Part shown: positions 1 to 64,000 of the stretch, piece after piece
Layout: every line of letters begins with the position of its first letter
How positions within the stretch are numbered: position 1 is the first letter of the stretch
From: Tubiluchus corallicola
Taxonomy: Eukaryota > Animalia > Priapulida
Reading direction: 5' to 3'
NCBI GenBank assembly: GCA_030141605.1
Contig: JAQGDQ010000398.1
Span: 149,415-213,414 of the forward strand
DNA length: 64,000 bases
The notes under the pieces: model-generated
What the model saw: the letters and a program-made list of their open reading frames with translations, nothing else
Told to the model about the DNA's origin: nothing
Databases searched by the model: none
Translations under genes and position numbers: made by a program

Positions 1-68
1 ATGCCGTGTTAGCTATAGTCTAGCATTGCAAGTGTTTTCAGGTTAACTGAATGTCGTTTCCTTTGCAG

Positions 69-161
69 TGGTTTGCTAGTGGGTTATCTAACACTGAAAG
101 AGATGAGCAAAAATAATGGGAAGATTTTCTGGCCGATGTATTACTTTCATAGATTCTGGAG
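69..161 (+). CDS. nrf-6: NRF-6-like exon (GLLVGYLTLKEMSKNNGKIFWPMYYFHRFWR)
   Basis: tttgcAG acceptor 67-68, GTaaaa donor at 162; open frame with SGLL..Y and HRFWR motifs. Confidence 0.9.
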
Positions 162-3100
162 GTAAAATTATTAGGCTTATTTTGAATTCTAGACTCCTTT
201 TGTAGTACGTTAAGTATTTTACCTGACGTATCTGTAAAGAAATTCTGAACATTGTGTTCTCTTTGTGTGCGTAGTCATTTATTTGTATTATTTTTATATT
301 AAATCTTTCTTTTTCCACACTTGCACCAGTTTTACGCTCATGAAATTATGTATATGGTGACATATTTTGCGTTTGCCATTTTTTCGATTTTACTAGCCAC
401 GTGTAATAGAATTTACATCATAGCAGTACGTTTTCTAGAGTTTCGGCTTTGTGTAATATGCATTTGGAAATCTGAACGATCATATTTGTGTAACATGGCT
501 AAGTAAATATTACTGTAATGATTTTACATTTTAGGTTGACACCAGTGTATATGCTGCTTCTAATGGTTGATGTATGCTTGATACGTTATGTGGCTAATGG
601 CCCCATGTGGCCTAAGAATGGTTTTGAAAAAGACTTCTGTGTTACAACATGGTGGACTAACCTTCTTTATATCAACAATCTTTATAAATATGATGAAATG
701 GTATGCCTTTTAAGTTATTCTGTATAGTAGCTATGTTTGTACATCTTTGGCATTTCATTTTAAGTTAGGTAAATGATCGTATGTTGGAGTTGTGGAAAGT
801 GTTAAACAAGTACAGTGGCTATGTTTGTACATCTTTGGCATTTCATTTTAAGTTAGGTAAATGATCATATGTCAGAGTTGTGGAAAGTGTTAAACAAGTA
901 CAGTGGCTATGTTTGTACGTCTTTTGGCGTTTCATTTTAAGTTAGGTAAATGATCGTATGTCGGAGTTATGGAAAGTGTTAAACAAGTACAGTGGCTATG
1001 TTTGTACATCTTTGGCATTTCATTGTAAGTTAGGTAAATGATCGTATGTCGGAGTTATGGAAAGTGTTAAACAAGTACAGTGGCTATGTTTGTACATCTT
1101 TGGCATTTCATTTTAAGTTAGGTAAATGATCGTATGTCAGAGTTATGGAAAGTGTTAAACAAGTACAGTGGCTATGTTTGTATGTCTTTGGCTTTTCATT
1201 TTAAGTTAGGTAAATGATCGTATTTCGGAGTTGTGGAAAGTGTTAAACAAGTACAGTGGCTATGTTTGTATGTCTTTGGCTTTTCATTTTAAGTTAGGTA
1301 AATGATCGCATGTCAGAGTTGTGGAAAGTGTTAAACAAGTACAGTGGCTATGTTTGTACATCTTTGGCATTTCATTTTAAGTTAGGTAAATGATCGTATG
1401 TCGGAGTTGTGGAAAGTGTTAAACAAGTACAGTGGCTATGTTTGTACATCTTTGACTTTTCATTTTAAGTTAGGTAAATGATCGTATGTCAGAGTTGTGG
1501 AAAGTGTTAAACAAGTACAGTGGCTATGTTTGTACATCTTTGGCATTTCATTGTAAGTTAGGTAAATGATCGTATGTCAGAGTTGTGGAAAGTGTTAAAC
1601 AAGTACAGTGGCTATGTTTGTACATCTTTGGCATTTCATTTTAAGTTAGGTAAATGATCGTATGTCGGAGTTGTGGAAAGTGTTAAACAAGTACAGTGGC
1701 TATGTTTGTACATCTTTGACTTTTCATTTTAAGTTAGGTAAATGATCATATGTCGGAGTTGTGGAAAGTGTTAAACAAGTACAGTGGCTATGTTTGTATG
1801 TCTTTGGCTTTTCATTTTAAGTTAGGTAAATGATCGTATGTCAGAGTTGTGGAAAGTGTTAAACAAGTACAGTGGCTATGTTTGTACATCTTTGGCATTT
1901 CATTTTAAGTTAGGTAAATGATCATATGTCGGAGTTGTGGAAAGTGTTAAACAAGTACAGTGGCTATGTTTGTACATCTTTGGCATTTCATTTTAAGTTA
2001 GGTAAATGATCATATGTCAGAGTTGTGGAAAGTATTAAACAAGTACAGTGGCTATGTTTGTACATCTTTGGCATTTCATTTTAAGTTAGGTAAATGATCG
2101 TATGTCAGACTTGTGGAAAGTGTTAAACAAGTACAGTGGCTATGTTTGTACATCTTTGGCATTTCATTTTAATGACCTGCTACCTAGTTTTAGTTAAGAT
2201 GCTACTTAAATAATTTTAAAAAGCAACACGCCACAAAATACGTGTCAGTGTGGATGTGGGTAAAACAAAGAATATTATGTAGTGCTAAATGTGGGCCTAA
2301 CTGTTGTTTAATGGAGTTTTGAACTTGCATCATAATTGTGCGTGCCTTGTTTAAATTTGGAGAGAATGATATACTAGCCGGCGAAAGTACATGCATGTTA
2401 ATTAGTAAAACAAAGTCGAATTAAATGTTTCAGAACTGGGCTAAAGTTTACAATTCCCCGCACACAAGAAATTAGTTCGTGAAATGAATTAGGGTTAGGG
2501 TTAGATTTAGGTTAGGGATAGAGTTAGGGTATTTAAATTGTGTGAGGAATTGTGAACTCCTTTTCAAAAGAAGCATTCTACATAGGAGAATAAAATAATG
2601 ACAAAGTCATCATGCTTAATTCTCAGTAATTTCATGATTTTGAATTAATGAGTAATTGAAAAAAACAGACATGTAACATTAATTTTTCATTAGATACTGC
2701 AATTTTGTTCAGCTGTTGTAGCATATTAGAGTTGAGCTCAAGTGAAACATAATCATTGTCATTATTGTATTGCAGTGTATGGGATGGAGTTGGTATCTTT
2801 CAAATGACATGCAGTTTTTCATCCTCAGTCCACTTGTACTAGTGCCGTTATACAAGTAAGTACAAGACAATATTACAAATGCTTTAAAGGCTGTTGTGTG
2901 CTTGCTTTTGTTGTTATGACAAAACTCAGACAGCTATGACAGCTGCAGAGATTTGCTAAATGCCACCATGCTATAAAAGGCTACAATAATTAACAACAAA
3001 CAACAGAAGCTACAAAACAACATACTGTTTCAATGGAAGCTGCTAGGTTTAACAGATAAACATAAGAGCCTACTGTACATAAAAAATAACGTGCAGAAGC

Positions 3101-6100
3101 CACTACATTTAACAGCATACAATATCCAACGACAAAACCTGGCTGGTGCAACAACAAGCTACAGATGCTACAAGGTGCAAAAAATAAACAACAGTGGCTA
3201 TAATACTTAAAGACAAACCATATGCATTGTTATGAGAATCCACAGACTTTGATTTCATTTAAAATCACAAAAAATTAAAATCTTACTTTTAATTTATTGT
3301 TATAAATGGGATTTTTTGCTGATTAAAACACTTCAATTTGTGATCCTTTATTAGAACAGTACTGCTATTAAAAACATAAAAAAGATCTTTCACTCTCAAA
3401 ATTCAAATTCAGAAATTATATTTAAAATCAATGAATGTGAGCAGTGTTAATTGTATAGCAGTAGTAACTAGGCACTGTCCTTGATGGTTTCTCAGAAGAC
3501 TTTTTTCACAGAAAAAACATTACCCAGAAAAAATGCGTCAGAAAATATTTTTCTTAGAAAGCACATTTCGCACATTTCACAAAAAAAGTATTTCCCAGAA
3601 ACATTTTTTAACAGAAAAAGTGCAATTGCATTTTTAGTTGCAAAATCTGCTATTTTAGTAGGCTAATTAATAAACAATTTAGAAAATAAAAGCTCCGAGC
3701 CTTATGTTGCAATCTAAATTTGCCCAATAAATTATGCTCCTTCACAAGATTTTGTACCTTTTCTTTTATGGCAGGACTGGATCCTAGTTCATTTTTAAAA
3801 TAATTGTCTAACTGTGCTTTAAAAAAGGATTTGTTACATTTTCTGTGAATTTTATTTTCTGGGAAATGATGGTTCTGAGAAAAAATTTCTATGAAATTGC
3901 TATTCTGGGATAAATATTTTCTGGGAAGTAAATTTTTCTGGCAAAAAACTTTTCTACGAAGTTTTTTGTTGGGGGAAAAATTTTCTGGCAAAAGTCTTTT
4001 CTGGGAAAAAGCCCCTCTGGGAAACGAGTCTACCCCGTCCTTGTCACTGTGAGACTTGACTATCCAATTCATTCTTTTGACCAGGCCATTGTTCAATCAT
4101 ACATCAAAACCACTAAATTCACTTAGTTATTAAATGTCTTTTAAATTAGGTATTGTATATGTTTGTCACGCGATTATTGCCAAATTCTTTAGCAGTAGAT
4201 TAGTAACGTAAATAAACATTGTGTATGAACTGCGCATGACAGTTACTAAGCAGTCATTTGCACGGCAGTCACACGCATACGTTAGTGATGCTGCACGGTG
4301 GTGTGCGTCTACTGTTGAAATCAGGATTTGGGATTATTGGCATCTATTTTGTTTTCATACTGTAAGAATTATTACCAAAATGGTAGTTAATCGCGAAACT
4401 TTTCGTATTCGCAAAAGAGCTTATTATGTGCACAGATTTAAAGGATTCGCATCAGTAATGAGTCCTGAATTTAGTATGCTGCAGAGCGGTGTTCAGTACT
4501 CTCAGTACCACGCAGGTTCAGTACTCTCAGTACTACGCAGGTTCAGTACTCTCAGTACTATGCAGCTTCAGTAATCTTGAGTACTATGCAGGCTCAGTAC
4601 TCTCAGTACTACTCAGGTTCAGTACTCTTGAGTACTACACAGGTTCAGTACTCTCAGTACTATTCAGATTCAGTACTCTGTGTACTACGCAGGTTCAGTA
4701 CTCTCAGTACTGATCAGGTTCAGTACTCTCTGTACTACGCAGGTTCAGTACGCTCAGTACTGATCAGGTTCAGTTCTCTTGAGTACTACACAGGTTCAGT
4801 ACTCTCAGTACTACTCAGGTTCAGTACTCTCAGTACCACACAGGTTTAGTACTCTCAGTACCACACAGGTTTAGTACTCTCAGTACCACAGATGAACCTC
4901 CATAAGAGATTTTCCAGAATTATTAACCTAGTCAAGTGTTGACTGCCTTTGGTTGCTAAGCACACACTAATAAAACTTACCTATTAATTTTGCTGTGATT
5001 ATTTCTATTTTCAGATCAGCTGTAGCTGGACTTGTTATTATAATGGTGCTGATGCTGGGATGTTGCCTTTCTGCCGGTCTTACAACATCATTACTGAGTC
5101 TGCCGTCGAATCTTGCTGGGTAAGTGATGTACGGTACAGGCAGGTCTAGAACTTCTTCTGCTCATGCATGCAGGTGTGGAAAGTTTGCATCATGAGTACA
5201 CACATGCGGCAAGTTTGTTGATAACTTTATGCCATCTTTCATATCTCGGTTGAAATGGAATGCACACCTTTTATGTCAAAGATGATTGTATTTACATCAT
5301 TTCAGTGCTGATTTTCTAGAGTAATCAGTATATAAGTGTACAGAAATTTTGAAAGTGTGCTTTGTATCAATGATAACACTGAACAGTGAGCATTATTAAC
5401 AGGGTGCATAGGATTATGGATATGTATAAAATAAATAAAATAGCTTATTTTATGGATTTTTGAAATTTTATTTTATTGATATCAATAAAATAAAAAATAG
5501 ACTATATCTGGAACGAGATGCCCAGGGGGAAAACAATTAAACAGTAAAAACAGGAAGCTTGAAACGTGTTTTTAAACACACAGGACTTAGTTTTAATTTT
5601 ATCGGTTTCATATCACTTCAAATTTAATCAAATTTTACGAGACAATGGCAAGGTCTCTCTCAGTTATTTTCAGACCGAACTCCAGCTTATGCTTTGGTTG
5701 AAACTTTGCCATCTTGATAACAAAAAGACAATGAGAAAAAAAAACAATGTAAAATAGCAAATCCGGAAATGCGCTTTTGTTGGTTTGTTTTCTTTCTCTT
5801 TCGCTCCTTCTAACGTTCGTTTTCAGTGTTGCCAATGCTTACAACTCGTTACTTTGTACAAAAAAATCACAAAAAAAAAATATATTTTTTATTTTATGCA
5901 TTTCTTATTTTATGGATTTTTCAAATTTTATTTTATGGATTTTTGGTCTTATTTTATGAATATCCATAATCTTATGCAGCCTGATTATTAACCACTGTAA
6001 CTGAAGTAGTTAACAGTGCACTCTAACCTTCGTTAAAAGTGAAAATCCTACTGCAGTGGTTGACAATGCTCCCTGTTCACTGGTCAAGTTTAGCAAACAA

Positions 6101-9100
6101 AGGCAGATTAACCATTAGGCTATTTAGTATACAACCTTTTAAGATCATTTTTAACAGGATCACAAAATTATTAATCATAACTGAACTTGCTAAAGACAAG
6201 TATATTAAAACCCTGCATATATATTTTTTTCTTTTTCTATTGTGAAAATATCAGTTTTGCTATTGCAACTTTAAAGTGTTTTTTTACTTTTAGATAATTA
6301 ATTGTTTTTCAGTGGCAATGTTATGGACCCTAATGCATTTATGCAGATGTTTGATTGGGTGTACATAAAACCATGGAGTCGTTCGTCACCTTATTTAGTT
6401 GGCCTGCTGGTTGGGTACTTGCTGTTTAAAACCAATTGTCGGATTCGATTAAAAACGGTCAGTAATTCAGCTAAAGCTTCGGGGATGTGATTAACGCCTC
6501 TTGATCAAGCATAACATTGTAGACACGGGAGGATGTGTGCCCTTTCTTATATTGCAAAAAAGGCTGACAAACACAATTTTAATGAAGAATGCTCACCAGT
6601 TTTCAGATAATTTTTACCCTCTCAAGGGGGTTATTTTTTCATCGCCATTTGTGTGTTTTGACAATTCTTGGCAGTTAGTTTGCTGACTCACTTGAGACTA
6701 AAACTTTGCCTGCAAAAGTTACATTAAAATTTACAATTGTTTTGTGCGTACCTACGAGCTTGGTTGATGCACAGTACCACTTGCATACAATTTTGTCAAA
6801 AGAACTAAACCGTTAGCTTAATTTGAACACTTCTTACATAGTAAAAGTCTTCTGAAAGTCAGTTTTACATTTACCTGTTGGTTTCGGTTTAACGTGTTCT
6901 GCTGACAACTAAATTCTCATCTTGAAACTGCAGATTGCATATTTTTATTGTACTTATGATTGATTTTGCTTAGGAAGAAGGAAAAATGAACTAGGTAACG
7001 TTCTAGTTAGCTGTCAAAACTGTTGCTGTTACAATAGCATGGGCTGCGAGGCGTTGTCAAGTCTAAACAAATGCGTTGTCTGGTACACTTAACCATTGAC
7101 TTTTTCACGATCAATTCTATCATCAATCACTGGAACTCCGAAAAAGTTTATTCAGAGCATCATAAAACTCATCTAATTAATTCTGTTTCTGTGTGTAAAA
7201 TGTTGCAAAAATACCAAGAAAGTGACAACATATTCTCTACATTAATGGTTTTAGTGGCTTTCATTCTGTTCCTGCAAATGTTGTTTGCCCCATTGTTGCT
7301 GTGAATTTTTGTATTACTTTGTAGGTGACAGTTATTGTGGGATGGATACTCGCTGCATTCATCAATCTGTCTATACTTTATGCATTCTATGGCACCTACG
7401 ATTCAGATAAAGCTTGGAGTGACTCGCTAAATGGTTTTTACGCTGGCGTTTCTAGAATGGGCTGGAGCATTGGAGTAGCTTGGGTCATCTTTGCTTGTGT
7501 CACTGGATATGGGGGTATTTTTAACTGCTCTGCTTTGCTTTCAATTGTCGAGACTTGTATGACCGCATGACATATTGAAAAAGTGAAACTTTAATGTTCC
7601 AACTCTGATCCTAACGCCAACCTAAATCTAAACTGACTGTTGTAGCACCCCTGGTGGAATGTGTACACTGCTGTGACAGACAAATTTGCACAGGGCTCCT
7701 CGTTGATAAATTTTGAAAATTGTGATTATTAAGTTACTTATTTTGTGTTCTTCAGGTTTTGTGAACACTATTTTGTCTTGGGGCGCTTTGATACCTCTGA
7801 GTCGTCTAACATACTGTGCGTATCTTATTCATCCTATGATAATGTTCGCATTCTACTTCAGTCGCCGACAGATGATGCATTGGTCTTCACATATGGAACT
7901 GGTAAGTTTGCTTCTTTCGTTGGTCTGTATTTTTTTCTACAAGGCTGACCACTTTAAACACGTCAGAATCATTTCACCCACTTTGTCCAAGTATTACACG
8001 ACTTGACGAAAACTCAGTTTTCATTTCTAGTAATGGAATATTTAGTTGCTCTTTATTTATTGGTAATGTTTTTATACAATCGCCTAAACAGGGTTCGTGG
8101 CCACTCAAGTTAAGAGGCAGGAAAGCGGCAATGTAGATACAGATCCACAAAGAAATCTTATAACAAATTTGTTAGTGATAGGAGGTCACTGTTTACCTTT
8201 TTTCTGAAAGGAAGTAAGGTAGTAGCCAATAATAAAGCAATTTGTGATAAAGAATTCCACAAATAACAGTCACTAGTAAAAATTGCATTAGACAAATGTC
8301 CTCCATCCAGCAATGTTCAGAGAAAATGTGCAGGGCAAATAGATGAGAAGCAGCAGCAAAATCAGTGCTACAGCTAAACGGTTGATGTTTGGGGAGAGAG
8401 AATACTGAAACATTTATTTATGAAAATATAACTAAAGAAGGTAGACTTCAAGAGAAAGTAGCTTCAGTTTTTCAATGAGGAAGAAATTGCAAGTTTGACT
8501 CCAAGAAGGACTCAGTCAGATTGATAACATCTGTAAGTAACTTTTTCAATCTAAAATTGGATCACAAATCATGGCCAAACGAGCAAATAAGTGAAACACC
8601 AATACAGCGGGTGGCACAGAAAAGATGTGCCGAAGTTTGACAGTAAGATTAGAAGGAGGTTGCCTACAAAGTTGAAATTTTACAGTCTGGTAATGCAATA
8701 CATTAATTTTCGTTTGTGAAAATCAATCATAGCTTTACTGGTTTTTAAGTTATGGCTAAAAAGCTTTTGTACATTAAAAATTTTGTACGGCAGCAAAACA
8801 ATAAAGAAATCATCCAGTTTACATCATGGTCTTAACCGTAAAAGATAAAGCACTGGTAAAGATTTGTTATTAGGGAAAAAATGGTAACTGATCCTCTGGA
8901 CTATTTTATCTGGAGTGTAGTTTGATGTAGAGGAAATGAAGGCAAAAATTGTTGAGTGTTAAAGAAGTGAGAAGCTGTGTCAGCTGTTGGAAGAGACGCC
9001 TTCGTCTAGTTTGTAGTGACAGTGATGGACGCATAGAGCACTTGCAGTAAATTTTAACAATAGTGATATACAAAATACTATTCGGCATTTATTTTTCTGT

Positions 9101-10343
9101 CTTGCTGATGTAAAACTTCTATATCTTTGAAAGAATATAGCAGGGATGAGAATTTTCCGCGGATACGCAGTATTCCGAGTTTTTGGAAGACCAGTAGTGC
9201 CATTTTTCTGAATCGCGTAAATTCGTTGAGAAAATTTTTTAAGACCCAGTACATTATTTCACAAGCTGGCCGCTTGTTGGCAGGCCGTCACTTTGTTTAC
9301 ATCACGTACATCAGTGTAACCACGTGTGGATCTCTATGTATAAAAATATAGAATCAATTGTGCGCAGTTATTTGAGTCAATTGCAGACAGTTTTTCTATA
9401 CTTTTGCATAATAGTTGTCAGTACTTGAGCGTTGTTGAGACAATTAGGTATCATGTATCCTTGATAGTTGGATATTTTGAATTATGCACGAAACAAGGTA
9501 ACTGGTATTTTAAGTCCACTTAGAGGTTCTCTATGGCCTACGCGGCCCCCAAACCCCCGACCTGTTTCAGAGTTTTTTTGCAATTTGTTATTCTCATCCC
9601 TGATATAGGGGAATGATCAAAAAAAGTTTCACGTTTAATACATAATCATATGCAGCATAAATGTGGTAGTTTTCAAGTGATTTCGTTTTTCAATCTTGTA
9701 ATGTTGTAATCAAAACTTCAGCACTACTTTTGTACCAGCTTATGTAAAGGAGGCATTATTTAACAGTGATGACAAGACAAGGATAAAAAGGCTTATTTGT
9801 CTTTTTGCATTGATCACAACTAGCAAATCCCACTTTTACGATCACTGACGATGTTCCTACAAAGTTATAATACACGTCTAGTCAAGTAATGCAGATCATG
9901 TTTTAACAGATCATTTTTTTATCATGCGCGAGCAGAAAAATGTTATGTAATAAAAGTTATCCTTGGTGCCTTGCTTGACAGAGTCACATGACTGTTTTTC
10001 AGGTACCCATGTTTTTATTTGACAGAGTCACATGACTGTTTTTCAGGAACCAATGTTCTTATTTGACAGAGTCACATGACTGTTTCTATGTTCTTGCGTG
10101 ACGGAATCACGTGACTGTTTTTAAGGTGATGTTCTTGCTTGATAGAGTCACATGAATGTTTTTCAGGTGATGTTCTACTTGGGATTTATGGTGTTGTCCT
10201 ACATGACAGCATTTGTGGCATCACTGGCGCTAGAATCACCTCCCATGGCTCTGGAGAAGATCATATTTTCGAGACAACTTGGCAAGCGACGTCAGGAAGA
10301 TGCGACTGTACAAAGTAGTGAAACCGCTACAGTCTCCGCTTGA
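69..10343 (+). CDS. nrf-6: NRF-6-like (nose resistant to fluoxetine 6) membrane O-acyltransferase, acyltransferase-3 family; 3' eight coding exons join(69..161,535..700,2776..2855,5015..5119,6313..6457,7325..7514,7756..7901,10167..10343), 5' partial
   Basis: Spliced translation gives family motifs SGLLVGY, YFHRFWRLTPVY, WWTNLLYINN, CMGWSWYLSNDMQFFILSP, YIKPWSR, WVIFAC, PLSRLTYCAYLIHP, LESP. All introns are GT-AG with compatible phases; TGA stop at 10341-10343. The symbol denotes family, not proven orthology. Confidence 0.93.
535..700 (+). CDS. nrf-6: NRF-6-like exon (RLTPVY...WWTNLLYINN...DEM)
   Basis: ttttAG acceptor 533-534, GTatgc donor at 701; part of ORF 518..727. Confidence 0.92.
730..2171. 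repeat. 88-bp tandem minisatellite, ~16 copies, intronic
   Basis: Unit gctatgtttgtacatctttggcatttcattttaagttaggtaaatgatcgtatgtcggagttgtggaaagtgttaaacaagtacagtg recurs every 88 bp (730, 818, ...). Confidence 0.98.
2447..2558. mobile_element. Small inverted-repeat element with a TTAGGG-like core
   Basis: gtttacaattccccgcacacaa ... ttgtgtgaggaattgtgaac imperfect inverted repeats enclose ttagggttagggttagatttaggttaggg. Confidence 0.5.
2776..2855 (+). CDS. nrf-6: NRF-6-like exon (CMGWSWYLSNDMQFFILSPLVLVPLYK)
   Basis: ttgcAG acceptor 2774-2775, GTaagt donor at 2856; hallmark WYLxxDMQ motif. Confidence 0.93.
3488..4036. mobile_element. Foldback-type non-autonomous DNA element (inverted arrays of ~20-bp subrepeats; MULE/Phantom-like by inference)
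   Basis: Left arm has repeated ttcccagaaaa-like units; right arm has the reverse-complement ttttctgggaaa units ending ...ctgggaaacgagtctacccc. Confidence 0.55.
4489..4890. repeat. 25-bp tandem minisatellite, ~16 copies
   Basis: Unit aggttcagtactctcagtactacgc with 25-bp period (4514, 4539, ...). Confidence 0.97.
5015..5119 (+). CDS. nrf-6: NRF-6-like exon (transmembrane segment SAVAGLVIIMVLMLGCCLSAG...)
   Basis: ttttcAG acceptor 5013-5014, GTaagt donor at 5120; hydrophobic open frame, phases fit neighbours. Confidence 0.85.
5400..5983. mobile_element. hAT-type MITE, 584 bp, with 8-bp TSD
   Basis: ~34-bp imperfect TIR cagggtgcataggattatggatatgtataaaata / tattttatgaatatccataatcttatgcagcctg; identical ATTATTAA at 5392-5399 and 5984-5991; CAG termini with 8-bp TSD fit hAT. 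Confidence 0.85.
6313..6457 (+). CDS. nrf-6: NRF-6-like exon (YIKPWSRSSPYLVGLLVGYLL)
   Basis: tttttcAG acceptor 6311-6312, GTcagt donor at 6458; YxKPWxR motif. Confidence 0.92.
7325..7514 (+). CDS. nrf-6: NRF-6-like exon (SRMGWSIGVAWVIFACVTGYGG)
   Basis: ttgtAG acceptor 7323-7324, GTattt donor at 7515. Confidence 0.92.
7756..7901 (+). CDS. nrf-6: NRF-6-like exon (FVNTILSW..LIPLSRLTYCAYLIHP)
   Basis: ttcttcAG acceptor 7754-7755, GTaagt donor at 7902. Confidence 0.93.
8050..8600 (-). mobile_element. Decayed CR1/L2-group LINE 3' fragment
   Basis: Minus strand contains FTSDCYLWNSL (LWNSLP-type C-terminal motif) followed by a 3' UTR ending in an aataaataaa tail. Confidence 0.5.
8605..9744 (+). 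mobile_element. Internally deleted Tc1/mariner element (maT/DD37D-like) with a nested MITE
   Basis: TA-flanked degenerate TIRs (cagcgggtggcacagaaaagatgtgccgaagtttga vs reverse complement cataagctggtacaaaagtagtgctgaagttttga); transposase remnants DPLDYFIWSV and WKRRLRLVCSDSDGRIEHL. Confidence 0.75.
9141..9602. mobile_element. Non-autonomous DNA transposon (MITE), 13-bp TIR, 6-bp TSD
   Basis: Perfect TIR CAGGGATGAGAAT / ATTCTCATCCCTG; ATATAG on both sides. Confidence 0.8.
9972..10176 (+). repeat. ~44-bp degenerate tandem repeat (5 units) whose last unit supplies the terminal-exon splice acceptor
   Basis: Recurring tgacagagtcacatgactgtttttcagg-like units; the last is tgatagagtcacatgaatgtttttcAG|GTGATGTTCT. 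Confidence 0.85.
10167..10343 (+). CDS. nrf-6: NRF-6-like terminal coding exon (VMFYLGF...SLALESPPMALEKIIF...stop)
   Basis: tttttcAG acceptor 10165-10166; SLxxESP motif; TGA stop. Confidence 0.9.
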   Translation: MMFYLGFMVLSYMTAFVASLALESPPMALEKIIFSRQLGKRRQEDATVQSSETATVSA

Positions 10344-11689
10344 TGTGTTATTATATTAGAATGCATATTTTATAATTATAGCCAATTTTTTATTCTCAAG
10401 TCTCAATATCATCAAATAAATAAAAAAGGTTTTCACGGCTATTTTTTATTGAAAATGACCATTTTGTATTTATTTGATGAAAACCTGAGATTATGAACAA
10501 TAATATGTGATATATGGTGAAATATAAGTAGTTTAGACTTTTGCATTGTTAGTATTGTTGTTACTGCACCAACTGTCTTTTTGCTAACTTGCTTTGGATG
10601 GCAAATGCAACATGCACTGCCACATATTGCAACATTCCAGCTGTTTCTACTTATTTTATGGTATATAAAGTTTTAAAAAGTTGGAACAGCATTTTATAAA
10701 CTAACCGTTCACCTAACCTATTACTACAAGCAATAAGTGTAGTGAAAAATGACAAACCAGTGTAATTACGCTGCTATGAACTTGTCAAACAAATTTACTA
10801 TTTCGTGTGATAAATTTCCATTATAAGGTAGCGTTAGTTAAAGTGCATAATGCGTTGACGTGAGAATTAGATCTGCTTGAAGTGGAACAGTTATCAAATG
10901 AGATGGACGTTTTTAAAGTTCAATGTTTTCGTAATGTTTGCAGTTTTTAAGTCATTTTTGATAAAGTCAAAATTTATCTCGTACAACCATGATACGTATT
11001 GTCGATGTGGGTGGTAACTTTACTGAGCAGAGAGCACAGATTGTTACAAGTTGCTAAGCAACTGCTGAAGAGATAATTTAATGTTAAATTCTGCCTGGTT
11101 AGTATTCAGCAGGAATAATAAATTCAAGTGTAGATTCAAGAAGTTAAAAATATGTGAAAAATCTAGACGTAGAAAAAAGCAGATAACATGCTATTACTAG
11201 TGCTGTTTACAGCATTGGTGTCACCATCTATTAAGCCTATTATCGAAGTAATAAAAGTAAAGTATCTTGAAATGATATAATGATGATAATGATAAGTCCA
11301 AACTACAAAAAGGTGATTTATTTGTATGTAAGAAATAGAACCAGTTTTGTGTTAGCAAAATTTTAATGTTTCACTCCAGATGGACAGTAGAGAATCACGA
11401 TTCTTCAGGTCATTGACCACAGTTGAATGGTCAATATACAAGAGACTTATTTTTTTAATATTGTCTGATAATACTGTGTATAACCATCTGCATATTGTAA
11501 ATGGAATTTCTCCCTCTCTGTCAACTGGGTCACATATCCACCTGAAAACTTTGGTTGAATGTGAAATATACAAGAGACTTATTTTTGTTTTTAATAATTG
11601 TCTGATTTTATTGTTTATAAGTTTCTTTTGTCATCATCATCTGTGGAGTCACACGTCCTGTGACATGACCTTTGCTATCACTTCATAGA

Positions 11690-12125
11690 CCATGCTGCCC
11701 TGTCACCCGCAACGCCCATGTCTCTGTATTTTTGATATGTAATGGCGTGTTGATAAGATATTTTTAGATGAAATTGATGTACGTCAGCAGTTGTCCTCCT
11801 TGTGGTTTCTTTTCTTTCTGCAGTGCTTCTTTCAAGCCTAATTTTAACAGTGTGTATCTGGTAGTCATATAACGTGTCCCATCCATCTTATTCTTCTTTT
11901 GATTTTTACTGTCCATTCCTCTGCCTTGACTTTATTGTACAGATCCTGGTTTGGTATTTTCTTCAGGCATTTTATTCCTAGAATGTTCCTGTAGTTTTGT
12001 TCTTTGAAGTACATCGATTTCTGACTTGTAATGTACTTTGATTGTCCACAATTCTGAGTTGTTCAGAAACACAGTTTCCACAAGTGCAGCAAATATTCTT
12101 AATTTTGTTAAAGTTGCTTGTGCAT
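11690..12125 (-). mobile_element. RTE-clade LINE 3' fragment (decayed)
   Basis: Minus strand TKLRIFAALVETVFLNNSELWT..IDVLQR, KIKRRIRWMGHVI and AGDRAAW match the RTE C-terminal pattern. Confidence 0.75.
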
Positions 12126-13816
12126 GGTTGTAGTAGGAATAATTATAGTGCATAATCTGTGCAGTTTTTAAACTTAATGTTGTTAATAATCATAGCTCTG
12201 TTGGAATGGCTTGGTATTTTTTGTAAGTAAATAATGAATCAATGCAAGGAATTTTAACTGCTAATATGCCAGATTTAGCTGGATATTGTCAACTCTGTGT
12301 TATACTCTAGGATAAAGCATGGAAGAGCATATAAGTTGAGCTGGGTCACTCAGTCACTGTTAGGTCACTAAATCATGCGAAGTTGTCCTGTTCTATCTGT
12401 GTTTTTGCTGTTTTAAGTTTTGCTATAAGTGTTTGTTATAGTGCATTTTACAACTCTTTCAAGCTATCATTAATTATTAATGCCTTCTATTGACGTTTAG
12501 TTAGTCTTGTAATGATACGTACTGCCTAGTAAACTGTTTTGTGAAACTTTTACACAATGTTTGGCAATGACAATAGCTACGCTGTAGAACTAACTTGAAA
12601 TGCACCTATACATATTTAAAAATTTACAAAAATGGAAACATTGTATAGCAGCCTTTTATAAAATATTGCGTGTTGTTGCAATGGCAAAGCTAAATGATTA
12701 TAACGAAAAATAAAGATCTTACTGGCATGTCTTACATCTTGTTTGATGCAAACTATGTTAATGATTGTAAATTTGTATGATAATCATAGTAACCCAGTGA
12801 AAACCTAATTCTACTTTAACTTACTTGTGATGTGACCTGAGAAATGACACCATCTATTGGGAATTACTGAAAACTTTCCTAAAGTATTTCTGCCTTTAAA
12901 CGTTCTACTTTATTTATTGGGGATTTTGGCTTGTTAAGATTATTATAATATTTGGGTGCGTGATTTTCTTAAACAAGAGTATAGAGAATTTTTGTACTAT
13001 AAATACTTGCTGCCTGTCTCACACAATATTTTATTTTAATTATCTGCGATGGTTATTCATTTAATAAAGAAGTTCCTATATAAGAAATTGTACGAAAAGA
13101 ACTTTTAAGCAAAATTTGAGTCTAAGATCACCTTTATGACAGCTCTGGTGGATGGGAAGTCATCAAAACTAATAAATTGAAAATTTAAGCAAAATGTTTC
13201 GCTTTTAATAATGAATTTCACCTAAGATGTTGAAATATTATTACCATTTTTTATTTTGTTTGTACAACTTGCATTTAATTCCTGTGGGTTTGCATTGAAG
13301 TTTCAACTTTTTTATTAATCATATAATTTGAATTTATTTGGACGTTTTGTTAAATACGCAATTATAATAGCTGACTGTGATATAGTGAAAATTGGAGCTT
13401 ATGTGAAAAATATTTTATAACAGAATTTATATTTTGCTTTAAAATGCTATAAGAGTAATGTAGTTATATAGACATAAAGTTACCTCTGATTTTGTTTTCT
13501 TATTACTTTAGTGTAGAGTTGCTTTACAAATTTCTGTGACAAAAGATAAGCAAAAATATACTGCTTTATTTCGTTAATACGATGATTCATGAAACAAACG
13601 TTTTTATTAGCAAAATTCTCAAATATTTTTTCACACATCCCATTATTTCGTTAGCCTTTTAAAGGAAATTATGTATGCTGCCCAATAGATATTGCTATTA
13701 AATTAGCACATCAGTTTCACACTCGCAATGCTTTAAAGCAAAGCGTTCATCTGCATAATCTTAAACTTGAAAGATAATGTTATTCAAGACAAAATATAAA
13801 CAAAACGTTTTGCCTG

Positions 13817-14156
13817 AAGGTAAATTCGTGCTATTCTGAGACTTGTGGTTATCAGGTTTGCAATTTAATGGCTTTTCTTTTGGGTAGAAAACATTTAGAA
13901 CGTGCTTATCTCGAAATAAATTTGGCATAATACACTGGCTGGTACTACCGTTAGTAATTTCTTCTGACTTTGATACCATTGGTACAAATCTACTGACATT
14001 CTTTGGAAGCGAGGTTTCTTGTTCTCGTACTTCTATTGCATTCTGTGTCAGAAGCAAAGACGTTGCACTGCCACACAGAACGAACATGATGTTTTGCACA
14101 GTGTCAGCGCATCTGAGTTTTCTTAAGCACCTTCGGAATGCACCGGATAACTCCAT
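13817..14156 (-). CDS. Candidate first coding exon of a type II membrane protein, DUF229-like N-terminus
   Basis: ATG at 14156 follows a catttcAG; basic N-terminus, hydrophobic stretch, then CIMPNL...FY...PLNC resembling DUF229 N-termini; only a weak GC donor and no downstream exons identified. Confidence 0.35.
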
Positions 14157-14899
14157 CTCTGAAATGTTCAAATATAAAGCTTACGTTTCATTTTCTCTTG
14201 TTCCTCCTTTCGTTTTGATCTATGAACAATACAGTGTATATATATATCTGTATATATGGGATGTCTCAAAAGTCGCTATACGCTTTGACTTTTAATTTTC
14301 CTTTTTTAAAATTTTTCTCCAATCTCGGCAAGCTCTTACGCGAGCGTACTACCATTGAACTGCGTCAGCCAGACTAACTAAACTACGCCGTTATAAATAC
14401 TAGCTGTCTTTGGCCACGTATATACGTATTGTGATAAGATATGAAGCAATTCAGATAGCTAAGATTGATCTGCAAGAGCAACGATAACCGAACGAACGGA
14501 CTGACTTAGACTGAGTTTTTCACATAACTTCTTCCGGCCACATATGCCAAATTACACAAACTTTTAAAACTAGGTCTTTCATACCTATAACACATACAAT
14601 GTATATGTACACTTCAACAGGGATATGTGTCTGTATAGATTTCGTCATGGAAAGATAAGTAAGCACTATCAGGGTATATAGAGATTAAAACACCACAGCA
14701 TGATACAGAATTACCACATAAATGATACAGAATTACCATGTAAATGATGCTTTCTTAAGGCTAAGCAAATTTAAAGTTTTGAAAAACATCTTTTTCAGTC
14801 TAATCTCTTTAATTAATAGATGTCTATTTCGTCACAATGCAGTTAGTTGCTGACGGTTCAAAAAATTCTTTGAGAAATAATATTATTCTTTCAAAAAAA

Positions 14900-15160
14900 C
14901 TTATAAGAAACAAAATTTGTACATAAAAACGTGCCAGGAAGATTAAACGCAAAAGGCTTAAATGGGTGGATCATGCTCTAAAGTTACCAGAAGATAGTCC
15001 ACTTCCTAAAGCTTTCCTTGAATCAATTCTACTACCAAAAAGATCAAGAGACCATGTACAGATTACGTACTTGGGTAAATTTCCCTAAAAAATATCTCAA
15101 TGGATCCCCTTAAACTCGGAAAGATAATTCATCTTGGAGAAGAGCCAAGGAAGGTTAACA
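14900..15160 (+). mobile_element. RTE-clade LINE C-terminal fragment (decayed)
   Basis: KIKRKRLKWVDHALKLPEDSPLPKAFLES matches the RTE RRLxWxGHxxRL motif. Confidence 0.65.
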
Positions 15161-15391
15161 ATATTATGTCTTTCCACGAATGAAATCAATACAATGGAAT
15201 GATGATTATGCTGTCACAAGCAAATAATAAATAATTCTCAGAAATGGAGAAAATTAAACAGTGGGTTATATCTCTTGAAACAATACAAGTTAGCACATTT
15301 GTATCTGTCTTTGGTCAATCATTCTAATTACTTTAATCAAAGTGTCTCAGGTAGCTACTGCAGTTTAATGTTGTTTAAATGAGACGCAAAG

Positions 15392-15739
15392 ATGTACGGC
15401 AATTTCATTTCATTTACTGCATCATTGTTTCTTACTGCCTCATTTGACATTGTGTTTTGCGAATCGCTTCCAACCACCTGGACTCCAACTATTGTCATAT
15501 CCCCGTGTAACCCTGTTGAAGATCGTCCGCAGATCTGCTCTTTCGAAGTAGTAACAGAAGGGCACAGAGAAGACATTCAACATTTTTGTCGTATCTGGTG
15601 CGGTGTTAATGAATCGCTTGATTTGGACACGAAATTGTACATTTGCAGACGGGAGGGCATCAAAACACGTCCGTCTCGAGAGAAGCCTACTGAGCCACTC
15701 GAGTGGAATATACTTGAGAATATATACAATCACTCTTAG
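15392..15739 (+). CDS. Candidate small secreted Cys-containing protein, 115 aa, no recognisable family
   Basis: caaagATG start context, signal-peptide-like N-terminus ending ...VFC/ES, five further Cys, locally higher GC; no homology recognised. Confidence 0.3.
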   Translation: MYGNFISFTASLFLTASFDIVFCESLPTTWTPTIVISPCNPVEDRPQICSFEVVTEGHREDIQHFCRIWCGVNESLDLDTKLYICRREGIKTRPSREKPTEPLEWNILENIYNHS

Positions 15740-16379
15740 GCCTATTTCTAACACAATTGATCTGCTTTCTGGACATGATGCTTAATAAGCGGCCTTAATT
15801 TACAACTGTAGCCGTAAATGAGAATCAGAGGTTCTCATTAACCATTAATGGCAGTGTCTTCATGTGTTTTATATGGCCGCTTATCATTGTTGGTTTTATA
15901 AGTTCAGTACATAGAGCACCAAATAATAGATAAAAAACCGCATTTATGTATTTATTTATTTGATTATTTTTCATTTAATTATTTATTTTGTATTGCGGCC
16001 GCAATACAAATAAACATAACAAAAAATAAAATGAAATTCAAATGACAATAAAAATAGAAGCTATCAATTTTTTGCACTATTTACGGAATTGACATGCGGT
16101 TAAAACACGTACAGTAAAATTGCTTATATGTCGATATTAAATTTCGAAAATTTAATCAAAATTGACAAGTTTTAGCCTTTTTTTAAAAGAGAAATTATTT
16201 TATTGACCAAGTGTTCTTCATTTACAGATGAGGATAGTACGTTCCATATCTTGACAACACTATTTCTAAAAAATATTTTAAATAATCTGTTCAGCAAATT
16301 TAACAAAGTATTTTTATGACTTCTTGCGGCAGAAGAAGCATGAATAAAAATGCGTTAAAATTTGCGTCCTAATTCATTA

Positions 16380-19300
16380 CCAGATTCTTATCGAAAACTG
16401 ATACATACATGTCTAACATTACTGTACACAAAGATTTAGTCAAAACACTATTAAGTAACGTCAATACGAGCAAATCTGTAGGTCCTGATGGAATAAGCAA
16501 CAAAGTACTTAAGCTTTGTGCAGATTCATTATCAAGCCTATTAACCCGACTGTTTAACTTGTCATTACAGTCAGGTCATTTTCCTAGCTTGTGGAAAGTT
16601 GCAAATGTCTGCCCCATACACAAAGGCGGAGATAGACAGCTCGTTTCGAACTGCAGACCCGTGGCGATACTTTCATGTATGTCCAAGATTCTAGAACGCG
16701 TTGTCTTTAATCAGATGTATAACTACTTTGCTATTGATAATAACTTATTGACGGAAAAGAACTCGGGGTTTAAATCAAACGATAACACAATCAACCAGCT
16801 AGCTTCAATCGTTCACAATTTGTATACAAGTTTAGACGACGGTGCTGAAATCTGTAGCGTTTTTCTGGACATCAGTAAAGCTTTTGATAAGGTGTGGCAT
16901 GTGGGCTTGATATTCAAATTAAAGCAGTATGGAGTAAGTGGCCAACTTCTGTTTTGGCTATCATCTTACCTTCGAAACCGAACACAAAGAGTAACACTAA
17001 ACGGTAATACATCTGATGCGAAGTCACTTTTATCTAACGTCCCCCAAGGTTCTATCTTAGGTCCCCTTCTATGTTTAGTGTATGCTAATGATATTACAGA
17101 AGACATTCAATCTGATATTCGCCTTTTTGCAGACGATACGGTTTTAATGGATTCGTTTAAGGATGACCCACATACATCAGCAAATCGCTTAAAGGCAGAT
17201 CTCAGAATAATTGAAAACTGGGCCAAACGTTGGTTGGTTAAATTTAATCCTAATAAGACCGAAGTCATGGTTTCTCCCGTAAATCCAATGCTCCTCAATA
17301 TTCTACTCTGTATTTATCTAATACTCCACTGAAAACAGTAAATGTTCACAAACACTTAGGTATCCATCTTACATCTGATCTGAACTGGAACTATCACGTC
17401 TCAAAAATGGTAGACAAAGCAAATCTAAAGCTAAACAACTTTCGACGCGTGTCAGTTAAAATGCCCAGAGCTACGCGGGAACGATAATTCATTACGACTA
17501 TCCTCCCTGCCATCAAATACGGTAACGTAGTATGGTCCGGATACAGTGAAAACGTTTATTAGAAAATATTCAGCTAACTGCTGCTAGAATCTGTTCTGGC
17601 GCTATGTTTCGATCTTCCCCTGCAAGTATCTTGTATGATAGCGGCTTCACTAAATTAGTGACGCGCTTCCATTATCGTCGTCTATGTCTTTTTTTCAAAA
17701 TAATCAATGACTTAGCGCCCCACTATTTAAGTACAATTCTGCCGCCAAAGGTAAACGAAGTTACCCCCTATTATATATGCGGTGGTACTAAATACAGAAA
17801 TTTTAATTGCCGTTCTGTTAGCTGTGAAAAATCGTTTTTCATATCGACCATTAATATGTGGAACAACTTACCACAGAACGTTCGTGAAATTACATCCATT
17901 CACAATTCAAACAAGAGCTCAAATCTCATTTAAGTTTTTCGTTGCGTAAGAAACATTTTTCAATTGGTGTAACCTCCAATATGTTATGAATAAATTTCGA
18001 AATCATGAATTAAGTGATTAATTAATGGAGTTATCAACTTCATTACATTATGTTGATAAAGAGACCTCCTAATTGGATTAGATAAATTTATTGAAAGATT
18101 ATGGGAACTCACTTAGCTGGTTAAAGCACATATTTAATGCGAGGCAAGAAATTATCGTCACAGAGTTTGTGTTTACAAGGAATAGAACAGGTGTTCATTT
18201 AGAGAGTAAAAGTTTGTCACAGGTGTTTATTTAAGAGAGCGTAGAAATTGCAGGTGTTTAGTTTAGAGGAAGCGAAGCTTATTTTTATAACATTGCGTGG
18301 TTAGATAATAAGCCTCATGTAATGTTATGCGGAGTTGTCGAACTATAATTGAGAAGAAGCAGAAAGTGGTTCCTTTCTTGAACGAGAGTTTATAACCCAA
18401 GCGACGCAATGAACAATCTCTCGGGTTGATGAAGTGAAGGACAAGGCGAGTAGCGGTGTTTTTCTCATGTAAGAAGCTACGTTACCTGCCATCTGGATGG
18501 TCATAAACCACCAAGCCAAGAACGTAACCTTTGAACTATTGCGACGCGTTGCGGCGTTAGCGCGCAATGTTACGAAACTCTATTAGAGTATATAAGATGG
18601 TGTTTTGGAAGAACACGTGGCTAGTCGTTTGCGGAACACGTTGCTAGTCGGATGTGAATCGAACGTGAGTGAGTTCGTCAGTCAGAGAGAAGGGAGAAGA
18701 TCAAGTCTGGAGAGGCTACAGGAGTTCTGAGAGAAGCAAAGACACGTTAGACCCAGCGTAGACAACAATCTGCGTCCTCAACGACTTGAGCACTGGATCT
18801 GCGAATAGAGTCTTGCAGCGGAATTGGATTTGACCAATTGAACAGTTGTCATTGGTCATTCCACCAAGTTAAGTGATCTTAACATATCGTAACTTGAGAG
18901 CAACTCTGCATAGTAGTAAATCACAGTAATAGACACCTTAAGTGTAACGTGTAGTCGATTGTAATTGCATACTTCACATTGTAATAAGCACCTTAAGTGC
19001 GAAGCAAGGAAATAGTTAAGTGAATCGGATTAGTGTCTCTTGCAGCTAATTATTAATTGTGAGCGTCTTTGGCGATTAAGATCAAACATTGTAAAATTAG
19101 TTGACTAAGAGTAATTGTTGTAAAACAATAAACGGATTTCACTTTAACTTAAAGGAATAGTTTGTGTATGCTTATAGGTGTTTCAGTTAAGCAACATTAA
19201 ATTCTGTAAACGAATCTGAAGATTTGCTGTGTACATTAAGTTAATTTACAAGTTCAATTGCGGGAACTTTTGCTAGTAAGCTTTAGAGATAAATACTCTA

Positions 19301-20165
19301 ATCACAACGTGGAGTCATAGAAACAGTCTTGTGGGAAGATATCACAGCTCTATAGACTTTATCTTAAGCTCTAGGAGCCAGGTTGTAAATAACGTTATAG
19401 CAATTAATGTAATAGAAGCGAATCACTCTTTAAATAAGTCGTGTGTCTCCTTAGGTCACGTGTTATACGATCACGAGCGAGAGATAAGAATCAATATTAA
19501 TTAGAGAGATTAATAATACATGATAACGAATACGATAATTGGTACTAGTGACCATGGTAAAGAGGAGAAACCGATAAATATCAGTGCATCATACGCGCAT
19601 GAGAATCGGATTTTCTCAGCTAAACTATGACCTTTTCTCTAAAGATAATAACGGTCATTCAATATTGCCGAATTGTAACTGTGGATTTCGATTTGAGTCT
19701 GTTTAACACTTTTTGTTGCACTGCCCATTGTATCAACAAACTAGGGCTGTTATGTTTGACAAATTAAGTGAAATAATTCTGCCTGAAAACCTTAATATAG
19801 CTGCCTTAGGAAGTAAGGATCTGTTGAAGTTGTTATTATTCGGAAAAGATGAATTTAATTATGTTGTTAATTGTGAAATATTCCAATGCGTACATGACTT
19901 TATGTTACGTACTAAACGCTTCCAGTAGTTTCTATCTGATATAAAATGCATCAGTCTTAAATAATCGTACATAAATACTTTCGAAACGTCATTTTCTTCT
20001 AATGTCTAATGTAATCTTGTAGTAAAACTTGTCAGCTTGTGTAGTTATAGTCAATTCTTACTGTAAATGTTCTTGTAAATAATGTATAAAATCTGTTGTG
20101 GTGAGGATCCTAAATCATGTTGTTCAAACTGTCTCATGCAATCCTATAATAAATTAAACTAACAA
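16380..20165 (+). mobile_element. CR1/L2-group LINE, 5'-truncated and frameshifted, interrupted by an LTR-like insertion at ~17968-19543
   Basis: RT motifs KSVGPDGI, FLDISKAFDKVWH, VPQGSILGPLL, LFADDT (16409-17332); continuation to NMWNNLP; C-terminal HTRMRIGFSQLN and LLHCPLY zinc-knuckle region resume at ~19570-19928; aataaattaaac tail near 20150. Confidence 0.9.
17968..19543 (+). mobile_element. LTR-like insertion (Gypsy-type LTR, ~1.6 kb) inside a LINE
   Basis: Non-coding block starting TGTAAC, with TATATAA near 18590, AATAAA near 19128 and internal short duplications; splits contiguous LINE coding sequence; AATTGGT at both junctions; right boundary ambiguous. Confidence 0.6.
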
Positions 20166-20394
20166 TACCTGTCCACCGATGCAAATATTTTAACTTGGTA
20201 TACTGTCAAGCCACTAATTGCTTTATTATCGGTTTTGAGAAAACAAACTTCGAAAACCTGTGAGTTCGGCGAACGAACCGGCGTAGTCATGTAGTTTATT
20301 TACATTGTTGTCGCTGTCAATGTTGTTTATATTAGTAGTGGTTGTTGTGGTTGACAACTGTCATTATTCGTGCTATTACTGCTAATTGCTTCTG

Positions 20395-20580
20395 CTACTG
20401 TAATAGTAGTAGTGGTAGTGGTAGTGGTAGTGGTAGTGGTAGTGGTAGTGGTAGTGGTAGTGGCAGTAGCAGTAGTAGTAGCAGTAGCAGCTGTTGTTGT
20501 TGTTGTTGTATTGTTGTTTATGTTGGGGTTGTGTTGCTTTGTTGTTGTTGCTGCTGCTGTCACTGTCTTTGTTGCTGTAT
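20395..20580. repeat. Compound microsatellite (GTAGTG)n/(GTA)n/(GTT)n
   Basis: Direct inspection. Confidence 0.95.
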
Positions 20581-20969
20581 GAAATGTAATATTTATCATT
20601 TGTTGTTGTTGCAACCATTGTATAAAACGTCTCTAATTTTTTCTTTCCTTTTTTATTTTTAAAAGTTTTAGTTTTTGCACTTTTACAATTGCTGTTCATA
20701 TGGAAATTATAAAAGAAAGAAAATTTCATAACTGATCGGAAAACTCTAAGTTCAATTCTGAGTTGGCTTTCCAAGATTTCTGCAACTAAATCTATTAATT
20801 ATATTTTTCCGTTAATTAAACTTTACAGTAAGTTATGAAATAGGTATAACACAGGTCAAAGGCACATACATGTGACTTATTGGAAAACATTCAAGATAAA
20901 ATAAATCCTTAGCTTATTAAGTTAAACAATTTGGACCTGCCTATTACTGCCACATTTAAATATGACGTT

Positions 20970-21468
20970 GCTGTGAATAAGTGAATAAGACTTAATGCGA
21001 AGAGTAAAGAGATGCTAGGAAAATGTATGATTAATAGTTCAGAAATAGGATTAATGATTCGATAACTGAATATGAGGGATATTTAGAAGGGAAGCCACGG
21101 CCACGCAGGAAGCCGACATTAAGGCGTGGTCGTCACGTGATTATCTCCACTAAGAATTCCAAATATGGAAATGGCCCTTCCGAGCCGTCTGTTGGGCGTC
21201 AATTATAGCGCATGCGCTGTCAGTCTGAAACCTGACGGAAGCCAAGTTAGTCAGGCTCTCAGATCTGGTCGGAAGGTCTCAGAGGCAAGGAGCAGATCAT
21301 GGGGGGCTGGCATAGCTATGACATGTATACTCTTATGTAATATATTATTGTGAAATAAATGTGTTAATCGTCATCAATTCAGATCTTATAGCTTTGTCAC
21401 CACCACACGTCAATAAACGGTTACTGCCACCTTCATAATCCATCAACAAGTACTAGCACTACACGACA
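20970..21468 (+). mobile_element. Solo LTR-like sequence related to 56438-56792
   Basis: GC-richer core, AATAAA, ends ...ACACGACA; shares blocks agatca.gggg..tggcat.a.ctat, aataaa.gtgt, atag.tttgtca with the 56.4-kb copy; left boundary uncertain. Confidence 0.55.
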
Positions 21469-21959
21469 CAGCCCATAAATTTTACTGAAGCATCTCGTAT
21501 ATTGAAGTAAGTAAAGTCAAAAATGTATATCGAAACAAAAGTTCATAGAACACGGAAAATATACATATAGCTCATAGAACATATTCTGAGGACAACCTAA
21601 ACTAACTTTGTCAGTTATGTTAAGCTGATGTACTTCGCTTTTTTATCTGAACACTATAATTTGCATATGCTCAGGTATACACACTCTGGTACATGTTATC
21701 ACGATACTGCATGAGGTTGTGCGAGACTTTCAGCCATTTAATTGGTCAAGGTTATTTCAAATCTAAATTTGCGACTTGACAGACTTAAAAACTCTACAAT
21801 TTTTAACAAGGTCACAGCAGACAAAAAGTCTATGCAAAGAGACCAAAATATGTTTCGTGAACAGCTCTATATTAAAAAACTTTCGATTGTTTGCCTTAAA
21901 AAATCGTCCAGAGAGTAGTAAAAGCAAAAAACAGCCTAGCTGATGATTTTTCCGGACGG

Positions 21960-22190
21960 AAGTTTTAAGATAAAAAATCATTTTCCAAATTTACCGCTGT
22001 GCTCATGCATGAGCTGTCAAACGTGTGTAGTTCATCACAAACTGACACATCTTAACAGGGAGGTACAGCATCCGGTTTTTATGTAATGCATTTCCGAGAT
22101 GCAGGTGCAAAAAATCGTCTAATTAGCGAGTGGTGAAATGCGTGAAAGTTGGGGCGAAATTTGTTTATGTGGTAATAATTCTTTCACGTT
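21960..22190 (+). repeat. Dispersed repeat, diverged copy 1 (inverted copy at 62710-62962)
   Basis: agttttaagataaaaa...ccaaatttaccgctgtgctcatgcatgagctgtcaaacgtgtg...ggtaataattctttca aligns to the reverse complement of 62710-62962. Confidence 0.85.
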
Positions 22191-22590
22191 AGTCATTCTT
22201 GAAAAAATAGTGTTTCCTTTCTATATTTTAAAGATTTTCTACGATTTGTTTTGGCCTACAGTTTCAGAATGGGTCTGGTTTTGCTGTAAGCAATGTCGCT
22301 TAGAGATAGTTTCCGTATGCTAAGTCTGAGAGTTCACTAATCAAACTTTTGCAAAAGATGTTCTATTATAATTTTTACATATTGGTCCAATATATACGAA
22401 AAAATAATATGCATTGAACCTAATGTGTAACCATTATATAGATATGTCTAAATATGCATTAATAAGCACAATGTGATTGAATAATACTGTAAAATATATT
22501 GTAATATTGCTAACACTATTAAGATGATTATTTTATTAAATTTCATCCCCCCAGATTGTCCCATATTTATTCAACGATATCTTTTTACAG

Positions 22591-22927
22591 AGCTTGTACC
22601 TTGTGACAGCTTAGGAGGTTTTGATCTCAGGTGGTCAGGGGTACCCATTCAACCGTTTGTGTATTTCACCAAAGCATATTTTCTTTCGAAGATGCAAGAT
22701 CCGACTACGGAATTTACATGGTGCAGGGTATGAATAGCCAACGATGTTTTAACTCTTCGTTATTAATTTTGGCTTCTTGCTCAATCGCTAATCTTTTCAG
22801 GTTTTGGCAGTTTTCCTGACGTTCCTAAACACAGGAGCTAATGGTCAATACAAGGGTGTAAATGATGTTGCGAAGCTTCCTCATCTTGCTTCGGAGGATA
22901 GGAAAGCTCACAAGGCTTTAGAAAACG
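22591..22927 (+). other. Candidate two-exon coding fragment (22591..22727, 22801..22927), unknown product
   Basis: Good tttacAG and tttcAG acceptors, GTatga and GTaaga donors, 73-bp intron, frame stays open across the join (...TWCR|VLAVFLTF...). Confidence 0.3.
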
Positions 22928-24566
22928 GTAAGAAAAATATGCCTTAATGACAAAGACCCCAATTGACTACAATTACTTTTCTTTTTGCTTTTTCTAAACA
23001 GTGATATAACAACTGACGTCAAGAATTCTCGTTGACTGCCCAATCAGCTTGCAAAATTTTTCACCTCCCTAAGAGTTTAATTAACGCCAGCGCTTTAGGG
23101 ACATTTAGCTGCAGCTGCGTATTGCCGGGCATCTAATACTTTTATGAAAAATGCTCAATGTCTCTCTTGAAGAATTTTCAAAACTTCTATAACGCACGTC
23201 GTTTAGAAAATACAGAATCAGTTTAATCGATTATAGGTTTGAAATCAGGGAAAAAAGTAGATCCGTGATGCAGATATCAATCAAGCTAAAATCAGCTCTC
23301 AAATCATCTCTCAGAAGAGACACGCGAGTTACTCATCAAGATTTTCGCGGCTTTGTCTAATATCTAATTCCATCCTTCTATTACAATGTGCATCGACACA
23401 AATGATGAACAAACATTTTCAATTTAGCAATGAGCCATTTTTGGTGTCTTTAGGAAAACATGAAACCTCATTTCATTTTGTCACCACAACATTTGAGTTT
23501 TTCATGCACTACAAAGCAAGTCAGTAGAAATCATGAAAAAACATTTTGATTTAGCAATGAGCCTTTTATGGTTTCTTTGGCAAAATATAAAACTACATTC
23601 CATTTTGATACCACTGCATTGGAGGTTTTTATATCTACATCAATAGCAAACCCTCTTAATTACGTTAATTACGTATCTAATGGACGTGGTACAGACACCC
23701 TCTGTCCTCTAATGAGAGTTTAACCCCTGATGAGTAAAGACATGTGCTGTTTCATGCTTATTTATTTCACAAATGTAGGCAGATTTACTTTCATATTTAA
23801 AATCATGTGTAAACGTCAGATATTACATATTTTTCACTTAATTTTGATTCGTACCAAGAAAGCAGAGATGACCCATATGAAATCTTCTTAAATATCTTAC
23901 TCTTTCGTGACGCGTATAAAGTTTTTACTCCATTGCATAAGCGAAAGCTTTTACTCAAGACTAAAGACAGAAGTTTATACTAAACTCTTTAGTAGATACT
24001 ACAGATCCCCCGTGATAGTAGTAAAAACTTTCTACTTCCCTTCAGATGATCAATCATTTGCTTTTACCAAACATCTTGCATTCTCTAAAGCATAGTAGAT
24101 GCTAAGATTGTCTTCAGCGTCTTCAAGGGGTTTCATTGTTTTTTGACCAGACGGTCTGCATTTTGTGACAAACCTGCTCAAAAATGTCTGAAGAGGAAGA
24201 CGTGAAAAAAACGGCTGAAGAAGATATGCAATTTTTTTGTCAAGTGGCTGAAAAGAAGAGGAAAATTCTTATTCAAAAGTCAATGTTATCTCGAAGCGGC
24301 GTGGTGTTAGGACGTAATTTTGTTGCTCTGATTGTCACTGTGTTTACTAAGTTTTTTGCTCAAACTAGTAATGGAAAGTTATATGTACATGTGCATAAAC
24401 GTATGCAGCACCTGAATATGTGAGAATTTTGGTGAAAATTCAAGTGGTTTTTGAATTATTAACGAAAAACTATTCAAAAATAGCAAAGGATTGGTGTGTA
24501 ATCTAGTCGACTGGAACTAGTACGACAACATCGTTACCTGTTAACCGTATACACACCGACGCATCA

Positions 24567-25340
24567 TTGGCTAGGAAAATGGATATGTCAGAAAACGTTA
24601 ATGAGCTAACCAGCCCAGCACCTCTCTCTAAACCACAGACAAAGACCAGGAAAAGTTGCCAAAAATGCAAAACCATACAACAGTCATTAAAGCTTCGAGC
24701 CTGTGGAGAAAAGCTTTGCGACAAGTGCTACAATAAACAGTACGGCAATACACTCATTAAACAGACTGTACAGGAAACAAATCAAAAATCGTCAAATCAC
24801 GAAGCAGATTTGGTCAACCACAGCATAATCGTTGATTATGAATTCCCAAACACTATTGGTGATCAGGACCATAAAAACTCTCCTAAAAACCAACCAGCGC
24901 TGATGTTTGTGAATCCCGATACATCAGATAACGAGTCAGAATCCGAATATGACACTCCGCCAGTAACAGAAAAGTTGTTTCTATTAACATGTATTAATCC
25001 GCAGCCACTACATTCTAACACGGAAAGTGAGTTTATGAAAGCCAACTCGCATGTGAATAACTTAGTTGATGGAAAACAAACAACGCTTCTCATTTCCAAC
25101 AGCCTTGATGATCTGCCCGAACATGACGATATTTTTCCAAAAACAGTCTGCATCGGAGACTGTGAAAATCTGAAATTAGGACAACGATTATTAACACTCC
25201 AATTTATAAATAAACAGAGTCAACGTCAAGTCACAAACCTAGAAGCACAGCTTAGAGCTTCTTACGCAGAACAAACAACACTGAATAAGGAAATTACCAG
25301 ACTGCATAGCCTCATGGAAACACAACAAAGTGAGACTTAA
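24567..25340 (+). pseudogene. LINE ORF1 (zinc-finger-like Cys cluster plus coiled coil), interrupted by a stop
   Basis: CQKC..CGEKLCDKC followed by a heptad-rich segment; lies upstream of the RT ORF. Confidence 0.7.
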
Positions 25341-25636
25341 ACATCAAGTGAGCTTGACCTAAGATTACTACAAGGAAAAATCGACAAACTGAGCTACTAT
25401 CTACAAAACGAATCGCCGCAAAGTGTATGGCAAAAAATAAATGAGACTGAAGAACGACTGAGTAGAAAAATAGAAAAGTTGTATAGCCTTATGACACAAC
25501 GGACGTGCGGAGATGAGCTTTTGATATTAAATGAAACAGAAGCAAGAATGAGTAAAGCAATTAAAGACGGTTACAGCTTTTCACAACAGACAAAAGAAAA
25601 AGCAGACAGACCAGCTTCTGAACTAATATAACCGTC

Positions 25637-28087
25637 TTGGACCAATATAACACGCAAATACTAAGCGCAAGTAATAAACACACAAGAATCACTAAAACAT
25701 CATCTACTACCATAGACCACTTTATCTCAAACGCTAAAGACAATTTCCAAGTACAAGAAAACTTCTCGTGTGATTATTCTGATCATAATTTTATAATAAT
25801 AGTAGACAAAAAAGAACCAGCCAAAAACAATACAGGCACAGTCTGGAAAACAGTCAGAGATTATTCTACATATAATAAAGATATATTTCAAGATACTTTA
25901 ACCAAATTGGACTGGAGTAATATTTACACAATGACTGACATTGACATGCAAATGAACACACTAATAAATAATATGGAATACTGCCTGGATATCTATGCAC
26001 CGTATAAAAAAATTAAAATACATCAGCAGCAATTTAATGCAAAATCAGCTTGCCTTTGGGCGGATACAGAACTCGCAAAACTAAGACACAATAAAAATGA
26101 ATTATATAGAACATATTTACACTTAAAAGGAAAAAGCAATTACAATAATTGCAAAAAGGCACGAAATAAATTTAATAGCTACAACGGGAAACTCAAAAAT
26201 AAATATTATATTAATAAATGCAATGATGCAACTACACCTAAGCAAAAAACCCGTTTAATTAATGACGTACTAAACAGATATAGAAACGATCAATTACAAA
26301 TAAACAGTTTACGAGAAAATGACAGTATAATATCTGATCCAGTTGACATTGCTAACAAATTAAATTCCACATTTATCAATCTCGGAAAATTTGACAACTT
26401 GCCACACCAACATAATGCAAATATACACAATATATACAAAAACCAATCAGTAATACAATCCACTTTCACATTTACTAGCGTCACAGAATACGACATCTTT
26501 AGAATATTAAATAGTTTAAATATAAATAAAGGAAGTGGACTCTCAGACATGCCAATAAAAATCTTAAAAGACTGTGCCAGCATCATTACTCCTCATCTAA
26601 CATATATCACAAACCAAGTCTTAATGCGCTCAGAATTTCCAGCCGTGTGTAAAGAAGCAAACATAACTCCAATACACAAGAAAGATGCTAAAGATGACGC
26701 TAAAAACTACAGACCAATCTCAGTAGTGCACGTACTAGCCAAAGTATTTGAAAGAGTTATCTACAACCAAATAAACCATTACATTGAAAATAATAAGTTA
26801 CTGTCAAATCATCAATTTGGTTTTAGAAAACTACATTCTACAATAGACGCGATAATTGATGCCACTGAAAAGTGGCGTTACAACTTAAATAAAAATAAAT
26901 ATATAACAGCAGCATTTTTAGATCTAAGTAAAGCTTTTGACAGCCTCGATCACAATTTACTACTAGACAACTTACGCCAACTAGGATTCGATTATACTTC
27001 TCTCAAACTAATTAATAATTACCTACACAATAGAAAACAAAGAGTCAAGTTGAGCAAACACACTTTTTCAACATGGGACACACCACAGAGAGGCATCCCA
27101 CAAGGTACGATATTAGATCCTTTATTCTTTTGTTTATACGTTAATAAAATTCATTTAGTTTTACATAATTCAGACTTAACACAATATGCCGATGATACAA
27201 CACTCTATACAGCACACGCAGACTTTCTAACATCAAAAAATAATCTAGAAAAAGACATAACAATTATAAATGCAGCATTTAACTATTTTGGTTTAAAAAT
27301 GAATGATGATAAGACAGAATTTATGGTAATATCACCCAAATCCAATGACATTACTTCTAATGCAACACTAAAAGTAGGTGACTGTTCCATAGAACAAGCA
27401 AAAACTGTAAAATTTTTAGGCATTACTGTCGACAATAAACTCACTTGGGATGAACAGTTTCATCAAATACACAACAAGATGGCATTAAGCACGACATTCT
27501 TGCGCCAAACCAGAGGCCATCTAACCAAGAAAACAAAAATTCTCATCTACAAAAGTCTAATATTACCACATTATCTATATGGTTGCACTTTACTTCAAAA
27601 CGTTAAATAAGAAAACTTTAGAAAACTAAATACAATGCAAAACTACGCACTTAGATTAATTCATGGCTACTCTAACAAAACTGCTAAACAACATGCTGCT
27701 TCTGCAACAAGCTTAAGAACGTCAACAAAAATACCAATATTAGAAGCCTATCGAGATTACAAAACACTGATATTTCTTTATAAATATATCAACAAACTGA
27801 GCATTCCATTTATAAACAATCCCTTAGCATTTATTCCTGATACCACTTTAAACACTAGAACATACAATTTAAAGCAAGTTACAGTAAACAATAAATTTGG
27901 AAATAACTCTATATCAAAACAGGCCATACATTTATGGAACTTACTTCCCAGTGAAATAAAGCAAATAGAATCTCTCCACCACTTTAAAAAGAAATTAAAA
28001 GAATATCAATATAACAGGTTTCAACTTCCACATTGTGCATCTGATACTAATTACACGGACTCCACTTTCATATACCCCCGCCCCTGA
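25637..28087 (+). pseudogene. LINE ORF2 (partial AP endonuclease plus reverse transcriptase) with one premature TAA at 27608-27610
   Basis: ORFs 25637..27610 and 27635..28087 are in the same frame; canonical RT motifs. Confidence 0.92.
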
Positions 28088-30599
28088 CTCTATATAACGA
28101 TTAAAAATGCAAATTTAAAAAATAAATTATGTAATGTAATAGGTGTTATGTTAGTTTCGTGTTTCGTAATGTTAAATGTATAAATAGTGTACACTATGTC
28201 ATGTAAAATTTAATGTACTTTCGTATCATTGTTTTGTAAAAATATTTTAATGTGGTGTTTGTAAATATGTTCATTTATTTTATATGGTTTTGCACTTTAG
28301 TTTTTTTTAGTTTGCACTGGACGCATTTGTCTTGAACAGTGTGGTTATTTTAACATTACGCTGAGGCTAACTCAATTTTATTATAATAAGTGAACCATTT
28401 TTATGACAAATAAAGAATTAATATTATATATATATATAATAACAGGGTGTGGGGGAACCAGCCTGATGATGGGGAATTGGGTGCCACCGTCATTGGAGGA
28501 GAGATTTTGAGGTGGGGTTGGGGTCTTTTGTTCGTATAAAAACTAAAATTTCCCCGCAATTGTAATTAGCCACCTTTCCCGTAAATTGGTGATGATGAAA
28601 AACTGTGGTAATTTTATTGTGGTAAAAAATCTTCACGAATTTTTTTCTCATAAAAAGGCTGCTTCCTGATAATGCAATCGCTTACATGGTTACTTTGGAA
28701 CGAGATACTTCTGAAGAGGGAGAATGAAATGTTTACATTTCTGCAAAGCGTTTGAAGCAGAATATTCATGATTTTTTAAATAGTATGTAAAAGTAGGTGG
28801 TGCATGAAGGGTTATGTTCTGCACATCAGAAAAGCAAAAAAAACATTGTAACCACTGGTCTAAGTGGTCTTGAAGAAAATGTGGTGGCTTTGCTGATCAG
28901 TTCCATGGGCCATGACACTTACACTGCATATGGACATTTACTCGTTTTACTCAACAATTTGCCAAAGATTGAAACTATCTGAAAAGCAATGTGAAAAGTT
29001 TAGCCAGTCAAATCTTTTTTGAAGAAATTGCAGTGTCACTGGATAAGAGTGAGTTTATGTATAACATTACGCTGGCTTCAATTGTACCAGCATACATTCT
29101 AGCACACATGCCACTTCTGATATCAGCATTACTATTTCCTCTTTCCAATCTGGCCTTCCCTATCTGAGTCACTTGTCATGTTACAATCTTTAGCTGATGA
29201 GCCTACCTCTGTAAAACTGTTTTTAAAATGAGATTATTTTTACTAAACCACCGCAGATGACGTGACTGTGAATAAATGTAAAAAGTTTTAAACATAAAGA
29301 AACACACTTATATGGTCGTTAGCATTGCTTATATTTTTTATATTCGCATCTGTTTTTGCCAATTGCTCAGTGCAGCATGAAAATTGTTTAAAAATATAGG
29401 AGAATTTAAAACATAGATGAAGCTTTGTATGATGAAAATATGTTGTAGTTATCACAACACTTTCTCATTGTTATTAAGATCTTTCAGATCAATGTGTTGT
29501 AATATTTACAGTCAGCTAACTATAGGCTATTCCGCAAATGCTTCTTTTTGCATTTTTGTTCAAATTGATTTTTTTAAATATTGATTTACTGAAGTAGGCA
29601 AACTTCAAAAGCCAAGGCTCCTTAGTCTCCCTTAAACCATTCATCATATAGCAAGTCTGTGTCTTTCCACAGATTCTTGCTACATTTGGCAGCATCTATC
29701 TAAAATTTAAAAGACTTCATGTGAGCAGACATCTTAAATGATGTGTAAGACGATGCAATTAAAGTTTTGATTTATAGCTGCATCAGAGAAAATTTGTAAA
29801 ATAATCTAATGTAAATTTAGATCAGTTTGCAAAATCCAAATTGAAATGCAAAAAACCAGTTCTCATTGGCTGTTCACGTTCAGGAAAAGTGGACAGGTTT
29901 ACAACTTTATACAACAGTTTTCTACAGAAATAGTTCTAAATGCAAAATGAGTCAGACAGCCTGAATGCACCATGACTATTTTGTGATGCCAGTGGTGCAG
30001 ACCACTAAGAGCTCATCTAATTAGGTAAATTATTTAAGAAATTATTAAAAATCTAAATTCTGTTCTAGGCCAAGTTGTATGAGACCGACTCATTATTTGA
30101 CTGACCCAAAGACGCTCATCATAAAAGCATAAATAGTTAAAACTGAAAGTTATCTCACAAGAGTATGAAGGTGTATCTGATGGTGATACTTAGAGTTTAT
30201 TTATGAAAACCAATGTAAAAATTGGTCCTTGAAATGCGATAACCAAAGTGGTTATGCTAGGTACGAGCACATGTCTTTAGGTTGTACTGAAGTATATCGC
30301 TAAGCAGCGGCCGACCAGCTAAGTGGCACATGACAATTGTTAGTAATGTAGTTTGTACTAGAGAGAAAAGAATTATTTAATAAATGTGAAAAAGAAAAAG
30401 TCAGGTAGGTCAGTAAGAACAGGACAGCTTTAAAAACAGTTTGGAGAAAGAGGGTCATGGGAGCAGGTTCACACATCATAGTTTTAGTTTTTTGAGAGGT
30501 GATTATATTTTCATTTTTGCAGGAGTGTAATTAGTAATTATAAAATAGTTTGTGTTAATGGAGAGAAATTTTGTATACGTATAGTTATAATATTTTGCA

Positions 30600-30878
30600 A
30601 GGAATATGTTATGAAAGGAGTAAGGAATACGAAACGACATATACAAATACAGGTTTTTGGAGAACATCAGAAAGATGGGCCCTAAAACCTGCTAAACCTC
30701 TAGGCAAACCAAAAACAACATGCAGAATTAATAAATTTACAGCATCTAAGACCAGAGTTAACAATAGCATCGCAGAAGTCGAGAACTTTAGTTGCAGACA
30801 GGGAATACTATTCTAATAAGAGCGTCTCGATATCTTCGACAGATGTTTACAGCAAGTTAGCGACAGAAGAAGAAGAAA
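30600..30878 (+). mobile_element. RTE-clade LINE 3' end fragment
   Basis: KPLGKPKTT and LVADR-like motifs followed by a (GAA)n tail at ~30866-30878. Confidence 0.55.
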
Positions 30879-31152
30879 CATGGATGGCCTGGAACACTGG
30901 GACAATGTATGGTCTAAATTTAGAAGAAATGCTATTATAATTATCATCGTGTCCGGTGTTAGTGTACGTCTGATCTGAGCTAAAAAGCAGAGAGTGAGAG
31001 AGAAAAAGAGAATAAAAAATAGAAAAAGAAAGAAAGAAAGAAACATACAAACAAACGAAAGTGGAATGAACGAATGTATGAAGGAATGAGTAAACAAGTG
31101 AGTGAGTGAGGAAGTCAGACTGGATAAATAAAGTAAAGAAGAAACGAATTAA

Positions 31153-33110
31153 CCCTTTCATACCCATTGTATCCTGTGGTATACGAGAATATTTTCTGCA
31201 TTCAAGATTAATAAAATTTTAAAACTGATAGTTATTTGATCTGTTAACAGTTATTTTGATTTAAGCCAATAACAATAGACTAAAAATAGTGATAAAATGG
31301 CAAACTAAAAAATCTACATAGCATCAAAAACTCCGCAAGGTACAGTACTTTAGAGACGACTTTGTACAGATCAGCATAGCATGCTTACTAAATGTCTCAA
31401 GTACTTACTATCTCAAGTTACTAAATTATCAGCAGTTACAAAATCAAGCACATTTTTTGCTTTAGTTGTGTTTTTAAAAAAGTCGGATTTTCTTTTTTTT
31501 GCACATGACAAAGAATGTTGTGTATCCCACAGGATACATTGGGAACAAACGGTTGTAATTCACTTTCATAATAATAGACACAGGAATGCAATGATCTGCA
31601 AAAACCTCTTTGCAAGTCCAGTAATTGGCTCTTTGTTTAGTAAAGTATGTTGATACTACTACATTACTGTGTAAACAATTCCACTCTTGAGTCCCTTTCC
31701 AATTTATTCATTATACTGCTTCACTACAAATCAGTATGTAGAAATTAACAAGGTATTTCAAGACACCATAAAGATCAGCTACACTAAAGACAGTAAGTTC
31801 TAGGTGGCAATTGTAAGGATATAAAGAAGGAATGATAGCGTATTATACCCTATGGTGAGTACAAACTTTTTTTTTATTTTTCATGTTTCTGTTTCACCTT
31901 ACATTTTCACTGTTCATAGGTTTCATCAATTCATGAATTTCTATGCACCAAGACTATTAAAGTAAATATATGTCGCTTTACTTTGCACTGTTCATTGCAA
32001 TAATATATGGGATTATTTTCTTGAATTCCATTTCAACATCAAAATTTTATGGAAAAGCCAGTGGATGTATGGACTCGGATGTTGTTGTAAGACATGGCAG
32101 AAGAGAATTAATTTTGTTACCGGATGCTGATGCGTCTGAACCTGAGAATGAATCTAATGATGATGACGGAGAAGGTGATTACTCACGAGTCTTCATGCTA
32201 GTTAGTGACTCAGAATTCGACAGCCATCAGCCAACAACATCAACTGCTGTACAGAACAAAGGCTCTGGTTTTAAATGGAAGGCACCCAAAAAATGTACCG
32301 CCTACTGCCATAGAATTCTCTCAGGGGACGTGGAGGACTACAGAGACAGCATCCAATCAGCTTCATGTTGGTGTAAATACCTTCCAGAAGGTGAAACGAT
32401 ATGACAGAAAGCAAGAACAAAAAGTTTTGTCCTGCAATTGTGAAAGAGTACAACATGCACATGGGGGCAGTAGATCTGTTTGACATGTTGATGAGATTCT
32501 ACAGAGTTGATCATAAGAGTACAAAGTGGTACAGAAGAATATTCTTTGGTGCCTTAGTGTTGTAAATGGTTGGCTACAATACCGTCGTCACTGTACACAT
32601 CTCATACTCCCAAAAAAATCACAAATGGATCTCATGGAATTTGCTTCAGAAGTGAGTACTTCTTTGCTTTCAAAAGACAAAAGGACCAAAATGAACTGTA
32701 AACGAGGCCGCCCACCATCTGCTGAAGAGTCAGACGAGGGTAATGTGCAACCTAAGACCTACAATATCCAAACACAATGCACAAACCTAGAAAGCCAGAA
32801 AGATCAGGTTGGACACTTTCCAAAAATGGCGAATAAAGAATTAAGGCAGAGATAAAGTGCTGCAGCAAGCTCAGCCAAACAAAGTGTATTAAATGCAACG
32901 TGTTCGTATGCTTGCAACAAGATCGTAATTGCTTCTTGAGATTCCACATGTAAATTCCATGTTGAGATTCCACATAAGTCAGAATTTTGTTAAATTGCAT
33001 TAAATCATGTATTAAATAAATTTCAGATTTCCAAATATACTGCATTTGCTTTTTATCATGCTTAGCAACCATTGATTTCAAATGTATCCCATGGGATACA
33101 GGTGTATATT
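31153..33110 (+). mobile_element. Degraded piggyBac transposon (PGBD3-like transposase remnant); right TIR not found
   Basis: TTAA|CCCTTTCATACCC left terminus; acidic N-terminus; CPAIVKEYNMHMGAVDLFDML..YR...KWYRRIFF, VVNGWLQYRR, KRGRP and Cys-rich CIKCNVFVCL...NCFLRFH; central catalytic region largely deleted. Confidence 0.9.
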
Positions 33111-33284
33111 TTGCACACGAGCACAGGTAGGAAAAAAGATGCAAAACAAGATGGACATACTGAACAAAAGTACCAAGCCAGTACCTTCATACAAATAACA
33201 TTTACGTTGAATTGTCATCCACCTGCTCCAAGCTTATTTATAACATTATTAATGTGCTTACTGAATGTTAATGAGTTATCTATG

Positions 33285-33992
33285 GCAATTATTTATGTTA
33301 CCAGATGGCAGCACAGTGCTGGGTCTGATGCGCTTAGTGTGCGCACACTAGTTGGATGCATTTAAGACCAGTATTCCACAAAAATTATGAAGCTTTGTTA
33401 CAGGGCAGCGCAAACTGTTTTTATATTATTTTCGTTGAGAGATGGCAGCACTATGCAGTGTGTGATGGGCTTAGTGTGCGCACAATAGTGAGATGCATTT
33501 AAAACCATTACTCCACCAAAAATATAAAGGTTTGTTACATGCAGTGTAAGCTGTTTTCATATTATTTTTGTTACCAGATGGCAGCACAGTGCTGGGTCTG
33601 ATGCGCTTACAGTGCGCACACTAGTTGGATGCATTTAAGACCAGTATTCTACAAAAATTATAAAAACTTTGTTACAAGGCAATGTAAACTATTTTTATAT
33701 TATTTTCGTTGAGAGATGGCAGCACCGTGCAGTGTCTGATGGATTTACTGTGCGCATAACAGTGGATGCATTTAAAACCATTACTCAAAAAAAATATAAA
33801 GGTTTGTTACATACAGTGTAAACTGTTTTCATATAATTTTTGTTACCAGATGGCAGCACCGTGCAGTGTCTGATGGATTTACTATGCGCATAACAGTGGA
33901 TGCATTTAAGACCAGTATTCCGCAAAAAATATAAAGCTTTGTGACAAGGCAGCGCAAACTGTTTTTATTTTAGTTGAGAGATGGCAGCACTG
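33285..33992. repeat. ~137-bp tandem repeat, 5 full units plus a partial sixth, alternating A/B variants
   Basis: agatggcagcac recurs near 33303, 33440, 33576, 33714, 33848 and 33979; ttaccAGATGG and gttgagAGATGG alternate. Confidence 0.95.
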
Positions 33993-34514
33993 TAGTCACA
34001 GAAACACTGTCAACAGCAACGTAGCTGTAGTTGTCCTACAATCAGTGTTGTCAAGCTCAGAGTTGTGTACCTGTGCTACAGCATGGCTTCTAATCTTCCA
34101 CAGTTTACTGTTGTAAAAGTTAAACTTTCCACAGCAAATGTCAGCATAATAGTTGAGTCAGGTTAATGATGTAATCACAGAGACACTGTCAACAGAGGTT
34201 AATAACACTGAATGCTTTATTGTAATATAATCAGTACATCAATGTCCCACATATCCCATAAAGTGGATTAATCTGACTGTTCGGACCACAGGTGACTAGC
34301 AGGTAACAAACTGAAAAACTGACCAAAACCAAAAGCTTTACATTTCCGCCACAGATGGCGCCTCGTGCACGAATTTGTAAGCAAGATTAACAAAAAAAGC
34401 TAAGTCTGCTACACCCGGCTCCTAATGAGAGTTTATAAAGTGGTCATTACAATAATCTGTTTTGTAAGTCACTGTACAATATTGCATGAACTCTGAACAG
34501 TAACACTTAGTATA

Positions 34515-37372
34515 TGTTTTTGCCAGTCTACCTTTTCGCTAGTATACCTGCAACGTGCCGAGAGCTATTTGGTTAAAAACAAAACAACTGCCACCACCAT
34601 TGTGACGTTTTGAGGCTTTATTGCATTCCTAATTTTTACATAATGATTAGGAAAATATGCTACATGTATTTAACGGGTTCCTCTGCTGTTTTTACGGCTA
34701 TTTGGTTAAAAGCAAAACAAGATGAAACATAAATTTTAAAGCTATAATTATTACAAAAGAAAAGAGTACAACAACAAGTCAACAATGAGAGCTCAAAATT
34801 ACTACTAGTGGCTTGCTGTGAAACCCACAAGGAAAGATGAGGATAGGAAAATGAATGCGCATAACTTATCTGAATGTTCATGACGATGTTGTGCACAACT
34901 TGACGATCCTCTCACAATGACAACGCTGACGCCGGCAACATGACGATCCTCCATGAGCCATAACAATGCAGATGGCGACAGCTAATCAACAGCTTCCAGC
35001 AACCCTACTGTAGTCTACAACACCAACGTACCAACAGCCGACAGGAATGGAATAACATCACACTACTGTGACTTGCCCAGCTCTTTAAACCATGTAACAG
35101 CAACGAGACTGAGTAAGACAGGCTATGCAACAGGAACACTGTCCTTTTGGCCAAAACAATACTTAGCTCAGTTCTCCATGGTAAAGAAGTTACATCACAG
35201 ATCGTGTACCAGCCTTTCCAAACAAATACGTTAACTACAGGTATGCTGGAACGTGCCCACTGGTCAGACCAACAACGAACGTCTGTACCAGTGAAAAGTA
35301 TCAACTCAACTGTTCAGAACAGGTATTGCTTTTTCTGCATAAGCAAACGAAGCACTCCAACAGGTAAGTACAAACCATTTTAAGTGACAGGGGTGAGAAG
35401 ATGACGAAATGAAAAAAACACATACAGTAATGTAAGCCAAGCAAGCAATTTACTATCAAAATTATCAACATGCACCTCACAGTACCTTTTCGCCAGTCTA
35501 CCTTTTTACCAGTCTATACTTTCGCCAGTCTACCTTTTTACCAGTCTGCACTTTCGCCAGTCTACCTTTTTACCAGTCTGCACTTTCGCCAGTCTCTCTG
35601 TTTCACAATTCTACATCTTCGCCAGTGTATCATGACTAACTCCTGAGTTACCATTGACCATCAACATGGTTTCATTTAAATGCCATGCAAACAGAAGATA
35701 TAAGTCCCCTCAGAGGCGTGTCATGTATCATTGTATTTCCCATGAAACGTAGAATCTGGTGGGCTGTGCCAAGTCGTTGGTCGAGTTTCGTTTAGCCAGA
35801 AAACGTCAATAAAAAGGATGTCCTGGTTGAAAATTTGACATCCAGGATCTACTGTTTTTTTTCTGGGATTTTTAGTTTCCGGGATCTTTTTTCTAAGAAC
35901 TCAAAAAGCACACGGGGCTACTTGACCAAATTTGGTGTGTTTGTAACTAGAACACCTTTATATGACGTTGTCGTTCTCATAACTTAATCATAATGACCAG
36001 TGATCATATGTTCTGATGGCCATTGACTTTGTCAATCCCATTCCGATTTTGGTCAAAGTAGAACTTTCTGTTCTTTCAGTTATTAAGAAAAACGTGAATC
36101 TCGGAAACTAAGCATCGTAGAACAACTGCAGACTCTGAATGGTCGTATGTTAAATGCTATGATGTTAATCCCTTGACACCAAAACTAGGGATTCATATGT
36201 TAGACTAAGATTTAACATGTTCCATTAGCATTTTTCCCTGGTCTTTGGTTAATCCCTAGCTGTTATTCCCTAAAGCTTTCTTAAGCGTTGCAGCTGGTTC
36301 TGATTGTCCAGACGGTGCGTGGGTTTAGCAAGGGTTAGGGTTTAGGTTACCGTGAAAATGGGTCTGGGGAAGTGATTGTGGAAGAGGTGCTGAACGTTAG
36401 GGGAGTTTATGGTTTAGTGTGTGGGTAGATAATTGATTGTACTACCACTAGTAAAGAGATAGTTGCGGACGGCTTCTTTTGGTAGCAATGACTCGTCAAA
36501 GTCATTCAGTTTTCCTACACCCTATGTATGGGGGGGGGCATGGTTCCCTATACCTTAATTATGAGATAAAAGGGTTTGGGAAACGGCCTCTACACATTAA
36601 TCGTAAGTATGTCCCAGCAGCGTACACAACATTGGATAGACGTTCGGTGGGACTATAGGCAGTGCCTGATATCTTCATAACCCGGCGAGTGAGTTACAGC
36701 AAAAATTAAGACCTCGAGGTCCTGCTGACATTTCTGTATAGCACATGGACAGTTCTATATTAGGTGTTAAGCACAAAATGGCTTCCTTCTTGAGTTATGG
36801 CTTCCCAAATTTGCAAATGTTAATTTTTTGTCATAAGTTTTAAGTATGATACCAAATTGAGTCTAGTAAAGTAGCGACCGTTTGCAGGTGGCAGCTGTGT
36901 GGCACATCAATGGATAAAGAATTGATCGAACAATCACCACTGAGCGCCATTTTGGTAGGTGGCGCTTCTTGTAGGAGTAAACGTGTTTTGGTGATTTTCT
37001 ACTGCTCAGGCATGTCTAAGTGTCACAACCCGAAATTACAACATAGGATGGCCCTCTACCCTAGCTTCAAGCACAACAAATTCGGCCAAGTAGCTTTGTC
37101 TATGGCATTCCTCTGTAGGACTTACGTCTTTATTTACAAACATTTAAATGAAACCATCGTATATACGTAATGGACAATGGTGACTTCTAGGTCAGTTAGG
37201 TGTTCAGTATTAGTCACGATACACTGGCAAAATGATAGGCTGCCGAGAAGATAGACAGGCGAAATGACAGACTGGCGAAAATATAGACTGGCGAAAAGAT
37301 GCACAGGCAAAAAGACAAACTGACAAAGTGATGCACTGACGAATTGTGCCTTGGCGAAACGACATTCAATCG
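34515..37372. mobile_element. Foldback/MULE-like element remnants with inverted 16-bp subrepeat arrays
   Basis: ttcgccagtc-type 16-bp units at ~34515-34545 and 35485-35630; reverse-complement gactggcgaa units at 37220-37372 ending ggcgaaacgacattcaatc; QRTNSRQEWNN near 35025-35057 resembles the MULE RTNNxxEGWNN motif. Confidence 0.45.
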
Positions 37373-37735
37373 TATTGCAGATAAGCCTAATGTTAAAATA
37401 CGGGGGACAATGTTAAAATACGGGGGACAATGACGTATTTGCACTCTGTACACTTATGTATTTGAGTAAAAATATCTGACACTTAAGCTAGTTAATTAAA
37501 CAATTTAATCATCGTCAAATTCAAAAGTGGTTTGCAACAAGTTTGTGGTAATAATGACAAAAATGGCAACACTAACTAAGTTAGTAATTGGGATTAGTGT
37601 GGTATGCATAAAGTTCTCCAAAGTGAACAGTTTGTAGCGATACTTTGTACATAATCACAGAGGCTGAATTCAACTGTGATACAACTGAGCAACTATTAGT
37701 ATTTACACAGCAAGGATGGACAGATCGAAAAAGGA

Positions 37736-37936
37736 TATAGAATAGAATAGAATAGAATAGAATAGAATAGAATAGAATAGAATAGAATAGAATAGAATAG
37801 AATAGAATAGAATAGAACAGAACAGAACAGAACAGAACAGAACAGAACAGAACAGAACAGAACAGAACAGAATAGAATAGAATAGAATAGAATAGAATAG
37901 AATAGAATAGAATAGAATAGAATAGAATAGAATAGA
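37736..37936. repeat. Pentanucleotide microsatellite (AATAG)n(AACAG)n(AATAG)n
   Basis: Direct inspection. Confidence 0.98.
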
Positions 37937-38927
37937 ACAAAACAAATAAACAAATAAAAGTGAAACCACAAAAAATAAAATACACAGAGAGACAAAAAAT
38001 CTACATATTACTATACAGTAAACTAAGATTATGTACAAATCAAATAATTATAAAGGCACAAATAAAACTTTTATTTCAAGTTATAAGGATGACAATCGTA
38101 GTAAAAATACCTGTTATCATCTTTGGTGCGGTTGTGTAGTTGGTTGATCTCTCTGTCAGTGAGTAACTCCACTATTGTAGAACAGCATCATTGAAACTTC
38201 TCTGGTTAACTACAACATGTTACATCAATTAACGCTTTCACAGTATCATGATGTACGTTACATACCATTTCTTGTGTAAGACCTTCAATTACAGCATTTT
38301 TCTTTAGATAATTCAACTTCACTGATACGAAGAATCAATCCATGTCCTCCATGCCAAGATGTCGTCTGTACACGCTTTTACTACAAATGGCATTTCATTA
38401 TTTTTGCAGCCAGCTTTGTGCCATCTTAATTTTCAACTCGCATGACGTCACTGGCGTCAAACGCGCAAAGCCACCAATAGTAAATACGCTTCAAAATAAA
38501 CAGCAGCTACTGTAATTACAAAGGTGTAACTAGTGTTTTTGCTTAATTAATTATTTTTATGTTGAACAGTTTAGAGTCTAGTTGTGACTGCTGCAGGACC
38601 TCTCAGCAGGTATTTCAATCTTCAGATGCAGGAAACAAGGAGATTCATCTACGGGCTTAATTGAGGGACTACTGTGAGTTACTCCTGCGTTCTTATTATT
38701 AGATGCCTGTTTGTAGGGCAAATGTTAATCTTAAGAGCAGTCCATTGAGGGGAAAAGTGTGGGGAGAAGAACGATTATTTTAAACTTCTAAGTAGAAATG
38801 TTGCACATAACGATGTGAAGTATTAAGCAGCTAAGAGCAAACAGCTAAGGGTAATCCTGTTCCCCTATCCTAGGATCTGCCAACCCAGACGATTTTTTCA
38901 CGTTCTCTGCATGAACGATTCTGTTTT

Positions 38928-41900
38928 GTAAAAATGGAAGGGATGTTCTCTTTCATTGTGATCCCATTTCGTGCTCATTTAGGATGAGATAACAGTTGAT
39001 GAAAAATGGAAGGAATGTTCTCTTTCACTGTGATCCCATTTCTTGCTCATTTAGGATGAGATAATAGTTGATGTAAAAATGGAAGGAATGTTCTCTTTCA
39101 CTGTGATCCCATTTCTTGCTCATTTAGGATGAGATAACAGTTGATGTAAAAATGGAAGGAATGTTTTCTTTCACTGTGATCCCATTTCGTGCTCATTTAG
39201 GGTGAGATAACAGTTGATGTAAAAATGGAAGGAATGTTCTCTTTCAATGTGATCCCATTTCTTGCTCATTTAGTATGAGATAACAGTTGATGTAAAAATG
39301 GAAGGAATGTTCTCTTTCACTGTGATCCCATTTCTTGCTCATTTAGGATGAGATAGCAGTTGATGTAAAAATGGAAGGAATGTTCTCTTTCACTGTGGTG
39401 CCATTTCGTGCTCATTTAGGATGAGATAACAGTTGATGAAAAATGGAAGGAATGTTCTCTTTCAATGTGATCCCATTTCGTGCTCATTTAGGATGAGATA
39501 ACAGTTGATGTAAAATAGAAGGAATGTTCTCTTTCAAATTGATCCCATTTCGTGCTCATTTAGGATGAGATTACAGTTGATGAAAAATGTAAGGAATGTT
39601 TTCTTTCACTATGATCCCATTTCTTGCTCATTTAGGATGAGATAACAGTTGATGTAAAAATGCAAGGAATGTTCTCTTTCACTGTGGTCCCATTTCGTGC
39701 TCATTTAGGATGAGATAATAGTTGATGTAAAAATGGAAGGAATGTTTTCTTTCACTGTGGTCCCATCTCCTGCTCATTTAGGATGAGATAACAGTTGATG
39801 TAAAAATGGAAGGAATGTTTTCTTTCACTGTGATCCCATTTCGTGCTCATTTAGGATGAGATAACAGTTGATGAAAAATGGAAAGAAATGTTCTCTTTCA
39901 CTGAGATCCCATCTCCTGCTCATTTAGGATGAGATAACAGTTGATGAAAAATGGAAGAAATGTTTTCTTTCACTGTGGTCCCATTTCGTGCTCATTTAGG
40001 ATGAGATAACAGTTGATGAAAAATGGAAGAAAGGTTCTCTTTCACTGTGGTCCCATTTCGTGCTCATTTAGGATGAGATAACAGTTGATGAAAAATGGAA
40101 GGAATGTTCTCTTTCGATGTGATCCCATTTCGTGCTCATTTAGGATGAGATAACAGTTGATGTAAAAATGGAAGGAATGTTCTCTTTCACTGTGATCCCA
40201 TTTCTTGCTCATTTAGGATGAGATAGCAGTTGATGTAAAAATGGAAGGAATGTTCTCTTTCACTGTGGTGCCATTTCGTGCTCATTTAGGATGAGATAAC
40301 AGTTGATGAAAAATGGAAGGAATGTTCTCTTTCAATGTGATCCCATTTCGTGCTCATTTAGGATGAGATAACAGTTGATGTAAAATAGAAGGAATGTTCT
40401 CTTTCAAATTGATCCCATTTCGTGCTCATTTAGGATGAGATTACAGTTGATGAAAAATGTAAGGAATGTTTTCTTTCACTATGATCCCATTTCTTGCTCA
40501 TTTAGGATGAGATAACAGTTGATGTAAAAATGCAAGGAATGTTCTCTTTCACTGTGGTCCCATTTCGTGCTCATTTAGGATGAGATAATAGTTGATGTAA
40601 AAATGGAAGGAATGTTTTCTTTCACTGTGGTCCCATTTCGTGCTCATTTAGGATGAGATAACAGTTGATGAAAAATGGAAGGAATGTTCTCTTTCACTGT
40701 GATCCCATTTCTTGCTCATTTAGGATGAGATAACAGTTGATGTAAAAATGGAAGGAATGTTCTCTTTCACTGTGATCCCATTTCTTGCTCATTTAGGATG
40801 AGATAACAGTTGATGTAAAAATGGAAGGAATGTTCTCTTTCAATGTGATCCTATTTCGTGCTCATTTAGGATGAGATAACAGTTGATGAAAAATGGAAGG
40901 AATGTTCTCTTTCACTGTGATCCCATTTCTTGCTCATTTAGGATGAGATAACAGTTGATGTAAAAATGGAAGGAATGTTTTCTTTCACTGTGATCCCATT
41001 TCTTGCTGATTTAGGATGAGATAACAGTTGATGTAAAAATGGAAGGAATGTTCTCTTTCACTGTGGTCCCATTTCGTGCTCATTTAGGATGAGATAACAG
41101 TTCATGAAAAATGGAAGGAATGTTCTCTTTCACTGTGGTCCCATTTCTTGCTCATTTAGGATGAGATAACAGTTGATGTAAAAATGGAAGGAATGTTTTC
41201 TTTCACTGTGATCCCATTTCTTGCTGATTTAGGATGAGATAACAGTTGATGTAAAAATGGAAGGAATGTTCTCTTTCACTGTGGTCCCATTTCGTGCTCA
41301 TTTAGGATGAGATAACAGTTCATGAAAAATGGAAGGAATGTTCTCTTTCACTATGATCCCATTTCTTGCTCATTTAGGATGAGATAACAGTTCATGAAAA
41401 ATGGAAGGAATGTTCTCTTTCAATGTGATCCCATTTCGTGCTCATTTAGGATGAGATAACAGTTGATGTAAAAATGGAAGGAATGTTCTCTTTCACTATG
41501 ATCCCATTTCTTGCTCATTTAGGATGAGATAACAGTTGATGAAAAATGGAAGGAATGTTCTCTTTCACTATGATCCCATTTCGTGCTCATTTAGGATGAG
41601 ATAACAGTTGATGTAAAAATGTAAGGAATGTTCTCTTTCACTGTGATCCAATTTCTTGCTCATTTAGGATGAGATAACAGTTGATGTAAAAATGGAAGGA
41701 ATGTTTTCTTTCACTGTGATCCCATTTCTTGCTGATTCAGGATGAGATAGCGGTTGATGTAAAAATGGAAGGAATGTTCTCTTTCACTGTGGTCCCATTT
41801 CGTGCTCATTTAGGATGAGATAACAGTTCATGAAAAATGGAAGGAATGTTCTCTTTCACTATGATCCCATTTCTTGCTCATTTAGGATGAGATAGCGGTT

Positions 41901-43147
41901 GATGTAAAAATGGAAGGAATGTTCTCTTTCACTGTGGTCCCATTTCGTGCTCATTTAGGATGAGATTACAGTTGATGAAAAATGTAAGGAATGTTCTCTT
42001 TCACTGTGATCCCATTTCTTGCTCATTTAGGATGAGATAACAGTTGATGTAAAAATGGAAGGAATGTTTTCTTTCACTGTGATCCCATTTCGTGCTCATT
42101 TAGGATGAGATAACAGTTGATGAAAAATGGAAGAAATGTTCTCTTTCACTGTGGTCCCATTTCGTGCTCATTTAGGATGAGATAACAGTTGATGAAAAAT
42201 GGAAGGTATGTTCTCTTTCACTGTGGTCCCATTTCGTGCTCATTTAGGATGAGATAACAGTTGATGTAAAAATGGAAGGAATGTTCTCTTTCACTGTGGT
42301 CCCATTTCGTGCTCATTTAGGATGAGATAACAGTTGATGTAAAAATGGAAGGAATGTTTTCTTTCAATGTGGTCCCATTTCGTGCTCATTTAGGATGAGA
42401 TAACAGTTGATGTAAAAATGGAAGGAATGTTTTCTTTCTCTGTGGTCCCATTTCGTGCTCATTTAGTATGAGATAACAGTTGATGTAAAAATGGAAGGAA
42501 TGTTTTCTTTCAATGTGGTCCCATTTCGTGCTCATTTAGGATGAGATAATAGTTGATGTAAAAATGGAAGGAATGTTTTCTTTCTCTGTGGTCCCATTTC
42601 GTGCTCATTTAGTATGAGATAACAGTTGATGTAAAAATGGAAGGAATGTTTTCTTTCAATGTGGTCCCATTTCGTGCTCATTTAGGATGAGATAATAGTT
42701 GATGTAAAAATGGAAGGAATGTTTTCTTTCTCTGTGGTCCCATTTCGTGCTCATTTAGTATGAGATAACAGTTGATGTAAAAATGGAAGGAATGTTTTCT
42801 TTCAATGTGGTCCCATTTCGTGCTCATTTAGGATGAGATAATAGTTGATGTAAAAATGGAAGGAATGTTTTCTTTCACTGTGGTCCCATTTCGTGCTCAT
42901 TTAGTATGAGATAACAGTTGATGTAAAAATGGAAGGAATGTTTTCTTTCAATGTGGTCCCATTTCGTGCTCATTTAGGATGAGATAATAGTTGATGTAAA
43001 AATGGAAGGAATGTTTTCTTTCTCTGTGGTCCCATTTCGTGCTCATTTAGTATGAGATAACAGTTGATGTAAAAATGGAAGGAATGTTTTCTTTCAATGT
43101 GGTCCCATTTCGTGCTCATTTAGTATGAGATGACAGTTGATGTAAAG
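38928..43147. repeat. 72/73-bp satellite array, ~58 copies, 4.2 kb
   Basis: Unit gtaaaaatggaaggaatgttctctttcactgtgatcccatttcgtgctcatttaggatgagataacagttgat, with starts at 38928, 39001, 39073, ... Confidence 0.99.
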
Positions 43148-43756
43148 TCAAGAAAAATATTTGAAAAACGGAGAATTGGAATGACTGTATGTGACTTTTT
43201 CCAAGTGCATTTACGCTATTGTGACTTATCAATTTTAAAGTGCCCTACCCTGACTACAGACAATAATAGATTTGAAATTTCATGCATGTTTGTAACTAGC
43301 ATATACCCCACCCCCTCAGCAATAATGGTTGTGACTAATGACCACCTGTGGTAACTTACTGTGTGCGCAATATAACTCTAATCAAAATAAATTATAATAA
43401 GGTGTAGAACAGATTGAAGATTCGATTTCTACGTCGAATAAATGGTATACGCTATTTAGTATTATACTATTAGAAATTTGTCGAAATATTAAATTACAGT
43501 AGCTGAAAACCATCTGTTTATATGAACAAGTTTATAAAATCAGGTATTTCGTTCCATTTAATATAATTTTCAGTTGTATGTGTGGTTCACGGTACCAAAC
43601 AACTTAGTCGTAGCGTGATACTATCAAAACTCTACTCATATCTGCAAAAAGTAGATGATTTAAATGGATTGTTTATAAAATTAACATTTGCCCTACAAAA
43701 TTTACAGCACAGGTGTAAAGATAAAATTAGTCTACTTATAAACTTTGCAAAGCAAA

Positions 43757-43876
43757 TCCATACTCTATGCAGTTGTGATTCACGCCGATGACGTCATCCA
43801 TACTCTGTGCAGTGATGATTCACGCCGATGACGTCACCATACTCTGTGCAGTGGTGATTCACGCCGATGACGTCAC
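43757..43876. repeat. ~40-bp triple tandem repeat, each unit ending in TGACGTCA
   Basis: ccatactctgtgcagtgatgattcacgccgatgacgtca x3. Confidence 0.92.
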
Positions 43877-45761
43877 GAAGTGGCGCGCACTTGAAAATCA
43901 AGATGGCGGAATGCGATATGTGAGAAGTTTGAAAGTTCAGTAGCTGCTTACTTCTTAAAAAAGCTTGAAATACACTGAGTTGCTTTTCATTTTAAACCTT
44001 GATTTATAACGTGCTTTGATAAGCCTTCTAAACTATGACGTAGTCAGAATTTATTTATTAAACAATTCAGGAAACTAGGACATGATCACTTTTGTGGTTA
44101 AATTTATTGACAGCACAAGAAATAAATTATTTTGCACAGAAAACAAAATTTTCACATTTTTTTAAACAGAATCACACATTTTGCTCTTAAAAAATCAATA
44201 TTACACTTCACTAAAAACTTTAATTCTGCTCACATGTTCTGTTCACGGTTATAGCAAGACTAAACGATGAATGATTTGTTTGAGTTGTCTCGTCCTCGTG
44301 CCACTGAATGTTACGCCTATAAACTGACGTGTTGAGGTTCATCACCATGAAAGCTTTTTAACTCCGCCTCATATTCTTGCGCAATTGCAAAATAGTGCCA
44401 ATAATGTCGCCAAAAATTGAACATTCTGATAAACAAAAAGTTCTTTAACATTTTAATTCAAATCTCACAGCGCAAATCGTCCATCTTGCTGGGAAAAATT
44501 TATAGAAACCTAAATAAAAAGCAATAAATTGTTATAAAATAATACTGAATTTAATTCTGAATTTACTTCGTAGATTTTAATACAGAGCTGCAATTTCAAA
44601 AATGCACAAGACTACAGTAACAATGTTGAAACAAAACAAAAATGTTGAAAATTCTGAATAGACTGCCTGTTTTTTATAATAATGACGTCATAATTATAAA
44701 AAGGCTCCTGCAAACTGAAATATCTAAATCTAGAAGGCATAGATTCCTTGCTGCTGTTACAACATATGAGTAAACAAATTTAGCGCAGTGATATTTAAAT
44801 TTTCACTAGACCTTTATAGTTACTGTTAATATATTTATATAGTTTTTAAACCAGTGTCTGTGGTCATTCTGAATGACTTTGACCTTGAATGTCCTGGAAA
44901 CGTTATTTTGCTAATAAATCGTAAGCATTTTTAATACATTTATGCAGCGTAACATGCTTCCTAGTTGAGTTATTTTGACTTAAATCCCGTGTGGCGGCCA
45001 TTCTGAATGACAATGACCTTAAGTGACCTTGAAAAACAATTTTTCTGATTGACCATATGTGTGTTTATATCAGCTGACAATATAATTATGCCATCCTAAT
45101 TGTTTGTTAGTTGAGTTATTTTGACTTTAATGCAACGTTGGCGTTTTTAAAGTTTATTTCAGTAGATTTTGAATTCTGGACATTATTACAAAAATTCAAA
45201 GGTCTGTGTGTCTGTGAAAACATTCAGCTTTACACTATTTTACTCTGGGTCAAACATTTTTTGGCTAATTTGACTGAACTATTTGCTCACAATACAAGTA
45301 TCAAAATCAAACACTGGAAAATACTCTGTAAGCTATTGAAGCGCATTAGAAAATAGCTTTTCAAGGTTGGTCACACGTGATCAGAATAATCCTGGGAAAA
45401 TTCCTCCAATCAGTTTAGAAAACTGGATAATAATTGTCGGCAATTGCAATCAGTATTAGGCCTTTTGTGAGAAGTTTGAAAATTAAAACTCAAATATTTT
45501 GTACTAAATGTTGATTAAATTAACAGATAATTTCTGCATTGTTTGCAAAGAGTCTCAAGTGATTTATTATAAATAAATATTATGATCGGAATAATGGATC
45601 TGCATTTTCTGTTTTGCTCAGAGCAGGTCAAACAGTGAACATGGTAATAAGACGATAATAATTGGTTAAAATGGCGTGCAAATCTTTTCTCACCACATCT
45701 TCAGTCATTGCGCCATTTTTAATTTGATTGCACTGCAAAATACTTCATATGTGTTTATTAA

Positions 45762-45863
45762 CCCTTTCATACCCGTTGTATCCCGCGGGATACGAGAATA
45801 TTTTCTGCAATTAAATTAATAAAATTTTAAAACTGACAGTTATTTGATCTGTTAATAGTTATT
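45762..45863 (+). mobile_element. Isolated piggyBac left-end fragment (same family as 31153)
   Basis: TTAA|CCCTTTCATACCC followed by ~100 bp closely matching the start of the 31153 element. Confidence 0.88.
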
Positions 45864-45926
45864 GCTTCGTGCCACTAATCCTGCTACTAAGTCTTAGCAA
45901 TTACAAATAAAAGTGGTCCTGGGGAG

Positions 45927-45927
<1 letters not shown>

Positions 45928-45958
<31 letters not shown>

Positions 45959-46047
45959 TTAACAATAATAATAACAACAACAACAGCAACAGCAGCAACA
46001 ACAACAACATTAATAGTAATAATAGCAACAACAACAGCAATAACAAT

Positions 46048-46105
<58 letters not shown>

Positions 46106-46181
46106 GCAGCAACAGCAGCAACAACAACAGCATTAATAATAATAATAATAGCAACAACAACAGCAACAACAACAACAACAA

Positions 46182-46243
<62 letters not shown>

Positions 46244-46285
46244 TTAATAATAATAATAGCAACAACAACAGCAACAACAACAACC
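45928..46285. repeat. (AAC/AAT/AGC)n microsatellite
   Basis: Direct inspection. Confidence 0.97.
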
Positions 46286-48069
46286 AACTCTATCAACAAT
46301 GTCAATGACGATGGCTATGATGAAGCTGGCTGCTGCAAAAAATTTGAGCGACTATGAAGAGGTCAAAACACATTTAGTCCAAAAGGCAAGCATGATAGTA
46401 AAGAGGATGATAATGATGATACTTGATTGTGCCTCTTTATGTTTCCTTCTCCTATACAACGTGTTGTTATGAATGACCAGCGTCCATGGCACGTTGCAGA
46501 GCAGCAACCTTTAGAAATAACTTATTCAAGTCACACGTTCAGTTTTTACACTACAAGAGGTAAAGAAGTTTGCCTGAGGTAACGTTACTATTTACAGAAC
46601 CGACTGCCAGTAAAAATGCAATGAAATTTCTTTACAACCGCCAAGAATTTTTAACCCTGCAGTAAAATATTAACTTGCCTAATAGCTTTCCTACATTGAA
46701 TGACAACAAGAAAAATGTCCTCAATGAGCAAACGAGTAGAATTATTATTCACTTTTAATCAAAACTGATTTTAATACACGAGTTATTACTAAAATACACA
46801 CTCTGTTATCATTAAATTTTCATTATTATATAGATATCAATCTTTATCAACTTATTGAACTTGTAATGTTTGTAAATTTTATATTTTATTTTATAGCTTG
46901 CTGCCTCTATAGCCAGCTTTCGTATCTATGCAACTTGCAGTTCCAGCTGATTGCTGTTCTGGCTTTTTAATTTAGATCTTCCGGTTCACGCATGTTTTGC
47001 AAGTAAACTAGTTCAGAATGCGAAGCATTGAGCTACTCGCATACTGAACTTTTTCTAACTGTTATGTCATTTATATTGTCACTTTACCACTGCTAAAGAT
47101 TGTGTTTTTTGTGAATTCGTCATTTTAGAACATCATTTAGGCGTCATTTTCAATACCAATTACAGTTATCAATAATGTAATCAAATTTTTTTTTGATTAT
47201 GTTAGTTTGTGATGTCATCAATAGTTGGATTCGTTAATTAATATTAATCTATTATTTAATTATCAGAATCGCTTTTGCAGTATAAATTGTGTCAAAAAAT
47301 ATGCTTTTTGTCTAGTTTCAAATGGGGAAGTACAAGAAAAATCATCCTGTCCTCCTTTAATACAAAACAGTTGAACATAAGAAACCACAATGGTTTAATT
47401 GAAGACGCTTAAGCTAAATACAATATGAGATAGTTCAGTTAAGAATTAAAGGAAAAGCCAAGCTTTCTGGAATGTTTGTCTTATTTGGAAGTCTGGGAAA
47501 AAGTTTGAAAGATTTAGTAAGGAAAGGGTTATAAGGGTCTCCTGATAACTCGAATTTCGGACCACTTTCATGTGCAAGACGTCATATTAAAAGAATTGCT
47601 ACTAATTGGACAGAATAGTCCCAAATTGTTACTCTGTTTTGTTACTTTATTACGACACACGCACGATTTTATAGGGGAAACAGATTGACTATTTTAACGA
47701 CTTTAGAGGCCTTAAAGCCTCGTGACTGCTTTTACATCCAACCGCTAATGGTAGCCACACTTCAGTGCTGCTTAATCTCGTTTGTAAACTTTAATTCCAT
47801 GACTGAAAATGAATTTATGAGACAAGAACCTGTTTTTTACTTGGGACAGCAAGCTATTAAAACACAGTGAGATTACAGTCTAGGTAAGAAAAACCTCAGT
47901 CGATAGTTCTGCAAAGAAGCCATGAAAAGTTAAATGATAATTATGCAGCTCATTAATGTAACATTCTCTTACCTAAATAACACAGCTGATGCAACAATTA
48001 TCTACTCAAGTTAACGTTACAAGAAAGATTGCAGGTGTTGATCATAAAAATGCCATTGACCCATAATTA

Positions 48070-48560
48070 GCAATAGCCAATAGCCACTCAACAGAACAAC
48101 AAGTTCTTGGGAAAAAACTGGAAATAGCCACTCAACAAAACAACATGTTCTTGGGGAAAAAACTGGAATCATCTGCTTGCACAACTTTGTCAAGCACCCT
48201 ATAGCAGTAATTATGAACCAAATGAAATTCAGAAACGGGGGGGGGGGGGTATTTTCCACGATCATCAATAACTAATAGTCACTCGACAAAAACTGGAATA
48301 ATCTGCTTGCACAACTTTGTCAAGCACCCTATAGCAGTAACTATGAACCAAATGAGATTCAGAAATAGGTGTGTGTGTGGGGGGGGGGGGTTTCCATGAT
48401 CATCAATAACCAATAGACACTCGACAGAACAACAATTTCTTGGGAAAAAACTGGAATCATCTACTTGCACAACTTTGTCAAATACCCAATAGCAGTAACT
48501 ATGAACCAAATGAGATTTACAGAATCAGAGCAATTTTTCATAATCATCAATAGCCAAAAT
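48070..48560. repeat. Complex tandem duplication (three ~130-160-bp units plus 41-bp subunits, poly-G tracts)
   Basis: aaaactggaatcatctgcttgcacaactttgtcaagcaccctatagcagtaa.tatgaaccaaatga occurs three times. Confidence 0.88.
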
Positions 48561-48900
48561 CTACAAGTAACTTGATAGAACAACAGCACTTAAGACAAAA
48601 ATTAAAATGATGTCTGCTGGACTGCTTCGCCATGGAACTTGTTGCTGTGATTGTTTAAAAACCAAAGGGAAATAATAATCTAAAAGAAGTAGTTCAGCAT
48701 TCTTAAATGTGTTTACAGAAGGAAATGTTGTTTCTCGAATGAAAAGAAATCTGCAAAAATCAACATAAAAACAAAAACTGTTAAAAGAAGACAAATAATT
48801 GCGGCGGCAACAACAATAATGACGACCAAAATAATCACCAAAATAATTACTGGTAGTCTTGTGCTTTCTTTACAAAGAAGCTAGCTGTAGTGGAGATGAC

Positions 48901-48934
<34 letters not shown>

Positions 48935-50456
48935 GCGAAGGCGATCATGACAATACTGAAACAAAATAATACAATGCTTGTTTGTAAAATAGCGCAGTTC
49001 TACATAGAAATGTGAATGGTTCCAGTCGAGGAAGAAAAAACGTTTCTGCATTCAGTGATTACCTGATTCAACTGTGAGAAATCTGCAAGAAATCTACAGA
49101 AATCTAGAACATGCAAATTCGTTTGTTCGTCAGTCAACCGAAAAACATTTAAATTTTACAATGTGCATTACAAAAGCCCATAGTGATGTGACATCTATTG
49201 ATTTTAATTATTATTTTACCAGGAATAGGTTAAACTAGTACTATAAATAAGACTATTAAATTAGTTGTAAAATTTCTTTAATCACAATAATAACGGATTG
49301 GGGAGCGTGAATGCTGGGTATACGAAACACAGGACAAAAGCTTGTCCCTACAAAGTACGAGGATGGAAGAGAAAGATAAATTATTGCTGGCACCGAGCCA
49401 AGATTACAGCTGCAAGATCATCACAGATATTCATAAATATTTGCTCAAAATTTCATGCAAAATAACTATAAAATTTTTGCTGCCAAATTATCGGTGGGGA
49501 AGGGTAATGTCGGTGGAGACTTTATACCACTTACATACTACCTTTTCGTATGCATCGCTTGCCTCGGACATAACGCTGTATAAAACGTGTAAATTTAAAC
49601 TCCAGATGACCGTTAGGTGGAGCCATTTTAATGGTAGGTCTTGCGAAAAAAGTTTTTGTAGCATGAACGTTGCTAATTAAGAAAACTTTTAAATTACTGT
49701 ATCTTGTCAATAAGATTAAAAATACGTTCTTGGCTAGTGAGTGGCGCACCCTGGAGGGTGAGTCAGTGACATTTTAGCAATTGGCACAAACATTTTAAAT
49801 TATTAATCTAGTTATTTAAGTCTATCCAGTTCGTAAGTGAAATGCTAAGTAATATAGATTTGCACGAGTTTTTTAGATCATAATTTAACATTGCCTTTTC
49901 TTCCCCTGATTTACATGGCGTCGGAACAGTTTTGCGGGAGATTTAAAATGAAAACAAACGAAAATTCTTTTCAACGTGGATACGATATGTACATAAAATT
50001 ACTGTAAAGTAGTATAATTTTTCAAGGTGATTTTTCTGAAACCTATTTTAGGTGCCCCTTTTCTTGTCCTTTAAGCGTTCGACCAACATTAGAAGTTGTC
50101 CAGAACAAGCCCAAACCAGTGTCAGTTAATCACCAAATGCACTCAATTAGAACTATACCAGGTGCTTGTTTACTGTTTATACCATGTTCAGAGCAGACTG
50201 TATCACTAAACAAGCTAAGCAGTTAGCTGGGGCAACAAATTTTAGAGGGGCGCCAAATTTTAGAAGTCTCTAATTTTTAAGTTTAGCATAAGTGATAACA
50301 ATTATGAACAATTGTGCTTAATAAACCAAGAGGGCTAGAACATGCACCAATTATAAGCTACCATTATACTTTATAATATTGTCACTACAAATTCAATTTT
50401 GGGGGTATGGTGGAGGCGGCAGCGGGAGAAGGGATTGAGCTTTGAAGGGAGGACCC

Positions 50457-50742
50457 TAAAAATTCTACGTTGAACAGAGGGCGCCAAAAACCGTACGTGG
50501 AAAAGAGGGCGCCAAAAACTCTATGGAAAAGAGGGCCATAAAAATTCTATGTTGAAGAGAGGGCGCCAAAAACTCTACGTGGAAAAAAGGGTGCTAAAAA
50601 TTCTACGTGGAAAAGAGGGCGCTAAAAACTCTACGTGGAAAAGAGGGTGCTAAAAATTCTATGTTAAAGAGAGGGTGCCAAAAACTCTATGTGGAAAAGA
50701 TGACGCCAAATATTCTAGGTGGAAGAGAGGGCGCTAAAAAAT
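50457..50742. repeat. 28/29-bp minisatellite (~10 units), probably within a non-autonomous DNA element
   Basis: Repeated aaaaactctacgtggaaaagagggcgcc-like unit. Confidence 0.9.
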
Positions 50743-50749
50743 TTGTAAA

Positions 50750-51430
50750 TTATAAGCTTTGTACTGACAATTTGAAACTTTACGCTACGTGCAAAGACTA
50801 CCTTCTATCAGTTGACGTCTTTGCGAAGTTCAGTAAATGGTCTGATACCTGGCAACTTTCGGTTGCATCTCATCAATGCACTATTCTTCATTTAGGCCAC
50901 GGAAATCCGTGCCCATGAATATTTGCACGAATTGAAATTTTCTGCATATTGTATGCGACAAAAGGCAAACTCTTTTTTGTATAATTAACATGATTTTCCG
51001 ATGTTTCTTAACAAATAATGTAGATGTTTTAGTGTACATCTAGAGTACTGCACACCAGTTTGGTCCCTGTACCAAGTCCAAGCCACTGACTGCATTGAAA
51101 GGTTTCAGCGTTATTCTACAGGCTTTTTAATCGGTGCTAGTTGGGACACATTCCATATATGATTAGACTAGATGAAACTGGTTTGCAGCCACTCGAAGTG
51201 AGGCGCATTATATGTGATTTAAAAGTGGTGTACAAGATGGTGTATAAATTGGTAGATTTAAGTTTTGAAGATTTCTTCACCTTTGCTCCCACCTTTGCAA
51301 GCACATAACTAAAAAAATTTTTATCAATTATTCTAGGTTGAACTTATATAAATATACCTGACCTCAGTTATGACATTGTCAATTCACCCAGTCTGTGAGT
51401 TTTTAGTAGGAAGTTAAACGAAACTTGCTT
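50750..51430 (+). mobile_element. Decayed CR1-type LINE RT C-terminal fragment
   Basis: TDNLKLY (ADDxKLY-like), WSDTWQL, CTILHLG, LEYCTPVWS, GLQPLEVRRIICDLKVVYKM. Confidence 0.8.
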
Positions 51431-52330
51431 GTTTTAACATTTTAATATTGCAAATTTAATAGATTTCTATAAAACATTGTTACCTTTGTTCAATGATCTC
51501 TCCCAAATTTGATAAATTTCTACTTTGTATATATTTTATTGGTTTTTTTATATAAATTTTATCCAATGTAAACTGATGAATTTTAAAATTACCACTTCGC
51601 AATATAGGCTGACCTAAGAGCTAACATAGCCTGCCAGTCTCATCTTTTATAAAACTACGTATGTATTATATATGTTATCTTTCAGGCTAGCATGGGTACA
51701 GTGAAGCCAGGTGTGGTGATTCTAGAGCGTCATTATTCATTTTTGCATTACCTGTAGAGTTTGTTTGACATGCTTGGCCGCTCTTGTATGAGAGGTTAGA
51801 TAGCCTTAGAGTAGAAAAAAATCCTGTTTTAGTGGTATAGTTGTTGTGAGGTCAGTATGCCACTGTTGTAAAATCAGTATGTCTCTGTTGATTTCTGAAG
51901 ACAGGCTTAAAGTTTTTTTCTACAGATCCTCAAACGTTTGTAAGTTCATGTGTTTCTTCATTTTTATGCAGAGCTTTGGAGTAATTTATTTGTCAGCTTA
52001 ATAGTTTCTAATAATGTTACGGTGATGCCTAATTATTAATTTTTGCAACTGCATATGCGTGTTTTTGTGTAGGCGTACATGTTGATTTGTGATATGCCAG
52101 GAAGCTTATTTATTAGTAAATTCTGCTTCAGTATGTTTGTTAATTTGCTCATGCTTGTTCCTTTCTTTTTATTTTTTGCACGTCTGTTATTGATTTATTT
52201 TTGTTTGATGTTCTTTTTTTCTTGTTTCTATTGCAGTTTCACCTTTTAACAATGAGTGGAAAATAGAATAGCCAGTTTTCTACAATATATGTTCTTAATA
52301 AATAATGATAAATTAATAAATTAGCAAAGT

Positions 52331-52460
52331 GCGATAAACCTGCGTCCTTGGTCGAAGAACCAGCGGTGCCATTTTTGAGTCTTTTGTACGACTCGGCCTG
52401 GAGTTGAATCCGTGACCTCCCAGGTGGGATGCAAGCACTATTGAGCTACGCCACCCCGGT
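52331..52460 (-). mobile_element. tRNA-derived SINE (5' head)
   Basis: Minus strand has A-box-like tggcgtagctcaatag and B-box-like ggattcaactcc followed by a ccgagtcgtacaaaagactcaaaaatggcac body; no complete cloverleaf. Confidence 0.65.
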
Positions 52461-53261
52461 ACACTTGTGGTTTATAATGGCTAAATTTTAGGCTTGCAAT
52501 CAATTGATGCATCATAATTGCTATTGACAGTAAAATTTAATTCATTTGCTTCCATTTCCAGATCGTTGAAGACTTTCCCCCTACGCGTTTGACTATGAAA
52601 GACTTGAGAGAAAGGTGTTCCATTCGTTCTTCATCAGATGCTGGTTATGTTGGGAAGTGTTGGAAAAAACGAATGCAGTTCGCATTCATTTCATTACGGA
52701 GACGGAATTAGGAGACTAAGCAATTTAACAAAATACCCATTCAGTAATGGTTATGAAATTGCTGCAACATACCAAATGTAGTAATTACAGAGCGCAAGTT
52801 ATGACAAATAAATCGAGATTTTTTTGTATTAAAATTATTAGATCTAGTTTGTATTATTTCAATATATCATATTATGAAACTTCTAAGTCGAGTATTTTTA
52901 ATTGTGCACTTACTTGAAAAGTAACCAAGCTTTCAGTTTGAGAGGCATTTGTTTGAAGATCTAGCCTATAACGTTAATGTGTTATTGTTCTTAAATGCAT
53001 TACATTGTACAACAAACAATAGTTCAATGTATGACGTCGCACTAGCACACCATTGTACAAAATGGTCACTCACTTCCACATAACGTTTCTTATTGTTATA
53101 ACATTTGCTTAATATAACAACAACCCCTGAAGCTACTGTTTTTTCACGATGGTCCATGAAATGAGTGAAGAAAGCACTTCTTTCTGAATCTCTTCACAGC
53201 ATCTTTTCACAATTTTCAGTCGAAAAGCAGTGAATCACGTTCTTTGGAAGTCTGAGCATAA

Positions 53262-53660
53262 TATGGCAAAACGTTCAGACACTTTAAAGTAAGAATATGT
53301 GAACACCTGGATATTTCGTCTAAAACTGGCAAGAAATCAAAGCATTCATGACCATATTTGTGCGTCTGGCCACAAAGCTAATTTTAATAACTTCAGCATT
53401 GTGACCAAATTTACAAATAGCTCGGGCATATTAATAAAAGAAAGTTTATCTATGTATGGTAACGAGCTTTCTTTTCTACAGGTCTGTTAATTCTTTACAT
53501 ATGTGGCTTCCTTGTAAATAAATAGTGAATTTCCTTACTGTAGTTTCTGCCTTAAAACTAGTTGTTTGTTTGTATAATCTATCACTGAAGGTGACTGCAG
53601 GCTGCAGTCGTAACGTTTGTGACATATTTTTAACATTTTATAGTTTTTTAATGAAAGTTG
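53262..53660 (+). mobile_element. Penelope-like element 3' fragment (GIY-YIG endonuclease end plus pLTR region)
   Basis: YGKTFRHFKVRICEHLDIS and SIHDHICASGHKANFNNFSIV...ILIKESL match Penelope GIY-YIG C-termini. Confidence 0.8.
53582..53622 (+). ncRNA. Degenerate minimal hammerhead ribozyme of the Penelope-like element
   Basis: CUGAAGG-U-GACUGCAG-G-CUGCAGUC-GUAAC-GUU: hammerhead core layout (CUGANGA...GAAA) with two core substitutions and a perfect 8-bp inverted repeat as stem II. Confidence 0.6.
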
Positions 53661-54938
53661 TTTTCTTTTTACGATGTTCAAAAATACTTATGATACCTAC
53701 GTGCATAAATAATAATTGCTGCTGCACATTTTTCTAAGAGTCGTCGATTTTTTAATACTTGTTTACTTGTAAGTTACTGAGAAACTCCTTTTCTAGTACG
53801 TGTAACAGATGAAGGTGGTCATAGTGCAAGATCATAGATCATAACATTCGACCTCAGCAAATGCACGATTCAATACTATTCATTACTAGTCAAATTAAAC
53901 AATTTCAGCTTTGTGTTACTTGCTTTGCATCTGAGGTAAATAACAATTTAACTTCATCTCAAAATGCATTCAAATCATAAGCAGAAAAATCGACACGAAA
54001 GAACGATATACATCATAACTAGAACAATTTTTTATATCAGATACATTTTTATATCATATATCAGGTACCTTGTAGTGACTTTAAGGTACACGACTGTTTG
54101 ACAAATTAATAATTTGTTCGATTTCTTTGTTATTCACGAGTTTTTGATAATTACCGGAACTTGTATGCACACACACACACAAACGAACATCCTTAATCCA
54201 GCAGCATAGTCATAATTATGTAATCATATTATACATCTTAATTTTACCAACACAGTGTAACTGAGCAGAAACTGAACTTTTTAGAAGTTCACTGCAAATA
54301 CACATGATTGATGCTAGCTAGCAAATTTGTAGCAGTAATTCGGTACTAACAATTATACCAGCTCAAAGGAGAACCGTGATTATCTAGTTGAACTCCTATG
54401 GACACAAAGCTTCAAATCCAACGTATTAGCTAATGTGTTTCGAATCTGCATAAAACAACAGTGAACTTTCAAACGCAATGATTGTACTCACTGCAACAAT
54501 AAGATATTTGTTTATTCTTAAGAATGCATTTAGGGATCAACTCTGAAAGTTTAATAGGTATTATAAAAAGTTTCCTAAAGATAGGTATAGTACTCTTACT
54601 TATTTTGATATTTTTCTTTACCGTTTAGATTATCATTCTTGAACTATGAACTACTAAGTTAAACTAACTTATGTTTCAGTTGCCCAATGTAAAAACTGGT
54701 TGTGATTTTTTAAGACCAAACCCAAAATACACGTTACACACATTTCACAAATGTATCAATCCCTGTTGCCTGGACTGAAGGTCATTGTCAGAAAACAATC
54801 ACACACGCCCAGATACGGTATGTTAGATACGTAATTAAAGAAAATCGTTTTGTGACACTCCATGAACTTTTGACGGGTTAGTGAACTATACTGAACACGA
54901 CTACCCGCACGATCAGTGAACTAAGTCACAAAACTTAC

Positions 54939-55125
54939 TTTTCCAGGCCCACAGCTGGAAAAAAATGGTAGCATTTAGAAGAGTTGCAAAGTCAGCGGTA
55001 CATGTGTCTGATGAGTTTTGACAAACAAAATCAGCAAGGTCATCTATCCGTGCATCAAGAGGAACTTTTCTATCAAAATCGCCAATGTTCAAGTTGGATG
55101 CCACATGCGGATACGGTAGATACAT
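54939..55125 (-). CDS. N-terminal NRF-domain exon of a second NRF-6-like gene (orphan, possibly pseudogenic)
   Basis: ...SDTCTADFATLLNATIFFQLWAWK then A|GTAAGT donor, matching the SxxCxxD...WAxKM start of the NRF domain; the following exon was not found. Confidence 0.6.
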
Positions 55126-55984
55126 ATTGTCACAGTTTTTATGGATCGCAAAATTGAAAACTTGATAACAGCAACGGTTGTGTATATATTATTGATACAC
55201 TCTGGCGTCCCCATAGATGTTCATAATCAGCAGAATTATGCCATCTAGTTTGCTTTTTATAGATTGTCCGATTCTAGTGTTCTGACCTTCTAAATAGTTT
55301 GTTAGGTGTGGTCGAATGGTGTTGGGAACGAAAATTTTGAATTATTTGAAGCATTTTAAAATGTTGTATGAATTCGTACATCAGCTTTACTATCGCGTAG
55401 AAAACAAAAATAAAAATCGCAAATCATTCTAGGGTGCCTTTCCGCGGAGGAATAAACTTATTATTCTAGTATCAATATACTTCTCTAAGTTCTTTAAGGG
55501 CTGATTTTGTGCAAATGAGAAAAATATCAAACTAGTAACATTAACACACTGCATTTACTTTGAATTGAGCCACTGTGACTAAACAGTAAATAAATGATCG
55601 GCTGTGATAAAAATTTAATTTTTTACATTATAAGAGCGAATTATGACAATTTGCAACGTCTGATTACAAAATTTAATATTCACGAAGTGCTTGTTATGAA
55701 ACAATTTTTTTAATTTACTAATGACTAGGACAAGAATGTCTTGAAGTAATTAGGAGCTGATGTTATTGACCAATACTGCTATTTATTACCCGCCAATTGT
55801 AAGGTCCATACAACTTTTTGTTTTTCAGAACCGAACGGATATGACCAAGGCAAAAGGGTTTCACAAAACTACAAAGACAAAAACATCTATTTTTGGGTAA
55901 AGTACCTGGTACCAAGCTCATACTTGATAGTGTTGCATTTCGTTTTTGAGTAGTTTGAGTTATAAATACTAACAGTACAACGTC

Positions 55985-56792
55985 GAAGCCGATACGGCTA
56001 AATCAGTGCGAGTCAGATGTCCATGAAACCATAAAAGAATTAGCACTGAGACGCTTGCGCGCGAGAAGAGATGGCCGCGCAAAGTCCACCTCCACTTGGC
56101 AGATAGAGTGTAGATCGGCGGCATGAAGAGACACGACGGCCGCACTCATAATCTGTTGCACCGCAGTGAAGACAACCAGAAAACAGGCCGAATCGGCAAA
56201 GTGAACTGCTAGCTTCTCGATGAGCCATGCCATGCCAGAAGACGTGTTGCCAGCCTTGCACGCCATGAACCATCATCCACACAAGCTGCTGCCCTTGTGC
56301 TTGGGTGCCTTCATCCGCTTTTACAGCCGTTGGGAGTGGAAGATTCCTCATACTAAGCCGCCAAGTTAAATCAATTTGTATCCTAAGCAAAAAAGCAAGC
56401 AGCTCGTGCCTGGTTACACCTTACAGTAAAGAGAACCTGTTAAACTATGTTAAAAGCATTAGATTATGATAGATAATTATGTTGATGAATGCTGGTATGA
56501 AGCCAGTTAAGGAGTGGTATCACGTGAGTAAGTGATTCAGAATCGAGGTGTCGGATCTCCGGCACGATATATAAGCCATGCGATGCGCCCAACTCAGGGA
56601 ATTGAGATTAGATTGAGTCTGGGAGCCGGAGCAGAGAGGCTAGATCAGGGGCTTGGCATTACTATCTGTTATATTTATTGTGTTTGATGTTTAATAAACG
56701 TGTCGTTTTATAATCAAACGTTTTGCCACGTCCTTCATAGTTTTGTCATGTCCTAAAACACCAATAATCAGCTATACACAAGCAATACAACG
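55985..56792 (+). mobile_element. LTR retrotransposon remnant: GC-rich internal 3' segment plus LTR (56438-56792)
   Basis: Purine-rich tract then TGTTAAA start, TATATAA near 56569, AATAAA near 56693, end ...ATACAAC; similar to the LTR at ~21 kb. Confidence 0.55.
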
Positions 56793-56869
56793 AATTAATT
56801 TTACTCCTTACTGCACAATAATTATTATATGAACAAGCCTAAAATTTAGATTTAAGCTAGGACTCTATG

Positions 56870-57505
56870 TGCACGCAATGCCTAATGCGTGATCTGTGAT
56901 CCGTAATGCGTGATGCGTATTGACTGTTTCCATGTGTCCGTAAACGCTACGCGTATTAACAAAGCCCACGGCGCTCTTTCCGCAATTTTAGTCGCTATTC
57001 GTAAAAAGTGCAAGCCATAATTTTTGGAAACCATGTCTCTGTCTAAATTAAGGTGTGATAATTACAGATGCGGCATTAGCTTTTTATTGTACTATTCCAC
57101 GAAAAAGTTCAAAAGAGAGCACAGGTTTTGGGTGCACAACATTTTTGCAGAGGAGAAAACAATATGGCGTATATCATCATTTTAGTGAAAAACTACAGTT
57201 ACATACACATCATATAACATGCTTCTTCCACCTCTCAAAAACTCAAATAGAAAAAATATTATTGTTTATACGTCCTAAAGCGACTAGAACTCACCTAACT
57301 AGAATTTTCAGAAAGTAGCGAAAACGGTCACCTGAAAACGGTCACCTGAAACTCGCTATAATCACTCACAACAGCGGTTTCCTGTATGCGCATTGCTACG
57401 TAATGCGTGTTCGAACGATAGTGATGCGTGATCCGTAATACGTATACAATAGTTTGTATTTAAACGGTTAGAAGTGTTTCCTTGTTTAACGCAAATGCGT
57501 AACCT
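56870..57505 (+). mobile_element. PIF/Harbinger transposon remnant
   Basis: FWVHNI then (frameshift) RRKQYGVYHH...FFHLSKTQIEKILLFIRP resembles HARBI1-type transposase N-termini; flanking taatgcgtgatccgtaatgcgt subrepeats. Confidence 0.7.
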
Positions 57506-57972
57506 GTAATACCTCCGGACATGCCTTCGTTAAGAAAAAAGGAGACTTACATATGACAGACTCTTTGTTAAGTCTTTGTTTTGTGATGTTTTGTATTATT
57601 TTGCGGCAGACGATTGCAGTCATACTCTAGGTACAGCGTTCCTAGATAGTTTATTGGCGTTGCTGCAGCACGACAGATAGGCGATTCGTTTCAGACAAAG
57701 GGGGTGTTCTATCTCATTGCACTGAAGTGAAAAATCGAAAAAAATATTTCAAAGTGCTCGGAGAAAAGGAATATTGGCTCACGAAGTATATCTTTGCTCC
57801 TAGAAGTTTTGTAATATGACATTAATAGGCAAAAATAAATCATTTATCTGTTTATTTAGTCTTCTATTATATATATATATATATAGTATGTGTAATGTAT
57901 ATATATATATATATATACATTACATATATTACATGTAGGCAGGCTGCCATATAGTTACTGATTAAAAAGTAA

Positions 57973-59106
57973 CCTTGCTGGAACTCTCGGGAAGCGAAAA
58001 ATGCGAAATTTGGACATTTTGTCACATTCTTGCAATTTATAGTTGTGCATAGATTGATGATTCTAGTCTTACTTTTTATGTAAGTCACCTACTACCCAGT
58101 GTCTACCCGATTATCTATTTCAGCGTACCCAAGAAGTGGTTCTACATTTGTCGGTGACATTTTCAGCAACGATCCCGAAGTGTTTTATATATTTGAACCT
58201 GCTTGGTTTGAAGAAGCCCAGATTTTTGGTCCAGGAGATGGGAAAGGATGACGTAGTGGACCCTTGACAGTGATGACCCAGAAGTTGATAGGAAATCTTG
58301 CCTCGTGCAATTATACTGGCGAACACATGCTGAATTTTTTACGCTATAACGAGAAAAGACGCAAAACCTATCATTCTCGAGCACTTGCTAGGGAAAAAGG
58401 GTGTGATGACGAAAACTTTGGAAGCAGAGTAAACAAATGTTGGGCAGCTCCACCTTCTGGCTATTTACATCTTTCTCCACTAGAGTGGACAAAAGTTTGT
58501 CAAAATTACAATACCCATGTCTACAAAGTTTTTCGCCTGCGTGTAGTAGACGTCTTGCCGTTACTGAATCTTCCTGGATATAGCGTAAAAGTTTTATACA
58601 TGATTCGAGATCCAAGGGCAATTATAAAATCTAGAATGCAGTTAGGGTGGCTGAAAAATCTCACTTGTGAGGCACATGGTCAGGATAATCCATCCACACT
58701 ATGCTATGACATGATGGATGACTATGAGAGTGCAATGAGATTAAACTTACCCAGTGACATAATGAAAATTATAAAATATGAGGAGATAGCATACGACCCT
58801 ATTACCAAAATAAAGGAACTATTTGAATTTGTTGGACTTAATTAAACAGAAAATATTGACAAATACCTTAAGAAGAATGCCCTAGCAAAGACAGGCGGAG
58901 CAGGTGGAATTCGTACAAGTAGTAAGAACTCTACAAAAACAGCAAACGCTTGGAAGGACAAACTAACTGAGTCAGAAATAGTCATGATTGAAAAACAGTG
59001 TGGGGAATTCTTAAATCGTGCTGGTTACAAATTTATGCACATGAAAGGCAAATCCTACATATCACTTTTGCGAAATTTAAAAATAGCAAATGGCTATATT
59101 CGGTAA
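57973..59106 (+). pseudogene. Carbohydrate 6-O-sulfotransferase (CHST1/GlcNAc6ST-like) with in-frame stops
   Basis: One frame carries the 5'-PSB motif AYPRSGSTFVG, FYIFEP, the 3'-PB motif IRDPRAIIKSR, KYEEIAYDP and WKDKL..EIVMIEKQC; stops TGA 58249-58251 and TAA 58843-58845, plus TAA 58081-58083 after an upstream hydrophobic stretch; terminal TAA 59104-59106; AATAAA near 59193. Confidence 0.9.
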
Positions 59107-59625
59107 ATCTATTTCTCGTACTACAAAACAACTAATATTGCATAGATTAGAGTGGTTTCTATTTTTTTCTGTAAGAATTATAGCTGTTACAAAATAAAAG
59201 CGTTATTACCTAGAATAATCTTCATAATAATAGTAATAATAATAATATATTACATTGTCAGTAATTCTGTCGCTTAAAGCTGGAGAAAAATATTTCGTGC
59301 ATTCTTATAAACTTACAAGCATCGGAAGCAAGCACTTGCAAACCAGCGTGAGTGTCTGTTGTGTTGCTCGCCCTTATCAACGTTGGGGGCATTCGCTTTT
59401 GTCCATGCACAAGCCAGCTAAATAAAATTTGGTCTTTGTCAAGATAGTTTTAGTCTTTAGACAGCGTGTTTTTTAAGTTTTTTTTGTAAAATGTGCATTT
59501 TTAATGTAATAAGACTGCGATTACATCAATTTTAAATAAATGCCCTTCATTATTGTTGTTGTTGCTGTTGTTGTTGCTACTGCTGTTGATCTTGTTGTTA
59601 ATGTTGTTGTTGTTGGTATTATTAT

Positions 59626-59770
<145 letters not shown>

Positions 59771-60980
59771 TTTACCAGGTGTAACGTGCTTTAGGTATGA
59801 AGGCAAGAAATTTTGACATTTGTCGAATTAAAATCTATTTTGTGAAGATTAGCAAAATATTCAGAAGATATTGAAGTACTTGAACAGAAGTTGCAAGTAA
59901 AACAATGTAATCGGCATAAAGCAAATAGTTAATGATGTTCCCTGTTGATGCGTAGAGTTGCACAATAGTTATTTTATATTGGAAACGACTAACTACTGTT
60001 TGTGTTTATAAATGAACAGAGACACATTGAATTATTAGAGTACCTTTAGCGGAGTACCCGGACATCTGGGAGTTACGACGCATTGAAAAGGATTTTATTC
60101 AGTTCGAGGTTTGCAACAATGTGCTGCCATCTGTTAGCCGATTCAATAATATCTGACGCTGCTTGTGTAATATTTTACAACCAGGCTCTACAATTAGCAT
60201 TATCAGTGCAAAACAATAAAAATTGAGTCCTCACAACCAAGTAATACTAAGAAAGTATAAAACCCTGAACTGTGTCGAAAAAAATCAAATTAGAAAACTT
60301 GGTATGTACTCGTACACGATGGTTGAATGTGTCAAAAAATGACATTTGCCCACAATTTACCAGATTTTCCTGTAGGGGTCACTACTTTTAAACACATTTT
60401 AAGGCACGTTCTGTTGTGGCTTAACTCTGATTCCAAATTTCTGTTGCCTCAAAGCCAATAACTGTATTACAAGGTGTTGTTCTGCTACAGTTCATACCAC
60501 CGCAACGGGACCTACACGTTAATAACACTTACATGGTGATAATTCCTGTATAAGTTTTAAAAAACTGCCTAATCTGAACCAAATACACTGCGTTTAAATT
60601 AATAAGAGTTACGACGGAACATCTTCCCTAAAATCCGCAAATGTCGACGGTATATTCACCGCATTGTAGAAAGCTGATCAGTAAGAGTGTATGCTACTAT
60701 TTTTCGCAACGGACTTTGACAAAAGTGGCAAGATCCTCACCTGAAGAAATAGACATTTTTTCTATATTAGATCAATTGAATAAAATCGAAACGTTTGTAC
60801 AAAACTGCAACGCCGTTACAAATGCAAATGATATAGCCAATATCAGAAGGTGAGTTTAAGGTCAAACCGCAAGAGTGGAGAATATTCAATGCGCACACAC
60901 CCAATTTAAAGTGCGACGGTAACGGATTTCCCTCCGTTAGCAAGTGCGACCGAGGGTAATAAACCTTCAGGATTAATTCT

Positions 60981-61473
60981 TCTTCTTCTTCCCAGCTTTT
61001 CCCTATTCGGGGTCGCCCTTCTGAATGAGTTTTCTCCACGCATTCCTGTTGTTGACCATCTCTTCCTTTATGTCTTCAATTCCCACAAGATCTTCACCGA
61101 CTCTTCTTTTCAGGTGTCCATACCATCGCAATCTTGCGAGGCTTCCACTACTTTTACTGTTCCTCTGATATTATTATTTCTAATTTATCTCTTCTTGTTA
61201 TTCCCACCATCCATCTCATCATCCTCATCTCCACCACACCCATTTTCTTCTCTTCGGTCTTCTTTAGAGAAGCTGCTTCCAGCCCATAGATTAAAGCGGG
61301 TCTGACCATTTCTTTGTGGACTTTCCCTTTGAGTCTCACCGATTCATTCATAGAAGGTTTTGGCGCAGTTTTTACAGGCGGATGCCCTTCCTGACCCTAA
61401 CCCTCCCTATTTATCCGGGCTTGGGACCGGCACTGAGTTGGGCTGGCTTGCCCCCCCCCCAAGTGGCTAGATT
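60981..61473 (-). mobile_element. 493-bp internally deleted RTE derivative (LINE-derived SINE-like) with 18-bp TSD
   Basis: TSD ACCTTCAGGATTAATTCT at 60963-60980 and 61474-61491; (GAA)n tail; RTE C-terminal VRLKGKVHKEMVRPALIYG...EMRMMRWMVGITRRDK; RTE-type 5' UTR joined directly to it. Confidence 0.92.
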
Positions 61474-61474
61474 A
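61396..61474 (-). ncRNA. Twister ribozyme (type P1 with P3), present as the 3' cleavage product at the element's 5' end
   Basis: Minus strand U|AA-UCUA-GC-CACU...AGUG-CCGG-UCCCAAGC-CCGG-AUAAA-UAGG-GAGGG reproduces the twister core GCCGGUCCCAAGCCCGGAUAAA...GAGGG with intact P2 (UCUA/UAGG), P3 (CACU/AGUG) and P4. Confidence 0.88.
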
Positions 61475-62160
61475 CCTTCAGGATTAATTCTGCGAGGCCA
61501 AAAACCAGATCTCGTATTAATGTTACCGACAAACCTAAAATCATCTATGGTAACAGAAAGGAAGACATTAGCACGAAACGAAAAAGCATTCAGAGAAAGC
61601 TACACTGAACAAGATATTAAAACTGATATTGAAATGTAAAATGTGCCTTCGACGTCCATTGAAAGATTTCAAAACAGCAATAAATATCTACCATAACTGT
61701 TTCACTCGACCAACTCGACATTTTATATAAGCCAAACTTTTGGCCTGAAGGAATTGGTCGAGAAAGTAATTATGAAAACAACATTACTGACGGCCCGCCT
61801 ACTCTAACTGTAAGTAATTAGTCATAGCGAACAGTAATCAAATTAATAATCTACGCTTGCTGTCTTACAACTGCGCTGGACTATCTAACCAAAAAGTTCA
61901 ATTCATAAACAATGTGTGCTTTGAAGAATAACACGCAGATATATGCGCTATTAATCAACACTGGTTGCACAAAACAGCAATTACAAAAATAAGCCTAGGA
62001 TATAGTGAAACTGACTAGTACAACAGTTCACGTGCTATAAGAGACAATGAAATATTACGAGACAGGTTATAGTGGAACTGGTATAATATGGAAAAAAACT
62101 TAGTATTTGAATAACCCCCCATTAATTGTGAGTATGGGAGGGTTACAGCCTTTAATGGTG

Positions 62161-62370
62161 TATATTGTTTTGGCTGGTGACTTTAACTAACGTCAGCCCT
62201 GTATTTGAGGAATGTTTGACCAGCTTGTCCAAGATTGTGAACCAGTACAACTATATTGTTTTGGCTGCTGACTTTAACTAACATCAGCCCTGAGTTTGAG
62301 GAATGCTAGACCAGCATATTCGAGATTGTGAATCAGTAAAACTATGGTATTTGGGCTGGTGACTTTAACT
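62161..62370 (+). repeat. 91-bp tandem duplication (2.3 copies) of the LINE endonuclease GDFN-coding segment
   Basis: tatattgttttggctggtgactttaact-like starts at 62161, 62252 and 62343. Confidence 0.88.
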
Positions 62371-62709
62371 GCGATCTGAGTAGAGACACTGAGCAAGTGC
62401 GCATGCTTAAACAATTTATACGTGAGAAAAACCTTATTGTTGCAGTTAATTTAAATATGTCCAATGTTGATTATACATGTTATAATGCTGGTTTTAATAA
62501 ATTTTCCACAATTGATCACTTCATTGTCTCGGATAACTTTATAAATCATGTTGCTGAGGCCGGTGTCTGGCATTATACAGATAACTGTTCTGATCAGTCC
62601 CCTATTACTTTGACTCTTAAAGCAAAACCGGAGCCAATGTTAGACTGTTCGTAAAAACAACCTATTCTTTGAAATATTGAAAGTAAACATACCACTTTTA
62701 AAAAAAAAA

Positions 62710-62962
62710 ATACATGAAAGAATTATTACCACCACAAACGCAATTTCGCGATCGCGCCATTAGTTCTTCGCTGTTATAAGCATTTCGCCATTCGTTATTT
62801 AGACGGGCACTATCGCCTGCATTTCGGAAAACGTTTCGCAAAAAAACATGTGCTGTACCTCTCAATTCAGATGTGATAGTTTGTGACTAATTGCACACGT
62901 TCGACAGCTCATGCGTGAGTACAGCGGTAAATTTGAACTTTGAATTTTTATCTTAAAACTTG
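62710..62962 (-). repeat. Dispersed repeat, diverged copy 2 (inverted relative to 21960-22190)
   Basis: Reverse complement aligns with 21960-22190. Confidence 0.85.
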
Positions 62963-63446
62963 AAGAGTTTTAGTGCAACACACTGAATCGCTTACAGTAA
63001 CACTGTACTTTAATTTTCGCTTTCACAAACATGTGCAACACGCTCATGGAATGTTTTTGCTGTTAAAAATTATGTTAGTTTGTGATGTTGTCACTAGTTG
63101 GGCTCGCCCGCCGTTTTGCAGTATTATTGGTGTTATTATTTTACTCACATACATAGAAATCACAGTCAGGTTTTAACTTTAGAAATTTTAGAAAACTGAT
63201 TGTATAATTTAGAAGGTGGTAAACTACTAGCCTAATATACTTACTTTTAGATAATATAAAACTAATAGTTAATAAAGTTATTGAAGAATTTAAAGGATTA
63301 TATTACAAAACAAAACAATGTTTTAGTATACACCTTTATTTGAGTGGTTATGTAGAACATAGTTTAATTTCATGAAATTGTCTGGTTCCGTATAAAAAAC
63401 GATTTGGAGATTTATAACTTTAATATCCCTATCCGAGTCATTCTAG

Positions 63447-63609
63447 TGATTGCAGTAGTCTGGACCTCCATGAGCTGATTATCTCACGACTACATGATCA
63501 TTACTAGTCTACTGTGACAATTACGAGTCTGATGACTGCAGTGGTCTGGAGCTATATGAGCTGATTATCTCACGACTACATGATCATTACTAGTCTAGTG
63601 TGACAATTA
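63447..63609. repeat. ~86-bp tandem duplication
   Basis: tgcagt.gtctgga.ct..atgagctgattatctcacgactacatgatcattactagtcta.tgtgacaatt occurs twice. Confidence 0.9.
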
Positions 63610-64000
63610 AAATCTCAAAGTTAATGGACTCACATTAGGGGAGTCAATTAACTGAGTCCCCGTTACTATTTTACAATGAATGATAAAACTGTTCTGACTG
63701 CACCAGTGACCTAAAACTCGTTCTACATGATACACATATCAAGCCATAATTCTGTAAGTCAGGTTTAACCGTCGAAGGCACTCCACATATTAATTATGTC
63801 TATCATGATTCTAACTTTCATTGCAGTTTTACGCAAACTAAAACCGGTTAGTACGAAAAGACGAAAAAAATCGCCACATTTAGCGGAAAAAGAAGCAACG
63901 ACAAGTGAAAATATGAAATTCACAATAATCTCGTGTTGCTTTTGAAGCTTAAATGCTTTACATATTTGATTGATCATCATTTAGACATTTTCATTCTATC

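What the first reader, a model, noticed from the sequence alone, without database searches (positions are those of the whole stretch)
60963..61491. Twister-ribozyme-capped, RTE-derived mini-retroelement whose 5' end sits exactly at the ribozyme cleavage site
Seen: a 493-bp minus-strand insert flanked by a perfect 18-bp TSD, with a (GAA)n tail, ~360 bp of RTE C-terminal coding remnant and ~130 bp of 5' leader. The leader reads AA-UCUA-GC-CACU-[G10 region]-AGUG-CCGG-UCCCAAGC-CCGG-AUAAA-UAGG-GAGGG. Established: this matches the twister ribozyme core (as in the rice Osa twister); twister cleaves U|A just 5' of A-A-P2-GC; twisters process 5' ends of RTE elements such as Schistosoma Perere-3. The insert begins at that first A. 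Inference: the copied RNA was a twister-processed, already internally deleted transcript. That would make it a non-autonomous bipartite RTE parasite (SINE-like, no Pol III head) relying on ribozyme cleavage of read-through transcripts, possibly an undescribed family.
Basis: partly seen in the sequence, partly recalled or inferred. Interest (0 to 1): 0.85.

Follow-up and report, generated by a model that had tools for sequence, protein, structure and literature searches.

The report
Twister-headed mini RTE jumping element
This 493-base insertion is one copy of a very abundant, shortened jumping gene in an invertebrate genome; its copies begin at the cut site of a predicted self-cleaving "twister" RNA, which likely frees them from host transcripts before they borrow the copying enzyme of a full-length relative, a new combination of two already known tricks.

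Summary
The 18-bp target-site duplication is exact. The leader hits Rfam twister-P1 (50 bits, E 1.5e-9; below the 67.2 gathering score), and the insert starts at the first A of the U|AA site.

It is a family, not a one-off deletion. Summed contig depth over the insert is thousands of times the flank in a DNA run, and it continues across the leader/ORF junction. Other copies start at the same AA and end at the same GAA tail, in unrelated flanks. The 3' part is residues 841-987 of a 987-aa APE+RT protein (75% identity), with two further deletions. The same twister leader heads a near full-length RTE and another leader-to-3'-end fusion in other contigs.

Cleavage, read-through transcription and trans-mobilisation are inferred, not shown. 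Each half is in print: twisters at RTE 5' ends (PMC8501958, PMC7761336), bipartite RTEs (PMC5786205) and ribozyme-headed R2 SIDEs (PMC3414825). Ten paper searches did not find the twister-plus-bipartite combination. This scan noted it earlier in other genomes (e1-7942443, e1-7807837). Verdict: new variant of a known kind; interest 0.38.

The parts
61474..61491 (-). Upstream TSD copy; supplies the -1 nucleotide (U, 61474) and the 5' strand of P1
   Evidence: 18/18 direct repeat; P1 has two G-U pairs of four
61401..61473 (-). Twister-P1 core from +1: AA 61473-72, P2 61471-68/61409-06, GC 61467-66, P3 61465-31 with G tract, P4 61429-27/61418-16, L4 61426-19, GAGGG 61405-01
   Evidence: Rfam RF03160, 50 bits, E 1.5e-9; pair table
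61340..61400 (-). Rest of the RTE 5' leader: 3' strand of P1, a motif conserved in 5 of 5 other loci found by it, and an ATG at 61351-49 in frame with the coding remnant
   Evidence: Alignment A1 (the loci were selected with a pattern containing part of this motif); translation
61335..61348 (-). Main deletion junction (about 840 codons, about 2.5 kb, missing); exact base not fixed
   Evidence: Protein match starts at 61339 = aa 841 of P0067; depth continuous across it, and a few low-depth contigs stop matching at 61335-61344
61003..61339 (-). Remnant of the RTE ORF C-terminus with stop codon; frameshift near 61183, losses of aa 907-914 and 933-965
   Evidence: 75% identity over 107 residues to P0067; tblastn; undeleted form seen as loose ends at 61073
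60981..61002 (-). Short 3' UTR and (GAA)n tail
   Evidence: Sequence; 14, 14 and 20 contigs in X1, X2, X3 leave into unrelated flanks at 60977
60963..60980 (-). Downstream TSD copy; first 4 nt continue the tail repeat

Best explanation
This is one copy of an abundant, internally deleted RTE retroelement family whose copies begin at the cut site of a predicted twister ribozyme, which likely cuts the element out of longer host transcripts so that a full-length RTE protein would copy it in trans. Steps: (1) inferred: a copy is transcribed as part of a host Pol II or read-through RNA; (2) predicted: the twister folds and cleaves N|AA, leaving a 5'-OH-AA end; (3) inferred: an autonomous RTE protein (APE + RT) binds the retained 3' end, nicks a target and primes on the GAA tail, helped by tail/target microhomology (4 nt at this locus, seen); (4) seen: the new copy runs from AA to the tail between target duplications; (5) seen here, with activity from the literature: the target supplies a new -1 base and P1 strand, neither of which is reported to be critical, so most new copies would keep a working ribozyme. 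This copy differs from the family majority at 10 or more sites and may itself be weak.
For: Family: X1 summed contig depth is 573,000-894,000 in the seven bins lying almost wholly inside the insert, against about 190-380 in most flank bins (not a copy number, but it implies order 10^3 copies). Junction shared: 490,000 in bin 61341-48, against 513,000 and 667,000 beside it; 66 (X1) and 19 (X3) contigs cover 61343 with the majority letter; X1 record 1 and X3 records 9 and 10 bridge it with about 31 nt or more on each side. 5' end: 4 of the 7 rows of 5' loose ends shown (39 of 81 contigs) read through P2 and the AA; three of these then have low agreement (0.53-0.54) and one has 0.86. 3' end: loose ends at 60977 with agreement 0.44-0.49. 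Undeleted RTE sequence is present in the same runs (loose ends at 61073, 5 contigs in X1 and 10 in X3; by hand they encode CINGDLREK, matching the missing segment of P0004/P0067). The same twister leader precedes a near full-length RTE ORF in L002 (aa 50-981). P2 and P3 show compensatory pairs across loci. Literature: Perere-3 TSDs abut the AA, cleavage yields 5'-AA and does not depend on the -1 base (PMC8501958, sections 18, 19); P1 imperfections are tolerated and about 94% of tested twisters cleave (PMC11662667).
Against: No cleavage or RNA data. The score is below Rfam's gathering threshold. The nested minimum-energy fold of this copy does not form P2 (pair probability 0.0; z = +1.43), though the folder ignores pseudoknots. 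Of the 7 rows of 5' loose ends shown, 3 (42 contigs) are mixed or G/C-run consensus and say nothing on the start; 73 rows were not shown. Leader depth in X1 is up to 1.9 times junction depth, so some leader copies may lack this junction. X2, X3 and X4 show 3'-biased depth (X3 about 20-fold from tail to twister), which points to 5'-truncated copies, other families sharing the 3' end, or library bias. In 5 of 6 informative rows the majority base before AA is U, which could mean a start one base further upstream; at this locus that base lies in both TSD copies. P2 is broken in L003 and partly in L002. No full-length parent from this genome was recovered; the closest full-length protein is only 75% identical.
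Confidence: 0.72

Rival explanations
1. The family is real, but its RNA is made from an internal Pol II promoter in the leader that starts at or just before +1. The twister only trims a few bases or is a vestige inherited from the parent RTE.
For: Bipartite LINEs are thought to be Pol II-transcribed from their 5' ends (PMC5786205, section 23). The leader motif downstream of the twister is conserved with no assigned role. The majority base before AA is often U.
Against: A transcription start falling exactly on the scissile bond needs a coincidence. Perere-3 shows the same junction with proven cleavage. The catalytic core is invariant in 6 of 6 loci, though these were selected on it.
Confidence: 0.2
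2. It is a Pol III SINE whose head mimics tRNA A and B boxes.
For: The best A+B box arrangement has tRNA-like spacing (positions 5 and 46).
Against: It has four mismatches to the recalled consensus, and 73 of 500 shuffles do as well. No tRNA by ARAGORN; no tRNA, 5S or 7SL hit in Rfam. The head is shared with a near full-length RTE (L002).
Confidence: 0.03
3. A full-length RTE inserted here and was deleted afterwards, so the short form was never mobile.
For: The remnant has three separate deletions and a frameshift.
Against: Depth across the main junction is over 1,000 times the flank, and dozens of distinct contigs cover it in two samples. Only 5-10 contigs per run show the undeleted form at the second junction in the rows shown.
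Confidence: 0.02

Closest known systems
Twister T-variants at the 5' end of Perere-3 (RTE clade), Schistosoma mansoni (PMC8501958; abstract, introduction, passages, section 18 part 1 of 2, sections 19 and 22 read)
   Same: Twister-P1 core; TSD directly before AA; target supplies the P1 5' strand; APE-type RTE with a short-repeat tail.
   Different: Perere-3 is autonomous, and the word 'truncated' does not occur in the main text. This element lacks about 840 codons, has a GAA rather than GTAA tail, and has no cleavage assay.
Bipartite ORF-absent non-autonomous RTE LINEs: Bov-A, RTESINE1/2, WALLSI3, MAR4_MD (PMC5786205, passages and section 23; PMC7245038, passages)
   Same: 5' and 3' ends of an RTE joined by internal deletion; no small-RNA head; many copies. 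The paper proposes that 5' ribozymes explain why such elements keep the true 5' end.
   Different: The ribozymes cited there are HDV-like; twister does not appear in the passages read. This family keeps about 337 nt of ORF C-terminus rather than mainly UTRs.
R2 SIDEs and R2/R1 hybrid SIDEs of Drosophila; RIME and NARTc of trypanosomes (PMC3414825, abstract and Discussion; PMC6765202, passages)
   Same: Ribozyme plus 3' end, released from a co-transcript and mobilised in trans.
   Different: SIDEs use an HDV-like ribozyme, insert at fixed 28S rDNA sites and are called rare. This family has a twister, unrelated flanks and very high abundance.
Truncated twisters at 5' ends of RTE-superfamily elements (one sentence, 'in preparation', in PMC7761336; passage read)
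   Same: States that catalytically competent truncated twisters are conserved at RTE 5' ends.
   Different: No data or non-autonomous forms are given in the passages read; no follow-up paper was found.

Membership tests
Twister-P1 ribozyme (RF03160) | Full-length covariance-model match beyond chance | tested here: met
   Model 1-68, 50 bits, E 1.5e-9
Twister-P1 ribozyme (RF03160) | Rfam gathering score 67.2 | tested here: not met
   50 bits; penalised by P1 mismatches and a long P3. The RTE-linked loci L001-L003 also score 40-45
Twister-P1 ribozyme (RF03160) | Conserved L1 AA, L2 GC, L4 and GAGGG; P2 and P4 stems | tested here: met
Twister-P1 ribozyme (RF03160) | P1 stem | tested here: not met
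   Two G-U pairs of four; reported dispensable (PMC11662667)
Twister-P1 ribozyme (RF03160) | Site-specific self-cleavage | not testable with these tools
   Needs an in vitro assay
RTE-clade non-LTR retrotransposon derivative | Homology to a single ORF of about 990 aa with APE endonuclease and RT | tested here: met
   aa 841-987 of P0067, 75%; Pfam RVT_1 and Exo_endo_phos on P0005
RTE-clade non-LTR retrotransposon derivative | Placement in the RTE clade on an RT tree with named references | not tested
   No named RTE reference was returned; the label rests on the single-ORF layout, the short-repeat tail and recalled clade features
RTE-clade non-LTR retrotransposon derivative | Short-repeat tail and TSD | tested here: met
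Bipartite non-autonomous LINE (SIDE-like) | 5' and 3' ends of the parent joined, coding capacity lost | tested here: met
Bipartite non-autonomous LINE (SIDE-like) | Many copies share the junction and both ends | tested here: met
Bipartite non-autonomous LINE (SIDE-like) | Each copy has its own TSD | tested here: inconclusive
   Flanks differ at both ends, but no listed contig spans a whole copy, so TSDs could not be paired
Bipartite non-autonomous LINE (SIDE-like) | Autonomous partner in the same genome | tested here: inconclusive
   Undeleted pieces appear as loose ends; no full-length parent recovered
Pol III SINE | tRNA, 5S or 7SL head with A/B boxes | tested here: not met

The most novel reading that the evidence does not exclude
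A promoterless, headless parasite in which the twister makes almost any transcribed copy a source gene. The genome would carry a thousand or more live self-cleavage sites that cut host pre-mRNAs where copies lie in sense orientation. The twister plus about 45 nt of leader would be a minimal 5' module that RTEs shed repeatedly (this family, L003), offering a compact trans-template for RTE proteins.
Probability: 0.3. Interest if true: 0.62.

Novelty: new variant of a known kind. Interest (0 to 1): 0.38.

Why it matters
Twister ribozymes have one assigned biological role in the papers found, in one flatworm's autonomous element. A non-coding, high-copy family that keeps the twister and starts at its cut site would show that the ribozyme serves RNA-end formation apart from translation. 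It would also test the proposal (PMC5786205) that 5' ribozymes are why only a few LINE clades spawn bipartite parasites. With so many copies, the -1 base, P1 pairing and intron orientation can be tested statistically once an assembly is at hand. It is not a new kind of system.

Tried and rejected
No whole genome is held, so there was no genome-wide BLAST or TSD census; contig depth from public runs stood in. No RNA holder was listed. Viral contigs: two pattern scans and one protein scan found nothing. The scan's earlier notes held no look-alike of this sequence and no twister/RTE note among 33 notes on this genome. The MAFFT alignment misregistered the 5' half of the twisters, so pairs were counted by motif anchoring. 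Nested folding gave no support for the twister fold in this copy, and no unusual stability in the leader or 3' end (z -0.14, -0.75). Pol III boxes were not significant. PDB has no close relative: best L1 ORF2p, E 5e-39. No host gene was identified beside the insert. The weak mir-727 and RSV_RNA hits (E 0.32, 0.84) were rejected as chance. The CHiTA supplement (PMC11662667), which may list a near-identical tested twister, could not be read; Liu 2021 supplements were not read. Repbase and Dfam are not searchable here, so the family may already be catalogued. A microhomology origin of the main junction (the VRLK-like motif occurs near both the N- and C-terminus of P0067) was considered but could not be tested without the parent DNA.

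Full report
Observation. The window is AT-rich animal DNA (30-40% GC per 2 kb) with LINE remnants and tandem repeats. An earlier, unchecked scan note calls the host a likely non-arthropod invertebrate. An exact 18-nt direct repeat at 60963-60980 and 61474-61491 encloses 493 nt on the minus strand. The insert ends in (GAA)3GA, and the first four bases of the downstream repeat continue that tail, as expected if tail and target annealed during priming (inference).

The ribozyme. cmscan matches twister-P1 over the whole model at 61397-61478 (50 bits, E 1.5e-9), below the gathering score of 67.2. P2, the base of P3 and P4 pair fully, and the conserved loops are intact. P1 has only two G-U pairs, because its 5' strand is target DNA. 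The insert's first base is the first A of U|AA. In Schistosoma, cleavage was mapped to give 5'-AA, works with any -1 base, and TSDs abut that AA (PMC8501958, sections 18, 19). A high-throughput study found P1 defects harmless and about 94% of tested twisters active (PMC11662667, passages and abstract). Against activity of this copy: nested folding does not form P2, though it ignores the pseudoknots, and the G tract length differs between the window and contigs of the same locus.

The coding remnant. Bases 61339-61006 match residues 841-987 of a 987-aa APE+RT protein (P0067, unnamed; 75% over 107 residues, the best of the stored proteins of 120 aa or more). The nearest named hits are short Penaeus indicus proteins (77-79% to one 58-aa piece). 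About 840 codons are missing, plus aa 907-914 and 933-965, and there is a frameshift near 61183. An ATG at 61351 is in frame with the remnant and gives at most 65 codons; I see no sign of a useful product. The RTE label rests on the single-ORF layout and tail; no tree with named references was built.

Family or single event. No assembly is held, so I laid contigs of public DNA runs on the locus: 4 of the 6 listed runs (two samples) and 2. In X1, summed depth is 573,000-894,000 inside the insert and about 190-380 in most flank bins. This is not a copy number, since overlapping contigs inflate it, but it implies a thousand copies or more. At 8-nt resolution the junction bin has 490,000, against 513,000 and 667,000 beside it, and 66 and 19 contigs cover 61343 in X1 and X3. 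A few low-depth contigs match the leader only down to 61335-61344 and then run into other sequence; these may be the parent. At the 3' end 14, 14 and 20 contigs leave the tail into unrelated flanks. At the 5' end, 4 of the 7 rows shown (39 of 81 contigs) run through P2 to the AA and then diverge; the other 3 rows are uninformative, and 73 rows were not shown. The majority has C at 61471, which makes P2 fully Watson-Crick. The window copy differs from the majority at 10 listed sites or more, so it is about 2% or more diverged. X3, from another study, carries both junctions of this very insertion (records 17 and 22). Caveats: three runs show 3'-biased depth, and leader depth exceeds junction depth.

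Relatives elsewhere. A twister-plus-leader pattern found 3 metagenome loci and 2 loci in bacterial assemblies. L002 has the twister about 200 nt before a near full-length RTE ORF (aa 50-981 of P0005, 44%). L003 joins the same leader directly to aa 754. L001 resumes at aa 353. L001-L003 all hit twister-P1 (40-45 bits). P2 and P3 vary with compensation (U-G, C-G or U-A at the first P2 pair; A-U or U-A in P3), but P2 is broken in L003. L001 and L003 are single contigs and need not be mobile families.

Mechanism. Best reading (0.72): co-transcription with host RNA, twister cleavage, and trans target-primed reverse transcription by an autonomous RTE. The structure, shared ends and abundance are shown; transcription, cleavage and trans-mobilisation are inferred. 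The main rival (0.2) is an internal Pol II promoter with a trimming or vestigial twister. A Pol III head is not supported (73 of 500 shuffles match as well). Post-insertion deletion is contradicted.

Known context. Bipartite non-autonomous LINEs are reported for RTE, Ingi, Vingi and R2, and a 5' ribozyme is proposed as the reason they keep the true 5' end (PMC5786205, section 23). They are called common for RTE (PMC7245038, passages). R2 SIDEs are the direct mechanistic precedent (PMC3414825, abstract and Discussion). A 2020 review states that truncated, active twisters are conserved at RTE 5' ends (PMC7761336, passage). Ten full-text searches listed no paper whose title, abstract start or passages read describe a twister-headed non-autonomous RTE. 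The library lacks most subscription journals, Repbase and Dfam, and unread supplements may bear on this. This scan noted the same design in other genomes; those notes are unchecked and not independent support.

Verdict. Real, and a family. It works like an R2 SIDE built from a Perere-3-type RTE. New variant of a known kind; interest 0.38.

Noticed in passing
window 58093-59106 (+): Sulfotransferase-like single reading frame (Pfam Sulfotransfer_1, E 1.7e-9) interrupted by two in-frame stops; likely a pseudogene.
   Followed up: partly
window 61399, loose ends in runs X1 and X3: Six contigs share the twister core but continue into a different leader: likely a second twister-headed family in the same genome.
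   Followed up: no
L004 and L005: Short contigs in two bacterial assemblies (Alcanivorax profundi, Thalassococcus profundi) carry near-identical twister leaders, in L004 followed by RTE coding fragments; likely animal DNA contamination. Both show three tandem repeats of the twister's first bases.
   Followed up: partly
window 60623-60883 and 61595-61677: A 3-kb contig in X1 and X2 (about 87% alike, depth similar to the window's own contig in X1) joins 60883 to 61595 without the insert: a diverged allele or paralogue, not a clean empty site.
   Followed up: no
L003:850-1332: Twister leader fused directly to RTE residue 754, breaking just after the same leader motif as the window family: possibly an independent bipartite element.
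   Followed up: partly
window 24507-28087 (+), 16373-17332 (+), 62340-62654 (+): Other LINE remnants: two RT-domain ORFs (the longer with an upstream 277-aa ORF) and an endonuclease-like fragment.
   Followed up: no
window 38927-43146 and 722-2172: Tandem arrays: 58 copies of 73 bp and 16.5 copies of 88 bp.
   Followed up: no
window 61175-61348 vs P0002, P0003: 77-79% protein identity to Penaeus indicus RTE fragments, high if the host is not an arthropod; horizontal transfer of retrotransposons involving shrimp is in print (PMC5055719, search listing only).
   Followed up: no
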